Shown here: one piece after another, positions 1-44,989 of the stretch
Position numbering within the stretch: the stretch's first letter is position 1
How the letters are laid out: the number at the start of each line of letters is the position of its first letter
Virus record (IMG/VR): IMGVR_UViG_2872703611_000005
Length of the DNA stretch: 44,989 nucleotides
From: a virus
Lineage: Duplodnaviria > Heunggongvirae > Uroviricota > Caudoviricetes
Strand: one strand, 5' to 3'
Notes under the pieces: model-generated
Databases searched by the model: none
The model's input: only the letters and a program-made list of their open reading frames with translations
Told to the model about the DNA's origin: nothing
Translations under genes and position numbers: made by a program

Positions 1-1119
1 TCAAATAACCAACTTAACCCATTCCTGACCTCGAGTATCGTTATAGCGATCGGTGGTTGCCTGGACTTTATGCCCCAGTAATGTTTTTGTATCGACACCC
101 TGTGCCCGGTACAGCCGTTCTGACAGGGAACGTTGTTCATGAAATGTTGGTGGTGTTTTTCCTGCTGGTGGAATTATTCCAGCCAGGTCCCGTGCTTTGG
201 CAAAGTAATCGCTCAGGTTGTCTTTACTCATCGGCTTCGGTTGTTTCTGGTGCCGACTATGGATTAGATATGGACTTAATATTCTGTCTCGGCACCCATC
301 AATAACTTCTTTTAACGTTATCCCAATGGCATCACAGCGTAGTGTAAGCGGTAACGCCAGACGCATTCCGGTTTTTCCCTGGGTGATATGCAGGTGTTCG
401 TTCCACACATCTGAAAAACGCATGTGGCAAATGTCATCACGGCGCTGACCAGTAACAATCGCAAGAAGCATTGCGTTACGGATAAAGTGTTTTTCAGGCG
501 TTGCGTTGTAAATTTTTTGCCAGTCTTCCAGGGTGAGCCTGGCTCTGGTTACTTTAGGGATCGGTTTACGGGTAGCCTCCGGAGGATTCCATCCAGGAGG
601 AACTTCCCCTGCATGCTGTGCTTCTTTATAAATATCAACCCATAATCCACGATTTACGCTCGCTGTGCTGACCATGTCTTTATCCAGCCACTCATCCAGT
701 ATTAATGCAAAGTCTCTTACTTCCAGTTCTTTCAATGGGTGGTTTCCCAGACGGGAAACCAGGTATGCAGCCATTCGGGCTTTTTCTTTGTGAGTTGTAG
801 TTGCAATATCCCCATTTTTCAGTCGCGTGTCCTGTATTTTCAGATATCGATCAACCCATGCCTTTAATCTGATACCCCGACGTTTTGTTGCTGACGGACT
901 TTCATCAATTTTGCGCATGAAATATTCAGCTTCTGCTGCAGCTATTCGCTGATTGGCTGTGGAAGCGATTTTTTCTGCTTTGCCTTTGTCTGTTCCGAGA
1001 CCGTGAAATTTTCCAGTCACAGGGTTTTTATACTGGTAGTAAACCCTGCCAGTTCTGCGATCAAACTTTTCGTAAAGACCGGTTACGTCAGTGCTGTTTT
1101 TTCGTGGCCTCGGTGACAT
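1..1119 (-). CDS. int: Tyrosine integrase (lambda Int family)
   Basis: 372 aa; lambda Int-like architecture with C-terminal catalytic region ending ...LGHKVQATTDRYNDTRGQEW; first gene at prophage left end, followed by xis. Confidence 0.85.
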   Translation of the reverse strand: MSPRPRKNSTDVTGLYEKFDRRTGRVYYQYKNPVTGKFHGLGTDKGKAEKIASTANQRIAAAEAEYFMRKIDESPSATKRRGIRLKAWVDRYLKIQDTRLKNGDIATTTHKEKARMAAYLVSRLGNHPLKELEVRDFALILDEWLDKDMVSTASVNRGLWVDIYKEAQHAGEVPPGWNPPEATRKPIPKVTRARLTLEDWQKIYNATPEKHFIRNAMLLAIVTGQRRDDICHMRFSDVWNEHLHITQGKTGMRLALPLTLRCDAIGITLKEVIDGCRDRILSPYLIHSRHQKQPKPMSKDNLSDYFAKARDLAGIIPPAGKTPPTFHEQRSLSERLYRAQGVDTKTLLGHKVQATTDRYNDTRGQEWVKLVI

Positions 1120-1366
1120 GAGTTAAAATCTCCTTCAGTGCATCATCATCGCCAGTATGAATTTCCGGCGCAATTCCCGTTTCACCAGGTCCAACAAATA
1201 CTGCCCGGCGATCTATCAGCCAACGCCCACGAATTTTTTGTGGTCTTGGAACGATGTATCCTAGTTTTCCGTATTTCACCAGGGTAGTGTTTGTTATTGG
1301 GAGACTGAACCGTTTTGGTTTCCACTCGTCGAGCGTTATCAGGTACTGTTCGCTCATGGCTATCAC
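1088..1366 (-). CDS. xis: Excisionase (Xis-like)
   Basis: 92 aa basic protein immediately upstream of and overlapping int start, as in lambda; start codon choice uncertain. Confidence 0.6.
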   Translation of the reverse strand: MIAMSEQYLITLDEWKPKRFSLPITNTTLVKYGKLGYIVPRPQKIRGRWLIDRRAVFVGPGETGIAPEIHTGDDDALKEILTHVTEATKKQH

Positions 1367-1418
1367 TCCGGAACACGCCAGTTGCAGAATACCAACGACA
1401 ACTGGCGACGGTTGAACA

Positions 1419-3890
1419 TTAAAAATCAGCCTGACTCGGGATCAGTTTTTGCCAGATTGCTGAAACGTATTTTGCCTGGTAACGGGCGTCATCAAGTGCA
1501 TTATGGCGCTCACCTTCGAATGGAATAGCCGTTCTGGCATCGAAGTCTATGGCTTTCCCCAGCTCAACGATTGTGCGTACATCGCGATCGTTGTAGTAAC
1601 GCCACGGGCAGGGGATCCCCTGCCGTTCGTATGAACGGCGCAAAATCGTGTTGTCGAAGTTGGCTCCATTTCCCCAGACCTGAACAAAAAATTCGCCGGA
1701 GTTTTCGTCGATAAATTCCCGCAATTGTAACAGTGCATCATCTAACGGGATTTCATCGGTCATAATAGCAGATTGCGCTTCGCGTGATTGCTTAAGCCAC
1801 CATTTAATAGTGTCCCGATCAATGACTCCGCCAGCAGTTTCCAGATCGATAGTCTTACTAAATTCCGGTCCCATATCTCCGGTTTGCGGATCGAAAAATA
1901 TTGCACCTATTGAGATGATCGGGGCATCGGGATTTTTTCCCATGGTTTCAAGGTCGATCATTAGATGGTCACACGTCCTGCTGGTGGATGTGATAACGCG
2001 ATGACCGTTCACCGTAATTAAGGGATCTGCCGTCTCGCCAGTTTCACTATCGCTGGCGTGATCCTGAGCGCTGCCAGCATTCTCCTTGTGTGGATGTTCA
2101 GCGCCTTCCATTTTCTCCGAATCGTCTTCCTGAACTTCAACCTGGTTCTTGTCATCGAATGTTTCCTGGTATGTTGCGTCGCCCATCACCGCGCCACAAT
2201 CAGGGCAGTTGCCGCCGCCGGTCTGGCCGCAGGCGGTGCAGATCTTTTCCGGTTCCTGTTGCACTACTGGTTCAGGTTGTTTCGTTTCTTGCTCGTTTTG
2301 TAACGCATTTGGGCTGTTTTGTTCCGCTTTCTGGCCGTTCTGTTCCGTTTCTTGCTGGTTCTGGTTCACAGAATCGCGGGTTTCCATCCCCTTAACCCAT
2401 TTCGGATCATTCGGGTCGCTAATCCCTTCAATAAATTCACCACGTGATGCAGCAAGCAACTTATCGGCGTCAGGCTGGCTGATATTGGCTGCCTGCATAA
2501 TTTTGTTTACTTCGTCAGCGGTAACTTTTACCGGTTCTGGCTGTGCGGTCGTGTCAGATGCACCAGTATTTTGTTGTGAACCTGAGTATGTACTGTTTTT
2601 GCGGGCGAAATATTCTTCTTTCGTGATTTCAGTAGCCCCGGCAGCCAGCGCCTTATCCAGACCAGAAAGTTTGTTTGCGCGACCGTATTTTTCGCCATCC
2701 TTGTCGGTGAAGAGGAAGTAGAACGGCCCCTCACGCTCTACAGATGGTTCGACTTCCACTTTGCATTCGGTTTTTTCGTTGTCCGGAATTGCCGTTTCCA
2801 CTGCATCAGTTTCTGGTACTGGCGACGAGAGAGTATCAGTTGCGATCTGATTTGTTCCTTCATCTTCAAACACGCCCTTTGTAGTCAGGTATTCAGTAAT
2901 GTATTTGTTCAGTACCACAGGGTCTTTGTGAATGTCGATCGGACGCTCACGGACAAGGCCAAAAATAGTCTGGCGGTCGTAGCGAAGGGCATCAGGCTGT
3001 TTGCGTATTGATGCTGAGATACGCTTCCAGTCTTCGCGGTCGTTGTTGATAACTTCATTTTTTGCCCAGCGATGGATGCTGCCGTCAATGTTTCCGGCAT
3101 CAATGTCACCAGGCCACAGAGCGTAGGCCAGTTCATCATCCAGTGTTTTCCATGTCTGCTTATATTCGCGACGAATGACTGCAGTGACAGGGGGGATATT
3201 TTCTGCTGAGTTTTCAGTGTGCTGTCGGTTGACTCTGGCGCGGGCGAGATCAACAGCAGACGTGTATTTTCCAGTCTCTTTGCGCTCTGCGTCCTGCCGT
3301 TTTTTCCAGTTACGTAATTCAGCCTGAATTTCGGGCCATTTGGCACCCGGATTACATTTGTGTTTAACCCATCCGATAGCGAACAGTTTGCGTTCCGGAT
3401 ACATAGCGTTAATTTCAGGCGTTTTCATCAGTGCTTCAACGATATGCCCGTCAAAGGTAGCAACGTCTTCCTGCAGTAATTCCTGCGCGTCAATCGCCAT
3501 ATCAACGGTGATGTTTTCACATGTACCGAACTTAACCAGGACCGCGTTCTGTACTTCAAGGGACAGCTTGTCAAAATTGACGTTCATCGGATCGGATTCT
3601 GGTTCGACCGGAATAAAGGAAGCGGATTCCTCATCCCAGCGGTTTTCCTGCATATATTCAGCATCCCAGGAATCGAGGGCAGGGCGGGGTATACCGGGTT
3701 TATCCTCGCAAACAAGAAATTTATAAGCGCAGTCCTGAGCAGCCGGATAATGTTCCAGGAATTGCCAGTGAAATTTTGCGCGGGCGCGACGTTCATCACC
3801 GGCTTCAATGGCAGTGGCTACAGCGACGGCACCTTCTTCCTTTATTGCCTGTTCGTCCGGAATAGCGGCGCAAATAAAGACTTTACTCAT
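1419..3890 (-). CDS. Large exonuclease-like protein with C-terminal DEDDh (DnaQ-like) 3'-5' exonuclease domain and CxxC-x-CxxC zinc ribbon
   Basis: 823 aa; C-terminus has D-L-E ... GNGANFD ... HNALDDA motifs typical of DEDDh exonucleases; CTACGQTGGGNCPDCG zinc-ribbon; sits in recombination-gene position next to xis. Confidence 0.7.
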   Translation of the reverse strand: MSKVFICAAIPDEQAIKEEGAVAVATAIEAGDERRARAKFHWQFLEHYPAAQDCAYKFLVCEDKPGIPRPALDSWDAEYMQENRWDEESASFIPVEPESDPMNVNFDKLSLEVQNAVLVKFGTCENITVDMAIDAQELLQEDVATFDGHIVEALMKTPEINAMYPERKLFAIGWVKHKCNPGAKWPEIQAELRNWKKRQDAERKETGKYTSAVDLARARVNRQHTENSAENIPPVTAVIRREYKQTWKTLDDELAYALWPGDIDAGNIDGSIHRWAKNEVINNDREDWKRISASIRKQPDALRYDRQTIFGLVRERPIDIHKDPVVLNKYITEYLTTKGVFEDEGTNQIATDTLSSPVPETDAVETAIPDNEKTECKVEVEPSVEREGPFYFLFTDKDGEKYGRANKLSGLDKALAAGATEITKEEYFARKNSTYSGSQQNTGASDTTAQPEPVKVTADEVNKIMQAANISQPDADKLLAASRGEFIEGISDPNDPKWVKGMETRDSVNQNQQETEQNGQKAEQNSPNALQNEQETKQPEPVVQQEPEKICTACGQTGGGNCPDCGAVMGDATYQETFDDKNQVEVQEDDSEKMEGAEHPHKENAGSAQDHASDSETGETADPLITVNGHRVITSTSRTCDHLMIDLETMGKNPDAPIISIGAIFFDPQTGDMGPEFSKTIDLETAGGVIDRDTIKWWLKQSREAQSAIMTDEIPLDDALLQLREFIDENSGEFFVQVWGNGANFDNTILRRSYERQGIPCPWRYYNDRDVRTIVELGKAIDFDARTAIPFEGERHNALDDARYQAKYVSAIWQKLIPSQADF

Positions 3891-3969
3891 GTTGTTTTAA
3901 CCTCATTACAGATTTAAGGGTGAACAAATCCCTGCCATTGCTGGCATATAAAATGAAACTGGATATTAA

Positions 3970-4173
3970 TTACGGCGCTGTTTTAAGTCCTGCCGGGATT
4001 TCGTTATTATCCATGTGAATAACTTTATCGACCGGATAGCAGTTACCGGGGATTTTTTGTTCTGCTGCGGCAGCCATGCATTCTTTCATTGAACCGTAAA
4101 TGTCAATAACCATGTCAACAGGCTCGCCAGTATTAAGAAAAACAGTCAGAGTGAGGGCAATAGCAGTATTCAT
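3970..4173 (-). CDS. Small hydrophobic protein downstream of dicB (YdfD-like position)
   Basis: 67 aa from internal Met (MNTAIALTLTVF...), hydrophobic N-terminus; stop of dicB overlaps its start. Confidence 0.45.
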   Translation of the reverse strand: MNTAIALTLTVFLNTGEPVDMVIDIYGSMKECMAAAAEQKIPGNCYPVDKVIHMDNNEIPAGLKTAP

Positions 4174-4358
4174 TGCCAGTATCCTTTTTGCATCGGGCGT
4201 AAACGTGCCAGCATTGAAAGAATGCATATTTTATTTAATAGCTCCCGTTCGTATTTTCTCTTATTAATGGCATCTTCAGTAAATACTGGGTTACTGATAG
4301 TGACACCAATTTCAAAACAACCTTCAGACGTATTGACGTTTGGTAATAACGTTTCCAT
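4170..4358 (-). CDS. dicB: Cell division inhibitor DicB (MinC-activating Kil-type protein)
   Basis: 62 aa METLLPNVNTSEGCFEIGVTISNPVFTEDAINKRK..., matches my recollection of Qin DicB nearly residue-for-residue. Confidence 0.85.
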   Translation of the reverse strand: METLLPNVNTSEGCFEIGVTISNPVFTEDAINKRKYERELLNKICILSMLARLRPMQKGYWQ

Positions 4359-4540
4359 TATCGCGTCCTCAACAATGAATTTTGTGATGCGGTGCCTGGT
4401 GCCTCCAGGTGACGTTAACCAGTTAATAATTAACGCCGGATACAGAGAACCCACCCATAAGAACCAATACGGAAGTCAACTGGCCTTTTTAACTGTTCCG
4501 CGTGCGCTGAGCCGCATTCACCGCATCACAAAATTCACTT

Positions 4541-4600
4541 TAAAAGGGGCGGGTATCATGGGAAAAACAAAACGGATACCCGCCAAAAGGTAATCAACAT
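4541..4600 (-). ncRNA. dicF: DicF-like small RNA with intrinsic-terminator hairpin, immediately upstream of dicB
   Basis: Minus strand reads ...TTTTGGCGGGTATCCGTTTTGTTTTTCCCATGATACCCGCCCCTTTT: 10-bp perfect stem (4548-4557/4575-4584) plus U-tract, resembling DicF 3' end; position conserved relative to dicB; ends approximate. Confidence 0.5.
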
Positions 4601-4924
4601 GGGTTGTTGCAGCGGGATTGTCACTCAGGCGTATGGTCAACCTGACAACCCGGTGGACATTTGCGAGGAACGGAGAACCCCCGCCATACTTACCGCCGCG
4701 CCATTTCGCGGAGTGCCACAACCGGAAGCGCACGGTCGACGAAAATTTAACGACAGGCTATCTATGAACCAGCAACCTCGCCGTGCGCTTTCGCGTTATG
4801 CTCTGACTTTTCAGAGAAATATCCTTTCAGTAAACTGTCAGTGCCGGATGCTCACCCGTGTCCGGCGCACACACTCCACCTCACCCGTGGAGAACTCCTT
4901 AATTACCAACCCTCAGGAGGGTGA

Positions 4925-5158
4925 ATGTTAAAATCAACGCTTATTGCTAAATGCCTTTATCAAAATCGCATGGTAAGCAGCATTTCAATAGGCGAGTCTG
5001 CAGTTAAAAGTATTTTCGAAGAGTACTTTCCCGGGCATGATTTTAATAAATGGAATACCAAATTACCGCCAGCAGTTTCAACGCGTATTCTGAAAGCAAC
5101 TGAAAGAGCAAGTACAATTCGCGTTAACTATTTCATTAAAGATTTGTGGGATCTTTGA
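4925..5158 (+). CDS. Hypothetical 77-aa protein, antisense to the early-left operon
   Basis: ATG preceded by AGGAGGG RBS at about 7 nt; AT-rich codon usage unlike neighbours; 3' end overlaps convergent 135-aa ORF. Confidence 0.45.
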   Translation: MLKSTLIAKCLYQNRMVSSISIGESAVKSIFEEYFPGHDFNKWNTKLPPAVSTRILKATERASTIRVNYFIKDLWDL

Positions 5159-5543
5159 TATCCACAGAGCCTAAAGTATGTGCATATGGATGTGCTATTG
5201 TGCGCCCTCGCAGATTTGCATCATTTTCTAAATTCACTGAACGAAACAGGGCATCAACAAGGCTCTGTACAATGCAAAGGCAATCGAAGACTGTCGCCGT
5301 TTCTGTTTTGATTGATGAAAGAACATGGCCATTCACGCAAACAGAAATTACCCGTTTATTAACATCGCTTTCCTGCTTTTGATTATCAGAACCATATAGC
5401 CCTGAAAAAGCATTGCGCACATTACGAACCATATTATCGATGGTTTCTTTTTTGGTGTATGCCGGGTCAATTTTCACCAGACTATCACCGAGTGTCGTTG
5501 CAGCAATTATCTGGATTTCTTTTGGTAAATCTTTAAATTCCAT
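5136..5543 (-). CDS. Hypothetical 135-aa protein (AT-rich insertion in dicB-type operon)
   Basis: ORF with GAGG RBS about 8 nt upstream on minus strand; follows the ydfC-like gene; roughly 40% GC; no family recognised. Confidence 0.5.
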   Translation of the reverse strand: MEFKDLPKEIQIIAATTLGDSLVKIDPAYTKKETIDNMVRNVRNAFSGLYGSDNQKQESDVNKRVISVCVNGHVLSSIKTETATVFDCLCIVQSLVDALFRSVNLENDANLRGRTIAHPYAHTLGSVDIKDPTNL

Positions 5544-5565
5544 TATTAGCCTCGTTGGTTAACCA

Positions 5566-5784
5566 TTAACGTGGGTATGTAATCATTCTGGCAATGCTTA
5601 ATGCCGCTGCTTTTTCCAGATTGGTGATATCCTGCTCCAGAGCGGACAGATTTTCAGCCTGCTTAGCCCTGGCTTCATTGGCCCATTTCAGGTCCTGCGC
5701 AGCCTTAATTTTCTGGTGCATCCACTCATAAAGTTCATCATCGGTATAGTCTGGCGCGATGATGACGGGTTCTCGTTTCTGCAT
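5566..5784 (-). CDS. ydfC: YdfC-like small protein
   Basis: 72 aa, size and position match ydfC in the Qin dicC-ydfABC-dicF-dicB operon; sequence identity not verified. Confidence 0.45.
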   Translation of the reverse strand: MQKREPVIIAPDYTDDELYEWMHQKIKAAQDLKWANEARAKQAENLSALEQDITNLEKAAALSIARMITYPR

Positions 5785-5813
5785 ACTGATTCCTCGCGGT
5801 GCTGCTTCGCTTA

Positions 5814-5942
5814 TCAGCCGTTAGATTTTGCCGGGCTGGAAAGCGCCTGTATAAACTCACTGAAGCTGAGAGTTTCTTCGCCTTTGGCAAGGCCTTCGAA
5901 GTATTCTTCGTAAGCCTTTTCCATGATTGTGTCGAAATCCAT
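5814..5942 (-). CDS. ydfB: YdfB-like small protein
   Basis: 42 aa MDFDTIMEKAYEEYFEGLAKGEETLSFSEFIQALSSPAKSNG translated by hand from the minus strand; start overlaps ydfA stop; below the ORF-track size cutoff. Confidence 0.6.
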   Translation of the reverse strand: MDFDTIMEKAYEEYFEGLAKGEETLSFSEFIQALSSPAKSNG

Positions 5943-5943
5943 A

Positions 5944-6099
5944 TCACTCACCTGAGTTTCTTTCCAGCCAGCGACGGGCACCATTTTCGGTTTTAAACGT
6001 TTTGCTTTTGGTATACGTCATCGCGGTGAACGTGCCGTCCTGGTTGGGAAACACGCCGTACACCAGAGATTCGTTGTTACCAAGATCGATAGTATCCAT
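5944..6099 (-). CDS. ydfA: YdfA-like small protein
   Basis: 51 aa from internal Met MDTIDLGNNESLVYGVFPNQDG...; first gene of the leftward operon next to the repressor gene. Confidence 0.6.
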   Translation of the reverse strand: MDTIDLGNNESLVYGVFPNQDGTFTAMTYTKSKTFKTENGARRWLERNSGE

Positions 6100-6210
6100 G
6101 TTGACCTCATTTCCCCTTAACGCCGGGTAGCGGAACTGTTTGCTGAGAACACCGTGCGGTGTCTTGATGGGTGGTAATTTAGTTTTCTCATGAGTGTTGG
6201 TCAAGTGCTT

Positions 6211-6230
6211 TTAATGAGAAAACTCAATAT
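6211..6230. promoter_or_regulatory. Putative DicA-type operator copy (TTGAG-N4-CTCAA palindrome) upstream of the leftward early operon
   Basis: TGAGAAAACTCAAT at 6215-6228, identical to the copy in the dicA/dicC intergenic region; a reverse-complement half copy AGTTTTCTC lies at 6181-6189. Confidence 0.5.
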
Positions 6231-6288
6231 TTAATGCAAAATAAAGCCAATACATTGAAATGTAAGGCTTTAAAATTTGTGAAGGGGA

Positions 6289-6696
6289 TTACTGATGTTT
6301 GTTACGTTTGCGAGCTTCTAGTAGCTCGGTGAATAGGCGATTAAAATTCTCAACGCGGGCACGGAGTTCGCTGATTTGTGCTTGCTGCTCTGATTTTGGA
6401 AGTGCGCGATACAATCGCAACATCTCCAACTCATCTTCCGATAAGTCTAAGGCGCTGTTGAGTGCAACTGGTGGATCTGGTGTTTTATCCTCGTCACCAA
6501 ACAGTATCCAAGTTGGTGAACATTGCAATACCTCAGCCAGGCGATGCAAATTTTGCCCACGCGGGGCTGTATGGTCGCTTTCCCATAGTGAAATTGATGA
6601 GCCAGATACGCCAGCGGCTTTGCTTAAATCGTTTTGACTTAAACCAACCTGTTTGCGTCTTTCTCTAATTCGTTGACCTAAAGTTTTCTCGTTCAT
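6289..6696 (-). CDS. dicA: Prophage repressor, DicA family (HTH_XRE, no LexA-like peptidase domain)
   Basis: 135 aa; N-terminal HTH (GQRIRERRKQVGLSQNDLSKAAGVSGSSISLWE) and C-terminal ...VLQCSPTWILFGDEDK... closely resembling DicA as I recall it. Confidence 0.8.
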   Translation of the reverse strand: MNEKTLGQRIRERRKQVGLSQNDLSKAAGVSGSSISLWESDHTAPRGQNLHRLAEVLQCSPTWILFGDEDKTPDPPVALNSALDLSEDELEMLRLYRALPKSEQQAQISELRARVENFNRLFTELLEARKRNKHQ

Positions 6697-6744
6697 ATTT
6701 AGATATCTTAATAACCCTTGACTTGAGATTCCTTGAGTGATTAC

Positions 6745-6764
6745 TATTGAGAAAACTCAATTTT
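6745..6764. promoter_or_regulatory. Putative operator in divergent dicA/dicC promoter region
   Basis: Perfect palindrome TTGAGAAAACTCAA at 6747-6760 within the 77-bp divergent intergenic region. Confidence 0.55.
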
Positions 6765-6773
6765 GGAGGGGTG

Positions 6774-7001
6774 ATGTTTAAATCAGACGTAATTAATTTT
6801 TATGGGACGAAAGCCAAAGTAGCGAAAGCTGCTGGTGTTGATCCATCTGCTGTTTCTCAATGGGGGGAACTGGTTCCTGAAGGTCGCGCGATGCGCCTGC
6901 AAGAGGCATCCGACGGGGAACTTCAGTACGACCCCAAAGTTTATGACGAATATCGTAAGGCAAAGCGGGCGGGGCGGTTGAACAATGAAAATCACCCCTG
7001 A
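6774..7001 (+). CDS. dicC: Cro-like regulator, DicC/YdaS family
   Basis: 75 aa from ATG with GGAGGG RBS; ...LVPEGRAMRLQEASDGELQYDPKVYDEYRKAKRAGRLNNENHP matches DicC-type proteins; divergent from repressor. Confidence 0.75.
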   Translation: MFKSDVINFYGTKAKVAKAAGVDPSAVSQWGELVPEGRAMRLQEASDGELQYDPKVYDEYRKAKRAGRLNNENHP

Positions 7002-7506
7002 ACAGGTTTGTGAGGCTCTGGATGCCTGGGTATGTCGACCAGGAATGACACAGGAGCAGGCGACGATATTAATCACGGAAGCATTCTGGGCTCTGAAAGA
7101 ACGCCCGAACATCGATGTTCAACGCGTCACGTTTAATGATGGCGAGGTTGATCAACGGGCGCTGGGCGTTAACCGGGTGAAGATATTCGAACGCTGGAAA
7201 GCTATCGACACCAGGGATAAGCGGAAAAAATTCACGGCGCTGATTCCGGCAATTATGGAGGCTATCCGGATTAATGATTTCAGGTTGTATCGTGAAATTA
7301 CTGACGGAAAAAGCATTACGTACATGATCGCCGGGTTAAATAAAGAATATGGCGATGTGGTGGAATCCGGACTGCTTTTTGCAGATCCAGCTGTAGTGGA
7401 TCGTGAAACTGACGAACTTATAGAAAAAGCAATTGCTTTCAAGCTTGCGTATCGACAGCAATACCAACAAAAAGCTGGATGGAATTATGAGTCTTCTTTT
7501 TGCTGA
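6985..7506 (+). CDS. Hypothetical protein in YdaT/CII position
   Basis: 173 aa ORF overlapping the dicC stop, upstream of replication genes; family assignment by position only. Confidence 0.5.
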   Translation: MKITPEQVCEALDAWVCRPGMTQEQATILITEAFWALKERPNIDVQRVTFNDGEVDQRALGVNRVKIFERWKAIDTRDKRKKFTALIPAIMEAIRINDFRLYREITDGKSITYMIAGLNKEYGDVVESGLLFADPAVVDRETDELIEKAIAFKLAYRQQYQQKAGWNYESSFC

Positions 7507-8452
7507 ACGCCCACTGGTTATAAACACGCAGCTGGCAATGAAAATTGGCTTAAACGAAGCCATTGTTTTGCAACAACTGCACTACTGGTTGAGAGATACC
7601 AACTCCGGCATGGAATGTGATGGTGTTCGCTGGGTTTATAACACAACGGAACAATGGCTGGAACAGTTCCCGTTCTGGTCAGAGTCAACGTTAAAGCGCG
7701 CGTTTGCAAGTCTGAAAACGCTGGGGCTTTTGCGTTGTGAAAAGCTCAATAAATCAAAGCGCGATATGACCAATTTCTACACGATCAACTACGGGAACGA
7801 GCTTTTAGATGGTGGCAAAGTGAGCGAATCCATCGGTTCAAAATGCGCCGCTCCATCAGGTCAAAATGACACGATGGAAGAGGCTAAAATGGCACGTTCC
7901 ATTGGTTCAAAACGACTCAATGTCATCGGGTCAAAATGGCCTGATGATCTTACAGAGAATACAACAGAGATTACTACAGAGAATAAAAACACTTCTCGTC
8001 CGGAAGCTTCGCAACCGGACCCGCAGACGGTTGAACGGGATTTTTTAACCCGACACCCTGACGCGGTTGTGTTCAGTGCAAAAAAACGCCAGTGGGGCAA
8101 CCAGGAAGATTTGGCGTGTGCGCAGTGGATCTGGGGGCGAATCGTGAGTCTTTACGAGCAGGCCGCCAGCGATGATGGCGAGATTTCGCGACCGAAAGAA
8201 CCCAACTGGACCGCATGGGCCAACGACGTGCGCACAATGCGGATGCTGGATGGCAGAACTCACAGACAAATTTGTGAAATGTTTGGTCGGGCGCAGCGGG
8301 ATCCATTCTGGGTAAAAAATATCATGAGTCCGTCAAAGCTTCGCGGAAAATGGGATGAACTGGTTATCCGCCTGGGGCGTTCGTCTGTACAGCGTTGTGT
8401 GAATCATATTTCTGAGCCGGATACCGAAATTCCGCCGGGGTTCAGGGGGTAA
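7487..8452 (+). CDS. Putative replication initiation protein (O-like / YdaU-position)
   Basis: About 321 aa from the internal ATG at 7487; immediately precedes the DnaC-like helicase loader. Confidence 0.55.
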   Translation: MSLLFAERPLVINTQLAMKIGLNEAIVLQQLHYWLRDTNSGMECDGVRWVYNTTEQWLEQFPFWSESTLKRAFASLKTLGLLRCEKLNKSKRDMTNFYTINYGNELLDGGKVSESIGSKCAAPSGQNDTMEEAKMARSIGSKRLNVIGSKWPDDLTENTTEITTENKNTSRPEASQPDPQTVERDFLTRHPDAVVFSAKKRQWGNQEDLACAQWIWGRIVSLYEQAASDDGEISRPKEPNWTAWANDVRTMRMLDGRTHRQICEMFGRAQRDPFWVKNIMSPSKLRGKWDELVIRLGRSSVQRCVNHISEPDTEIPPGFRG

Positions 8453-8457
8453 CGGCC

Positions 8458-9204
8458 ATGAAAAATATCGCGGCAGGTGGTGTTCTTGAGCGTATCCGTA
8501 AGCTGACCCCGCAGCATGTAATCGCGCCGTACCGGACAGTGGATGAGTGGCGCGAGTGGCAACTGGCTGAAGGGCGAAAACGTAGCGAGGAGATCAACCG
8601 CCAGAATCGCCAGTTGCGGGTGGAAAAAATCCTGAATCGTTCGGGCATCCAGCCTCTGCACAGCAAATGCTCGTTTGCGAATTATCAGGTGCAGAACGAC
8701 GGGCAAAAACATGCGCTGAGCCAGGCAAAATCCATCGCTGACGAACTGATGACCGGGTGCACGAATTTTGTGTTCAGCGGTAAGCCGGGTACCGGAAAGA
8801 ACCACCTTGCAGCCGCCATTGGCAATCATCTTCTGGCGAAAGGTCGCAGCGTGATTGTGATAACGGTGGCTGATGTGATGCTGGCGTTACACAACAGCTA
8901 CGACAACAAAAACTCAGGCGAAAAATTTTTACAGGGGTTGTGTGATGTTGACCTGCTTGTCCTGGATGAAATCGGAATGCAGCGGGATACGCGCAACGAG
9001 CAGGTCACACTGAACCAGATAGTCGACCGCAGAACGGCTTCGATGCGTAGTGTCGGAATGCTGACGAACCTGAACCACGTAGCGATGAGTACGCTTCTTG
9101 GCGAGCGTGTGATGGACCGCATGGTCATGAACGGTGGTCGCTGGGTGAATTTTAACTGGGAGAGCTGGCGTTCGAATGTCAGACACCTGAGGGTTGTGAA
9201 GTAA
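8458..9204 (+). CDS. DnaC-like helicase loader ATPase (IstB/DnaC family)
   Basis: 248 aa; Walker A GKPGTGKNHLA and Walker B LLVLDEIG; DnaC-like overall. Confidence 0.85.
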   Translation: MKNIAAGGVLERIRKLTPQHVIAPYRTVDEWREWQLAEGRKRSEEINRQNRQLRVEKILNRSGIQPLHSKCSFANYQVQNDGQKHALSQAKSIADELMTGCTNFVFSGKPGTGKNHLAAAIGNHLLAKGRSVIVITVADVMLALHNSYDNKNSGEKFLQGLCDVDLLVLDEIGMQRDTRNEQVTLNQIVDRRTASMRSVGMLTNLNHVAMSTLLGERVMDRMVMNGGRWVNFNWESWRSNVRHLRVVK

Positions 9205-9225
9205 TTTTGTCCGGAGGAAATTTTA

Positions 9226-9987
9226 ATGGAAACCGTTTTTGACGCACTGAAAGCAATGGGAAAAGCCACATCGGTAGAACTGGCCGCGCGACTTGATATC
9301 AGTCGTGAAGAGGTTCTCAACGAGCTGTGGGAACTCAAAAGAAATGGCGTCGTTGATAAAACTGGTCACACCTGGTTTCTGGCTGGCGAAGGTGAATCCC
9401 TGGTAACCGAAGAGCGGCCAGTAAAATCTGAAGCACAGGATATGCTGACCGGGGAGGTCGAACAAAAAGTTACAGCAGACATGATGATTGAGTTTATCGG
9501 TCAGGATGGGGCTAAAACGTGTGAAGAACTGGCGGGTAAGTTCGGCATCAGTACTCGCAAGGTTGCTTCCACGCTGGCGGTGGTAACTGCAACGGGGCGA
9601 CTGGCACGCGTTAATCAGAGCGGTAAATTTCGTTACTGCATGCCGGGCGGTAATTTACCAGCAGAGCCGAAAGCAGCATCGGTAACGGAAAATGATGGTA
9701 AGGCCTTTCCTCAGCCAGCAGGTGTTGCGTTACCAGTCCGGGAAGCCGCAACACAGGAAGAAATTAAAACAGAAACTGTAGCGGGCATTGTGCAGTCGCT
9801 GCCATCGTTTACTGAAACGCGAGCGGATGACCTGATTTTACCATCGCTGCATATGGCAAACCTCGAACTGCGTCGGGCGAAAAGTCATGTCCAGAAGTGG
9901 GAACGAGTCTGCGCCGCGCTGCGGGAGCTGAACAAGCACCGGGATATTCTTCGTGATATTACCGCGACCGGAGAGCTGCAGCGGTGA
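9226..9987 (+). CDS. Hypothetical prophage protein
   Basis: 253 aa ORF with AGGA RBS; resembles a prophage family I recall as DUF1627, unverified. Confidence 0.5.
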
Positions 9988-10301
9988 GTGGCTGGAAGAA
10001 GTGGTACGAGGCTGAAATCATGATACTCCGGCAGTGTGCGGGAACGATGACGGTCGAAAGCATTGGGAGGCTGACCGGTCGTACAGGTGATGCTGTCAGA
10101 ACGAAAGCGCGGGAACTGGGTGTCAGCCTGATGTTACGGGGTGATTATCACCAGTCAACAAAATATCCGCAGAGTGATATTGAACTGGCGCGACAGCTGC
10201 ATCAGCGTGGCGTACCCAGGAGAGAAATCGCCAGAAAATTTGGAATGCCGTTGCGCACAGTGAATAACTACGTTTATTTCGACAGGAGAGTTCAGGAGTG
10301 A
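9984..10301 (+). CDS. Hypothetical small protein
   Basis: 105 aa; overlapping start/stop with neighbours, suggesting translational coupling. Confidence 0.45.
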
Positions 10302-10648
10302 GGGTGAGAGTTTATATTGCCGGTCCAATGACCGGGTATAAAAATTTCAACCGTGAGGCGTTCCACAAGGCGGAAGAGGAACTGAAACGGGAAGGGCATA
10401 CAGTCTTGAACCCGGCAGTACTTCCGGACGGGCTGACACAGCAGCACTACATGGATATCTGCATGGCAATGATACGTAGCGTGGATGCGATTTATATGCT
10501 GAAAGACTGGCAACGGTCAGCAGGCGCTAAAGCGGAACTGGCTCTGGCGGAGAAGCTAGGGCATGTGGTTGTTTTTCAGAGGGGGGCGATATGCCGATTC
10601 TCTGGTTTCAGGAGGTGTGGGAAAAAGAAATGTGGGAAGGTCTTGTGA
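10298..10648 (+). CDS. DUF4406-like protein (nucleoside 2-deoxyribosyltransferase-like fold)
   Basis: N-terminus [22 protein letters not shown]...NPA is characteristic of the family; C-terminal extent uncertain. Confidence 0.6.
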   Translation: MRVRVYIAGPMTGYKNFNREAFHKAEEELKREGHTVLNPAVLPDGLTQQHYMDICMAMIRSVDAIYMLKDWQRSAGAKAELALAEKLGHVVVFQRGAICRFSGFRRCGKKKCGKVL

Positions 10649-10743
10649 TTGTGGCCGAAACAGTTCTTTTATTATGGTCTGTGATTGCGTGTATTTTTAT
10701 GATTTATTGTGAATGATGTGAATCTCGCGGTGGCCACTGAATT

Positions 10744-10786
10744 GCAACCATTACCCCCTGTGATGTAATTGTGGGGTAATGGTTGC
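10744..10786. promoter_or_regulatory. Perfect 14-bp inverted repeat with 15-nt spacer (putative binding site or RNA hairpin)
   Basis: GCAACCATTACCCC (10744-10757) ... GGGGTAATGGTTGC (10773-10786); no following T-tract. Confidence 0.5.
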
Positions 10787-10819
10787 GCAGGCATAGCGAC
10801 AGGACTGGATGAGAAAAAT

Positions 10820-11242
10820 ATGACGAAATTTACCAGAGAGCAATTGATTGCTCATGCTAATGAAAGTGTGAAATCCATGAAATTTGCTGCGCGACAGACC
10901 GTGTTTAAGACTTCAAGAGTTGCCATTGAAATGGATCTTGCGCTTGCCCGTATTGCGCTTGCCTCACTTGAAGCAATGCCAGTTGCATGGTCCTGTGCTC
11001 ACAATATGGTTTTGTTCAATGCTGAATCTGTTGCGGCATACGCAAAACACTCAGCCATTGCGCCAAAACCCCTGTACGCTGCGCAACCGGCATCACTTTC
11101 ACATGAGGAAGAGTTGGTAATGCTGGTTAAACAATTGGTAAGTCAGTTGAAAAAAGCGAAACCAGATTGCAAATTACCGGATATGGCGATGGGGTATCTG
11201 GAGCGGAATGGGCTGATAAGCGCGGAGGATGTTTTACGATGA
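10820..11242 (+). CDS. Hypothetical protein
   Basis: 140 aa from ATG at 10820 with a GGATGAG RBS-like sequence upstream. Confidence 0.45.
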   Translation: MTKFTREQLIAHANESVKSMKFAARQTVFKTSRVAIEMDLALARIALASLEAMPVAWSCAHNMVLFNAESVAAYAKHSAIAPKPLYAAQPASLSHEEELVMLVKQLVSQLKKAKPDCKLPDMAMGYLERNGLISAEDVLR

Positions 11243-11339
11243 CCTGGCCGGAGGCATTCACAACGAAAGGAATTGCAATGGCGGCAGCACTTGTTGTGTA
11301 TTCGATTTGCAGCTGGGGATAAAAACGGTTTGCGGGGAA

Positions 11340-11533
11340 ATCTTAGTTAAGTAGAATGACTGTGGGTGCTTGAGGCTATCTGTCTCAGGCATGAACACCA
11401 AAAGGCAGATAGAGAAAAGCCCCAGTTAACATTACGCGTCCTGCAAGACGCTTAACATTAATCTGAGGCTCAATCCATGCTGAACACATGTAGGTTAGCC
11501 TCTTACGTGCCGAAAGGCAAGGAGAAGCAGGCT
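11340..11533. promoter_or_regulatory. hok leader region, expected to carry the mok-like upstream frame and antisense Sok RNA
   Basis: Long leader upstream of hok with an in-frame upstream ATG at 11477; architecture typical of hok/sok loci; sok boundaries not determined. Confidence 0.4.
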
Positions 11534-11689
11534 ATGAAGCAGCAAAAGGCGATGTTAATCGCCCTTATCGTCATCTGTTTAACCGTCATAGTGACGGCAC
11601 TGGTAACGAGGAAAGACCTCTGCGAGGTACGAATCCGAACCGGCCAGACGGAGGTCGCTGTCTTCACAGCTTACGAACCTGAGGAGTAA
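11534..11689 (+). CDS. hok: Hok/Gef family type I toxin
   Basis: 51 aa MKQQKAMLIALIVICLTVIVTALVTRKDLCEVRIRTGQTEVAVFTAYEPEE, matches my recollection of E. coli HokD/RelF. Confidence 0.9.
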   Translation: MKQQKAMLIALIVICLTVIVTALVTRKDLCEVRIRTGQTEVAVFTAYEPEE

Positions 11690-11758
11690 GAGACCCAGCG
11701 GGGGAGAAATCCCTCGCCGCCTCTGATGTGTCAGGCATCCTCAACGCACCCGCACTTA

Positions 11759-11780
11759 ACCCGCTTCGGCGGGTTTTTCG
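11759..11780 (+). terminator. Intrinsic terminator after hok
   Basis: CCCGCTTCGGCGGG stem-loop followed by TTTTT. Confidence 0.7.
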
Positions 11781-11904
11781 TCGCATTATGAGGTTGTAAT
11801 TTTAGCTACCATGAGACTATCCTAAGGATCTCAAACAGATCTATTTTGTATCAAATTTGGTGCATGGCTTTGCCAATAATCGGAAAACAAAAGGACTCAT
11901 TAGT

Positions 11905-12084
11905 ATGAGCTGCCCACTCAAAAAACACACGCGGTTGAGTATTCCGCCTCGCGATAAAAGCGTTGTGGCAGTCCCTCGCCCAGTGATTGATGAAAACTGC
12001 GCACATCGTGAACAAGTGAAAAATGCTTTTGATTTCGGTTTTTCTCGTTATGAGAAAGCCATGGAAGAACTTTCAAAAGTGTAA
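11905..12084 (+). CDS. Small protein upstream of Doc-like toxin (candidate antitoxin)
   Basis: 59 aa from ATG at 11905; stop 18 nt before the Doc-like start; no Phd/YefM similarity recognised. Confidence 0.4.
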   Translation: MSCPLKKHTRLSIPPRDKSVVAVPRPVIDENCAHREQVKNAFDFGFSRYEKAMEELSKV

Positions 12085-12102
12085 TGATGGGTATTGTACT
12101 CT

Positions 12103-12588
12103 ATGGCTGAGATTGTTGAAGGAGTGCATTACCTTACGGTTGATGATCTTGTTGAAATCAATCATTCCCTAATTGAATTACAGACGCCAGATGAGCCCGT
12201 TGGTGTTCTGAGTCCAGATAACTTAAGTTCTTCTCAGGCCCGTCCCAGCATGGTTCGATGGTATGAACAGACTAATGACATGTTTGTACTGGCATCGGTA
12301 TTGATTGAAAGTCTGATTCAGAATCATCCGTTTGCTAATGCGAACAAACGAACAGCTATGATGGCTGGTTACGTCTTCTTGTTGTTGAATGGCTATGAGT
12401 TAACAGCACCAGGCGATGAAATCGTGGAAATGGCAGAGGGACTGGCCTGCAAAACCTATACTCGAGAAGATCTCGAGAACTGGTTGTGTTATTGGTCTCG
12501 CGCGTATGACAGCCGGGAATTATGTAAAACAAGCGCAACTATTGTTTTGTATGAAACTATCAAGCTTAAAATAGAACAGCAAAACTAA
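12103..12588 (+). CDS. Doc/Fic family toxin (death-on-curing-like kinase domain)
   Basis: Motif HPFANANKRTA matches the Doc signature HxFx(D/N)(A/G)NKR (P1 Doc HIFNDANKRTA, recalled); start may be TTG at 12094. Confidence 0.75.
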   Translation: MAEIVEGVHYLTVDDLVEINHSLIELQTPDEPVGVLSPDNLSSSQARPSMVRWYEQTNDMFVLASVLIESLIQNHPFANANKRTAMMAGYVFLLLNGYELTAPGDEIVEMAEGLACKTYTREDLENWLCYWSRAYDSRELCKTSATIVLYETIKLKIEQQN

Positions 12589-12602
12589 AGGTGCTTCCAA
12601 TG

Positions 12603-12628
12603 AAAACCCGCTTCGGCGGGTTTTTTAT
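12603..12628 (+). terminator. Intrinsic terminator after Doc-like gene
   Basis: AAAACCCGCTTCGGCGGGTTTTTTATT; same hairpin as the hok terminator. Confidence 0.75.
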
Positions 12629-12679
12629 TTTAATGGACTAAATTTTAGCCAATTCTTCTATTTAACCGACCAGGGTTTG

Positions 12680-12707
12680 TTGATTAGCTGGTATGCCTGA
12701 CTAGAAT
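12680..12707 (+). promoter_or_regulatory. Putative sigma70 promoter for the 87-aa ORF
   Basis: TTGATT - 16 nt - TAGAAT, located between a terminator and the ORF at 12786. Confidence 0.5.
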
Positions 12708-12785
12708 CGATGCACTTAAGTAGCGCGCAGGGAGAAGAGGGATGGACCCCAAACAGGGGAGTGCTATTTATCTGGAAGGATTCTG

Positions 12786-13049
12786 TTGATGAAAATCAGA
12801 GAATTACGTGAAATTTTTAGTGAAGATGGCCTCTATACTGTGCGCGTTGAGAATGGCGCAATTGTCAGCCACTGCCGTATTAAATGTTTACAGTCTCAAC
12901 AAAGGAAGAGTGGAGCTGCGTTAATTCATTTGGTGGATGGGCTTGTGACGGATGGTTTTATTTTGCGTGCAAATGAATTTGTCACATCGTTGCCGTCTCT
13001 GAAAGAAGCTGGGATTAAGGCTGGTTTTTCTGCTTTTGAAGATGAGTGA
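12786..13049 (+). CDS. Hypothetical 87-aa protein
   Basis: ORF with its own upstream promoter-like sequence and a preceding terminator; no family recognised. Confidence 0.45.
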   Translation: MMKIRELREIFSEDGLYTVRVENGAIVSHCRIKCLQSQQRKSGAALIHLVDGLVTDGFILRANEFVTSLPSLKEAGIKAGFSAFEDE

Positions 13050-13115
13050 ATTCATCTACAATTCAGCGCAGGGCTGAACCCCTGTTGAGTAACACTGTGC
13101 CACCGGAGAAAGCCG

Positions 13116-13394
13116 ATGGCGCAAAATTCCAGACTACACAATTCTGATAATTCAGCCGCCTTTGCCAGCAGGCACGGGCGGCGCTCTCATGCATTCAAAT
13201 ATGACTGGTATCAGCACGATCCCTGCACCGAAGAACAGGCTGAATGGCTGATTCAGCGCTACCGCAGACACGGATACGAGATTAAGAAAGCCCTCAGCCT
13301 CGATTATCGTCTCTGGATAATCTACGTCAGACTCCCTTATTCCGAACGCCCACCGCGTCCGTCCCGCACATTCCAGCAACGCATCTGGAGGTAA
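13116..13394 (+). CDS. Hypothetical 92-aa protein
   Basis: ORF ending 2 nt before the DUF968-like reading frame; could be an independent gene or a frameshifted N-terminal segment. Confidence 0.35.
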   Translation: MAQNSRLHNSDNSAAFASRHGRRSHAFKYDWYQHDPCTEEQAEWLIQRYRRHGYEIKKALSLDYRLWIIYVRLPYSERPPRPSRTFQQRIWR

Positions 13395-13467
13395 CGTGCG
13401 GGTATTACTTCGACCTGTTCCGGTACCGGAACTTGGGCTGGTGGTGCTAAAACCGGGCCGTGAATCC

Positions 13468-14454
13468 ATGCAGGTATTTCATAACCCTCGAGTTCTGGTG
13501 GAGCCGGAACCGAAAAGCATGCGCGGTCTGCCGTCCGGAGTCGTTCCTGCCGTTCGCCAGCCATTGGCGGAGGATAAATCACTACTGCCATTTTTCAGCG
13601 ATGAGCGGGTGATTCGTGCTGCTGGCGGTGCTGGTGCGCTGTCTGACTGGCTGTTACGCCACGTTAAATCCTGCCAGTGGCCACACGGCGATTATCATCA
13701 CAGCGAAACCGTCATACATCGTTATGGTATCGGCGCAATGGTGTTGTGCTGGCACTGCGACAACCAGCTGCGTGACCAGACCTCCGAATCACTCGGGCAA
13801 CTTGCTCATCAAAACCTGTCAGCATGGATGATTGACGTCATACGCCATGCAGTGAATGGCACGCAGGAGCGGGAATTATCGCTGGCTGAATTGTGCTGCT
13901 GGGCTTCTGTAAATGATGTAGTGGATGCCATGACCGAAAATATGGCGCGTCGAATCCTGAAGCTTCCGGGTGAAAAAATCCGCTCAGTATACCGCGAGAG
14001 CGACATCGTACCGGGAGAGCAGACCGCCATCAGCATACTGAAGCAGCGCACAAAAAATATTGCGCCGTTGCCTCACGCCCACCAGCAACAGAATCCACCA
14101 CAGGAAAAGACGGTGGTCAGCATTGCCGTTGATCCGGAGTCACCGGCTCAGTATCTCCAGCGCCAGAAACCACAACGGGAAGAGATGCCTGTATACACGC
14201 GTTGGGTAAAAACGCAGAAATGCATGACGTGTGGCAATCAGGCAGATGATCCGCATCACATCATGGGTCATGGACTGGGAGGGATGGGAACAAAGGCTGA
14301 TGATTTGTTTGTTATTCCGCTGTGCCGTAAATGCCATAGCGAACTACACGCCGGGGTAAAAGATTTTGAAGAAAAACACGGCAGCCAGCTGTTGTTGCTG
14401 ATTCGTTTTTTAATGCACGCGAGAAATTCGGGTGTCCTGAAGTGGAAAGCATGA
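13468..14454 (+). CDS. DUF968-like prophage protein (YdfU-like)
   Basis: C-terminal CMTCGNQADDPHHIMGHGLGGMGTKADDLFVIPLCRKCHSELH fits the DUF968 family as I recall it; start uncertain (GTG at 13396 or ATG at 13468). Confidence 0.65.
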   Translation: MQVFHNPRVLVEPEPKSMRGLPSGVVPAVRQPLAEDKSLLPFFSDERVIRAAGGAGALSDWLLRHVKSCQWPHGDYHHSETVIHRYGIGAMVLCWHCDNQLRDQTSESLGQLAHQNLSAWMIDVIRHAVNGTQERELSLAELCCWASVNDVVDAMTENMARRILKLPGEKIRSVYRESDIVPGEQTAISILKQRTKNIAPLPHAHQQQNPPQEKTVVSIAVDPESPAQYLQRQKPQREEMPVYTRWVKTQKCMTCGNQADDPHHIMGHGLGGMGTKADDLFVIPLCRKCHSELHAGVKDFEEKHGSQLLLLIRFLMHARNSGVLKWKA

Positions 14455-14811
14455 ATGACTGAACGCATAGAATTTGTTTTGCCTTACCCGCCAACGGTGA
14501 ACACTTACTGGCGACGTCGTGGCAGCACATATTTTGTATCAAAAGCCGGTGAGCGTTATCGCCGTGATGTGGCGCTTATTGTTCGCCAGCAGCGGCTGAA
14601 ATTAAACCTGTCCGGAAGGCTGGCGATAAAGATTATTGCAGAGCCACCGGATAAACGTCGTCGTGACCTGGACAATATCCTGAAAGCACCACTGGATGCG
14701 CTGACGCATGCCGGACTTCTCATAGACGACGAGCAGTTTGATGAAATCAATATTGTGCGCGGTCAGCTCGTTCCTGGGGGGGCGGCTGGGCGTGAAGATT
14801 TACAAAATTGA
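14455..14811 (+). CDS. rusA: Holliday junction resolvase RusA
   Basis: 118 aa; LPYPPTVNTYWRRRG ... DKRRRDLDNILKAPLDALTHAGLLIDDEQ matches RusA motifs. Confidence 0.9.
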   Translation: MTERIEFVLPYPPTVNTYWRRRGSTYFVSKAGERYRRDVALIVRQQRLKLNLSGRLAIKIIAEPPDKRRRDLDNILKAPLDALTHAGLLIDDEQFDEINIVRGQLVPGGAAGREDLQN

Positions 14812-14829
14812 GAGTGAGTGATCGTAAAT

Positions 14830-15372
14830 ATGATATATCCGGAAATTACAGGCAAAAGCGGCGAGCATTTACGTCTAAAAACGCTGGAAGTCGTCTGGAT
14901 CCAGGGGAAATTACGGATGTGGGGGCGTTGGTCGTATATAGGTGGTGGCAAACCAGGAAATATGTTCAATCAGTTGCTGGCATCCAAAAAACTGACAAAA
15001 ACCGCAATCAATGAAGCCCTGCGTAGAATCAGGGAGTCAGGGATTGATAAACCAGAGCTGGAAGCATTCTTGCGAGAGATGATCGCTGGCAGACAGAAGA
15101 GCTGGTTGTCTCACTGTACTGATGCAGAGGCGTTACGCATTGATGGGGTGATAAGTAAAGCGCTTGCACGTTATCCTGGATTGATTGATATCCTGCGGCA
15201 AAGGTACGAAGGGCGGGGGATGAGTAAACGCAAAATGGCTGAATTGTTGAATGAGGTTCACCCTGAGTGGTGCTATGCAACATGCCGCAATCGTATAGAT
15301 ATGTGGCTGAGAATAGCTGAGTTTATTCTGTATCCACTGATGCGAGATGCATTTTCTTTTACTGACGCTTAG
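14830..15372 (+). CDS. Late-gene antiterminator Q
   Basis: About 180 aa, just upstream of a late promoter/terminator region; resembles the Q antiterminator family; alternative GTG start at 14818. Confidence 0.7.
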   Translation: MIYPEITGKSGEHLRLKTLEVVWIQGKLRMWGRWSYIGGGKPGNMFNQLLASKKLTKTAINEALRRIRESGIDKPELEAFLREMIAGRQKSWLSHCTDAEALRIDGVISKALARYPGLIDILRQRYEGRGMSKRKMAELLNEVHPEWCYATCRNRIDMWLRIAEFILYPLMRDAFSFTDA

Positions 15373-15536
15373 AATCTGGAGGGCGTTTGTTGTTGCACGA
15401 AGAGGATTTTTGGCTGGTAGTAAGGTTTATGCAGTTTTAGAAAAAAAGCTTGTATTTTTAGCCATAAACTGTTTCAATCCAGCTACGCTTCGCAAAGCTG
15501 TACCGCGAGGCGAATAGCAGACATGGACACCTGAAA

Positions 15537-15561
15537 GAACCCGCTTTATGCGGGTTTTTTT
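15537..15561 (+). terminator. Intrinsic terminator downstream of Q (tR'-like)
   Basis: GAACCCGCTTTATGCGGGTTTTTTT; expected site of Q-dependent antitermination. Confidence 0.7.
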
Positions 15562-15684
15562 ATGCCTGAAAAACGGCACAGAACATTAAACGCGCTGGTA
15601 GTTGTGAATACTGGTCTTTCAGCTTGCTGGCTTTTTGGACAAGAGTTATTGGTATGTCACGTTAACCGGAAAAGGGAAAAAGGC

Positions 15685-15882
15685 ATGCTAAAACAGCAGG
15701 ATATGACCGAAACCGCCAGAGTGGTGTTTAATGAATTAAGCGTCACCGAACCGGCGACCATCGGGGAAATTGCGCAGAATACTTACCTTTCACGCGAACG
15801 TTGCCAGTTAATACTGACTCAGCTTGTTATGGCGGGTCTGGCAGATTATCAGTTCGGTTGTTACAGACGCCTTCCGCAGTGA
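15685..15882 (+). CDS. Small putative winged-helix protein upstream of the methyltransferase
   Basis: About 66 aa from an internal ATG (MLKQQDM...); TIGEIAQNTYLSRERCQLILTQLVMAGL resembles an HTH; start uncertain. Confidence 0.35.
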   Translation: MLKQQDMTETARVVFNELSVTEPATIGEIAQNTYLSRERCQLILTQLVMAGLADYQFGCYRRLPQ

Positions 15883-16032
15883 AGGCTTTTTAATTTGTGG
15901 TAATGGGCGGCTGGTGGGTGTTAGCGGCACCTGCCAGCCATCTGCTCATGCGTTGGGGTCACAAGCAAACCTCAGGCCCATCTGCTTTGCGCAAAAGCGG
16001 TATGAGCCTATCAGAGAAGTGCTTATTGATCT

Positions 16033-17082
16033 ATGATTAATACTGTAAAAATATCCAGTTGTGAGTTAATCAACGCTGATTGCCTGGAGTTTATCCAGAC
16101 CTTACCGGAAAACTCTGTCGATCTGATAGTCACAGACCCGCCATACTTTAAAGTGAAGCCCGAGGGCTGGGATAACCAGTGGAAGGGCGACGATGATTAC
16201 CTGAAATGGCTGGACCAGTGTCTGGCGCAGTTCTGGCGGGTACTGAAGCCTGCCGGAAGTCTTTACCTGTTCTGTGGTCATCGCCTGGCATCTGACACCG
16301 AAATCATGATGCGTGAGCGCTTTAATGTGCTGAACCACATTATCTGGGCGAAGCCGTCCGGACGCTGGAACGGGTGCAATAAGGAAAGTCTGCGGGCGTA
16401 TTTTCCGGCAACAGAGCGCATTCTGTTTGCAGAACATTATCAGGGACCGTATCGCCCGAAAGATGATGGCTATGTGGTACAGGGGCGCGGGCTAAAACAG
16501 CACGTCATGGCCCCGCTGATTTCTTACTTTCGTGATGCGCGTAAATCACTGGGAATAACGTCAAAACAGATAGCGGAAGCCACCGGAAAGAAAAACATGG
16601 CTTCGCACTGGTTTGGTACCAGTCAGTGGCAGTTACCGAACGAGGGTGATTACAACAAATTGCAGGCGTTGTTTGCGCGTGTTGCGGCAGAAAAACATCA
16701 GCGCGGGGAACTGGAAAAGCCACACCACCAGCTGGTCAGCACATACAGTGAGCTGAACCGGCAGTATACGGAACTGCTGAGTGAATATAAAAATTTGCGG
16801 CGGTATTTCGGTGTGACGGCGCAGGTTCCGTACACCGATGTCTGGACGCATAAACCGGTGCAGTACTATCCAGGGAAACATCCGTGCGAAAAACCGGCAG
16901 AAATGCTGCAGCAGATAATCAACGCGAGCAGTCGTCCGGGAGACCTGGTTGCAGATTTTTTTATGGGTTCAGGTTCAACGGTAAAAGCGGCGATGGCACT
17001 GGGGCGTCGTGCGATTGGTGTTGAGCTGGAGACCGGACGTTTTGAACAGACAGTCAGGGAAGTTCAGGATTTAATCGTTTGA
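16033..17082 (+). CDS. Orphan DNA amino-methyltransferase (N6-adenine or N4-cytosine; DPPY catalytic motif)
   Basis: 349 aa; DPPY motif near the N-terminus and a putative SAM-binding FxGxG (DFFMGSGST) near the C-terminus; no restriction partner seen. Confidence 0.85.
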   Translation: MINTVKISSCELINADCLEFIQTLPENSVDLIVTDPPYFKVKPEGWDNQWKGDDDYLKWLDQCLAQFWRVLKPAGSLYLFCGHRLASDTEIMMRERFNVLNHIIWAKPSGRWNGCNKESLRAYFPATERILFAEHYQGPYRPKDDGYVVQGRGLKQHVMAPLISYFRDARKSLGITSKQIAEATGKKNMASHWFGTSQWQLPNEGDYNKLQALFARVAAEKHQRGELEKPHHQLVSTYSELNRQYTELLSEYKNLRRYFGVTAQVPYTDVWTHKPVQYYPGKHPCEKPAEMLQQIINASSRPGDLVADFFMGSGSTVKAAMALGRRAIGVELETGRFEQTVREVQDLIV

Positions 17083-17131
17083 AACGGATGAGATTGCAGA
17101 ATTAATTACGCACCATTATTATTCTGCTCCC

Positions 17132-17207
17132 GGCCCTTTAGCTCAGTGGTGAGAGCGAGCGACTCATAATCGCCAGGTCGCTGGTTCAAATCCAGCAAGG
17201 GCCACCA
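17132..17207 (+). tRNA. tRNA with CAU anticodon (Ile2/Met type)
   Basis: Hand-folded cloverleaf; GGCCCTT/AAGGGCC acceptor, anticodon loop CTCATAA, GGTTCAAATCC T-arm, 3' CCA encoded. Confidence 0.8.
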
Positions 17208-17214
17208 TCACATA

Positions 17215-17291
17215 CCGCCATTAGCTCATCAGGATAGAGCGCCAGCCTTCGAAGCTGGTTGCGCGGGGTTCGAGTCCTCGATGGCGGTCCA
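17215..17291 (+). tRNA. tRNA-Arg (anticodon UCG)
   Basis: Hand-folded cloverleaf; anticodon loop CTTCGAA, T-arm GGTTCGAGTCC, 3' CCA; exact 5' end approximate. Confidence 0.7.
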
Positions 17292-17304
17292 TTATCTGTA
17301 CCCT

Positions 17305-17381
17305 GCGTTGTTAGCTCAGCCGGACAGAGCAATTGCCTTCTAAGCAATCGGTCACTGGTTCGAATCCAGTACAACGCGCCA
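17305..17381 (+). tRNA. tRNA-Arg (anticodon UCU)
   Basis: Hand-folded cloverleaf; GCGTTGT/ACAACGC acceptor, anticodon loop CTTCTAA, T-arm GGTTCGAATCC, 3' CCA. Confidence 0.8.
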
Positions 17382-17557
17382 CGCTTATTTTTCCAGGCTC
17401 GCTTCGGCGGGCCTTTTTCATATCCGCGCCACGCCCGGCGCACATCAAAAAACCACAGAGCCTTTCAGGGGTGAGCTTACGGGATGGTCAGTGTGACTTT
17501 CTCTGTGGGCTGGTCACCCCCCGGGCGCAGGCTCACCCACTAAAAGGAAAAGTCACG

Positions 17558-17983
17558 ATGTTTGGTATTTTCAAAAAGAAAACCCGCAAGGCCATTACCG
17601 AAGTGAAGAAGATGGAGAACCGTGACGCAGTGGAGGCGACCGTCTGGGGCGCGTACTCCATTGCATACGCTGACGGCACCTGTGACGCGAAAGAAATCGC
17701 GGTACTGGAAAAAACCATTGCAGCACTTCCTGCCTTTGCGCCGTTCTCCGGTGAGATTGCACAAATGAGTGCAAATATCCGCGCCCGTTATGAAGCGTCG
17801 CCGCGTTCTGCCAATGCCGAAGCTCTTCGTCAGCTGGCTGATGTTGCCGGTACTGATGATGCAGTTAATGTGCTGTGCCTGTGTCTGGATATCGCTGACC
17901 AGGACGGTATCGCTCAGGAAGAAGAAGCGCAACTGAAGAAAATTGCGCAGGCGCTGCAGTTGCCGCTGGAGCAGTACCTGTGA
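17558..17983 (+). CDS. TerB-like domain protein (tellurite-resistance TerB / DjlA N-terminal-like)
   Basis: 141 aa from ATG with AAAAGGAAAAG RBS; two repeats of the AxADGxxDxxE / DxDGIAQEEE pattern; family call from motif recollection only. Confidence 0.5.
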   Translation: MFGIFKKKTRKAITEVKKMENRDAVEATVWGAYSIAYADGTCDAKEIAVLEKTIAALPAFAPFSGEIAQMSANIRARYEASPRSANAEALRQLADVAGTDDAVNVLCLCLDIADQDGIAQEEEAQLKKIAQALQLPLEQYL

Positions 17984-18132
17984 AAAGTGCGCGCCTTGTG
18001 CTGGCTGTCATCCTGTTGTTTCTGGTAGTGGTGGTTGATTTCACCGGACGACTGATGTCAGTGCTGACAGATGGTGTGCTGGTGGCGATGGCGCTGGTCG
18101 TGCTCCGGCCTTTACTGCGTAAATCTGAATAA
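17980..18132 (+). CDS. Putative small hydrophobic membrane peptide overlapping TerB-like stop
   Basis: 50 codons from GTG overlapping the preceding TGA; strongly hydrophobic (LAVILLFLVVVVDF...VLVAMALVVL); speculative. Confidence 0.3.
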   Translation: MKSARLVLAVILLFLVVVVDFTGRLMSVLTDGVLVAMALVVLRPLLRKSE

Positions 18133-18218
18133 CATCACACAAAAGGCATCTGCGGATGCCTTTGACGGGGTGTTTTTTACGGGTCGCTGGTGGCCCTTTT
18201 TTATTTTCAGGAGGAAGT

Positions 18219-18611
18219 ATGTCTGAACCCTTATCCGGTTCCGGCACGGCTGCGGCGCTGGGGGGCGCGACGGTATTCGGGCTGTTTACCGGGATGGATT
18301 TCGGGATTGTGTTTGGCGCGTTCGCCGGGGCGTTATTTGTGGCAACAATGCCACAGTCACTTTCAGTCTGGCGCGTGGTGGCACATTTTCTGGTGTCGTT
18401 TATTGTCGGCGTGCTGGGAGCGCGTGTGCTGTCAGCCTGGATTGCATCAAAAACAGGGTATGACGCTACATCAGCAGATGCGCTTTGCGCGGTGCTGGTC
18501 TCGGTGGTGTCGGTGAAGATTCTCTCGTTCATCCACCAGCAGGATATTGCATCGCTGGTGTCCGGTGTGTTCTCCCGCCTGCGGGGTGGAGGAGGCGGCA
18601 ATGTTAAGTAA
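18219..18611 (+). CDS. Putative holin-like membrane protein
   Basis: 130 aa from ATG with AGGAGG RBS; Gly/Ala-rich TM segments; first gene of the lysis cassette. Confidence 0.5.
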   Translation: MSEPLSGSGTAAALGGATVFGLFTGMDFGIVFGAFAGALFVATMPQSLSVWRVVAHFLVSFIVGVLGARVLSAWIASKTGYDATSADALCAVLVSVVSVKILSFIHQQDIASLVSGVFSRLRGGGGGNVK

Positions 18612-18876
18612 CCTTCCCGGATTGCTGAATGTGGCGTTATGCACGGTTATCGTGCTGACGCTCTTTTTTTATCGTCGCCGTGATTCCAGACATAAACCGC
18701 TGGTGTCATGGCTGGCCTGGCTGCTGATGCTGCTGTATGCCTTTGCGCCCCTCAGCTATCTGTGTGGTCGCCCGTTAGCAACGGGCTGGCTGGAAGTGTT
18801 TTTTAACCTGCTGTTCTGCGTGCTGGTGATACGCGCACGCGGGAACGTCACAAAAATCTTTCCATTGTTGAGGTGA
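18601..18876 (+). CDS. Second membrane protein of the lysis cassette (holin/antiholin-like)
   Basis: 91 aa, hydrophobic helices, overlaps neighbours on both sides. Confidence 0.45.
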   Translation: MLSNLPGLLNVALCTVIVLTLFFYRRRDSRHKPLVSWLAWLLMLLYAFAPLSYLCGRPLATGWLEVFFNLLFCVLVIRARGNVTKIFPLLR

Positions 18877-19256
18877 ATATGCCGGGTAAATTCAGATTCA
18901 GCCGTCGCAGTGAAAAAAATCTGGAGGGTGTCAAACCACAGCTGGTTGCTGTAGTTCGCCGTGCGCTGGAGCTGACGGAGGTTGATTTCGGTATTACGGA
19001 AGGCCTGCGCAGTAAGTATCGCCAGAAACAGCTGGTTGCGGAAGGGAAAAGCCAGACCATGAACAGCCGCCACCTGACCGGTGATGCGGTGGATGTTGTG
19101 GCCTACATCGGCAGCCAGGTGTCATGGGAGTGGTCTCTGTACGAGAAAATCGCACAGGCATTTAAGCAGGCTGCCGCAGAGCTGGGGATCGCTATCGAAT
19201 GGGGCGGGGACTGGAAAACGCTGAAAGACGGACCTCACTTTCAGCTGAAGCGATAA
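18873..19256 (+). CDS. Endolysin, peptidase M15 (VanY/L-alanyl-D-glutamate peptidase-like)
   Basis: 127 aa; SRHLTGDAVDV and DGPHFQ match the zinc-ligand motifs of M15 peptidases. Confidence 0.75.
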   Translation: MNMPGKFRFSRRSEKNLEGVKPQLVAVVRRALELTEVDFGITEGLRSKYRQKQLVAEGKSQTMNSRHLTGDAVDVVAYIGSQVSWEWSLYEKIAQAFKQAAAELGIAIEWGGDWKTLKDGPHFQLKR

Positions 19257-19263
19257 GTAAAAC

Positions 19264-19297
19264 AAAACCCCGGCTGGGGGAACAGTCCGGGGTTTTT
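19264..19297 (+). terminator. Intrinsic terminator after endolysin
   Basis: AAAACCCCGGCTGGGGGAACAGTCCGGGGTTTTT hairpin plus T-tract. Confidence 0.7.
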
Positions 19298-19388
19298 AGT
19301 TTTCACGTCAAAGGGGAAATTGTGATTAGTGAGTAGGGAGAAAATCCTCGTGGGAAAGTATAAAAGATTCTTTTTGAGGTTGTCCATT

Positions 19389-19502
19389 ATGAAAGGTATT
19401 GAAATGGAAACTCCCGCGAGCCTTGATTTGACAAGGGCTGCGGCCTTTGCAATTCGCCTTGTGGCGGTCGCTGTTCTGATTTGGGCTGTGCGTTGGTGGT
19501 GA
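19389..19502 (+). CDS. Putative 37-aa single-TM peptide
   Basis: MKGIEMETPASLDLTRAAAFAIRLVAVAVLIWAVRWW; stop 1 nt before the next ORF; below the ORF-track cutoff. Confidence 0.3.
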   Translation: MKGIEMETPASLDLTRAAAFAIRLVAVAVLIWAVRWW

Positions 19503-19503
19503 T

Positions 19504-19686
19504 ATGGCGCGAAAACACTGGACACGCAGAATGCCGCGAACGGCGGTGAAACGGGCACTGGTAGCGATACTGGTGCCTTTTTTATTGGTGGGGTGCGTCA
19601 GCCTGGATAAGGCGCGCCAGCTTTTCGATACCGCGTCTCAGGTCTGTGAAATTGTCGACAGTGTTCGGCAGTGTCTGCAGAACTGA
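19504..19686 (+). CDS. Putative small lipoprotein (lipobox LLVGC)
   Basis: 60 aa; basic N-region, hydrophobic core and L-V-G-C lipobox; four Cys in the mature part. Confidence 0.45.
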   Translation: MARKHWTRRMPRTAVKRALVAILVPFLLVGCVSLDKARQLFDTASQVCEIVDSVRQCLQN

Positions 19687-19857
19687 TCGCCTGTAAGAGC
19701 AGAATATTTTGCTGAAAAATGAAGGATGCGCCAGCGTCCGGTAAGCATGAAATTCTGTGTTTGTGGCTACTCAATAAAATAAATTCTTTCTGTCGCCGCG
19801 AATACTCAAATGTTGATCAGTGCCCGGTGCGGCGACGGGCTTCGATATCAGGAGACG

Positions 19858-20253
19858 ATGATGGAAAAAACAGAAAACAAACCGATTGTAATTGGTGCTG
19901 ATGCTGCTCCGTTTAAGTTTGAGTTGTCTCAACTGGTGGAGATGCGTATCAGTGATGAATGGGGTGAGGTTAAAGCCCGCGCGCAGTATGCGGATGGCGA
20001 AAACCAGTACTTGATCCACTACAAAGCAGCTGATGGTCGCGCCACGACGGAGTGGTTTGGTGAGTCAATGCTGGAAGCAACAGAAGGTGATCGTCATCCG
20101 GGTTGTCCGGTATTTGCCGGTATGAAATTACCGGAAGGTGCAGTTGAACTGCAGCCAGGTGAGGTGTTCGTAATGACAGACATCATTGATGGTAAACCGC
20201 AGTATTCGCGTATTGAAATGAATAGTAAGAGTGCTCGCCTGATTCGTGAGTAA
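19858..20253 (+). CDS. Hypothetical 131-aa protein
   Basis: ORF from internal ATG (MMEKTENK...); between lysis genes and the packaging region. Confidence 0.4.
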   Translation: MMEKTENKPIVIGADAAPFKFELSQLVEMRISDEWGEVKARAQYADGENQYLIHYKAADGRATTEWFGESMLEATEGDRHPGCPVFAGMKLPEGAVELQPGEVFVMTDIIDGKPQYSRIEMNSKSARLIRE

Positions 20254-20835
20254 CAGGCATTACAGCAGCCCTTCACTCTAAGGGGTTGCTGTAATGTGAG
20301 AAATAAAAAACCGGTCACAGGGAGCAGCTACACAGAAGCGGCCGGCGAAGACCGCCAATACCACCCATGCATTGATGCAACATACTAATGACAATAGCCG
20401 CTATTGATGTAAATGCAATGTTATGCATCGACGAAAATAAAAAACCGGCAGGGGAAATCCATTGAAGATTTGCCGGTGGCAAAAGAGGGCCATGTTTTTA
20501 ACCTTAGTCGCAGAGTTACGGAGTGCAACTACGAATGCTGCCGGTATATGGCTGAATGGCGTTTCAATGATGTACGTCATCTTATCTGTAAATGTTAATG
20601 ACAAACGCTCTCATTTGTGCGGGTCCTTCCGGTGGGGTGGCCTGCCACGGGGCGGGAGCGTCGCGGAAAAAGGCTAGTTTTTAAAATTTTATTCGTCATC
20701 ACCACCACTGTAATAGATTGATATTACAGTGGTTTTATTTTTATGGTGTCGATTTTGATTGTTTTTTGTTCATCACTAACACCGTTTGCCTAAAGTTGTT
20801 CGCGAGATGCATGTTTAAAACATTCTGGAGCGGGT

Positions 20836-21330
20836 ATGGATCGAGAGTTAAAAAATCTGACGCTGAATATCAGTCAACTGGCGGCACTGTCAGGTGTACA
20901 TCGCCAGACTGCTGCGGCAAGGCTGCAAAATCTACCCGTTGCAGGGGGGCATGAAAGCAACCTCAAGCTTTATCGGGTGGTTGATATTGTGTCGGCATTT
21001 CTGGCATTGCCACCGCCGGTTGCAGAAGGCGAAATGGACGCGCATGAGCGCAAAGCCTGGTATCAGTCTGAACGTGAGCGTCTTAAGTTCGAACAGGAAA
21101 CGGCACAACTCATTTCGGCCAGTGATGTCAGACGGGAGTTTGCCATCTGGGCAAAAGCGGTCGTGCAGGTGCTGGAGACATTACCGGATATTCTGGAACG
21201 TGACTGCGGTCTGCAGCCTGCCGCTGTGAGCCGTGTTCAGTCCATTATTGATGATCTGCGCGATCAGATAGCCCTGCGGGTGACTGAAGCAGGTGCGGAT
21301 GATGAGGAGGAATTACAGCAGGAGGAGTAA
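20836..21330 (+). CDS. Terminase small subunit (Nu1-like)
   Basis: 164 aa with N-terminal HTH-like LTLNISQLAALSGVHRQTAAARL and acidic C-terminus; immediately upstream of the large subunit. Confidence 0.75.
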   Translation: MDRELKNLTLNISQLAALSGVHRQTAAARLQNLPVAGGHESNLKLYRVVDIVSAFLALPPPVAEGEMDAHERKAWYQSERERLKFEQETAQLISASDVRREFAIWAKAVVQVLETLPDILERDCGLQPAAVSRVQSIIDDLRDQIALRVTEAGADDEEELQQEE

Positions 21331-23432
21331 TGCTGAATCAGGAAACCGCAAAGGCAGCACGAACCGATTCAGGTTATATCCTTCGCGCACCGAGACGAAT
21401 GCGGGTTGCTGATGCCGTTGCTCAGTATATGCGGGTGCCCATGGGGGCAGGTAACTCAGTCCCGTGGGATCCGCTGGTGGCACCGTATGTTATTGAGCCG
21501 ATGAACTGCCTGGCCTCGCGTGAATACGACGCAGTGATATTTGTTGGCCCGGCACGAACCGGCAAGACTATCGGCCTGATTGACGGCTGGGTGATTTACA
21601 ACGTGATTTGCGATCCTGCTGATATGCTGATCATTCAGATGACGGAGGAAAAAGCCCGCGAACACTCCAAAAAACGACTCGCCAGAACGTTTCGCGTCAG
21701 CCCGGAAGTGGTCAGTCGCCTGAGTCCGAACAAAAATGACAACAACGTTTATGACAGAACATTCCTTGCTGGTAACTACCTGAAAATCGGCTGGCCGTCA
21801 GTCAATATCATGTCCTCATCAGATTATAAATGCGTCGCGCTGACGGATTATGACCGTTTTCCGGAAGATATTGATGGCGAGGGGGATGCTTTCTCTCTTG
21901 CCTCAAAACGTACCACCACATTTATGTCCAGCGGTATGACGTTGGTGGAGAGTTCCCCCGGCAGGGATGTGAAGGATGTGAAATGGCGACGGACTTCACC
22001 GCATGAGGCTCCACCAACCACGGGGATCCTGTCGCTCTATAACCGTGGTGATCGCCGTCGCTGGTACTGGCCCTGTCCACACTGTGGTGAGTATTTTCAG
22101 CCCTGCGGCGATGTGGTTGCTGGTTTCCGTGATATTGCCGATCCCGTGCTGGCAAGTGAGGCGGCTTATATTCAGTGTCCTTCCTGTTCAGGACGGATTA
22201 TGCCTGAACAAAAACGTGAGCTGAACGGACGTGGGGTCTGGTTGCGGGATGGTGAATCCATCAATGCGGATGGCAGTCGTTATGGTGATCCCCGACGCTC
22301 ACGTATTGCGTCATTCTGGATGGAGGGTCCGGCAGCTGCTTACCAGACACTCTCGCAACTCGTTTACAAACTGCTTACTGCAGAACAGGAATACGAGACA
22401 ACCGGAAGTGAAGAAACACTCAGGGCGGTTATCAATACCGACTGGGGATTACCTTATCTTCCCCGCGCCAGCATGGAGCAACGAAAAAGTGAACTGCTTG
22501 AGCAGCGGGCAGAGCCAGTTCTTTCCCGCAGTGTGCCGGATGGCGTTAATTTCCTTGTGGCGACAGTGGATGTGCAGGCGGGACGTCATCGCCGTTTTGT
22601 GGTTCAGGTAACGGGCTATGGCAGCCGTGGCGAACGCTGGATTATTGATCGTTACAACATCACGCAGTCATTGCGCGGTGACAGCGACGGGGAGAGCCAG
22701 CGAATTGATCCGGCCAGCTATCCGGAAGACTGGGATGTCCTGCTGACGGATGTTTTTCATAAAAGCTGGCCGCTGGCCTCCAATCCTTCTCAACAAATGC
22801 GACTGATGGCAATGGCGGTGGACTCCGGCGGTGAAGACGGGGTCACTGATAATGCCTATAAATTCTGGCGTCGTTGCCGTCGTGATGGCCTTGGTAAACG
22901 TATTTACCTGTTTAAGGGCGACAGCATCCGGCGCGCAAAACTGATCACCCGTACATTCCCTGATAACACCGGACGAACGGGCCGACGGGCGCAGGCCGCA
23001 GGTGATGTGCCGCTCTGGCTTCTTCAGACGGATGCACTGAAAGACCGGGTGAATAACGCGTTATGGCGTGACTCGCCAGGTCCAGGCTATGTGCATTTCC
23101 CTGACTGGCTGGGGAGCTGGTTTTACGACGAACTGACGTATGAAGAGCGGAGCAGTGACGGGAAATGGAGTAAGCCGGGTCGCGGTGCCAACGAAGCTTT
23201 TGACCTGATGGTGTATGCCGAGGCTCTGGTCATTCTGCATGGATACGAAAAGATCCGCTGGCCGGATGCACCGGAGTGGGCGAGCCGGGAAACCTGGCTG
23301 GAGTGTGTCCAGGACAGTACTGAACCGTCATCCTCACCGGAACCGGTATCCACGCCTGTTAAAAAACAAAAACGGAAGAAAACAGTAACTGACGATGTTA
23401 ACCCCTGGCTGACTTCCGGAGGATGGTTATGA
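21330..23432 (+). CDS. Terminase large subunit (lambda A-like)
   Basis: 700 aa; Walker A-like VGPARTGKT; position and size as lambda gpA. Confidence 0.85.
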   Translation: MLNQETAKAARTDSGYILRAPRRMRVADAVAQYMRVPMGAGNSVPWDPLVAPYVIEPMNCLASREYDAVIFVGPARTGKTIGLIDGWVIYNVICDPADMLIIQMTEEKAREHSKKRLARTFRVSPEVVSRLSPNKNDNNVYDRTFLAGNYLKIGWPSVNIMSSSDYKCVALTDYDRFPEDIDGEGDAFSLASKRTTTFMSSGMTLVESSPGRDVKDVKWRRTSPHEAPPTTGILSLYNRGDRRRWYWPCPHCGEYFQPCGDVVAGFRDIADPVLASEAAYIQCPSCSGRIMPEQKRELNGRGVWLRDGESINADGSRYGDPRRSRIASFWMEGPAAAYQTLSQLVYKLLTAEQEYETTGSEETLRAVINTDWGLPYLPRASMEQRKSELLEQRAEPVLSRSVPDGVNFLVATVDVQAGRHRRFVVQVTGYGSRGERWIIDRYNITQSLRGDSDGESQRIDPASYPEDWDVLLTDVFHKSWPLASNPSQQMRLMAMAVDSGGEDGVTDNAYKFWRRCRRDGLGKRIYLFKGDSIRRAKLITRTFPDNTGRTGRRAQAAGDVPLWLLQTDALKDRVNNALWRDSPGPGYVHFPDWLGSWFYDELTYEERSSDGKWSKPGRGANEAFDLMVYAEALVILHGYEKIRWPDAPEWASRETWLECVQDSTEPSSSPEPVSTPVKKQKRKKTVTDDVNPWLTSGGWL

Positions 23433-23641
23433 ACCAGAATGATATCGAAGCCATGATTCAGCGTTATACGGAAGCTGAAATGGCGGTGCTGGACGGAAAA
23501 TCCGTCACTTTTAATGGTCAGCAGATGACCATGGAAAACTTATCTGAGATCCGGCAGGGACGGCAGGAGTGGGAGCGCCGCCTTGCGGCTCTGATTACAC
23601 GACGACGGGGGCATCCCGGGTACCGGCTGGCGAGGTTCTGA
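23423..23641 (+). CDS. Head-tail joining protein W-like
   Basis: 72 aa between terminase and portal; C-terminus ...RRRGHPGYRLARF resembles lambda gpW. Confidence 0.7.
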   Translation: MVMNQNDIEAMIQRYTEAEMAVLDGKSVTFNGQQMTMENLSEIRQGRQEWERRLAALITRRRGHPGYRLARF

Positions 23642-25149
23642 TGGCAATTCTTGATGATGTGATTGGCGTTTTTTCACCAGGATGGAAAGCGGCAAGGCTG
23701 CGTTCCCGGGCGGTGATCCAGGCTTATGAGGCCGTAAAAACGACACGGACACACAAAGCCCGGCGGGAAAACCGAACTGCCGACCAGTTAAGCCAGTACG
23801 GGGCCGTGTCGTTACGTGAGCAGGCCCGTTACCTTGATAACAACCACGATCTGGTTATTGGTGTATTTGACAAGCTGGAAGAACGGGTTGTGGGGAAAAA
23901 CGGGATTATTGTCGAGCCACATCCGGTATTACGCAATGGGGCCATTGCCCGTGATCTGGCAGCGGAGATACGCACCCGATGGAGTGAATGGTCTGTCAGT
24001 CCGGAAGTCACCGGGCAGTTTACCCGTCCGATGCTGGAACGTCTGATGCTGCGTACCTGGCTGCGCGATGGTGAGGTGTTTGCCCAGATGGTTTCCGGGC
24101 GCATAAACAGCCTGACGCCTTCTGCCGGTGTTCATTTCTGGCTGGAGGCGCTCGAGCCGGACTTTATTCCCATGACCAGTGATGAGAGCAACAGGCTGAA
24201 TCAGGGCGTGTTTGTTGATGACTGGGGGCGTCCCGAAAAATATCTGGTGTATAAAAGCCGTCCCGTATCCGGGCGGCAGATGGAAACCAAAGAAGTGGAT
24301 GCAGAGCGAATGCTGCATCTTAAATTTGTTCGCCGTCTGCACCAGATGCGCGGGACGTCTTTGTTGTCCGGTGTGCTGATCCGCCTCAGTGCCCTGAAAG
24401 AGTATGAAGATTCTGAGCTGACTGCAGCAAGGATCGCCGCTGCTCTGGGGATGTACATCCGGAAAGGCGACGGGCAGAGCTATGAACCGGATGGTAATGG
24501 CAGCAAGGAGAATGAACGCGAGCTTACCATTCAGCCAGGCATTATTTACGACGATCTGAAACCCGGCGAAGAAATCGGAATGGTGAAGTCGGATCGTCCC
24601 AATCCTAACCTTGAAACTTTTCGTAATGGTCAGTTGCGTGCCGTGGCGGCGGGCAGTCGTCTGAGTTTTTCCAGCACGGCACGCAACTATAACGGCACTT
24701 ACAGCGCCCAGCGTCAGGAGCTGGTTGAATCCACTGATGGCTACCTGATCCTGCAGGACTGGTTTATTGGTGCCGTCACCCGCCCGATGTATCGTGCCTG
24801 GCTGAAACAGGCTGTGGCATCCGGTGTTATCAGGCTACCCCGCGATCTTGATCGTTCTTCACTGTATACCGCGGTGTATTCCGGACCGGTGATGCCGTGG
24901 ATTGACCCTGTTAAGGAGGCTGAGGCCTGGAAAATTCAGATTCGTGGTGGAGCGGCGACAGAATCAGACTGGGTACGTGCAGGTGGTCGTAATCCGGATG
25001 ATGTCAAACGTCGGCGCAAGGCCGAAATTGATGAAAACCGCAAGCTGGATCTGGTATTTGATACCGATCCGGCCAGTGATAAAGGAGGCAGCAGTGCCGC
25101 AACGAAACGACAGGAGCCGCAGCACACCGACGACCAGTCCGAAGAATAA
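23641..25149 (+). CDS. Portal protein (lambda B-like)
   Basis: 502 aa from ATG overlapping the W stop (TGATG); position and size as lambda gpB. Confidence 0.8.
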   Translation: MAILDDVIGVFSPGWKAARLRSRAVIQAYEAVKTTRTHKARRENRTADQLSQYGAVSLREQARYLDNNHDLVIGVFDKLEERVVGKNGIIVEPHPVLRNGAIARDLAAEIRTRWSEWSVSPEVTGQFTRPMLERLMLRTWLRDGEVFAQMVSGRINSLTPSAGVHFWLEALEPDFIPMTSDESNRLNQGVFVDDWGRPEKYLVYKSRPVSGRQMETKEVDAERMLHLKFVRRLHQMRGTSLLSGVLIRLSALKEYEDSELTAARIAAALGMYIRKGDGQSYEPDGNGSKENERELTIQPGIIYDDLKPGEEIGMVKSDRPNPNLETFRNGQLRAVAAGSRLSFSSTARNYNGTYSAQRQELVESTDGYLILQDWFIGAVTRPMYRAWLKQAVASGVIRLPRDLDRSSLYTAVYSGPVMPWIDPVKEAEAWKIQIRGGAATESDWVRAGGRNPDDVKRRRKAEIDENRKLDLVFDTDPASDKGGSSAATKRQEPQHTDDQSEE

Positions 25150-25162
25150 TTCCTGGTTCAGG

Positions 25163-34397: not shown

Positions 34398-35141
34398 ATG
34401 ACACAGACAGAATCAGCGATTCTGGCGCACGCCCGGCGATGTGCGCCAGCGGAGTCGTGCGGCTTCGTGGTAAGCACGCCGGAGGGGGAAAGATATTTCC
34501 CCTGCGCGAATATCTCCGGTGAGCCGGAGGCGTATTTCCGTATGTCGCCGGAAGACTGGCTGCAGGCAGAAATGCAGGGTGAGATTGTGGCGCTGGTCCA
34601 CAGCCACCCCGGTGGTCTGCCCTGGCTGAGTGAGGCCGACCGGCGGCTGCAGGTGCAGAGTGATTTGCCGTGGTGGCTGGTCTGCCGGGGGACGATTCAT
34701 AAGTTCCGCTGTGTGCCGCATCTCACCGGGCGGCGCTTTGAGCACGGTGTGACGGACTGTTACACACTGTTCCGGGATGCTTATCATCTGGCGGGGATTG
34801 AGATGCCGGATTTTTATCGCGGGGATGACTGGTGGCGTCACGGTCAGAATCTCTATCTTGACAATATGGAGGCGACTGGTTTTTACCGTGTCCCACTGAC
34901 AGAGGCGCAGCCTGGCGATGTGCTGCTGTGCTGCTTTGGTTCATCGGTGCCGAATCATGCCGCCATTTACTGCGGCGACGGTGAGCTGCTGCACCATATT
35001 CCTGAACAACTGAGTAAACGAGAGAGGTATACCGACAAATGGCAGCGACGCACACACTCCCTCTGGCGTCACCGGGAATGGCACGCATCTGCCTTTACGG
35101 GGATTTGCAACGATTTGGCCGCCGCATCGACCTTCGTGTGA
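34398..35141 (+). CDS. K: Tail tip assembly protein K (JAB/MPN plus NlpC/P60 domains)
   Basis: 247 aa; HSHP JAMM-like motif and a Cys/His peptidase-like C-terminal half; lambda gpK-like. Confidence 0.85.
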   Translation: MTQTESAILAHARRCAPAESCGFVVSTPEGERYFPCANISGEPEAYFRMSPEDWLQAEMQGEIVALVHSHPGGLPWLSEADRRLQVQSDLPWWLVCRGTIHKFRCVPHLTGRRFEHGVTDCYTLFRDAYHLAGIEMPDFYRGDDWWRHGQNLYLDNMEATGFYRVPLTEAQPGDVLLCCFGSSVPNHAAIYCGDGELLHHIPEQLSKRERYTDKWQRRTHSLWRHREWHASAFTGICNDLAAASTFV

Positions 35142-35680
35142 AAACGGGGGCCGAAGCCATCCGGGCGCTGGCCATGCAGATCCCGGCGTTTCGTCAGAAG
35201 CTGAGCGACGGCTGGTATCAGGTACGCATTGCCGGGCGTGATGCAGGTGAAACCGAATTGTCTGCCCGTCTTAATGAGCCGCTGGAAAATGGTGCCGTGA
35301 TCCATATCGTGCCGCGTCTGGCAGGAGCCAAAAGTGGCGGTGTGTTTCAGGCTGTGCTGGGGGCGGCTGTTATGGCGGTTGCTATATGGATGCCGGGGGT
35401 AGGAATTATGGCGAGTAATCTGCTGTTTTCTCTCGGTGCCAGTATGGTGCTCGGTGGTGTGGCGCAGATGCTGGCACCGAAAGCCAGAACTCCCCGTACA
35501 CAGACAACGGATAACGGCAAACAGAACACCTATTTCTCCTCACTGGATAACATGGTTGCCCAGGGCAATGTTCTGCCTGTTCTGTACGGTGAAATGCGCG
35601 TGGGGTCACGTGTGGTTTCTCAGGAGATCAGCACGGCAGACGAAGGGGATGGTGGTCAGGTTGTGGTGATTGGTCGCTGA
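35039..35680 (+). CDS. I: Tail assembly protein I
   Basis: 213 aa; MAATHTLPLASPGMARICLYGDLQRFGRRIDLRV... and C-terminal ...NVLPVLYGEMRVGSRVVSQEISTADEGDGGQVVVIGR as lambda gpI; 5' end overlaps K. Confidence 0.85.
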   Translation: MAATHTLPLASPGMARICLYGDLQRFGRRIDLRVKTGAEAIRALAMQIPAFRQKLSDGWYQVRIAGRDAGETELSARLNEPLENGAVIHIVPRLAGAKSGGVFQAVLGAAVMAVAIWMPGVGIMASNLLFSLGASMVLGGVAQMLAPKARTPRTQTTDNGKQNTYFSSLDNMVAQGNVLPVLYGEMRVGSRVVSQEISTADEGDGGQVVVIGR

Positions 35681-35740
35681 TGCAAAATGTTTTATGTGAA
35701 ACCGCCTCCGGGCGGTTTTGTCGTTTATGGAGCGTGAGGA

Positions 35741-38700
35741 ATGGGTAAAGGCAGCAGTAAGGGGCATACCCCGCGCGAAGCAAAGGACAACCTGAAGTCC
35801 ACGCAGTTGCTGAGTGTGATCGATGCCATCAGCGAAGGGCCGGTTGAAGGTCCGGTGGATGGATTAAAAAGCGTGCTGCTGAACAGTACACCGGTGCTGG
35901 ACAGTGAGGGGAATACTAACATCTCTGGTGTCACGGTGGTGTTCCGGGCAGGTGAGCAGGAACAGACACCGCCGGAGGGATTTGAATCATCAGGTTCCGA
36001 GACGGTACTGGGTACGGAAGTGAAATACGACACGCCGATTACCCGGACCATCACGTCGGCAAACATCGACCGTCTGCGCTTTACCTTCGGTGTGCAGGCA
36101 CTGGTGGAAACCACCTCAAAGGGGGACCGGAATCCGTCGGAAGTTCGCCTGCTGGTTCAGATACAGCGTAATGGTGGCTGGGTGACGGAAAAAGACATCA
36201 CCATTAAGGGCAAAACCACCTCGCAGTATCTGGCCTCGGTGGTGGTGGATAACCTGCCGCCGCGCCCGTTTAATATCCGGATGCGCAGAATGACGCCGGA
36301 CAGCACCACAGACCAGCTGCAGAACAAAACGCTCTGGTCGTCATACACCGAAATCATCGATGTGAAACAGTGCTACCCGAACACGGCACTGGTCGGCGTA
36401 CAGGTGGATTCGGAGCAGTTCGGCAGCCAGCAGGTGAGCCGTAATTATCATCTGCGCGGGCGTATTCTGCAGGTGCCGTCGAACTATAACCCGCAGACTC
36501 GGCAATACAGCGGTATCTGGGACGGAACGTTTAAGCCAGCATACAGCAATAACATGGCCTGGTGTCTGTGGGATATGCTGACCCATCCACGCTACGGCAT
36601 GGGGAAACGTCTTGGTGCGGCGGATGTGGACAAATGGGCGCTGTATGTCATCGGGCAGTACTGCGACCAGATGGTGCCGGATGGCTTCGGGGGCACCGAG
36701 CCGCGGATGACCTTCAATGCGTACCTGGCACAACAGCGTAAGGCGTGGGATGTTCTCAGTGATTTCTGCTCGGCGATGCGCTGTATGCCGGTATGGAACG
36801 GCCAGATGCTGACGTTTGTTCAGGACCGCCTGTCGGATGTGGTGTGGCCGTACACCAACAGCGATGTGGTGGTGGATGATAACGGCGTGGGGTTCCGCTA
36901 CAGCTTCAGTGCCCTGAAGGACCGGCACACGGCGGTGGAGGTGAATTACACCGACCCGCAGAACGGCTGGCAGACCTCCACGGAGCTGGTGGAAGACCCG
37001 GAAGCCATACTGCGCTACGGGCGCAATCTGCTGAAGATGGACGCGTTCGGCTGTACCAGCCGCGGTCAGGCCCACCGTGCCGGACTGTGGGTGATAAAGA
37101 CCGAACTGCTGGAAACGCAGACGGTGGATTTCACGCTCGGGTCTCAGGGGCTGCGGCACACACCCGGTGACATTATTGAAATCTGTGATAATGACTATGC
37201 CGGGACCCTGACCGGCGGACGTGTCCTGTCCATTGATGCTGCCACCCGCACCCTGACGCTGGACCGTGAGGTTACCCTGCCGGAGACCGGTGCCGCCACG
37301 GTGAACCTGATTAACGGCAGCGGTAAGCCGGTGAGTGTGGACATCACCGAACACCCCGCGCCGGACCGGATACAGGTCAGTACCCTGCCTGATGGTGTGG
37401 AGACATACGGGGTGTGGGGACTCTCCCTGCCGTCACTGCGCCGTCGCCTGTTCCGCTGTGTCTCCATCCGGGAAAACACGGACGGCACCTTTGCCATCAC
37501 GGCGGTGCAGCACGTACCGGAAAAAGAAGCCATCGTGGATAACGGTGCCCGCTTTGAGCCGCAGTCAGGTTCCCTGAACAGCGTCATCCCACCGGCAGTG
37601 CAGCACCTGACGGTGGAGGTGAGCGCAGCTGACGGCCAGTATCTGGCGCAGGCGAAATGGGACACGCCGCGGGTGGTGAAGGGTGTGCGCTTCAGTCTGC
37701 GCCTGACCAGTGGTAAGGGAACGGATGCCAGACTGGTGACCACCGCCATCACCGCAGACACGGAGCACCGTTTCAGCGGCCTGCCGCTCGGGGAATACAC
37801 CCTGACGGTGCGGGCGATAAACAGCTATGGCCAGCAGGGTGAACCTGCCACCACCACCTTCCGGATTGCCGCACCGGCAGCACCGTCGCGGATTGAGCTG
37901 ACGCCGGGCTATTTTCAGATAACCGCCACGCCGCATCTTGCCGTTTATGACCCGACGGTACAGTTTGAGTTCTGGTTCTCGGAAAAGCGGATTGCGGATA
38001 TCAGGCAGGTTGAAACCGCAGCCCGCTATCTTGGCTCGGCGCTGTACTGGATAGCTGCCAGTATCAATATCAAACCGGGCCATGATTATTATTTTTATAT
38101 CCGCAGTGTGAATACTGTTGGCAAATCGGCATTTGTGGAGGCTGTTGGCCAGCCGAGTGATGATGCATCCGGCTATCTGGATTTTTTCAAAGGAGAGATA
38201 GGGAAAACCCATCTGGCTCAGGAGCTGTGGACGCAGATTGATAACGGTCAGCTTGCGCCTGACCTGGCTGAAATCAGGACGTCCATTACGGATGTCAGCA
38301 ATGAAATCACGCAGACCGTCAATAAAAAACTGGAAGACCAGAGTGCAGCGATCCAGCAGATACAGAAGGTTCAGGTTGATACAAATAATAATCTGAACAG
38401 CATGTGGGCTGTGAAGCTGCAGCAGATGCAGGACGGACGCCTTTATATTGCGGGTATCGGTGCCGGTATTGAGAACACCCCCGACGGCATGCAGAGTCAG
38501 GTGCTGCTGGCGGCAGACAGGATTGCGATGATTAATCCTGCAAATGGCAACACAAAACCGATGTTTGTTGGTCAGGGTGATCAGATATTCATGAACGAAG
38601 TGTTCCTGAAATACCTGACGGCTCCCACCATTACCAGCGGCGGTAATCCTCCGGCATTTTCCCTGACACCGGACGGGCGGCTGACGGCGAAAAATGCCGA

Positions 38701-39214
38701 TATCAGCGGTAACGTGAATGCGAACTCCGGGACGCTCAACAACGTCACGATTAACGAGAACTGTCGGGTTCTGGGAAAATTGTCCGCCAACCAGATTGAA
38801 GGCGATCTCGTTAAAACAGTGGGCAAAGCTTTCCCCCGGGACTCCCGTGCACCGGAACGGTGGCCATCAGGGACCATCACCGTCAGGGTTTATGACGATC
38901 AGCCGTTTGACCGGCAGATTGTTATTCCGGCGGTGGCATTCAGCGGCGCTAAACATGAGCGGGAGAATAACGATATTTATTCGTCATGCCGCCTGATAGT
39001 ACGGAAAAACGGTGCTGAAATTTATAACCGTACCGCGCTGGATAATACGCTGATTTACAGTGGTGTTATTGATATGCCAGCTGGTCGCGGCCACATGACG
39101 CTGGAGTTTTCGGTGTCAGCATGGCTGGTGAATAACTGGTATCCCACAGCAAGTATCAGCGATTTGCTGGTTGTGGTGATGAAGAAAGCCACCGCAGGCA
39201 TCAGTATCAGCTGA
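35741..39214 (+). CDS. J: Central tail fibre / host specificity protein J
   Basis: 1157 aa; N-terminus [34 protein letters not shown]... as lambda gpJ. Confidence 0.9.
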
Positions 39215-39233
39215 ATTTTATAACCCATATACG

Positions 39234-39258
39234 GGCGCCAGAAATGGCGCCTTTTTTA
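39234..39258 (+). terminator. Intrinsic terminator after J
   Basis: GGCGCCAGAAATGGCGCC followed by TTTTTT. Confidence 0.7.
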
Positions 39259-39281
39259 TTGCAGAAAAGCGAGAGGTAATT

Positions 39282-39881
39282 ATGCGTAAAGTTTGTGCAG
39301 TCATTTTGTCCGCAGCCATCTGTCTGTCCGTATCCGGTGCGCCTGCATGGGCGTCTGAACATCAGTCCACACTGAGCGCGGGGTATCTTCATGCCCGTAC
39401 GAACGCTCCCGGCAGCGATAATCTGAACGGGATTAACGTGAAATACCGTTATGAGTTTACGGACGCGCTGGGGCTGATTACGTCCTTCAGTTATGCCAAT
39501 GCTGAGGATGAGCAAAAAACGCACTACAGCGATACCCGCTGGCATGAAGATTCCGTGCGTAACCGCTGGTTCAGCGTGATGGCGGGGCCGTCTGTACGCG
39601 TGAATGAATGGTTCAGCGCGTATGCGATGGCGGGTGTAGCTTACAGCCGTGTGTCGACTTTCTCCGGGGATTATCTTCGCGTAACTGACAACAAGGGGAA
39701 AAAGCACGATGTGCTGACCGGAAGTGATGACGGTCGTCACAGCAACACGTCTCTGGCGTGGGGGGCTGGCGTGCAGTTTAACCCGACCGAATCCGTGGCC
39801 ATTGATATTGCTTATGAAGGCTCCGGCAGTGGTGACTGGCGCACTGACGGTTTCATCGTGGGTGTCGGTTATAAATTCTGA
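39282..39881 (+). CDS. lom: Outer membrane protein Lom (Ail/Lom/OmpX family)
   Basis: 199 aa with signal peptide and beta-barrel pattern ending ...GFIVGVGYKF; position after J as in lambda. Confidence 0.85.
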   Translation: MRKVCAVILSAAICLSVSGAPAWASEHQSTLSAGYLHARTNAPGSDNLNGINVKYRYEFTDALGLITSFSYANAEDEQKTHYSDTRWHEDSVRNRWFSVMAGPSVRVNEWFSAYAMAGVAYSRVSTFSGDYLRVTDNKGKKHDVLTGSDDGRHSNTSLAWGAGVQFNPTESVAIDIAYEGSGSGDWRTDGFIVGVGYKF

Positions 39882-39907
39882 TTAGCCAGGTAACACAGTG
39901 TTATGAC

Positions 39908-39935
39908 AGCCCGCCGGTTCAGGCGGGCTTTTTTG
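39908..39935 (+). terminator. Intrinsic terminator after lom
   Basis: AGCCCGCCGGTTCAGGCGGGCT followed by TTTTTTG. Confidence 0.7.
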
Positions 39936-39945
39936 TGGGGTGAAT

Positions 39946-42900
39946 ATGGCAGTAAAGATTTCAGGTGTACTGAAAGACGGCACAGGAAAACCGGTACAGA
40001 ACTGCACAATCCAGCTGAAAGCAAAACGTAACAGTACCACGGTGGTGGTGAACACGCTGGCCTCAGAAAATCCGGATGAAGCCGGGCGTTACAGTATGGA
40101 CGTTGAGTACGGTCAGTACAGCGTTATTCTGTTGGTGGAAGGATTCCCGCCGTCACATGCCGGGACCATCACAGTGTATGAAGATTCCCGACCCGGTACG
40201 CTGAATGATTTTCTCGGTGCCATGACGGAGGATGATGCCCGTCCGGAGGCACTGCGCCGTTTTGAGCTGATGGTGGAAGAGGTGGCGCGTAACGCGTCCG
40301 TGGTGGCACAGAACACGGCAGCCGCAAAGAAGTCAGCCAGTGATGCCGGCACATCTGCCAGTGAGGCGGCAACCCATGCGACTGATGCTGCAGGCTCAGC
40401 ACGCGCAGCCAGCACGTCAGCCGGACAGGCCGCGTCGTCGGCTCAGTCAGCATCTTCCAGCGCAGGAACGGCATCAACAAAGGCCAGTGAAGCATCGAAA
40501 AGTGCTGCTGCTGCAGAGTCCTCAAAAAGCGCGGCAGCTACCAGTGCCGCTGCGGCGAAAACGTCAGAAACGAATGCGGCAGCGTCACAACAATCAGCAG
40601 CCACTTCTGCATCCGCCGCGACCACGAAGGCGTCAGAAGCAGCCACCTCAGCCCGGGATGCGGCGGTCTCAAAAGAGGCAGCGAAATCATCAGAAACGAA
40701 CGCATCATCAAGCGCCAGTAGTGCCGCTTCCTCGGCAACGGCGGCAGGCAATTCCGCGAAGGCGGCAAAAACGTCTGAGACAAACGCCAGGTCTTCTGAA
40801 ACGGCAGCGGGACAGAGCGCCTCGGCTGCGGCAGGCTCAAAAACAGCGGCTGCGTCGTCTGCCAGTGCCGCGTCAACAAGTGCCGGGCAGGCCTCAGCCA
40901 GTGCCACCGCCGCCGGAAAATCGGCAGAAAGTGCCGCATCGTCTGCTTCAACAGCCACAACGAAGGCTGGCGAAGCCACTGAACAGGCCAGCGCAGCAGC
41001 GAGGTCTGCTTCCGCAGCGAAGACATCCGAGACGAACGCGAAAGCGTCGGAAACCAGCGCAGAATCCTCAAAAACGGCTGCCGCATCGTCCGCCAGTTCG
41101 GCGGCGTCATCGGCATCATCGGCGTCTGCTTCAAAAGATGAGGCGACCAGACAAGCGTCCGCAGCGAAGGGCAGCGCCACGACAGCATCCACGAAGGCGA
41201 CAGAGGCAGCTGGCAGTGCGACGGCGGCAGCACAGAGCAAAAGTACGGCGGAATCCGCGGCAACGCGCGCCGAGACAGCGGCAAAACGGGCAGAGGATAT
41301 TGCATCCGCCGTGGCGCTTGAGGATGCAAGTACGACGAAAAAGGGGATAGTACAGCTCAGCAGTGCGACCAACAGTACGTCTGAAACGCTGGCGGCAACG
41401 CCAAAGGCAGTAAAATCAGCCTATGACAATGCAGAGAAACGTCTGCAGAAAGACCAGAACGGCGCTGATATACCCGATAAGGGACGCTTCCTGAACAACA
41501 TTAACGCGGTCAGTAAAACAGACTTTGCTGATAAGCGTGGTATGCGTTATGTGCGGGTTAACGCTCCTGCAGGTGCAATATCTGGAAAATATTACCCTGT
41601 TGTTGTTATGCGTTCTGCTGGCTCAGTAAGCGAACTGGCATCAAGGGTCATTATCACCACGGCAACGCGAGCCGCAGGCGATCCGATGAATAACTGCGAG
41701 TTTAACGGATTTGTTATGCCAGCCGGATGGACTGACAGGGGGCGTTATGCTTATGGAATGTTCTGGCAATATCAAAACAATGAACGAGCCATCCACTCAA
41801 TAATGATGAGTAATAAGGGCGATGATTTGCGCTCTGTGTTCTATGTTGATGGCGCTGCTTTCCCTGTTTTTGCGTTTATCGAAGATGGCCTGTCAATATC
41901 CGCACCTGGTGCTGATCTCGTTGTTAATGATACGACCTATAAGTTTGGGGCAACAAATCCGGCGACTGAATGTATCGCGGCGGACGTTATCCTTGATTTT
42001 AAGAGTGGGCGTGGTTTTTATGAGTCTCATTCGTTAATCGTTAACGATAACTTGTCGTGCAAAAAACTTTTTGCCACAGACGAAATTGTAGCGCGTGGTG
42101 GTAATCAGATTCGAATGATAGGTGGGGAGTATGGGGCATTATGGCGTAATGATGGCGCTAAAACTTACCTGCTGCTTACCAATCAAGGTGATGTTTATGG
42201 TGGCTGGAATACATTAAGACCGTTTGCTATTGATAACGCAACCGGCGAACTGGTTATTGGAACCAAACTGTCTGCAAGTCTGAACGGTAACGCATTGACA
42301 GCAACAAAGCTGCAAACGCCAAGACGGGTTTCTGGGATTGAGTTTGATGGTTCCAGAGATATTACTTTAACCGCCGCGCATGTGGCTGCTTTTGCCAGAA
42401 GGGCAACGGATACATATGCCGATGCGGATGGTGGCGTTCCCTGGAATGCCGAATCAGGCGCTTATAATGTCACCCGCTCTGGCTACAGCTATATTCTGGT
42501 TAACTTCTATACCGGAGTCGGAAGTTGCCGGACCTTGCAGATGAAGGCGCATTACAGAAATGGTGGTCTGTTCTACCGTTCTTCAAGAGACGGTTATGGT
42601 TTTGAGGAAGACTGGGCAGAAGTTTATACCTCGAAAAATCTTCCACCAGAAAGCTACCCAGTCGGCGCACCAATCCCGTGGCCATCAGATACCGTTCCGT
42701 CTGGTTATGCCCTGATGCAGGGGCAGACTTTTAACAAATCTGCCTACCCGAAACTTGCAGCCGCTTATCCGTCAGGCGTGATCCCTGATATGCGTGGCTG
42801 GACGATTAAGGGCAAACCTGCCAGTGGTCGGGCCGTATTGTCTCAGGAACAGGACGGCATTAAATCGCATACCCACAGCGCCAGCGCATCCAGTACGGAT

Positions 42901-43359
42901 TTGGGTACGAAAACCACATCGTCGTTTGATTACGGCACTAAATCCACGAATAACACCGGGGCGCATACGCACAGTCTGAGTGGCTCTACGGGGTCTGCCG
43001 GTGTTCATACTCATGGTAATGGTATTCGTTGGCCAGGAGGCGGCGGTTCTGCGTTAGCATTTTATGATGGCGGTGGGTTCACTTATGTCCAGAATTCACA
43101 GTATCAAGTAAGCCCGGGGACTTCTTCCTATAGATCGTATTATCAACGTATTCAGACACAGTCAGCAGGTGCTCATACCCACTCGCTGTCTGGTACTGCA
43201 GCAAGTTCTGGCGCACATGCACATACTGTAGGTATTGGTGCGCATACGCACTCCGTTGCGATTGGTTCACATGGACACACCATCACCGTTAACGCTGCGG
43301 GTAACGCGGAAAACACCGTCAAAAACATCGCATTTAACTATATTGTGAGGCTTGCATAA
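39946..43359 (+). CDS. stf: Side tail fibre protein Stf (mosaic, extended)
   Basis: N-terminus [26 protein letters not shown]... and C-terminal His-x-His repeat region ending ...[11 protein letters not shown] match lambda Stf as I recall it; 1137 aa with a large central segment; ATG at 39940 also possible. Confidence 0.85.
40300..41340 (+). repeat. Ala/Ser-rich low-complexity coding repeats inside stf (reiterated ...AAKTSETNA...SE... units)
   Basis: Repeated [18 protein letters not shown] units visible in the translation; generates spurious alternate-frame and antisense ORFs. Confidence 0.7.
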
Positions 43360-43943
43360 TGGCATTCAGAATGAGTGAACAAGCACGGACCATAAAAATT
43401 TATAATCTGCTGGCCGGAACTAATGAATTTATTGGTGAAGGTGACGCATATATTCCGCCTCATACAGGTCTGCCAGCAAACAGTACCGATATTGCACCAC
43501 CAGATATTCCTGCTGGCTTTGTGGCTGTTTTCAACAGTGATGAGGCATCGTGGCATCTCGTTGAAGACCATCGGGGTAAAACGGTTTATGACGTAGCGTC
43601 AGGGGACGAGTTATTTATTTCTGAACTCGGTCCGTTACCGGAAAATGTTACCTGGTTATCGCCGGAAGGGGAGTTTCAGAAGTGGAACGGCACAGCCTGG
43701 GTGAAGGATACGGAAGCAGAAAAACTGTTCCGGATCCGGGAGGCGGAAGAAACAAAAAACAACCTGATGCAGGTAGCCAGTGAGCATATTGCGCCGCTTC
43801 AGGATGCTGCAGATCTGGAAATTGCAACGGAGGAAGAAACCTCATTGCTGGAAGCCTGGAAAAAGTATCGGGTGTTGCTGAACCGTGTTGATACATCAAC
43901 TGCACCTGATATTGAGTGGCCTACGAACCCTGTCAGGGAGTAA
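43359..43943 (+). CDS. tfa: Tail fibre assembly protein Tfa
   Basis: 194 aa starting at ATG overlapping the stf stop (TAATG); lambda Tfa-like. Confidence 0.85.
43786..43943 (+). repeat. Direct repeat copy 1 (tfa 3' segment), paired with 44835-44989
   Basis: About 155 nt of close similarity between the 3' end of tfa and the 3' end of the downstream tfa fragment, flanking the methyltransferase gene. Confidence 0.7.
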
Positions 43944-43997
43944 TCATTGGGATTATGCCGCAGCACGTCTTAAGCAAGAACGTGCTGCGGTTGGATG

Positions 43998-44666
43998 CTA
44001 TTTTTTCCCTGAAGCGGAAAACATTACTACAGTACCTTGAACCTTGGTTTTAACATTCTCGAAATGCTCTGAGAGTATATGTGTTAAGCCTTCTTCGGAA
44101 TCTTTTGTGTTTGAAAAGATGCCTTTCTGATTGTAAATGCGCATCAGTTTTTGACCGAAGCTATTGTGCACAACTCCATCGCCAAGAATTGTGGCTCCGT
44201 ATAGAGTTCCATCGTCAGTTAAGGCCTGCGCCGCATTGCGTATTACACAGCTTTTTGTAGATATATTTCCAGGCAGGCAGTGAAGAAGGTAAAACATGGA
44301 AATGGAATCAAATTGACCATGTAACGCCGCGGGATAAGGTTCAAAAACATCATGGCTAATTTTATGTTTAATTTTTGATTCCCCAGCCCTTGTAGATGCC
44401 GCGTTCAGGCTAGCTTCGTTCAAATCCATTAAAGATATCAGACTACTCTCAGGTACGTGAGTAAGGTAAAACCCAGTTCCAACACCAATATCCAGATGGT
44501 TGTTACCTACATGTTCCAGAAAGTGTGGAAGAAGGTGTTCCTTTGTAGGACATCCCCATGCAAGCCGATTTGATACTCCCAAAACCCACCAGTCATAAAG
44601 CTTTAGGGTAAGTGGTGTGTAAATTTTAGCCCCATCATCTGTGTTTTTTTTCATTGATTTCACCAT
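43998..44666 (-). CDS. ybcY: Class I SAM-dependent methyltransferase (YbcY-like)
   Basis: 222 aa; SAM-binding motif I DIGVGTG; opposite strand, between tfa and a tfa fragment as ybcY in DLP12; lower GC than tail genes. Confidence 0.6.
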   Translation of the reverse strand: MVKSMKKNTDDGAKIYTPLTLKLYDWWVLGVSNRLAWGCPTKEHLLPHFLEHVGNNHLDIGVGTGFYLTHVPESSLISLMDLNEASLNAASTRAGESKIKHKISHDVFEPYPAALHGQFDSISMFYLLHCLPGNISTKSCVIRNAAQALTDDGTLYGATILGDGVVHNSFGQKLMRIYNQKGIFSNTKDSEEGLTHILSEHFENVKTKVQGTVVMFSASGKK

Positions 44667-44722
44667 GTTATAGTTTTATTTGTGAATTAAATCAATTATG
44701 GCGATGAATTACAAGGGGTTAA

Positions 44723-44989
44723 ATGCTGCCGCAGCATAGCGATATTGAAATAGCCTGGTATGCTTCGATACAGCAGGAGCCGAATGGCTGGAAGACCGTC
44801 ACCACACAGTTCTACATCCAGGAATTCAGTGAGTATATTGCGCCACTGCAGGATGCTGTAGATCTGGAAATCGCAACGGAGGAAGAAAGATCGTTGCTGG
44901 AGGCATGGAATAAATATCGGGTATTGTTGAATCGTGTTGATACATCAACTGCACCTGATATTGAGTGGCCGACTTCACCTGCAGAGTAA
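44723..44989 (+). CDS. Tail fibre assembly protein fragment (TfaX-like second copy)
   Basis: 88 aa; C-terminal about 50 aa nearly identical to the Tfa C-terminus ([43 protein letters not shown]). Confidence 0.6.
44835..44989 (+). repeat. Direct repeat copy 2 (tfa 3' segment)
   Basis: See copy 1 at 43786-43943. Confidence 0.7.

Follow-up and report, generated by a model that had tools for sequence, protein, structure and literature searches.

A variable two-gene cassette in the early-left operon of dicBF-type prophages, tentatively read as an effector/neutraliser pair

Organization of the locus and extent of the variable cassette

The window analysed here is the whole 44,989-nucleotide stretch of the IMG/VR virus record IMGVR_UViG_2872703611_000005 (Caudoviricetes). 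Gene order and flanks in its leftward early operon agree with the Qin-type layout noted in an earlier sequence-only reading: as in the Qin dicBF operon, DUF1391/ydfA, ydfC, a long untranslated region, a hairpin at the dicF position, dicB and DUF1482 follow one another (PMC5069750). Between ydfC (5566–5784, minus strand; RefSeq annotation, PHROG 1744) and the dicF leader lie two small ORFs, i.e. a 77-aa gene (4925–5158, plus strand) antisense to the operon and a 135-aa gene (5136–5543, minus strand) read with it. Both ydfC and the dicF-position hairpin (about 4540–4592, minus strand) are outside the variable DNA, as its upstream and downstream flanks. The hairpin is a terminator-like site placed by alignment to the annotated DicF of phage Tritos. 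Tritos has a canonical DicF at this position; the window sequence has diverged and gives no match to the Rfam DicF model (RF00039) at E ≤ 1 within 3900–6300. What had been called a DicF-like small RNA is retained as a terminator hairpin in the DicF position, but not as a recognizable DicF. The window also differs from the Qin type and the Tritos type in that their slot is empty.

In the comparison of Tritos with the window, homology ends at 4911 and returns at 5527–5545, and the empty-site junction reads CTAA followed directly by GGTTGG. Among 80 IMG/VR loci surveyed with ydfC as anchor, 38 have a gap of 20–21 nt where the cassette sits. The boundary check against cassette-less relatives, which had been proposed earlier, thus sets the limits of a variable cassette at 4912–5545, which some dicBF-type prophages carry and others, collinear apart from it, lack. 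Its 634 bp replace the former estimate of ∼1 kb of extra DNA. It consists of the two ORFs plus 13 nt, which hold the ribosome-binding site of the 77-aa gene, and 2 nt. The ORFs had been described as AT-richer than their flanks, and the cassette indeed has a GC content of 0.39, compared to 0.55 for 4600–4911, 0.48 for ydfC and 0.51 for the whole window.

The stretch 4600–4911 had been counted with the extra DNA, as part of a leader at 4600–4920, but it lies outside the indel and is also present in cassette-less prophages. It corresponds to the long untranslated region that contains dicF in Qin (PMC5069750). It is GC-rich as described; its gain in folding over shuffled sequence is modest (operon strand, z = -1.5; plus strand, z = -2.5). 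Two spurious ORFs in this GC block have no Pfam, NCBIfam or PADLOC match.

The cassette is carried by 645 of 5426 complete E. coli genomes (∼12%), including O157:H7, O145, O103, O111 and ETEC strains, and by 12 of 50,697 phage records. The slot between ydfC and the dicF leader is occupied alternately by this cassette, by other cassettes or by none, and 4912–5545 is one allele of an exchangeable slot in the Qin/dicBF-type early-left operon. The leader stretch is retained in empty alleles, and the site behaves like one in which content is swapped or deleted; an 'insertion' is therefore not established, and of the acquired cargo module suggested earlier it is the accessory, AT-rich, exchangeable and non-core character that stands. 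The ORFs do not match known early phage proteins, nor do related prophages carry them as a conserved core of the operon. Neither gene is described in the literature retrieved by accession number or by ydfC/dicF.

The 77-aa gene and its operon-sense partner

Both ORFs are annotated in RefSeq as hypothetical proteins (WP_000920491.1 and WP_000394517.1). Each has the ribosome-binding site attributed to it, i.e. AGGAGG before the ATG of the 77-aa gene, which runs antisense to the operon as reported, and GAGG 6 nt ahead of the ATG of the 135-aa ORF. The observation that neither protein belongs to a recognized family also holds. Pfam, NCBIfam and PADLOC contain no family match for either ORF or for alternative C-terminal variants, PADLOC-DB 2.0 gives zero families at E ≤ 1 for all four ORFs tested, and PDB sequence-profile searches with both families return nothing. 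An exhaustive HMMER search recovered just 29 relatives among 1.84 billion representative proteins; two multi-repeat matches (P0087 and P0104) were discarded as low-complexity false positives. The 77-aa protein matches PHROG 10348 (E 1.1e-47, positions 1–77 of 77) and the 135-aa protein PHROG 1363 (E 3.7e-47, positions 1–130 of 139), both without assigned function.

Homologues of the 77-aa protein form 33 clusters with 55–100% identity, are mostly 77 aa long and occur in Klebsiella, Serratia, Yersinia, Xenorhabdus, Dickeya, Morganella and Salmonella. AF2 predicts a compact five-helix fold (pLDDT 96.8); the structure-based check run on this model found no fold match in the PDB, and no PDB sequence matched either. 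Within E. coli, the gene has 9 replacement and 5 silent polymorphisms, so that little constraint is evident, and two of its alleles are frameshifted. Counted per fetched locus, both ORFs are intact in 66 of 74 E. coli copies; in one E. coli locus (L163), a truncated partner lies beside an intact 77-aa gene.

The 135-aa protein is a fusion, of which only residues 58–135 belong to the conserved pair. Its N-terminal MEFKDLP helical-hairpin domain (residues 1–57; 5373–5543, minus strand) is joined in E. coli to a 78-aa domain (residues 58–135; 5139–5372, minus strand), hereafter the partner domain, which is the conserved operon-sense mate of the 77-aa gene. The MEFKDLP domain heads at least eight unrelated C-terminal regions at this slot, its homologues of 112–212 aa have only residues 1–55 in common, and PHROGs 9419, 2151, 6937 and 33007 cover only residues 1–72. 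By comparison, the partner domain shares 37–43% identity (E 1e-17) with stand-alone proteins of 77–79 aa in Serratia and Klebsiella, which sit convergent to 77-aa homologues. Invariant residues in the partner alignment A5 are N71, G72, T80, D87, L105, E106, A109, G113, T115 and H118. A low-confidence AF2 model (pLDDT 61) suggests a beta-hairpin, two helices and an unstructured conserved tail, and the invariant G113, T115 and H118 fall in this tail. Unfolded tails with invariant residues are typical of binding motifs. An N-like antiterminator was considered for the partner and rejected, as inspection by eye revealed no arginine-rich motif.

Conservation of the convergent pair

The coding regions overlap tail-to-tail by 23 nt (5136–5158), in agreement with the earlier description. 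The overlap is nearly palindromic, with I-K-D encoded on either strand. In each of the seven pairs examined outside E. coli, and in two Proteus loci, its length is 23 or 26 nt. The convergent pair occurs in the early-left operons of lambdoid prophages from at least eight other named genera (e.g. Serratia, Klebsiella, Yersinia, Xenorhabdus, Morganella, Proteus and Photorhabdus) and from metagenomes, and in most annotated contexts it is no more than two genes from the repressor gene. In IMG/VR, the partner was found at all 79 testable 77-aa loci. Conversely, 54 of 59 partner loci have a match to the 77-aa family (52 in convergent position), and several of those without one carry a 63-aa or a zinc-ribbon antisense gene in its place. 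Co-occurrence of physically overlapping genes is partly expected from linkage alone.

Across genera, silent sites are saturated and replacement changes are few in both genes, with pS of 0.6–0.9 compared to pN of 0.12–0.31 for the 77-aa gene and 0.25–0.53 for the partner. Purifying selection on both genes indicates that they are more than chance ORFs. Both genes are real, and the pair is conserved as a unit. The 63-aa antisense family has its own sense-strand partner, and a 201-aa E. coli variant has this partner fused behind the first partner domain. This second antisense family with its own partner indicates that cognate pairs move as units. The swap to the 63-aa variant begins exactly at the edge of the 77-aa ORF.

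A YdfC-like gene lies upstream of the partner in E. coli, Proteus and Morganella, and Yersinia provides a case of fusion between the two. We do not count ydfC as a member of the module because, in a crude search of 48 diverse loci, a candidate upstream small ORF was present in two and was YdfC-like in just one.

Leader of the antisense gene

The 77-aa gene is preceded by an E. coli-type leader (4717–4924, plus strand), which lies outside the indel except for the ribosome-binding site (SD) at 4912–4924. It comprises a stem (GCCGGA 4843–4848 with TCCGGC 4861–4866), a hairpin (4874–4892) and an anti-SD CTCCT (4895–4899) that pairs with the SD AGGAG (4915–4919), all on the plus strand. Empty alleles keep the leader stretch without the ribosome-binding site. 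The leader shares 83% identity with the 210 nt that precede a 68-aa antisense gene, unrelated to the 77-aa gene, in an N/KilR-type prophage (L243). Of the 300-nt leader proposed for the plus-strand gene, only the proximal ∼210 nt (4717–4924) behave as one.

In other genera, a conserved structured leader with a hairpin covering the ribosome-binding site precedes the antisense gene, and a profile of this canonical leader matches upstream of at least eight unrelated antisense ORF families. Its first stem and CCAC/GUGG helix are 85% paired with modest covariation. RNAalifold recovered only the CCAC/GUGG helix from the leader alignment and missed the ribosome-binding-site hairpin because MAFFT misaligns this variable hairpin, which was tested instead by the energies of cognate and non-cognate anti-SD/SD duplexes. 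Cognate duplexes are more stable (-8.2 vs -6.5 kcal/mol), and none of 5000 permutations was as strong. The leader is conserved and its ribosome-binding-site hairpin covaries.

The canonical profile has no match in the window, so the E. coli 77-aa gene could be poorly expressed. The link between the window and the canonical leader is drawn from shared architecture, in which the E. coli-type leader agrees with that of the other genera, and from locus L243. Neither promoter-like nor terminator-like sites were found on the relevant strands of 4600–5545; a sigma-70 scan upstream of the 77-aa gene gave no promoter-like site and counts equal to those of shuffled sequence, and no LexA box was seen there by eye. 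The TGGTATCTT motif of other genera is not claimed as a promoter, though it resembles an extended -10, because it overlaps the covarying anti-SD arm.

Comparison with known systems

The closest parallel is TaiEcA/AtiEcA of phi80, a tail-assembly-inhibition defence and its counter-defence that form a non-contiguous operon, in which taiEcA lies antisense in a lytic operon beside the sense-strand counter-defence gene atiEcA (PMC11364771). The lysogen produces TaiEcA, whose level drops when the operon is driven (PMC11364771). The gene arrangement in the window would fit a non-contiguous operon, with an opposite-direction gene inside an operon and, on the operon strand, no terminator-like site between ydfC and the dicF-position hairpin. 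Both systems are accessory, both reside in lambdoid prophages of Enterobacterales, and in both a reverse-oriented prophage gene within a lytic operon overlaps a small sense gene, which is a proven neutraliser in phi80 and a proposed one here. However, TaiEcA has 204 aa compared to 77 aa here, and the overlaps differ: that of phi80 is head-to-head, spans 20 nt and lies in a Q-dependent late operon, whereas that of the window is tail-to-tail, spans 23 nt and belongs to the early-left operon. For Tai/Ati, function, binding and timing have been proven; for the cassette they are proposed from sequence and predicted structure. Homology was rejected for lack of sequence similarity: blastp and profile searches with alignments A3 and A5 against TaiEcA (PHI80_63) and AtiEcA (PHI80_64) gave only noise, and neither phi80 protein has a homologue in the window.

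Several other systems share some of these features. Morons, the mosaic accessory cassettes of lambdoid phages, were reportedly described by Hendrix and colleagues; in the classic form, a single gene is accompanied by a promoter and a terminator of its own. Like morons, the cassette is extra DNA that differs in base composition from its flanks and separates genes which are neighbours in related phages, and it includes a gene whose orientation would allow expression apart from the operon around it. Unlike morons, it holds two overlapping convergent genes, one of them read with the operon and no terminator between them; no own promoter and terminator of the moron type were found within the cassette, which has just 13 nt from its edge to the ATG. 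Convergent transcription units with a 3' overlap near the immunity region, which can make expression mutually exclusive, are also represented by lambda oop RNA, which acts on cII, and by the face-to-face promoters of phage 186. Those cases involve a non-coding RNA or core lytic and lysogenic operons, whereas the cassette encodes a conserved accessory protein. Type II toxin–antitoxin (TA) systems likewise consist of two small co-inherited proteins, one compact and the other a small domain with a conserved, apparently unfolded C-terminal tail. The genes of the cassette, however, are convergent, belong to no known TA family or fold and include a sense partner in a repressed operon.

Proposed mechanism and alternative explanations

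We tentatively propose, as a possible though less than probable reading, that the cassette is an effector/neutraliser pair within a non-contiguous operon, analogous but not homologous to Tai/Ati of phi80. We infer the expression timing, the mutual binding of the proteins and their roles as follows: (i) transcription of the 77-aa gene would begin in a structured leader of its own and run counter to the early-left operon, and the leader hairpin over the ribosome-binding site would gate translation; (ii) as long as the prophage repressor keeps the operon silent, the 77-aa product alone could be made; (iii) once induction or infection makes the operon fire, the 77-aa mRNA would be lowered by convergent transcription together with pairing of the sense and antisense RNAs; and (iv) the partner protein, made concurrently, would bind the 77-aa protein via its C-terminal tail and neutralize it. 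The 77-aa protein might then be a lysogeny-phase effector (e.g. an exclusion or defence factor) that is also harmful to the phage's own lytic growth, and the partner a lytic-phase antidote in the manner of TaiEcA/AtiEcA. The intact 77-aa gene beside a truncated partner in L163 argues against a strictly lethal effector. The model draws on the conserved pair, the second pair built alike, purifying selection on both genes, the well-folded 77-aa protein beside a partner with a conserved tail, the structured leader and the phi80 precedent. Near-neutral polymorphism and frameshifted alleles in E. coli, the lack of a promoter and of a canonical leader match in the window, the lack of a Pfam, NCBIfam or PADLOC family or of similarity to Tai/Ati, the linkage expected of overlapping genes and the low confidence of the partner structure count against the effector/neutraliser model.

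An alternative, which we regard as unlikely, is that both genes regulate phage development without any role in defence. The partner would be an early lytic factor for host takeover or the lysis–lysogeny decision, and the 77-aa gene or its transcription would tune the partner and the kil/dicB genes downstream by transcriptional interference, much as in the oop/cII case of lambda or the face-to-face promoters of phage 186. This agrees with the position of the pair outside E. coli, where it usually comes first or second behind the repressor and the PL region, and with the structured leader, which points to regulated translation. The overlap of 23–26 nt is also close to the minimum length of an RNase III substrate. 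However, the cassette is dispensable, being missing from close and apparently functional phages such as Tritos and from the 38 empty loci of the 80 surveyed, and the 77-aa product is strongly conserved as a protein, so that transcription by itself does not account for the gene.

A TA or abortive-infection-like system is less likely still. The 77-aa protein would be a growth-arresting toxin and the partner a labile antitoxin that binds it by the C-terminal tail, and perhaps binds DNA too, either stabilizing the prophage or killing infected cells. The pair has the asymmetric look of such systems, with a compact, well-folded 77-aa protein and a partner in which a conserved but unfolded tail follows a small beta/alpha domain. 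Also, the 77-aa gene never occurs without the partner in IMG/VR, while the partner occurs alone or beside frameshifted copies, and relatives carry other TA pairs in the same prophage region (e.g. PaaA2/ParE in L004). By contrast, the genes are convergent and not a co-transcribed bicistron, and the putative antitoxin belongs to an operon that is repressed in the lysogen and would therefore give no protection from a constitutively made toxin. Moreover, Pfam, NCBIfam and PADLOC show no toxin or antitoxin family, the PDB no matching fold, and L163 retains the presumed toxin with a truncated antitoxin.

Equally improbable is that two unrelated genes hitch-hike together, paired only by overlap and co-inheritance, with the E. 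coli 77-aa ORF a promoterless decaying remnant: the missing promoter and canonical leader match in the window, the near-neutral polymorphism and frameshifted alleles and the variant swap precisely at the ORF edge fit this explanation, but the pair and its overlap persist through silent-site saturation in no fewer than nine genera, another, unrelated antisense family is likewise paired with its own partner, and 66 of 74 E. coli copies keep both ORFs intact.

Beyond the effector/neutraliser pair itself, early-left operons in lambdoid prophages of Enterobacterales may hold slots for antisense-embedded effectors, with the cassette as one example, a generalization that we consider doubtful. The antisense genes in question include those for the 77-aa, 63-aa and zinc-ribbon proteins. 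The design would involve at least eight unrelated families, one portable structured leader (∼75–210 nt), which masks the ribosome-binding site and has no Rfam entry, and at least two families with a cognate sense-strand protein that overlaps tail-to-tail and would neutralize the effector upon firing of the operon.

Implications

If the effector/neutraliser model fails, the locus is an ordinary mosaic cassette. The pair adjoins the toxic dicF/dicB genes, yet both of its proteins are annotated as hypothetical, and one has a high-confidence predicted fold without a solved relative. If the model is true, the non-contiguous-operon logic of Tai/Ati would extend from the late to the early-left operon, and the cassette would contribute two protein families and a cis-regulatory RNA leader, all of them new. 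Under the same model, the combination of a small antisense gene, the shared leader and a tail-to-tail partner would provide a simple genomic signature for further defence or host-control genes in prophages. The slot design, if true, would amount to a modular strategy of general use, by which prophages combine weapons for the lysogeny phase with antidotes for the lytic phase.

Layout of the operon and boundaries of the variable DNA

The window is a lambdoid prophage of E. coli, and several ETEC chromosomes are 100% identical to it over 4400–5800. Read on the minus strand, its left arm starts with an HTH repressor gene (6289–6696), followed by DUF1391/ydfA, a small ORF, ydfC (5566–5784), the cassette ORFs, a GC-rich untranslated stretch, a terminator hairpin at the usual DicF place (about 4540–4592, minus strand), dicB (Pfam DicB, E 5e-38), DUF1482, an 823-aa exonuclease gene and, at the end of the arm, xis and int. 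Elsewhere in the window, Rfam matches at gathering score are a sok antitoxin RNA of a hok/sok-type locus (11364–11539, plus strand), three consecutive tRNA genes (17132–17378, plus strand) and IS009 (43702–43900, plus strand).

The cassette contains a 135-aa ORF (5136–5543, minus strand) and a convergent 77-aa ORF (4925–5158, plus strand); both ORFs, both ribosome-binding sites (RBSs) and the 23-nt overlap of the 3′ ends (5136–5158) are as a sequence-only reading had described them. The ∼1 kb module proposed in that reading proved too large. In phage Tritos the operon is the same but lacks the two ORFs; the phage aligns to the window over 4300–4911 (87%) and 5527–5900 (95%), so that the variable DNA is 4912–5545 (634 bp). 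GC content is 0.39 in this segment, 0.48 in ydfC, 0.51 in the window and 0.55 in 4600–4911. The latter stretch is backbone rather than variable DNA, and is Qin's long dicF-containing untranslated region (PMC5069750); its folding is only marginally stronger than that of shuffled sequence (z = -1.5 and -2.5 for the two strands). ORFs of 110 aa (4599–4931, plus strand) and 71 aa (4518–4733, minus strand) in the GC-rich region match nothing in Pfam and PHROG families only marginally and in part, and are most likely chance ORFs of GC-rich sequence.

The hairpin at the DicF position (GGCGGGTATC...GATACCCGCC, then a T run) is not matched by the Rfam DicF model even at E ≤ 1, while the Tritos sequence aligned to it is canonical DicF; the DicF of the window is therefore a diverged variant. 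Its 5′ half and loop are unlike canonical DicF, and it may be a variant with another target set. The Rfam model of the Salmonella sRNA STnc100 matches the stretch from this hairpin to the dicB start (4381–4535, minus strand) below threshold (33.5 bits against a gathering score of 47, E 5.6e-05); in the N/KilR-type prophage locus L243, this block is found with 80% conservation upstream of kilR.

An exchangeable slot

In a survey of 80 IMG/VR loci chosen for the closest YdfC, the spacing between ydfC and the GC block falls into discrete classes: 20–21 nt in 38 empty loci, 403 nt in 12 loci with a lone 124-aa ORF, 653–676 nt in 21 loci with the 135-aa + 77-aa cassette, 667 nt in two cassette loci with a frameshifted 77-aa gene and 815 nt in two loci where a 201-aa ORF and a 63-aa ORF converge. 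The remaining five stop short of the GC block. Junctions are clean (CTAA/GGTTGG at empty sites), and the same RBS sequence adjoins the backbone in the 77-aa and 63-aa variants. Of 5426 complete E. coli genomes, 645 have the cassette, among them O157:H7, O145:H28, O103 and O111. Of 50,697 phage records only 12 do (the PPompW prophages and phage Evi), and a homologue of the 77-aa gene is present in just 4 of 185,579 species-representative genomes. In L004 (1694–2172, plus strand), a related E. coli prophage, the repressor gene and a ydfA-like gene are separated by a PaaA2/ParE toxin-antitoxin pair, which is a further accessory insertion in the same operon.

A conserved, overlapping gene pair

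The 135-aa protein is a fusion in which residues 58–135 (hereafter the partner) are a separate unit. Its first ∼55 residues (MEFKDLP...) are a predicted helical hairpin, and this N-domain precedes at least eight unrelated C-terminal regions at this slot (proteins of 112–212 aa); residues 58–135 share 37–43% identity (E 1e-17) with stand-alone 77–79-aa prophage proteins of Serratia and Klebsiella. The 77-aa protein has homologues of 55–72% identity, nearly all of them also 77 aa long, in Klebsiella, Serratia, Yersinia, Xenorhabdus, Dickeya, Morganella, Salmonella, Proteus and Photorhabdus. In all prophage contexts examined, the gene lies antisense within the early-left operon and converges with a partner-domain gene with a 23 or 26 nt overlap; in most annotated contexts it is no more than two genes from the repressor gene. 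The partner is present at all 79 testable 77-aa loci (IMG/VR), and a 77-aa-family match, down to ∼35% identity, at 54 of 59 partner loci (two of the 54 being short displaced fragments). Another small antisense gene occupies the same place in several partner loci that lack the 77-aa gene. Between genera, silent sites are saturated (pS 0.6–0.9) and pN is low (0.12–0.31 for the 77-aa gene, 0.25–0.53 for the partner), so both are real, constrained genes.

The overlap (5136–5158) is a near-palindrome, ATTAAAGAT-N7-ATCTTTGAT, and both proteins therefore have an I-K-D motif near the C-terminus; transcripts of both strands could form the same AU-rich hairpin. A similar inverted repeat is found in the Serratia overlap. 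In Yersinia frederiksenii (L094:3212–3787, minus strand) a 191-aa protein combines a YdfC-like region (38% identity with YdfC, E 8e-12) with the partner domain behind it, and the partner of Proteus and Morganella has a separate YdfC-like gene ahead of it; the ydfC-partner adjacency thus predates the E. coli arrangement.

The 63-aa antisense ORF that accompanies the 201-aa ORF is likewise a member of a conserved family. Its relatives lie antisense within N/KilR-type and DicA-type early-left operons, with a tail-to-tail overlap of 29–36 nt with sense-strand genes of 57 or 118 aa. Residues 150–201 of the 201-aa protein are homologous to the products of these genes (E 5e-14 and 9e-9), so that this protein consists of the N-domain, the first partner domain and a second partner domain. 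This antisense gene and its own partner have moved jointly.

Searches of Pfam, NCBIfam, PADLOC and PDB sequences with the cassette proteins gave no match, and the PHROG families matched are of unknown function; both the 77-aa and the partner families are orphans. AlphaFold2 predicts a compact five-helix model for the 77-aa protein (pLDDT 96.8, pTM 0.85). In the weak 135-aa model (pLDDT 61), a helical hairpin at the N-terminus seems to be followed by a linker, a beta-hairpin with two helices and lastly an unstructured tail; the invariant G113, T115 and H118 are located in that tail.

A leader shared by unrelated antisense genes

Outside E. coli, the 77-aa gene is preceded by a conserved ∼75-nt element. 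Its components are a stem (GCCUG...CAGGC), a loop with CCAC at its end, GGUGGUAUC and a hairpin with the RBS as its 3′ arm. A profile of the element finds matches ahead of antisense ORFs from at least eight unrelated families, including a zinc-ribbon gene and the 63-aa family. The arms of the RBS hairpin covary (CUUGG/CCAAG, CCUUG/CAAGG, CCUUC/GAAGG, CCUCU/AGAGG, UCUCUU/AAGAGA, and CUCCU/AGGAG in the window). Their mean duplex energy is -8.2 kcal/mol for cognate and -6.5 kcal/mol for non-cognate arms, a cognate strength reached by 0 of 5000 permutations, which is no strict probability because the leader sequences are related. Pairing is 85% in the first stem and the CCAC/GUGG helix, where covariation is modest. 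An Rfam search with the element gave no match, and no description of the motif was found.

The sequence-only reading had placed a GC-rich leader of the 77-aa gene at 4600–4920. The profile does not match 4717–4924 (plus strand), the E. coli-type leader in the window; this stretch has the same architecture and shares 83% identity with the leader that an unrelated N/KilR-type prophage has before a 68-aa antisense gene, so the proximal part of the proposed leader is real. It is not specific to the cassette, and is retained, minus its RBS, in empty alleles; for these reasons we refrain from calling the cassette a simple insertion.

A second antisense gene lies just upstream of ydfC in L008 (3208–3478, minus strand) and ∼47 other E. 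coli loci. It encodes a 66–68-aa zinc-ribbon protein (CPECG...CKNCG) found in many dicBF-type prophages, has the canonical leader in front (nhmmer E 3e-8) and is absent from the window. In L119 and, judged by sequence, L120, a zinc-ribbon homologue replaces the 77-aa gene beside the partner. Ten IMG/VR prophages (L119, L136, L137, L140 and L142–L147) contain two leader copies, each before a different antisense ORF (including ORFs of ∼146, 80 and 163 aa and a 67-aa zinc-ribbon), which suggests several antisense slots per early-left operon. In a Xenorhabdus prophage, a 58-aa CsrA-family gene (L095:2725–2901, minus strand) directly adjoins the leader of the 77-aa gene; CsrA proteins bind GGA motifs at RBSs, so this neighbour could bear on regulation of the leader hairpin.

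Possible function

The closest characterised system is TaiEcA/AtiEcA of phi80, in which an antisense defence gene inside a lytic operon adjoins a small counter-defence gene on the sense strand. The lysogen produces TaiEcA, the level of which drops when the operon is driven, and in one Salmonella pair Tai is bound by its cognate counter-defence protein (PMC11364771). The cassette proteins have no sequence similarity to Tai or Ati, and the cassette is arranged tail-to-tail in the early-left operon, whereas the phi80 genes are head-to-head in a late operon. By analogy, and from the cassette anatomy, the 77-aa protein would be a lysogeny-phase effector, convergent transcription of the operon would lower its mRNA, and the partner would neutralize it by binding through the conserved tail. 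We consider this complete model less likely than not. Against it, a scan of the window detected no promoter for the 77-aa gene, polymorphism of this gene is near neutral within E. coli with two frameshifted alleles, and in one copy an intact 77-aa gene lies next to a truncated partner.

We have much higher confidence in what is seen directly in the sequences: the genes are real and form a conserved cognate pair in an exchangeable slot with a shared leader. The feature originally noticed is real and has more structure than was first seen: the cassette is accessory, and its gene arrangement fits a non-contiguous operon.

Follow-up and report, generated by a model that had tools for sequence, protein, structure and literature searches.

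Does a toxin gene of the Doc family belong to a toxin-antitoxin pair when the small open reading frame in front of it resembles no familiar antitoxin, and if so, what kind of antitoxin does the small protein represent? The question is raised by a lambdoid E. coli prophage, which runs from the integrase to the tail fibre in the window, i.e. the whole stretch of 44,989 nucleotides of IMG/VR virus record IMGVR_UViG_2872703611_000005 that was analysed. The larger gene occupies positions 12103-12588 and encodes a protein of 161 aa; its ATG lies 18 nt after the stop codon of the smaller one (11905-12084, ATG to TAA), which encodes 59 aa. Both genes, the parts of them named below, the terminators and the putative promoter are on the plus strand. 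The sizes of the two products and the 18-nt gap were already given in a preliminary description of the sequence and agree with these coordinates. The pair is probably a type II Doc toxin-antitoxin moron of the prophage, and the most fitting description of the small protein is that of a near-minimal Doc antitoxin, in which a Phd-C-like helix follows a short conserved N-terminal segment that replaces the DNA-binding domain.

The 161-aa protein (RefSeq WP_000818165) is a Doc-family toxin as judged by profile and motif. It matched the TIGR01550 model (DOC_P1) with 127.9 bits against a cut-off of 38.65 (E = 2.2e-37; residues 11-130 of the protein, positions 2-122 of 122 in the model), Pfam PF02661 (Fic) with 45.7 bits against a cut-off of 24 (1.2e-11) and PHROG 577, 'Doc-like toxin', at 2e-51, which bore out the Doc type proposed for it earlier. 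The closest solved relative was E. faecalis Doc (EFDoc, PDB 9VZC; 6.7e-13), followed by the more distant P1 Doc (5.5e-5), a protein of 126 aa. The AlphaFold2 (AF2) model of the toxin was of low confidence (mean pLDDT 67.3) because the alignment was shallow and contained close relatives only. When the confident core of this low-confidence model was compared with solved structures by Foldseek, P1 Doc came out on top (probability 1.00, rmsd 1.9 Å over 76 columns, E about 3e-3). EFDoc as well as the P1/Salmonella Doc are EF-Tu kinases (PMC13034048, PMC9207808), the kinase activity of EFDoc being EF-Tu-dependent (PMC13034048). Family membership suggests the same for the window protein: once free, this Fic-fold kinase of the Doc type would most likely phosphorylate EF-Tu and arrest translation in the manner of P1 Doc and E. 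faecalis Doc.

The beginning of the small gene had to be corrected. It had been placed at 11857, a TTG that opens a longer reading frame of 75 aa; the rest of the earlier account of this ORF stands. Position 11905 is the real start, because an equivalent Met begins every family member, because diverged E. coli alleles (87-96 % identical) show homology to the window only from the ATG at 11905 onward, and because the RefSeq call (WP_001277775, 'hypothetical protein') agrees. An AGGA Shine-Dalgarno sequence is located at 11892-11895, 9 nt 5' of the ORF. In a comparison of 14 equal-length orthologues dN/dS was about 0.16, with identities of 0.73, 0.85 and 0.50 at the first, second and third codon positions, respectively; by this pattern of substitution the ORF is a real translated gene under purifying selection.

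When 1.84 billion representative proteins were searched with a profile, 38 clusters (at 50 % identity) of the small-protein family were collected, nearly all of them 47-69 aa long. Their common pattern is RLxIPxRDK, then P.P, then H..QV.NAF..gF.RYEKAmEELSKV. The 59-aa protein itself matched PHROG 2208 ('unknown function') from end to end (1.7e-40) and is annotated in the sources as 'hypothetical' or 'bacteriophage protein'. No Pfam, NCBIfam or PADLOC model matched it at E ≤ 1, so that of the two ORFs for which a profile search had been recommended only the toxin found a Pfam or NCBIfam family. DUF4065 (Panacea) was matched neither by the 59-aa protein nor by 34 family members, and in the PDB the family profile found nothing better than ribosomal protein S25 (E = 0.22), a chance match.

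The association of the two genes was followed from both sides. Starting from the small protein, for which a narrower family alignment was used in this search, a Doc homologue was found 3-19 nt downstream in all 17 loci, representing 14 genera: Kluyvera, Serratia, Citrobacter, Proteus, Hafnia, Rosenbergiella, Yersinia (Y. pestis), Morganella, Providencia, Izhakiella, Xenorhabdus, an Orbaceae bacterium, Stutzerimonas and Ignatzschineria. At two of these loci, Proteus penneri L007 and Providencia L012, the Doc gene is disrupted and the small ORF intact. In the opposite direction, from Doc, a member of the small family was found 6-18 nt upstream on the same strand at each of 80 IMG/VR viral loci, many of which are near-identical copies of E. 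coli prophages (32 are ≤78 % identical). The Doc clade of the window toxin is present on 168 viral contigs, and the same arrangement of small protein and Doc was seen in Pseudomonas phage Sirocco. The organization is thus that of a type II operon, with a small gene immediately upstream on the same strand, here at a distance of 18 nt, and the pair conserved.

The boundaries of the cassette are marked by an exact direct repeat. The 21-mer AACCCGCTTCGGCGGGTTTTT, which consists of a GC hairpin (UUCG loop) and a T-run, is present in two identical copies 847 nt apart (11758-11778 and 12605-12625); by our own estimate about 1e-6 exact repeats of 21 nt are expected by chance within 1.7 kb. The right copy follows the Doc gene. 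CCCGCTTCGGCGGG with a T-run was also found 3' of the Doc stop codon in the Citrobacter and Xenorhabdus loci, and similar, not identical, hairpins are located 3' of Doc in Morganella and Serratia. Since the right hairpin accompanies Doc in other genera, the left copy, which bounds the insert, is the terminator of hok, and the right copy is that of the cassette itself. Directly upstream of the cassette are hokD (11534-11689; Pfam HOK_GEF, 3e-23) and the sok RNA (11364-11539; Rfam RF01794, 118.9 bits). The Rfam scan found no RNA family within the cassette.

The related phage PPompW has, at the same site, hok, a single terminator and rem, and lacks the cassette. The window is collinear with PPompW through position 11778 and becomes so again at about 12700; the 847-bp unit is therefore an insertion. 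With its genes, its terminator and a putative promoter placed between genes that are adjacent in a related phage, the unit is a moron in its make-up. The impression of a self-contained cassette next to hok/sok, enclosed by two copies of one terminator, was thus well founded. In all E. coli contexts examined the cassette directly follows hok. In E. coli O104:H4 it is itself followed by a RelE/ParE + HTH pair, and the site just 3' of hok/sok in lambdoid prophages is marked by the cassette as a place where toxin-antitoxin modules accumulate.

A putative sigma-70 promoter was located at 11794-11823, with TTGTAA (11794-11799) as the −35 and TATCCT (11818-11823) as the −10 hexamer, separated by an 18-nt spacer. 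This is a weak match, agreeing with the consensus at 8 of 12 positions, and the site was not called in a stricter standard promoter scan of the window. In diverged E. coli alleles the hexamers TTGTGA and TATGCT occupy the same aligned position, although the spacer and the 5' UTR differ, and a promoter-like site is present 77-120 nt upstream of the ATG of the small ORF at each of the 19 loci compared. These observations support the view that the cassette has a promoter of its own, from which both genes may be weakly co-transcribed up to the cassette's terminator. The gap of 3-19 nt and the poor Shine-Dalgarno sequence in front of doc suggest that translation of the small ORF and of doc is coupled. 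Inverted repeats near the promoter exceeded those of shuffled sequences (P ≤ 0.05) at six of the 19 loci, among which there are related ones. The inverted repeat of the window was no better than chance (P = 0.78), so that autoregulation is without support there.

A pair of this kind is likely to stabilize its prophage selfishly, to defend against other phages, or to do both. That it serves mainly phage defence or superinfection exclusion is possible, if clearly the lesser expectation, and such a role would be compatible with a toxin-antitoxin mechanism. An infecting phage would free Doc, for instance when a labile small protein is lost or sequestered, and translation would come to a halt before the invader's cycle is complete. 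The setting is in keeping with such a role: the moron is found in an accessory-gene region of the prophage, directly after hok/sok and, in O104:H4, also next to the RelE/ParE + HTH pair, and its Doc clade recurs on many viral contigs. The window prophage is defective, an IS66 element splitting its terminase gene, and the cassette has nevertheless remained intact. Several human ETEC isolates carry the cassette sequence unchanged (100 % identity). Toxin-antitoxin pairs are, moreover, increasingly shown to act against phages (PMC10440598). Against a mainly defensive role, PADLOC gave no convincing match: Doc produced only weak partial matches to PDC-S23 and PDC-S05 (E ≥ 0.002, the best being 0.002), limited to the Fic motif region, and the small protein none. 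A literature search likewise found no paper on this cassette.

The proposed Doc-neutralizing element of the small protein is its C-terminal helix. AF2 predicted this single helix to span residues 34-57, with a pLDDT of 84 over residues 31-40 and of 93-94 over residues 41-59. The C-terminal amphipathic stretch of residues 34-59, HREQVKNAFDFGFSRYEKAMEELSKV (12004-12081), is the best-conserved part of the protein: A41 and L56 do not vary among 34 family members, 32 of which retain Y49. This stretch was compared by hhalign, as a family profile, with EFPhd, the antitoxin of EFDoc, whose sequence was taken from an Enterococcus phage record and used to build a small family alignment. Residues 34-59 aligned in register with residues 53-76 of EFPhd (score 21.1, P = 9e-4), a similarity that is weak in absolute terms, with an hhalign probability of 23-41 % and about 13 % identity over a short, K/E-rich segment. 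None of 200 column shuffles reached this score (mean 8.9, sd 2.1, maximum 16), the reversed control gave 9.3, and the C-terminal halves alone aligned with the EFPhd family at P = 2.8e-4. The conserved H34 stands opposite H54 of EFPhd, and the last 24 columns are matched, ending three residues before both C-termini. EFPhd's C-terminal helix (residues 52-79) is the portion observed to be bound to Doc (PMC13034048).

A second parallel was found in the Salmonella Phd, for which F56, M60, H63, L67 and L70 of 73 residues were measured as hot spots (PMC9207808). The hydrophobic stripe F42/F46/Y49/M53/L56 of the 59-aa protein appears to reproduce them at an offset of 14, with the same spacing of 4, 3, 4 and 3 residues and the same distance of three residues to the C-terminus. 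A 22-residue C-terminal peptide of Phd binds and inhibits Doc by itself (PMC9207808), Phd-C is a neutralizing element transferable between antitoxin scaffolds, and antitoxins consisting solely of a neutralizing domain exist (PMC10440598). It is proposed that the 59-aa protein is the antitoxin and that its helix 34-59 lies in the groove of Doc as the C-terminal helix of Phd does. This helix-in-groove mechanism is the favoured one, at a level of confidence a little above even and below that for the toxin-antitoxin assignment itself.

The small protein might instead be a regulator, chaperone or specificity factor of a Doc-like enzyme that is not toxic alone, for example an enzyme by which a phage or host protein is modified in the course of lytic growth. 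The family has no DNA-binding or other recognized antitoxin domain, its conserved IPxRDK motif is unexplained, and the small gene can persist alone, as in the P. penneri and Providencia loci, a pattern also expected if Doc is costly. Such a function is nevertheless unlikely, given that the pair agrees with classical Doc toxin-antitoxin pairs in gene order, close spacing, strict co-occurrence and catalytic motif, and that the best-conserved part of the protein is the very helix that aligns with a solved Doc-neutralizing helix.

The N-terminal part of the proposed antitoxin is of a different nature. AF2, run with the 34-sequence alignment, predicted no secondary structure for residues 1-33. This proline-rich segment of about 33 residues stands where other Doc antitoxins carry a Phd/YefM or AbrB DNA-binding domain. 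It contains the motif RLxIPPRDK (residues 10-18; 11932-11958), in which I13 and R16 are kept in 33, P14 in 32 and D17 in 27 of the 34 members. A ribbon-helix-helix fold (RLSIPP strand, helix, G-x-S, helix) was considered and rejected: about 18 proline-rich residues lie between the strand and the helix, the AF2 helix is one continuous helix, and no ribbon-helix-helix Pfam family was matched. The doubt about a Phd/YefM partner expressed in the preliminary description was justified, as PF02604 was matched by none of the 34 members and hhalign found no similarity to P1 Phd (probability 1.1 %). Its suggestion that the antitoxin is of a different type holds for the N-terminal half and is to be refined for the C-terminal helix, which resembles the Phd-C of the AbrB-type EFPhd.

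This mixed character brings up the question of whether the small protein is a decayed antitoxin of the AbrB or Phd/YefM type, which would make it a degenerate representative of a known family. Apart from the likeness of its C-terminal helix to that of EFPhd, 'RLSIPPRD' recalls, by eye, the AbrB strand 'vtiPke'. When the N-terminal halves alone were aligned by hhalign, however, the score was 4.8, under the shuffled mean of 7.2, and on this result the N-terminal region was rejected as a decayed AbrB domain. PF04014, too, was matched by none of the 34 members; among the controls for this model a Staphylococcus phage antitoxin matched (1.8e-7) and EFPhd did so weakly, below the Pfam cut-off (0.0026). 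For a swapped-hairpin domain the region also lacks about 20 residues, and in Enterobacterales, Orbaceae, Pseudomonadales and Ignatzschineria it has a near-invariant motif of its own that is subject to purifying selection, so that decay of a known antitoxin is quite improbable.

The near-invariance of IPxRDK does not fit a simple 'helix only' model of the antitoxin. The segment could make a second contact with Doc, act as a degradation signal or contact DNA. A more far-reaching proposal, offered as a speculation with a rather small chance of being right, is that IPxRDK is neither spacer nor degron and provides a minimal antitoxin with a new functional module, working as a sensor or decoy or as a very short DNA-binding or Doc-dimerizing element. 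If it were a sensor or decoy engaged by a phage or host factor with release of Doc, the cassette would be a prophage-borne abortive-infection switch; if it were a DNA-binding or Doc-dimerizing element, it would take over the job of the absent AbrB/YefM domain. The motif is the one element of the pair that could prove new.

Among the nearest known systems is the E. faecalis Phd-Doc pair, both operons being antitoxin-first and the last 26 residues of the two antitoxins, from the conserved His to the C-terminus, being in register. EFPhd, at 79 aa, carries an AbrB-like beta-dome DNA-binding domain (residues 1-55), whereas the window protein has 59 aa and no AbrB similarity. The P1/Salmonella Phd-Doc pair (PDB 3K33, 3DD7; PMC9207808) shares the toxin family, the catalytic motif and the prophage location. 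Its Phd has a YefM-type N-terminal DNA-binding domain (PF02604), which the window partner lacks, and neutralizes through its C-terminal helix even as an isolated peptide, the role here proposed for the helix of the small protein. PanA-Phd-C with Doc and the single-domain antitoxins of the NetFlax study (PMC10440598) follow the same principle of a short linear Doc-neutralizing element. In PanA-Phd-C this element is fused to a globular Panacea domain, while in the window it comes after a short, conserved and apparently unstructured segment.

The systems VbhT-VbhA and FicT-FicA/YhfG also combine a Fic-fold toxin with an antitoxin that measures about 55-60 aa and is devoid of a DNA-binding domain, as in the window, and they were weaker fold matches of the Doc model than P1 Doc. 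In the VbhA/FicA class inhibition is brought about by an alpha-inh helix of the antitoxin that contains the motif (S/T)xxxE(G/N), and the toxins are AMP transferases. The window pair, unlike this class, has neither the inhibitory motif nor a canonical Fic active site. The catalytic motif H75-P-F-A-N-A-N-K-R83 (12325-12351), part of HPFANANKRTA at residues 75-85 (12325-12357), was examined against the two signatures in the form in which PMC10440598 cites them from Castro-Roa 2013, i.e. HxFx(D/E)GNGRxxR for Fic AMPylation and HxFx(D/N)(A/G)NKR for Doc. The earlier reading of it as a Doc rather than a canonical Fic motif was upheld: it fits the Doc signature and fails the Fic one at three positions, with A for G at position 6, K for G at position 8 and M for R at position 12. 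H75, F77, N79, N81, K82 and R83 are invariant across 29 aligned Doc homologues, and none of the six is replaced in the 16 intact Doc ORFs among the 18 loci read, the window included. An AMP transferase in place of a kinase, for which the Fic fold and the PF02661 match would speak, is therefore very improbable in view of these three departures in H-P-F-A-N-A-N-K-R-T-A-M, the 128 bits obtained with the Doc-specific TIGR01550 and the absence of the (S/T)xxxE(G/N) motif from the 59-aa sequence.

The toxin of this pair is already known and named by annotation pipelines; the family of the proposed antitoxin was previously uncurated. Because the partner is labelled 'hypothetical' or 'unknown function' and has no Pfam or NCBIfam model, the pipelines report Doc as an orphan toxin, and naming the family would correct this annotation. 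The pair is a tidy example of modular antitoxin design and does not challenge the current understanding. As a natural near-minimal Doc antitoxin the small protein may be useful for the idea of exchangeable neutralizing elements and for peptide inhibitors of Doc. The orphan annotation affects many other Gammaproteobacteria and about 2 % of complete E. coli genomes, as the cassette Doc is present in 124-128 of 5,426, and the carriers include O104:H4, O121:H19, APEC O1 and ETEC strains.

In all of the E. coli prophages examined (ETEC, O104:H4, APEC O1 and O121:H19), hok/sok lies immediately 5' of the Doc cassette, as was seen in the window (hok/sok at 11364-11689), in L025 (2136-3864) and in the two further loci with E. 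coli contexts, L026 and L027. In O104:H4 a gene pair encoding a RelE/ParE toxin and an HTH protein follows the cassette on the opposite strand. The lambdoid nin-region site occupied by the Doc cassette looks like a hotspot which accumulates toxin-antitoxin modules. An 86-aa rem-like ORF (12789-13049) is situated 3' of the cassette in the window and was matched to PHROG 340, of unknown function, at 3.9e-23. The standard promoter scan indicated a single promoter-like site, at 12680-12707, just 5' of this ORF.

In distant genera (L006 at position 3686, L016 and L017 at 3690, L011 at 2308 and L005 at 3753), the stop codon of doc is likewise followed by the hairpin CCCGCTTCGGCGGG and a T-run, or by a near variant of it; the Doc-side terminator thus travels with the cassette. 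The cassette terminator is identical to the hok terminator, an identity that may have helped recombination at the site.

Decay of either partner of the small protein-Doc pair occurs in nature. In the Proteus penneri locus L007 (3191-3662) doc is frameshifted and the small ORF upstream is intact. The small ORF is likewise intact in the Providencia sp. locus L012, where an intact Doc ORF was not found and the Doc match does not start until residue 16. On the other side of the pair, the family member P0025 resembles the Yersinia small protein and seems to be a copy of it that carries a frameshift. Five members (P0028, P0029, P0035, P0045 and P0050) carry N-terminal extensions of 15-70 residues before the IPxRDK motif; the extensions gave no matches to Pfam families and may represent either mis-called starts or genuine added domains.

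The prophage also encodes DicB, an inhibitor of cell division (4170-4358), and a YdaT-family 'toxin' (6985-7506), whose gene adjoins that of the Cro/CI-type regulator; several growth-inhibiting accessory genes are therefore present on the same element. Three clustered tRNA genes (Ile, Arg, Arg; 17128-17377) have a DNA methyltransferase gene on one side and the holin/lysis genes on the other, a placement like that in Stx-type lambdoid phages. A full-length match to IS009 (Rfam RF02111, 225 bits) was detected at 43702-43900 within the tail-fibre gene region.

The terminase large-subunit gene consists of two pseudogene halves interrupted by the IS66-family element ISCro1 (tnpA, tnpB and transposase; about 21587-24202, inside 20733-25539), so the prophage has probably lost the capacity to package DNA. 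Despite the split terminase gene, its accessory cassettes are intact.

Follow-up and report, generated by a model that had tools for sequence, protein, structure and literature searches.

Which genes take the place of stxAB in the phage sequence IMGVR_UViG_2872703611_000005, and what might they do there? The window, which is the whole 44,989-nt stretch of DNA that was analyzed, carries a gene for a 141-aa protein and an overlapping 50-codon ORF between a tRNA cluster and the lysis genes. It is essentially certain that the two are a gene pair of the phage P1 type, tciA and tciB, and their position, proteins, distribution, and probable role are described below.

Position of the gene pair in the window

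The element hosting the pair was shown to be a lambdoid Escherichia coli prophage, with tciAB in the segment between Q and the lysis genes. From position 15583 onward, the window is 91–99% identical to the lambdoid prophage located beside yecE in E. coli strain E200086. All the features of the locus are on the plus strand. Genes for a DNA methyltransferase and a Q-type antiterminator (assigned using Pfam and PHROGs) lie 5′ of a cluster of three tRNA genes (ileZ-type CAT, argN TCG, and argO TCT) at 17132–17381, which was identified using ARAGORN and the Rfam tRNA model and is the upstream context that defines the stx-equivalent slot. An intrinsic terminator found by a terminator scan (17395–17419; hairpin at 17395–17414, followed by a U-run) precedes a conserved tciA 5′ leader (17415–17557), the structured part of which spans 17461–17547. 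The tciA gene (17558–17983) encodes 141 aa, starts with ATG, and has an AAGGA ribosome-binding site upstream; tciB (17980–18132) encodes 50 aa and starts with GTG, with GGAG 8 nt upstream. The gap between tciB and the holin gene is only 86 nt long and is filled with hairpins. The first (18142–18163), a conserved hairpin recognized in the sequence right after tciB, forms the right edge of the cassette, and the second, a terminator-like hairpin with a U-run from the terminator scan (18181–18206; hairpin at 18181–18196), lies directly 5′ of the holin gene. The lysis genes encode a holin (Phage_holin_8; 18219–18611), a 3TM holin (18601–18876), and an M15 endolysin (18873–19256), all assigned using Pfam and PHROGs.

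Two other reading frames were rejected. An upstream-extended ORF of 216 aa, starting from a TTG at 17333, is spurious and runs through the argO tRNA gene. A 186-aa ORF on the minus strand (18041–18601), lying opposite the holin gene and the last part of tciB, is most likely no gene because it is the mirror frame of the GC-rich, hydrophobic holin gene. Elsewhere in the window, matches at the Rfam gathering score were observed for the sok antitoxin RNA of a hok/sok-type module (11364–11539) and, near the right end, for the IS009 RNA element (43702–43900).

The tRNA cluster is 93% identical at the nucleotide level to ileZ-argN-argO of the Stx2 phage 933W, and equally so to that of about 275 other phage records, mostly those of Stx-converting phages. 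In the annotation of the 933W record, ileZ-argN-argO is followed by a terminator and then by stxA2/stxB2. The homology between the window and 933W stops at 17430, just past the terminator hairpin, whose homologue is labeled in the 933W record as the terminator preceding stx; 933W then runs into stxA2. From this end of homology and the order of the flanking genes, tciAB was concluded to be in the stx-equivalent position. A reading made earlier from the DNA alone (the sequence-only reading) had assigned the pair to this slot, and the comparison bears it out: tciAB comes after ileZ-argN-argO and the terminator and before the lysis genes, as stxAB does in 933W. Both pairs would belong to the Q-dependent late transcript. 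Their proteins and function are unrelated, and what they have in common is limited to where they are located and how they are probably expressed.

Identity and features of TciA and TciB

TciA matched PHROG 632 over its full length (E-value of 5e-64), and TciB matched Pfam DUF3927 (4e-14) and PHROG 1470, named ‘TciB-like’ (2e-22). TciA is 86% identical to P1 TciA over all 141 aa (80.5% for the genes at the nucleotide level), and TciB is 49% identical to its P1 counterpart at the amino acid level. The P1 peptide has the same DFT...DG core, the P1 genes have the same stop/start overlap, and the pair adjoins an ileX/ileZ-type tRNA(CAT) in P1 as in the window. In P1, however, tciA-tciB-tciC are located in the C1-repressed early ban operon, with tRNA genes flanking the three genes, whereas the pair in the window is in the Q-dependent late region; the conserved, structured leader of the window is missing from P1, and tciC is present in P1 and absent from the window. 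No TciC-like sequence and no second TerB or TciB copy were found across the window, and most of the non-P1 loci likewise lack tciC.

As a gene finding, the pair is nothing new, having been annotated since the P1 genome record, with identical proteins in RefSeq. The exact TciA sequence is already public on 441 contigs and the exact TciB sequence on 258, under the names ‘tellurite/colicin resistance protein’ and ‘DUF3927 family protein’, respectively. The sequence-only reading had not recognized the configuration, and here it was mistaken, because tciA/tciB are annotated in P1 and in E. coli prophages of RefSeq; annotations of the pair were also found in P7, Pollock, FSL SP-076, and JLK-2012. 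Of 5426 complete E. coli genomes, 164 carry at least 80% of the region 17380–18220, and 980 (about 18%) match part of the cassette region. Among the top-scoring E. coli genomes listed, the order in RefSeq is tRNA-Arg, TerB family protein, DUF3927 family protein, and holin. Human isolates account for many of the best matches, and some of these are named ETEC (ETEC6, plus ETEC1749 and ETEC1731 from the leader search). The yecE prophage of E200086 is 99.6% identical over 17380–18220 and has the same flanks, so similar that the window copy is not distinguishable from it. In JLK-2012, the genes are annotated as tciA/tciB and come after three tRNAs in the late region. JLK-2012 and PPyecE_EH1910 differ from the window in having a second tciA allele (43% amino acid identity) behind the same leader and in having nanS-p between tciAB and the holin gene.

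TciA was shown to be a cytoplasmic, soluble protein with a single TerB-fold domain. It matched the Pfam TerB profile (PF05099) with 32.2 bits against a cut-off of 24.4 (E-value of 1.4e-7), its homologues carry precomputed PF05099 assignments, and a TerB-like all-helical fold covered the whole TciA domain in a fold search. The TerB likeness claimed for the 141-aa protein was thus confirmed by both profile and fold. The reading had further described two TerB-like repeats; two ADG-type motifs are indeed present (ADGTCDAKE at aa 38–46 and DQDGIAQEEE at aa 114–123), but they belong to one internally duplicated TerB domain rather than to two domains. In an alignment of TciA relatives down to 29% identity, which includes P7, Pollock, FSL SP-076, the Erwinia jumbo phage, and the Vibrio N4-like phage, the invariant residues are K18, D23, A27, D39, E46, E66, D95, A113, E122, and L126. 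A metal- or ligand-binding role has been proposed for TerB domains (PMC7824862), and the set of acidic residues in TciA, with D39, E46, and E122 invariant even at the lowest identity, would fit such a role. The N-terminal basic tail (MFGxFKKKxRK) is predicted to be disordered, yet it is conserved across the alignment; it may be read as a putative membrane- or partner-binding motif.

Three cysteines, C42, C107, and C109 (the ADGxC position and the VLCLC motif), are invariant in the clade of TciA proteins that are at least 75% identical and not deeper, and they may have a metal or redox role specific to this clade. A search with the TciA sequence against PDB chains retrieved no TerB structure and gave chance matches only (PNPase and histone H3). 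DjlA was rejected as an identity for TciA, as the only NCBIfam match was below the threshold (13.9 bits, with a cut-off of 162). Among the nearest known systems are TerB of the terZABCDE operons for tellurite, colicin, and phage resistance and the TerB-like structures 2h5n and 2ou3. Unlike terB in those operons, tciA stands alone with a gene for a 50-aa peptide, which is found in place of TerC, TerD, TerE, TerZ, and TerA.

The small overlapping GTG ORF pointed out from the sequence proved to be a real gene, conserved and coding for a membrane peptide. A hydrophobic ORF of 49–55 codons comes after tciA in each of the 18 loci in which the tciA 3′ end is present, and the two genes overlap there by 4 nt (GTGA) or 1 nt (TAATG or TGATG). 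In the window, the GTG of tciB overlaps the TGA stop codon of tciA as GTGA, and from this overlap tciB is taken to be translationally coupled to tciA. Across the TciB family, whose core sequence is VDFTSRxMSVLADGVLV, D20 is invariant, and R5, F21, S27, D31, and G32 are nearly invariant. The pairwise dN/dS was about 0.28 for tciB and 0.05 for tciA (clade of at least 75% identical TciA), and the tciB frame has stayed open despite a mean pairwise dS of about 1.5. The conserved pairing, the invariant residues, and the purifying selection are the evolutionary grounds on which tciB was accepted as a real gene, in addition to its profile matches.

Hydropathy analysis of TciB revealed two hydrophobic segments with DFTGR between them, and each end of the peptide carries basic residues, which suggests an N-in/C-in hairpin topology. 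The family is small: in a set of 1.84 billion proteins, it makes up 37 clusters at 50% identity, and nearly all the members are 40–90 aa long. TciB is 50–60% identical even where the TerB partner is only 30–33% identical (P7 and Pollock). TciB did not match any holin family in Pfam or PHROGs, where DUF3927 and PHROG 1470 were its only matches, and no similarity to TerC was detectable, with DUF3927 as the sole Pfam match. In an AlphaFold model of the natural fusion protein P0060, used to model TciA with TciB and known from one contig as a probable frameshift artefact, the TciB part is helical with low confidence (pLDDT of 50–70), and the pTM of the model fell to 0.65. Three database proteins, P0060 (196 aa), P0275, and P0244, combine TerB with DUF3927 in a single polypeptide. 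For P0060, an artefact of sequencing or assembly is more probable than a true fusion, because it has an apparent 1-nt frameshift relative to P1 at the tciA/tciB junction and occurs on that single contig.

Genomic settings, expression signals, and the leader RNA

The tciAB pair is a mobile two-gene cassette that was found in four kinds of setting. The first is the Q-to-lysis segment of at least 14 lambdoid phages and prophages of Escherichia, Klebsiella, Citrobacter, Enterobacter, and their relatives, as exemplified by the window, vB_Apl-pPE4, PPyecE_EH1910, JLK-2012, Evi, CharmingMan, LMessi, Klebsiella phage 5 LV-2017, and the loci L006–L010, L019, and L020. The second is the ban operon of P1, P7, and P1-like plasmids, with 799 plasmid records, of which 781 are predicted to be non-mobilizable. 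The third comprises the early regions of P2-like and other temperate elements, in one of which the pair adjoins a Kil gene, and the fourth comprises the early regions of strictly virulent N4-like phages (FSL SP-076 and Pollock) and an Erwinia jumbo phage. In every context examined, tciAB is co-oriented with a lytic-cycle operon. The tciABC operon has been lost in about half of one P1-like subgroup (PMC9603915), and tciA, tciB, and tciC of P1 were non-essential in a CRISPRi screen (PMC10695390).

Several observations concern the makeup and neighborhood of the cassette. Two tciA alleles with 43% protein identity share the leader, the first ~20 codons, and the type of tciB (L003 4164–4759 from PPyecE_EH1910, L029 from JLK-2012, and the IMG/VR loci from L037 onward), and recombination breakpoints were therefore placed inside the cassette. 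The same swap of the tciA allele is seen between P1 and P7, with TciB nearly unchanged. The pair is repeatedly found beside tRNA genes, as in P7, JLK-2012 (Asn/Thr/Gly), and Erwinia phage Caitlin (Trp/Cys), and the tRNA(CAT) gene of the window (17132–17207) is 86% identical to P1 trnI, which comes after tciC; this proximity may reflect either linkage or a shared insertion hot spot. In the N4-like Vibrio phage PhiImVa-1 (L026, 1–2180), the genes are arranged as TerB-TerC-TerB with no TciB-like peptide, which suggests that phage TerB proteins have either TerC or TciB as their membrane partner. The phage vB_Apl-pPE4 (L002; PP818812.1), recorded as an ‘Actinobacillus phage’, has 91–94% nucleotide identity to the window prophage over tciAB and the lysis cassette. 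Such likeness to an E. coli prophage is surprising for a phage of Actinobacillus pleuropneumoniae, and its host label may therefore deserve checking.

The cassette is bordered by transcription signals on both sides. In other loci, compensatory changes preserve the paired stem of the upstream terminator; this terminator (17395–17419) shields the cassette from the tRNA promoter and is the left boundary of the conserved region. In the hairpin after tciB (18142–18163), the stem sequence changes with the pairing kept in L007, L008, L009, and L010. Like a moron, the cassette has its own downstream terminator, represented by this hairpin and the terminator-like site at 18181–18196. No sigma-70-like promoter was found on the plus strand between 17415 and 17557 either by eye or by a simple consensus scan, a method whose reach does not extend to weak or non-sigma-70 promoters. 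The simplest reading is that tciAB would be silent in the lysogen and transcribed from pR′ by the Q-modified polymerase, by analogy with stx2 of 933W. Transcripts of P1 tciA, tciB, and tciC have been measured at 10 and 20 min into lytic infection (10.64898/2025.12.28.696737, preprint), which fits the reading of lytic expression.

The 143-nt leader between the terminator and the ATG is more conserved than the third-codon positions of tciA. Its identity to the leader of L008 is 0.79, compared with 0.51 for the tciA third-codon positions, and its identity to that of PPyecE_EH1910 is 0.95, compared with 0.59 for the coding sequence. In an 18-mer scan of IMG/VR for the leader, whose search pattern itself fixed part of the 5′ strand, 107 untruncated contigs were retrieved; TciA followed the motif in 104 of these, at a distance of 98–99 nt in nearly all of them, and TciB was also present in 101. 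The contigs were split about evenly between the two tciA alleles.

From 14 leaders, RNAalifold predicted a stem-loop domain (17461–17547) in which CCUUU at 17461–17465 pairs with the Shine–Dalgarno AAAGG at 17543–17547. In the pair counts, 97% of the cells were paired, compared with 46% or below in slid controls, although the structure was derived from the same sequences on which it was tested, and most of its pairs are invariant. Nine pairs in the 14-leader alignment were changed on both sides, compared with 2.2 in shuffles. In an alignment of 74 sequences, the inner pair 17483/17519 covaried strongly, being AT in 44, GC in 25, and GT in 5, with no breaks; one helix position was mismatched in 21 sequences. 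The search of Rfam with the cassette including the leader returned no family and only chance matches below the threshold, and the pairing of the leader with the tciA ribosome-binding site is possibly a new side observation, not catalogued in Rfam. The leader is absent from the P1, P2-like, and N4-like contexts. In the IMG/VR locus L148 (4602–4788), a deletion scar was observed, in which tciAB is lost and the leader is joined to the last tciB codons and the downstream hairpin.

Proposed role in the lytic cycle

The best explanation as a whole, for which we see the chances as evenly balanced, is that tciAB is a cassette of the late lytic phase whose TciA acts at the membrane and protects the infected cell until lysis. 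The pair would be transcribed only by Q-antiterminated late transcription, so that TciA and TciB would be made in roughly fixed proportion in the last phase of lytic growth. TciA would probably dock at the cytoplasmic face of the inner membrane via TciB, its own basic tail, or both, and could serve there as a cation- or ligand-binding regulator or sensor of a membrane process or property. The two proteins may thus form a minimal counterpart of the TerB–TerC core of the ter operon. The most likely benefit would be that the integrity or energization of the membrane of the infected cell is kept until lysis, for example, against superinfecting phages or pore-forming colicins. A TerC–TerB complex has been proposed as the core of ter systems (PMC12054061), and an action against superinfecting phages has been proposed for Ter components that phages carry (PMC7824862); together with the TerB-TerC-TerB arrangement of PhiImVa-1, these proposals are the reason for likening the pair to TerB with a membrane partner. 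Between tellurite resistance of the lysogen and a membrane-associated role in the late or lytic phase, the latter is the more likely because terminators flank the pair on both sides, no promoter was found in the consensus scan, and the pair is always in lytic-cycle operons, including those of virulent N4-like phages. Points against the explanation are the dispensability of P1 tciABC, the loss of the operon in part of the P1-like elements, the negative search of the defence-system models, the low confidence of the fusion model for its TciB part, and the negative result for TerC similarity in TciB.

The module matters because it is very widespread and strongly conserved across temperate lambdoid, P1-like, P2-like, virulent N4-like, and jumbo phages, and experimental handles on it are offered by the acidic residues that are invariant in TciA, by D20 and D31 in TciB, and by the anti-Shine–Dalgarno leader. 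A more specific proposal, which we put forward tentatively and consider unlikely, is that the leader is a new cis-regulatory RNA gating tciA, and tciB by coupling, through sequestration of the Shine–Dalgarno sequence, and that a minimal Ter-like membrane module is thereby switched on by a late signal, excluding superinfecting phages or stabilizing the membrane until the holin is triggered.

Among the rival explanations, a role in the timing of lysis was considered, in which TciB would be a miniature antiholin- or holin-like peptide and TciA its cytoplasmic regulator, tuning the triggering of the adjacent holin. The two-segment architecture and short basic C-terminus of TciB resemble those of small holins, and tciAB is directly 5′ of holin genes in the window and at least four relatives and shortly upstream of them in the other Q-to-lysis loci, where the holin families differ (Phage_holin_8 with the 3TM holin, S-type, and PHROG 126). 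This explanation is nevertheless distinctly improbable, as the pair is far from the lysis genes in the ban operon of P1 and P7 and in the early regions of P2-like and N4-like phages, nanS-p, tRNA, or hypothetical ORFs intervene between tciB and the holin gene in several phages, and none of the holin family profiles matches TciB.

The slot itself is a classic place for lysogenic-conversion genes such as stx, and TciA and TciB could be such cargo, expressed in the lysogen and conferring tellurite and/or colicin resistance on the host. The TerB homology of TciA and the database names point in this direction, and the ter operon confers resistance to tellurite, colicins, and phages (PMC4319500; PMC9603915). 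The link of tciAB to tellurite resistance or defence is suggested by homology only, and a literature search for functional tests of tciA, tciB, or DUF3927 yielded annotation-level mentions only, again by homology. No TerC-like sequence was found in the window, no other ter genes were annotated within 20 kb on either side in the near-identical E200086 prophage, and the smallest unit reported to be functional in tellurium resistance of E. coli is TerC-TerD (PMC12054061). No matches to TciA or TciB were obtained with the PADLOC(-DB) defence-system models at E-values of up to 0.1. A terminator with compensatory support stands directly upstream of the cassette, no promoter of its own was found in the consensus scan, and the pair is also carried by N4-like and jumbo phages that are strictly virulent and therefore never form a lysogen in need of protection. 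We therefore regard lysogenic conversion as quite unlikely, and the database name ‘tellurite resistance’ is probably misleading for tciA.

A host-takeover or toxin-like function, in which a membrane-active TciB would arrest division or depolarize the cell and TciA would modulate it, is just as doubtful. The reading ‘inhibition of cell division’ behind the name tci was offered by the P1 annotation via homology, tciAB comes right after a gene for a Kil septation inhibitor at one locus, and tight translational coupling is typical of two-component pairs of toxic and antidote genes. Against these points, the reading is an annotation by analogy only, no toxin-family matches were found, the pair is non-essential for P1 plaque formation (PMC10695390), and TciA is far more conserved than TciB (the dN/dS values given above for the clade of at least 75% identical TciA), unlike typical antitoxins.

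Finally, that tciAB is a functionless hitchhiker, a mobile cassette kept by recombination hot spots of phages with no benefit to phage or host, is highly improbable despite its frequent loss in P1-like elements, the natural deletion in L148, and the dispensability of P1 tciABC, as tciA is under strong and tciB under clear purifying selection, and conservation of the coupling, the invariant residues, and the leader extends over Escherichia, Klebsiella, Citrobacter, Enterobacter, Erwinia, and Salmonella as well as virulent phages.

Follow-up and report, generated by a model that had tools for sequence, protein, structure and literature searches.

An intact ybcY-type methyltransferase gene between two tfa 3′ ends at the end of a lambdoid Escherichia coli prophage

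Introduction

In the DLP12 prophage of Escherichia coli K-12, the pseudogene ybcY (b0562) lies between two fragments of a tail fibre assembly gene, tfaD and tfaX. Annotation already covers all of these parts: the methyltransferase gene, its K-12 pseudogene and the tfa fragments on either side. The methyltransferase is known as a very common cargo gene of prophages. Two further kinds of described systems are close to this arrangement. The Mu G, P1 C and e14 P segments share with it a duplicated tfa at a tail-fibre locus, and lambda-type morons, such as lom and bor, are autonomously transcribed cargo genes that sit within or beside the late operon. Here, we compare with these systems the tail-fibre end of a lambdoid E. 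coli prophage contained in a stretch of 44,989 nt (hereafter, the window), to which a sequence-only reading had drawn attention.

Results

The prophage occupies a site between potC and potB, and the methyltransferase cassette lies between its tail-fibre genes and the attachment site (Table 1). In near-identical prophages, whose genomes are 99.9% identical here, potB begins 233 nt past the second tfa copy; in other relatives, the cassette is followed by a hydrolase gene or appY, and then by ompT and int. Together with the region downstream of it, the full-length tfa is 94% identical to lambda. It is the final gene of the late operon, and the window also carries lom (39282–39881).

Table 1. Features of the cassette and its borders, in window coordinates
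Feature	Position	Strand	Remarks
Tail fibre assembly gene tfa, full-length	43359–43943	+	194 aa; Caudo_TAP E = 1.9e-44 (Pfam)
Direct repeat copy 1, last 177 nt of tfa (59 codons + stop)	43767–43943	+	
GC-rich, stable hairpin where tfa and the methyltransferase gene converge	43957–43990		Probable terminator
Putatively captured foreign segment, ~823 nt	43993–44815		Citrobacter match; absent from lambda
Predicted class I SAM-dependent methyltransferase gene, orthologue of K-12 ybcY	43998–44666	−	222 aa in the longest ORF, uninterrupted
Divergent spacer, 56 nt, with candidate methyltransferase promoters	44667–44722	−	
Candidate sigma-70 promoter 1	TTAACC (44722–44717)-16-CATAAT (44700–44695)	−	
Candidate sigma-70 promoter 2	TTGATT (44695–44690)-17-TATAAC (44672–44667)	−	
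88-codon ORF (tfa′; K-12 tfaX)	44723–44989	+	Stop codon coincides with the window end
5′ portion of tfa′, not derived from Tfa: first 31 codons of a phrog_3893-type 79-aa gene	44723–44815	+	
Direct repeat copy 2, relic of the tfa 3′ end that continues the frame of 44723–44815	44816–44989	+	

The resemblance to DLP12 that the sequence-only reading had pointed out is borne out by alignment: the same genes occur in the same order and orientation, with the methyltransferase gene on the opposite strand between tfa and a tfa fragment, and window positions 43505–44969 are collinear with DLP12 at 97% identity. The same reading took ybcY to be a pseudogene in K-12 and its counterpart here to be intact, and this also holds. 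K-12 ybcY is 99% identical to the window gene at the nucleotide level, and the K-12 copy carries a 2-nt deletion (ATGAAAAAAAAC -> AT--AAAAAAAC), by which the probable start codon is lost and the frame shifted; thus, the window ORF is intact relative to the K-12 pseudogene. Likewise, K-12 tfaX is cut to 61 aa by a premature stop, whereas its window counterpart is uninterrupted. The two loci also differ in their surroundings, the DLP12 cassette being followed by appY and ompT and the present one standing at the prophage end beside potB.

The description of the methyltransferase gene as an intact 222-aa ORF on the opposite strand was correct, although its true start is probably further in. All 42 aligned homologues begin at the fifth codon of the ORF, as does PHROG 2132 (residues 5–222, E = 4e-157, 218 of 218 positions), so that, judging from these alignments, translation probably starts at the ATG at 44654 (M5) and yields a protein of 218 aa. 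The cluster of identical proteins (100%) has 6589 members, and WP_000240999.1, named ‘class I SAM-dependent methyltransferase’ by PGAP, occupies this position in the annotations of E24377A and strain 203740.

Direct copies of the tfa 3′ end do flank this gene, as had been noticed, but the length of about 155 nt assigned to them was slightly too low, and the start of the region at 43786 falls 19 nt inside the repeat. Without gaps, the repeat spans 158 nt (43767–43924 versus 44816–44973) at 87% identity, far beyond chance; with one small indel it reaches both stop codons, at 177 versus 174 nt and 85% identity. In the 100 nt upstream of each copy, identity is 48%, and the sequences are unrelated. 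The 88-codon ORF that contains the second copy fails to match the Pfam Caudo_TAP profile at full length, aligning over residues 31–87 only (profile positions 75–131 of 131), and the first 136 codons of tfa are missing from it. Residues 3–37 match phrog_3893 (PHROG), a family also present in a Klebsiella phage. The ORF is, in other words, a chimera of 31 codons of an unrelated gene and 57 codons of tfa. A recent import of the second copy from another intact tfa allele was considered and rejected, the best match in the phage collection reaching about 88–88.5% identity.

The borders of the intervening DNA are sharply defined. Homology to lambda-type phages extends over 43300–43992, through tfa and the hairpin, and is not taken up again until the second tfa copy at 44816; the segment 43993–44815 is absent from lambda and its relatives. 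Within it lie the methyltransferase gene, the divergent spacer that holds the candidate promoters, and codons 1–31 of the neighbouring 79-aa gene; its GC content is 39–44% (41% in the methyltransferase gene) versus about 50% in the flanking tail genes (0.45–0.55 in stf and tfa). Two Citrobacter freundii loci (L020 and L022) match 43986–44809 at 91.8% identity over 825 nt, so that the lambda-type and Citrobacter homologies overlap at the left junction by about 7 nt (TGCGGTT, 43986–43992), at the 3′ foot of the hairpin. At the Citrobacter locus, the methyltransferase gene (P0004; protein 90% identical) is divergent from a complete 79/80-aa gene of the phrog_3893 type, the N-terminus of which equals that of the 88-codon ORF and which is truncated to 31 codons in the window. 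Unlike in the window, that gene is followed by umuD-like fragments, a DinI gene lies downstream of the methyltransferase gene, and tfa does not flank the pair. These junctions agree with the insertion by recombination at the tail-fibre locus that the sequence-only reading had envisaged.

Presence or absence between otherwise collinear phages, with the defined boundaries given above, and a nucleotide composition that departs from that of the neighbours are both features of a moron, and on sequence grounds we regard the methyltransferase gene as an independently transcribed cargo gene of this kind, located at the right-hand end of the lambdoid prophage, its promoters being candidates only. The hairpin between the convergent genes folds with −28.5 kcal/mol on the plus strand (z −4.5) and −23.9 kcal/mol on the minus strand (z −5.6), and probably is a terminator inherited from the lambda-type backbone. 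A consensus promoter scan of the region returned no more sites than shuffled sequence did. The corresponding ybcY/tfaX spacer of K-12 bound RpoD holoenzyme and H-NS in vitro in genomic SELEX, and the second candidate promoter is the pair predicted there (PMC3946193). Transcription would most likely start from a sigma-70 promoter of the gene’s own in the lysogen, run antisense to the late operon and be subject to H-NS.

The protein is predicted, from its motifs and its structural model, to be a class I (Rossmann-fold) SAM-dependent methyltransferase. Motif I reads HLDIGVGTG at residues 57–65 (GVGTG 61–65), with D59, G61, G63 and G65 invariant in 43 homologues; equally invariant among them is the acidic D81 (ISLMDLN), at the end of the predicted strand 76–81, at the place of the residue that binds the SAM ribose. 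Four Pfam families score above their gathering thresholds, namely Methyltransf_12 (37.5 against 30), Methyltransf_23 (29 against 27), Methyltransf_25 (27.7 against 27) and Methyltransf_11 (24.6 against 21.2), and the AF2 model (pLDDT 90.5) forms a single domain with the seven-stranded alpha/beta fold. In line with the earlier statement that the enzyme has no catalytic motif of DNA methyltransferases, regular expressions for (D/N/S)PP(Y/F/W) and PC(Q) found neither in the protein, where one isolated ENV occurs at residue 203 and strand 4 is followed by LLHCLPG.

The structure-based prediction of the substrate class that the sequence-only reading had proposed was carried out. Nearly all of the nearest neighbours, by sequence and by fold, are methyltransferases that act on small molecules or lipids; the sequence matches in the PDB comprise juvenile-hormone acid methyltransferase, UbiG, ToxA, phosphoethanolamine methyltransferases and PmtA. 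No one family is singled out among the solved structures, with PmtA (8ys9), JHAMT (7ec0), PfPMT (3uj7), UbiG (4kdr), DhpI (3ou2) and MM_2633 (3dtn) all at 12–21% identity, and none of these six explains the invariants of the present family, a YDWWV lid, HCLPG after strand 4 and a YNxKGIFSN loop. Among curated families informative about substrate, the NCBIfam models CpaM, RquA and PmtA all remained below threshold, and PHROG 2132 carries no functional annotation. Genomic context gave no pathway clue, chromosomal homologues in Salmonella, Enterobacter and Aeromonas being orphan genes in varied contexts, and literature searches of the library used, with ybcY/tfaX, the WP accession and the phage names, returned no report of a function or a phenotype for the methyltransferase. 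One E. coli/ENA homologue sits between a tannase gene and a block of TetR, O-methyltransferase and esterase genes, and an alpha/beta hydrolase gene follows the cassette in phages PhiR26_1 and 2G7b. The esterase/tannase-context and phage hydrolases proved unrelated when tested for kinship, and the idea of a phenolic-ester pathway was therefore dropped.

The gene is widespread. Of 5426 complete E. coli genomes, 3831 (about 70%) have it at ≥95% identity, and 3798 of the 5426 contain at least 80% of its length. The right junction was found in 3428 of these 5426 genomes, the left junction in 3121 and the whole block from tfa through the methyltransferase gene to tfa′ in 1498. In phages 2G7b and Ayreon, the tail-fibre genes are unrelated, yet both phages keep beside the cassette a truncated left tfa fragment, cut at 43823 and 43798, respectively; Ayreon bears a deletion scar at the methyltransferase.

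Discussion

We propose that an AT-rich foreign segment of ~823 nt, of which the Citrobacter locus preserves a donor-like form, was joined just 3′ of the tfa terminator hairpin, possibly by illegitimate recombination or template switching at the short microhomology found there. The capture would have left the last 177 nt of tfa, originally together with the terminator, duplicated on the far side; in phage 204576, terminator sequence still follows the second tfa copy, which defines the duplicated unit as 43767–43992. There, the duplicated end appears to have been fused in frame to the truncated neighbour gene, giving rise to the 88-codon ORF. Since the tfa copies differ by 15%, either the duplication is old or the copies stem from two different tfa alleles, and at this divergence a template switch and a recombination between two phages are not distinguishable. 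Travelling with the cassette, the pair of tfa 3′ ends may in turn provide homology for its exchange among lambdoid phages or its loss from them. Taken as a whole, a captured moron with a relic tfa′, a selected methyltransferase acting on a small molecule or lipid and likely served by its own promoter, and tfa ends that aid exchange is an account that we hold with good, though not full, confidence.

Duplicated tfa genes invite a different interpretation, in which an invertible host-range segment of the Mu G, P1 C or e14 P type, flipped by a site-specific invertase, would have the two tfa copies as its alternative ends, and the methyltransferase gene would merely lie inside; the sequence-only reading had itself named such a segment, with a nearby invertase, as what would overturn it. 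Lambdoid and P2/Mu-type prophages of E. coli often combine a duplicated tfa with a Pin or Gin invertase, and in PhiR68_2 a PinQ/PinR-type recombinase lies between tfa and the cassette. Here, however, the tfa repeats are direct rather than inverted, inverted repeats do not border the region (the one such pair between 40000 and 44989 is internal to stf), and a tblastn search of the whole 45-kb window with Pin returned one match only, at E = 8.4, and thus no invertase. The lack of the first 136 codons in the second copy, and the host or prophage genes that follow this copy in near-identical prophages and other relatives, speak against inversion as well. For this locus, the invertible segment is refuted, its probability being practically nil. 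A function for tfa′, as a short tail-fibre chaperone or another protein that would form a two-gene divergent module with the methyltransferase, has several points in its favour: the ORF is intact here, in E24377A and in phage 204576, it keeps the C-terminal segment of Tfa, it has a PHROG family of its own with exactly 88 positions (phrog_2341), and about 90% of the genomes with the methyltransferase (3428/3798) have the right junction as well. Yet, apart from being a fusion of unrelated codons with tfa codons, tfa′ is cut short by a premature stop in K-12 and in PhiR68_2, is frameshifted in 2G7b and has had its 3′ end replaced in PhiR26_1, whereas the adjacent methyltransferase is broken only in K-12, and PGAP labels tfa′ a pseudogene in E24377A and strain 203740. 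Because it is broken in several relatives, the 88-codon ORF is, as far as its sequence tells, a decaying relic, and we consider a functional tfa′ unlikely.

As for the methyltransferase itself, it might be a functionless passenger hitch-hiking neutrally with successful prophages, given that K-12 ybcY is a pseudogene for which no phenotype is reported, that a ybcY mutant behaved like the wild type in the one assay found (PMC2408971), and that phage Ayreon has cleanly deleted the gene. Nonetheless, against homologues 84–90% identical in protein, its dN/dS is 0.15–0.21, which indicates purifying selection, and the window ORF is free of the inactivating mutations that the sequence-only reading had named as a reason to discard its view. 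Moreover, full-length copies at 95–100% identity occur in about 3800 genomes, and the family, in which ~56 positions are invariant, has been conserved in Enterobacterales, Aeromonas, Shewanella and Pasteurellaceae; neutrality is therefore very improbable. The enzyme could conceivably methylate nucleic acid, either DNA in restriction evasion or tRNA/rRNA to affect host translation. This, too, we judge to be unlikely, considering the absence of DPPY-type and PCQ motifs and of any DNA methyltransferase among the top 50–60 fold neighbours, a single-domain protein of 218–222 aa with no target-recognition domain or, in the AF2 model, RNA-binding extension, sequence-level PDB matches that are all small-molecule or lipid enzymes, and a PADLOC search that gave a sub-threshold match only and no defence-system assignment. 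The more specific proposal of a PmtA-like N-methyltransferase, which would convert the phosphatidylethanolamine head group to methylated forms and remodel the lysogen’s membrane, draws on the top Foldseek match in the PDB (Rubellimicrobium thermophilum PmtA, 8ys9; E = 1.4e-11, TM 0.61–0.65, similar length), the recurrence of phosphoethanolamine N-methyltransferases among the matches and a weak NCBIfam match to Legionella PmtA. It also draws on the invariant Y24 in the N-terminal helix and H129 after strand 4, which recall the Tyr/His catalytic pair of Plasmodium PMT. Still, the PmtA family HMM (NF045882) scores 15.7 bits against a cut-off of 390, and the profile matches 8ys9 at E = 0.066; we regard this proposal as quite improbable. 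What the neighbours by sequence and fold suggest is the broader assignment, that the enzyme transfers methyl groups from SAM not to DNA but to a lipid or small molecule belonging to the host cell or its surroundings.

As a discovery, the locus matters little, the arrangement being already in most E. coli genomes; with about 70% of the complete genomes carrying an already annotated gene, it is ordinary, despite the substrate question. Even so, an uncharacterised enzyme under purifying selection resides in the prophages of most E. coli strains, ETEC, STEC and ExPEC among them, and, since it is both selected and widespread, naming its substrate would fill a real, if modest, annotation gap. The clean junctions, together with the donor-like Citrobacter locus, make a textbook case of moron capture and of the birth of a chimeric pseudo-ORF from a neighbour fragment. 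A further-reaching idea is that the prophage enzyme performs lysogenic conversion by methylating an envelope lipid or metabolite, for instance in a PmtA-like manner, with the tfa 3′ ends as portable homology arms. Were this long shot true, the membrane or surface of the lysogen, its susceptibility to phages or its interaction with the host would change, and the cassette could hop between tail-fibre loci.

Compared with the Gin, Cin and Pin segments, with which it shares the duplicated tfa, the present locus has direct repeats, a second copy reduced to a 3′ fragment, and neither an invertase nor inverted crossover sites. With lom and bor it has in common that it is an extra gene, absent from close relatives such as lambda, of deviant GC content, with a candidate promoter and a probable hairpin terminator, in the region between tail fibre and attP. 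Unlike these two, which encode envelope proteins, it specifies a predicted cytoplasmic enzyme, is oriented against the direction of the late operon and lies between the two copies of a duplicated 177-nt stretch, the end of the preceding gene.

Layout of the prophage

The window holds a lambdoid prophage that looks complete. Its two limits are exactly the stop codons of int and of the tfa relic, an 88-codon open reading frame (ORF) called tfa′ here. E24377A and strain 203740 match it at 99.9% around the cassette, i.e. the methyltransferase gene with its flanking tfa 3′ fragments. In strain 203740 (L016, L017), the counterpart of this prophage interrupts the spermidine/putrescine transporter operon, with potC on one side and potB on the other, and in both strains the cassette is followed directly by the prophage end and potB, so that in this prophage type the region from the tail fibre to the attachment site is filled wholly by the cassette.

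Features of the window around the tail-fibre locus and at its ends
Feature	Positions	Strand	Remark
Integrase, lambda-type	1-1119	-	
J, tail-tip gene	35741-39214		
lom	39282-39881		
stf, side tail fibre gene	39940-43359		
tfa	43359-43943		194 aa; Caudo_TAP, E=1.9e-44
45-codon ORF	43916-44053	+	WP_001309429.1
GC-rich hairpin	43957-43990		-28.5 kcal/mol, z -4.5
Methyltransferase ORF	43998-44666	-	222 codons
88-codon ORF (tfa′)	44723-44989	+	stop codon ends on the final base of the window

The N-terminal third of stf (window 40350-41400) is rich in Ala, Ser and Thr, has 60-64% GC and a strong AT skew, and consists of short, degenerate repeats (families D2-D8); long spurious ORFs are present in other frames on both strands. 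The 45-codon ORF, which begins inside the tfa end, spans the hairpin and runs on antisense to the 3′ end of the methyltransferase gene, is annotated by PGAP as a hypothetical protein in E24377A and strain 203740 and is probably a spurious call.

Origin of the cassette

The sequence-only reading had placed the methyltransferase between direct repeats of the tfa 3′ end and had proposed its insertion by recombination. The repeat is real and far beyond chance: positions 43767-43924 recur at 44816-44973 (158 nt, 87% identity) and, when one 3-nt indel is allowed, the similarity extends to both stop codons (177 versus 174 nt, 85%), while the 100 nt 5′ of each copy are unrelated to one another. In phage 204576 the hairpin sequence also follows the second tfa copy (window 43767-43992 versus L015 7517-7743, 88.5%), which shows that the duplicated unit is exactly the stretch preceding the insertion point. 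The 15% divergence between the copies implies that either the event is old or two tfa alleles were involved; no intact tfa closer than about 88.5% to copy 2 was found in the phage collection.

Lambda and its close relatives carry tfa and lack the insert. Lambda-type homology runs through stf, tfa and the hairpin and ends at 43992, six bases short of the stop codon of the methyltransferase gene, and window 43986-44809 matches a Citrobacter freundii locus at 91.8% over 825 nt. There, a methyltransferase gene (protein 90% identical) is divergent from an intact gene of 79/80 aa that belongs to PHROG 3893; the same small gene lies upstream of a UmuD-like ORF in a Klebsiella phage. Because tfa′ shares its N-terminus with this neighbour and continues as Tfa sequence from codon 32 on, it is a chimera of the first 31 codons of the neighbour and the last 57 tfa codons. 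The foreign DNA is thus ~823 nt long (≈43993-44815) and consists of the methyltransferase gene and its 56-nt divergent spacer, followed by the 5′ stub of the neighbour gene. At its left junction, lambda-type and Citrobacter homology overlap by about 7 nt (TGCGGTT) where the hairpin has its foot.

These limits agree with insertion by recombination, for which we infer two illegitimate joins, made either by template switching or by two phage genomes recombining. Transposition would not fit this pattern. An invertible host-range segment, which had been named as an alternative source of the repeats, is excluded, since both repeats point the same way, the window lacks an invertase and copy 2 is only a 3′ fragment.

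In the Citrobacter locus (L020, 4307-5996), the methyltransferase gene has DinI as one neighbour and the 79-aa PHROG 3893 gene as the other, the latter followed by UmuD-like (S24 peptidase) fragments that look frameshifted; the locus is an SOS-related island adjoining purB.

Distribution and mobility

The locus is very widespread and had been annotated before this analysis, PGAP labelling the gene 'class I SAM-dependent methyltransferase'. Of 5426 complete E. coli genomes, 3831 have the 669-nt gene at 95-100% identity, and in 3798 of these at least 80% of its length is present. The right junction, made up of tfa′ and the methyltransferase 5′ end, occurs in 3428 complete E. coli genomes, the left one (tfa 3′ end, hairpin and methyltransferase 3′ end) in 3121, and the entire tfa-methyltransferase-tfa′ block in 1498, a count limited to the tfa allele of the window. 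The cluster holding the identical protein contains 6589 sequences, and sequenced phages with the gene include PhiR26_1, PhiR29/30, 2G7b, ev243, PhiR49_1, PhiR68_2, Turner, Kati and 'phage 204576'.

Comparison of these loci suggests that the cassette travels together with both tfa fragments. In 2G7b and Ayreon, whose tail-fibre genes are unrelated and which are without a full tfa, a truncated left tfa fragment persists beside it, cut at window 43823 and 43798, respectively. Ayreon (L018, MF807953.1, 3239-3587) retains a scar from which the methyltransferase has been deleted (window 44034-44692 absent): what is left on the tfa side (the tfa 3′ fragment, the hairpin and ~36 nt from the 3′ end of the gene) runs straight into the promoter spacer and the tfa′ 5′ stub. 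In PhiR68_2 the cassette starts at 43958, and a pin recombinase, of the PinQ/PinR serine type (L014 2354-2944), and ynaE lie between tfa and the cassette; no inverted tfa partner was seen within the stretch examined.

Downstream cargo comprises appY and ompT in K-12 and PhiR68_2, and an alpha/beta hydrolase, ompT and int in PhiR26_1 and 2G7b, both inducible, plaque-forming lambdoid phages. In the latter two (L001 5913-8537; L002 6383-9007), ompT (omptin protease) and the hydrolase, a secreted-looking protein of 464-494 aa with Abhydrolase_1 and TAP-like domains, lie between cassette and int; ompT is therefore phage-borne there, beyond the cryptic DLP12.

A maintained enzyme beside a relic

The tfa′ ORF is intact in the window, E24377A and phage 204576, but a premature stop cuts it short in K-12 (tfaX) and PhiR68_2, its frame is shifted in 2G7b and its 3′ end has been replaced in PhiR26_1; PGAP calls it a pseudogene in E24377A and strain 203740. 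For the methyltransferase, dN/dS is 0.21 against a Citrobacter homologue, 0.17 against one from Salmonella and 0.15 against one from another E. coli context, and about 56 positions are invariant among 43 homologues (Enterobacterales, Aeromonas, Shewanella, Pasteurellaceae). On this pattern of conservation, we take the methyltransferase to be a functional gene.

Its above-threshold Pfam matches are to the Methyltransf_12/23/25/11 group, and motif I (HLDIGVGTG) and the strand-2 acidic residue D81 are invariant in the homologues. A motif search of the protein found no DNA-methyltransferase motif, as the sequence-only reading had held. The confident AlphaFold model (pLDDT 90.5, pTM 0.86) predicts an N-terminal helical lid on a seven-stranded Rossmann-like core. 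By sequence, the PDB matches are juvenile-hormone acid methyltransferase (JHAMT), UbiG, ToxA, phosphoethanolamine methyltransferases and PmtA; Foldseek ranks PmtA (8ys9) first, followed by JHAMT and PfPMT, and no one family stands out. Family-specific invariant residues fall in the lid (YDWWV), after strand 4 (HCLPG) and in a loop (YNxKGIFSN). A small-molecule or lipid methyltransferase is the best reading, an RNA substrate a minority alternative.

Non-phage homologues are orphan genes, IS-flanked or plasmid-borne, and their genomic context gave no pathway clue. In E. coli/ENA contigs (L025, L026), a homologue of 84% identity is part of an island bounded by IS elements, between a tannase/feruloyl-esterase gene and a TetR/catechol-O-methyltransferase-like/esterase/Sel1 block; this would suggest phenolic-ester metabolism, but the association is not conserved elsewhere. 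A possible tie to esterases was dropped, since these enzymes and the alpha/beta hydrolase of PhiR26_1 and 2G7b proved unrelated.

Start codon, expression and comparison with K-12 ybcY

The start corresponds to codon 5 of the window ORF in 42 of 42 aligned homologues and in PHROG family 2132 (218 positions matched, E=4e-157). As the ATG at this codon (44654) is also preceded just upstream by GGTGA, the protein most likely has 218 aa and starts there.

The gene, with 41% GC, runs antisense to the late operon. Two candidate sigma-70 promoters lie in the 56-nt spacer, although the consensus scan did no better than chance. In K-12, the ybcY/tfaX spacer is reported to be bound by RpoD holoenzyme and H-NS in genomic SELEX, and the promoter predicted there is TTGATT-17-TATAAC (PMC3946193). 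This element is kept in the window at 44695-44667, where its -10 abuts the first ATG of the long ORF, which again speaks for a start at codon 5. Through these candidate promoters, the gene could plausibly be expressed while the prophage is repressed.

New in this analysis are the exact junctions, the chimeric nature of tfa′/tfaX, the donor-like Citrobacter locus and the codon at which translation probably starts, from which the nature of the K-12 lesion follows. The likeness to DLP12 noted from the sequence alone is close: tfaD, the ybcY pseudogene and tfaX of MG1655 are collinear with window 43505-44969 at 97%. Across ybcY, K-12 and the window are 99% identical, and K-12 has a 2-nt deletion (ATGAAAAAAAAC -> AT--AAAAAAAC; L003 about 6795-6807, window 44652-44666) that hits the ATG used by all homologues. 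Given the probable start at codon 5, this lesion would take out the start codon and shift the frame; the upstream ATG of K-12 meets a stop after 9 codons. The window copy is free of this deletion, which upholds the earlier view of an intact ORF, and the locus is the intact form of K-12 ybcY, a very common annotated prophage cargo gene.
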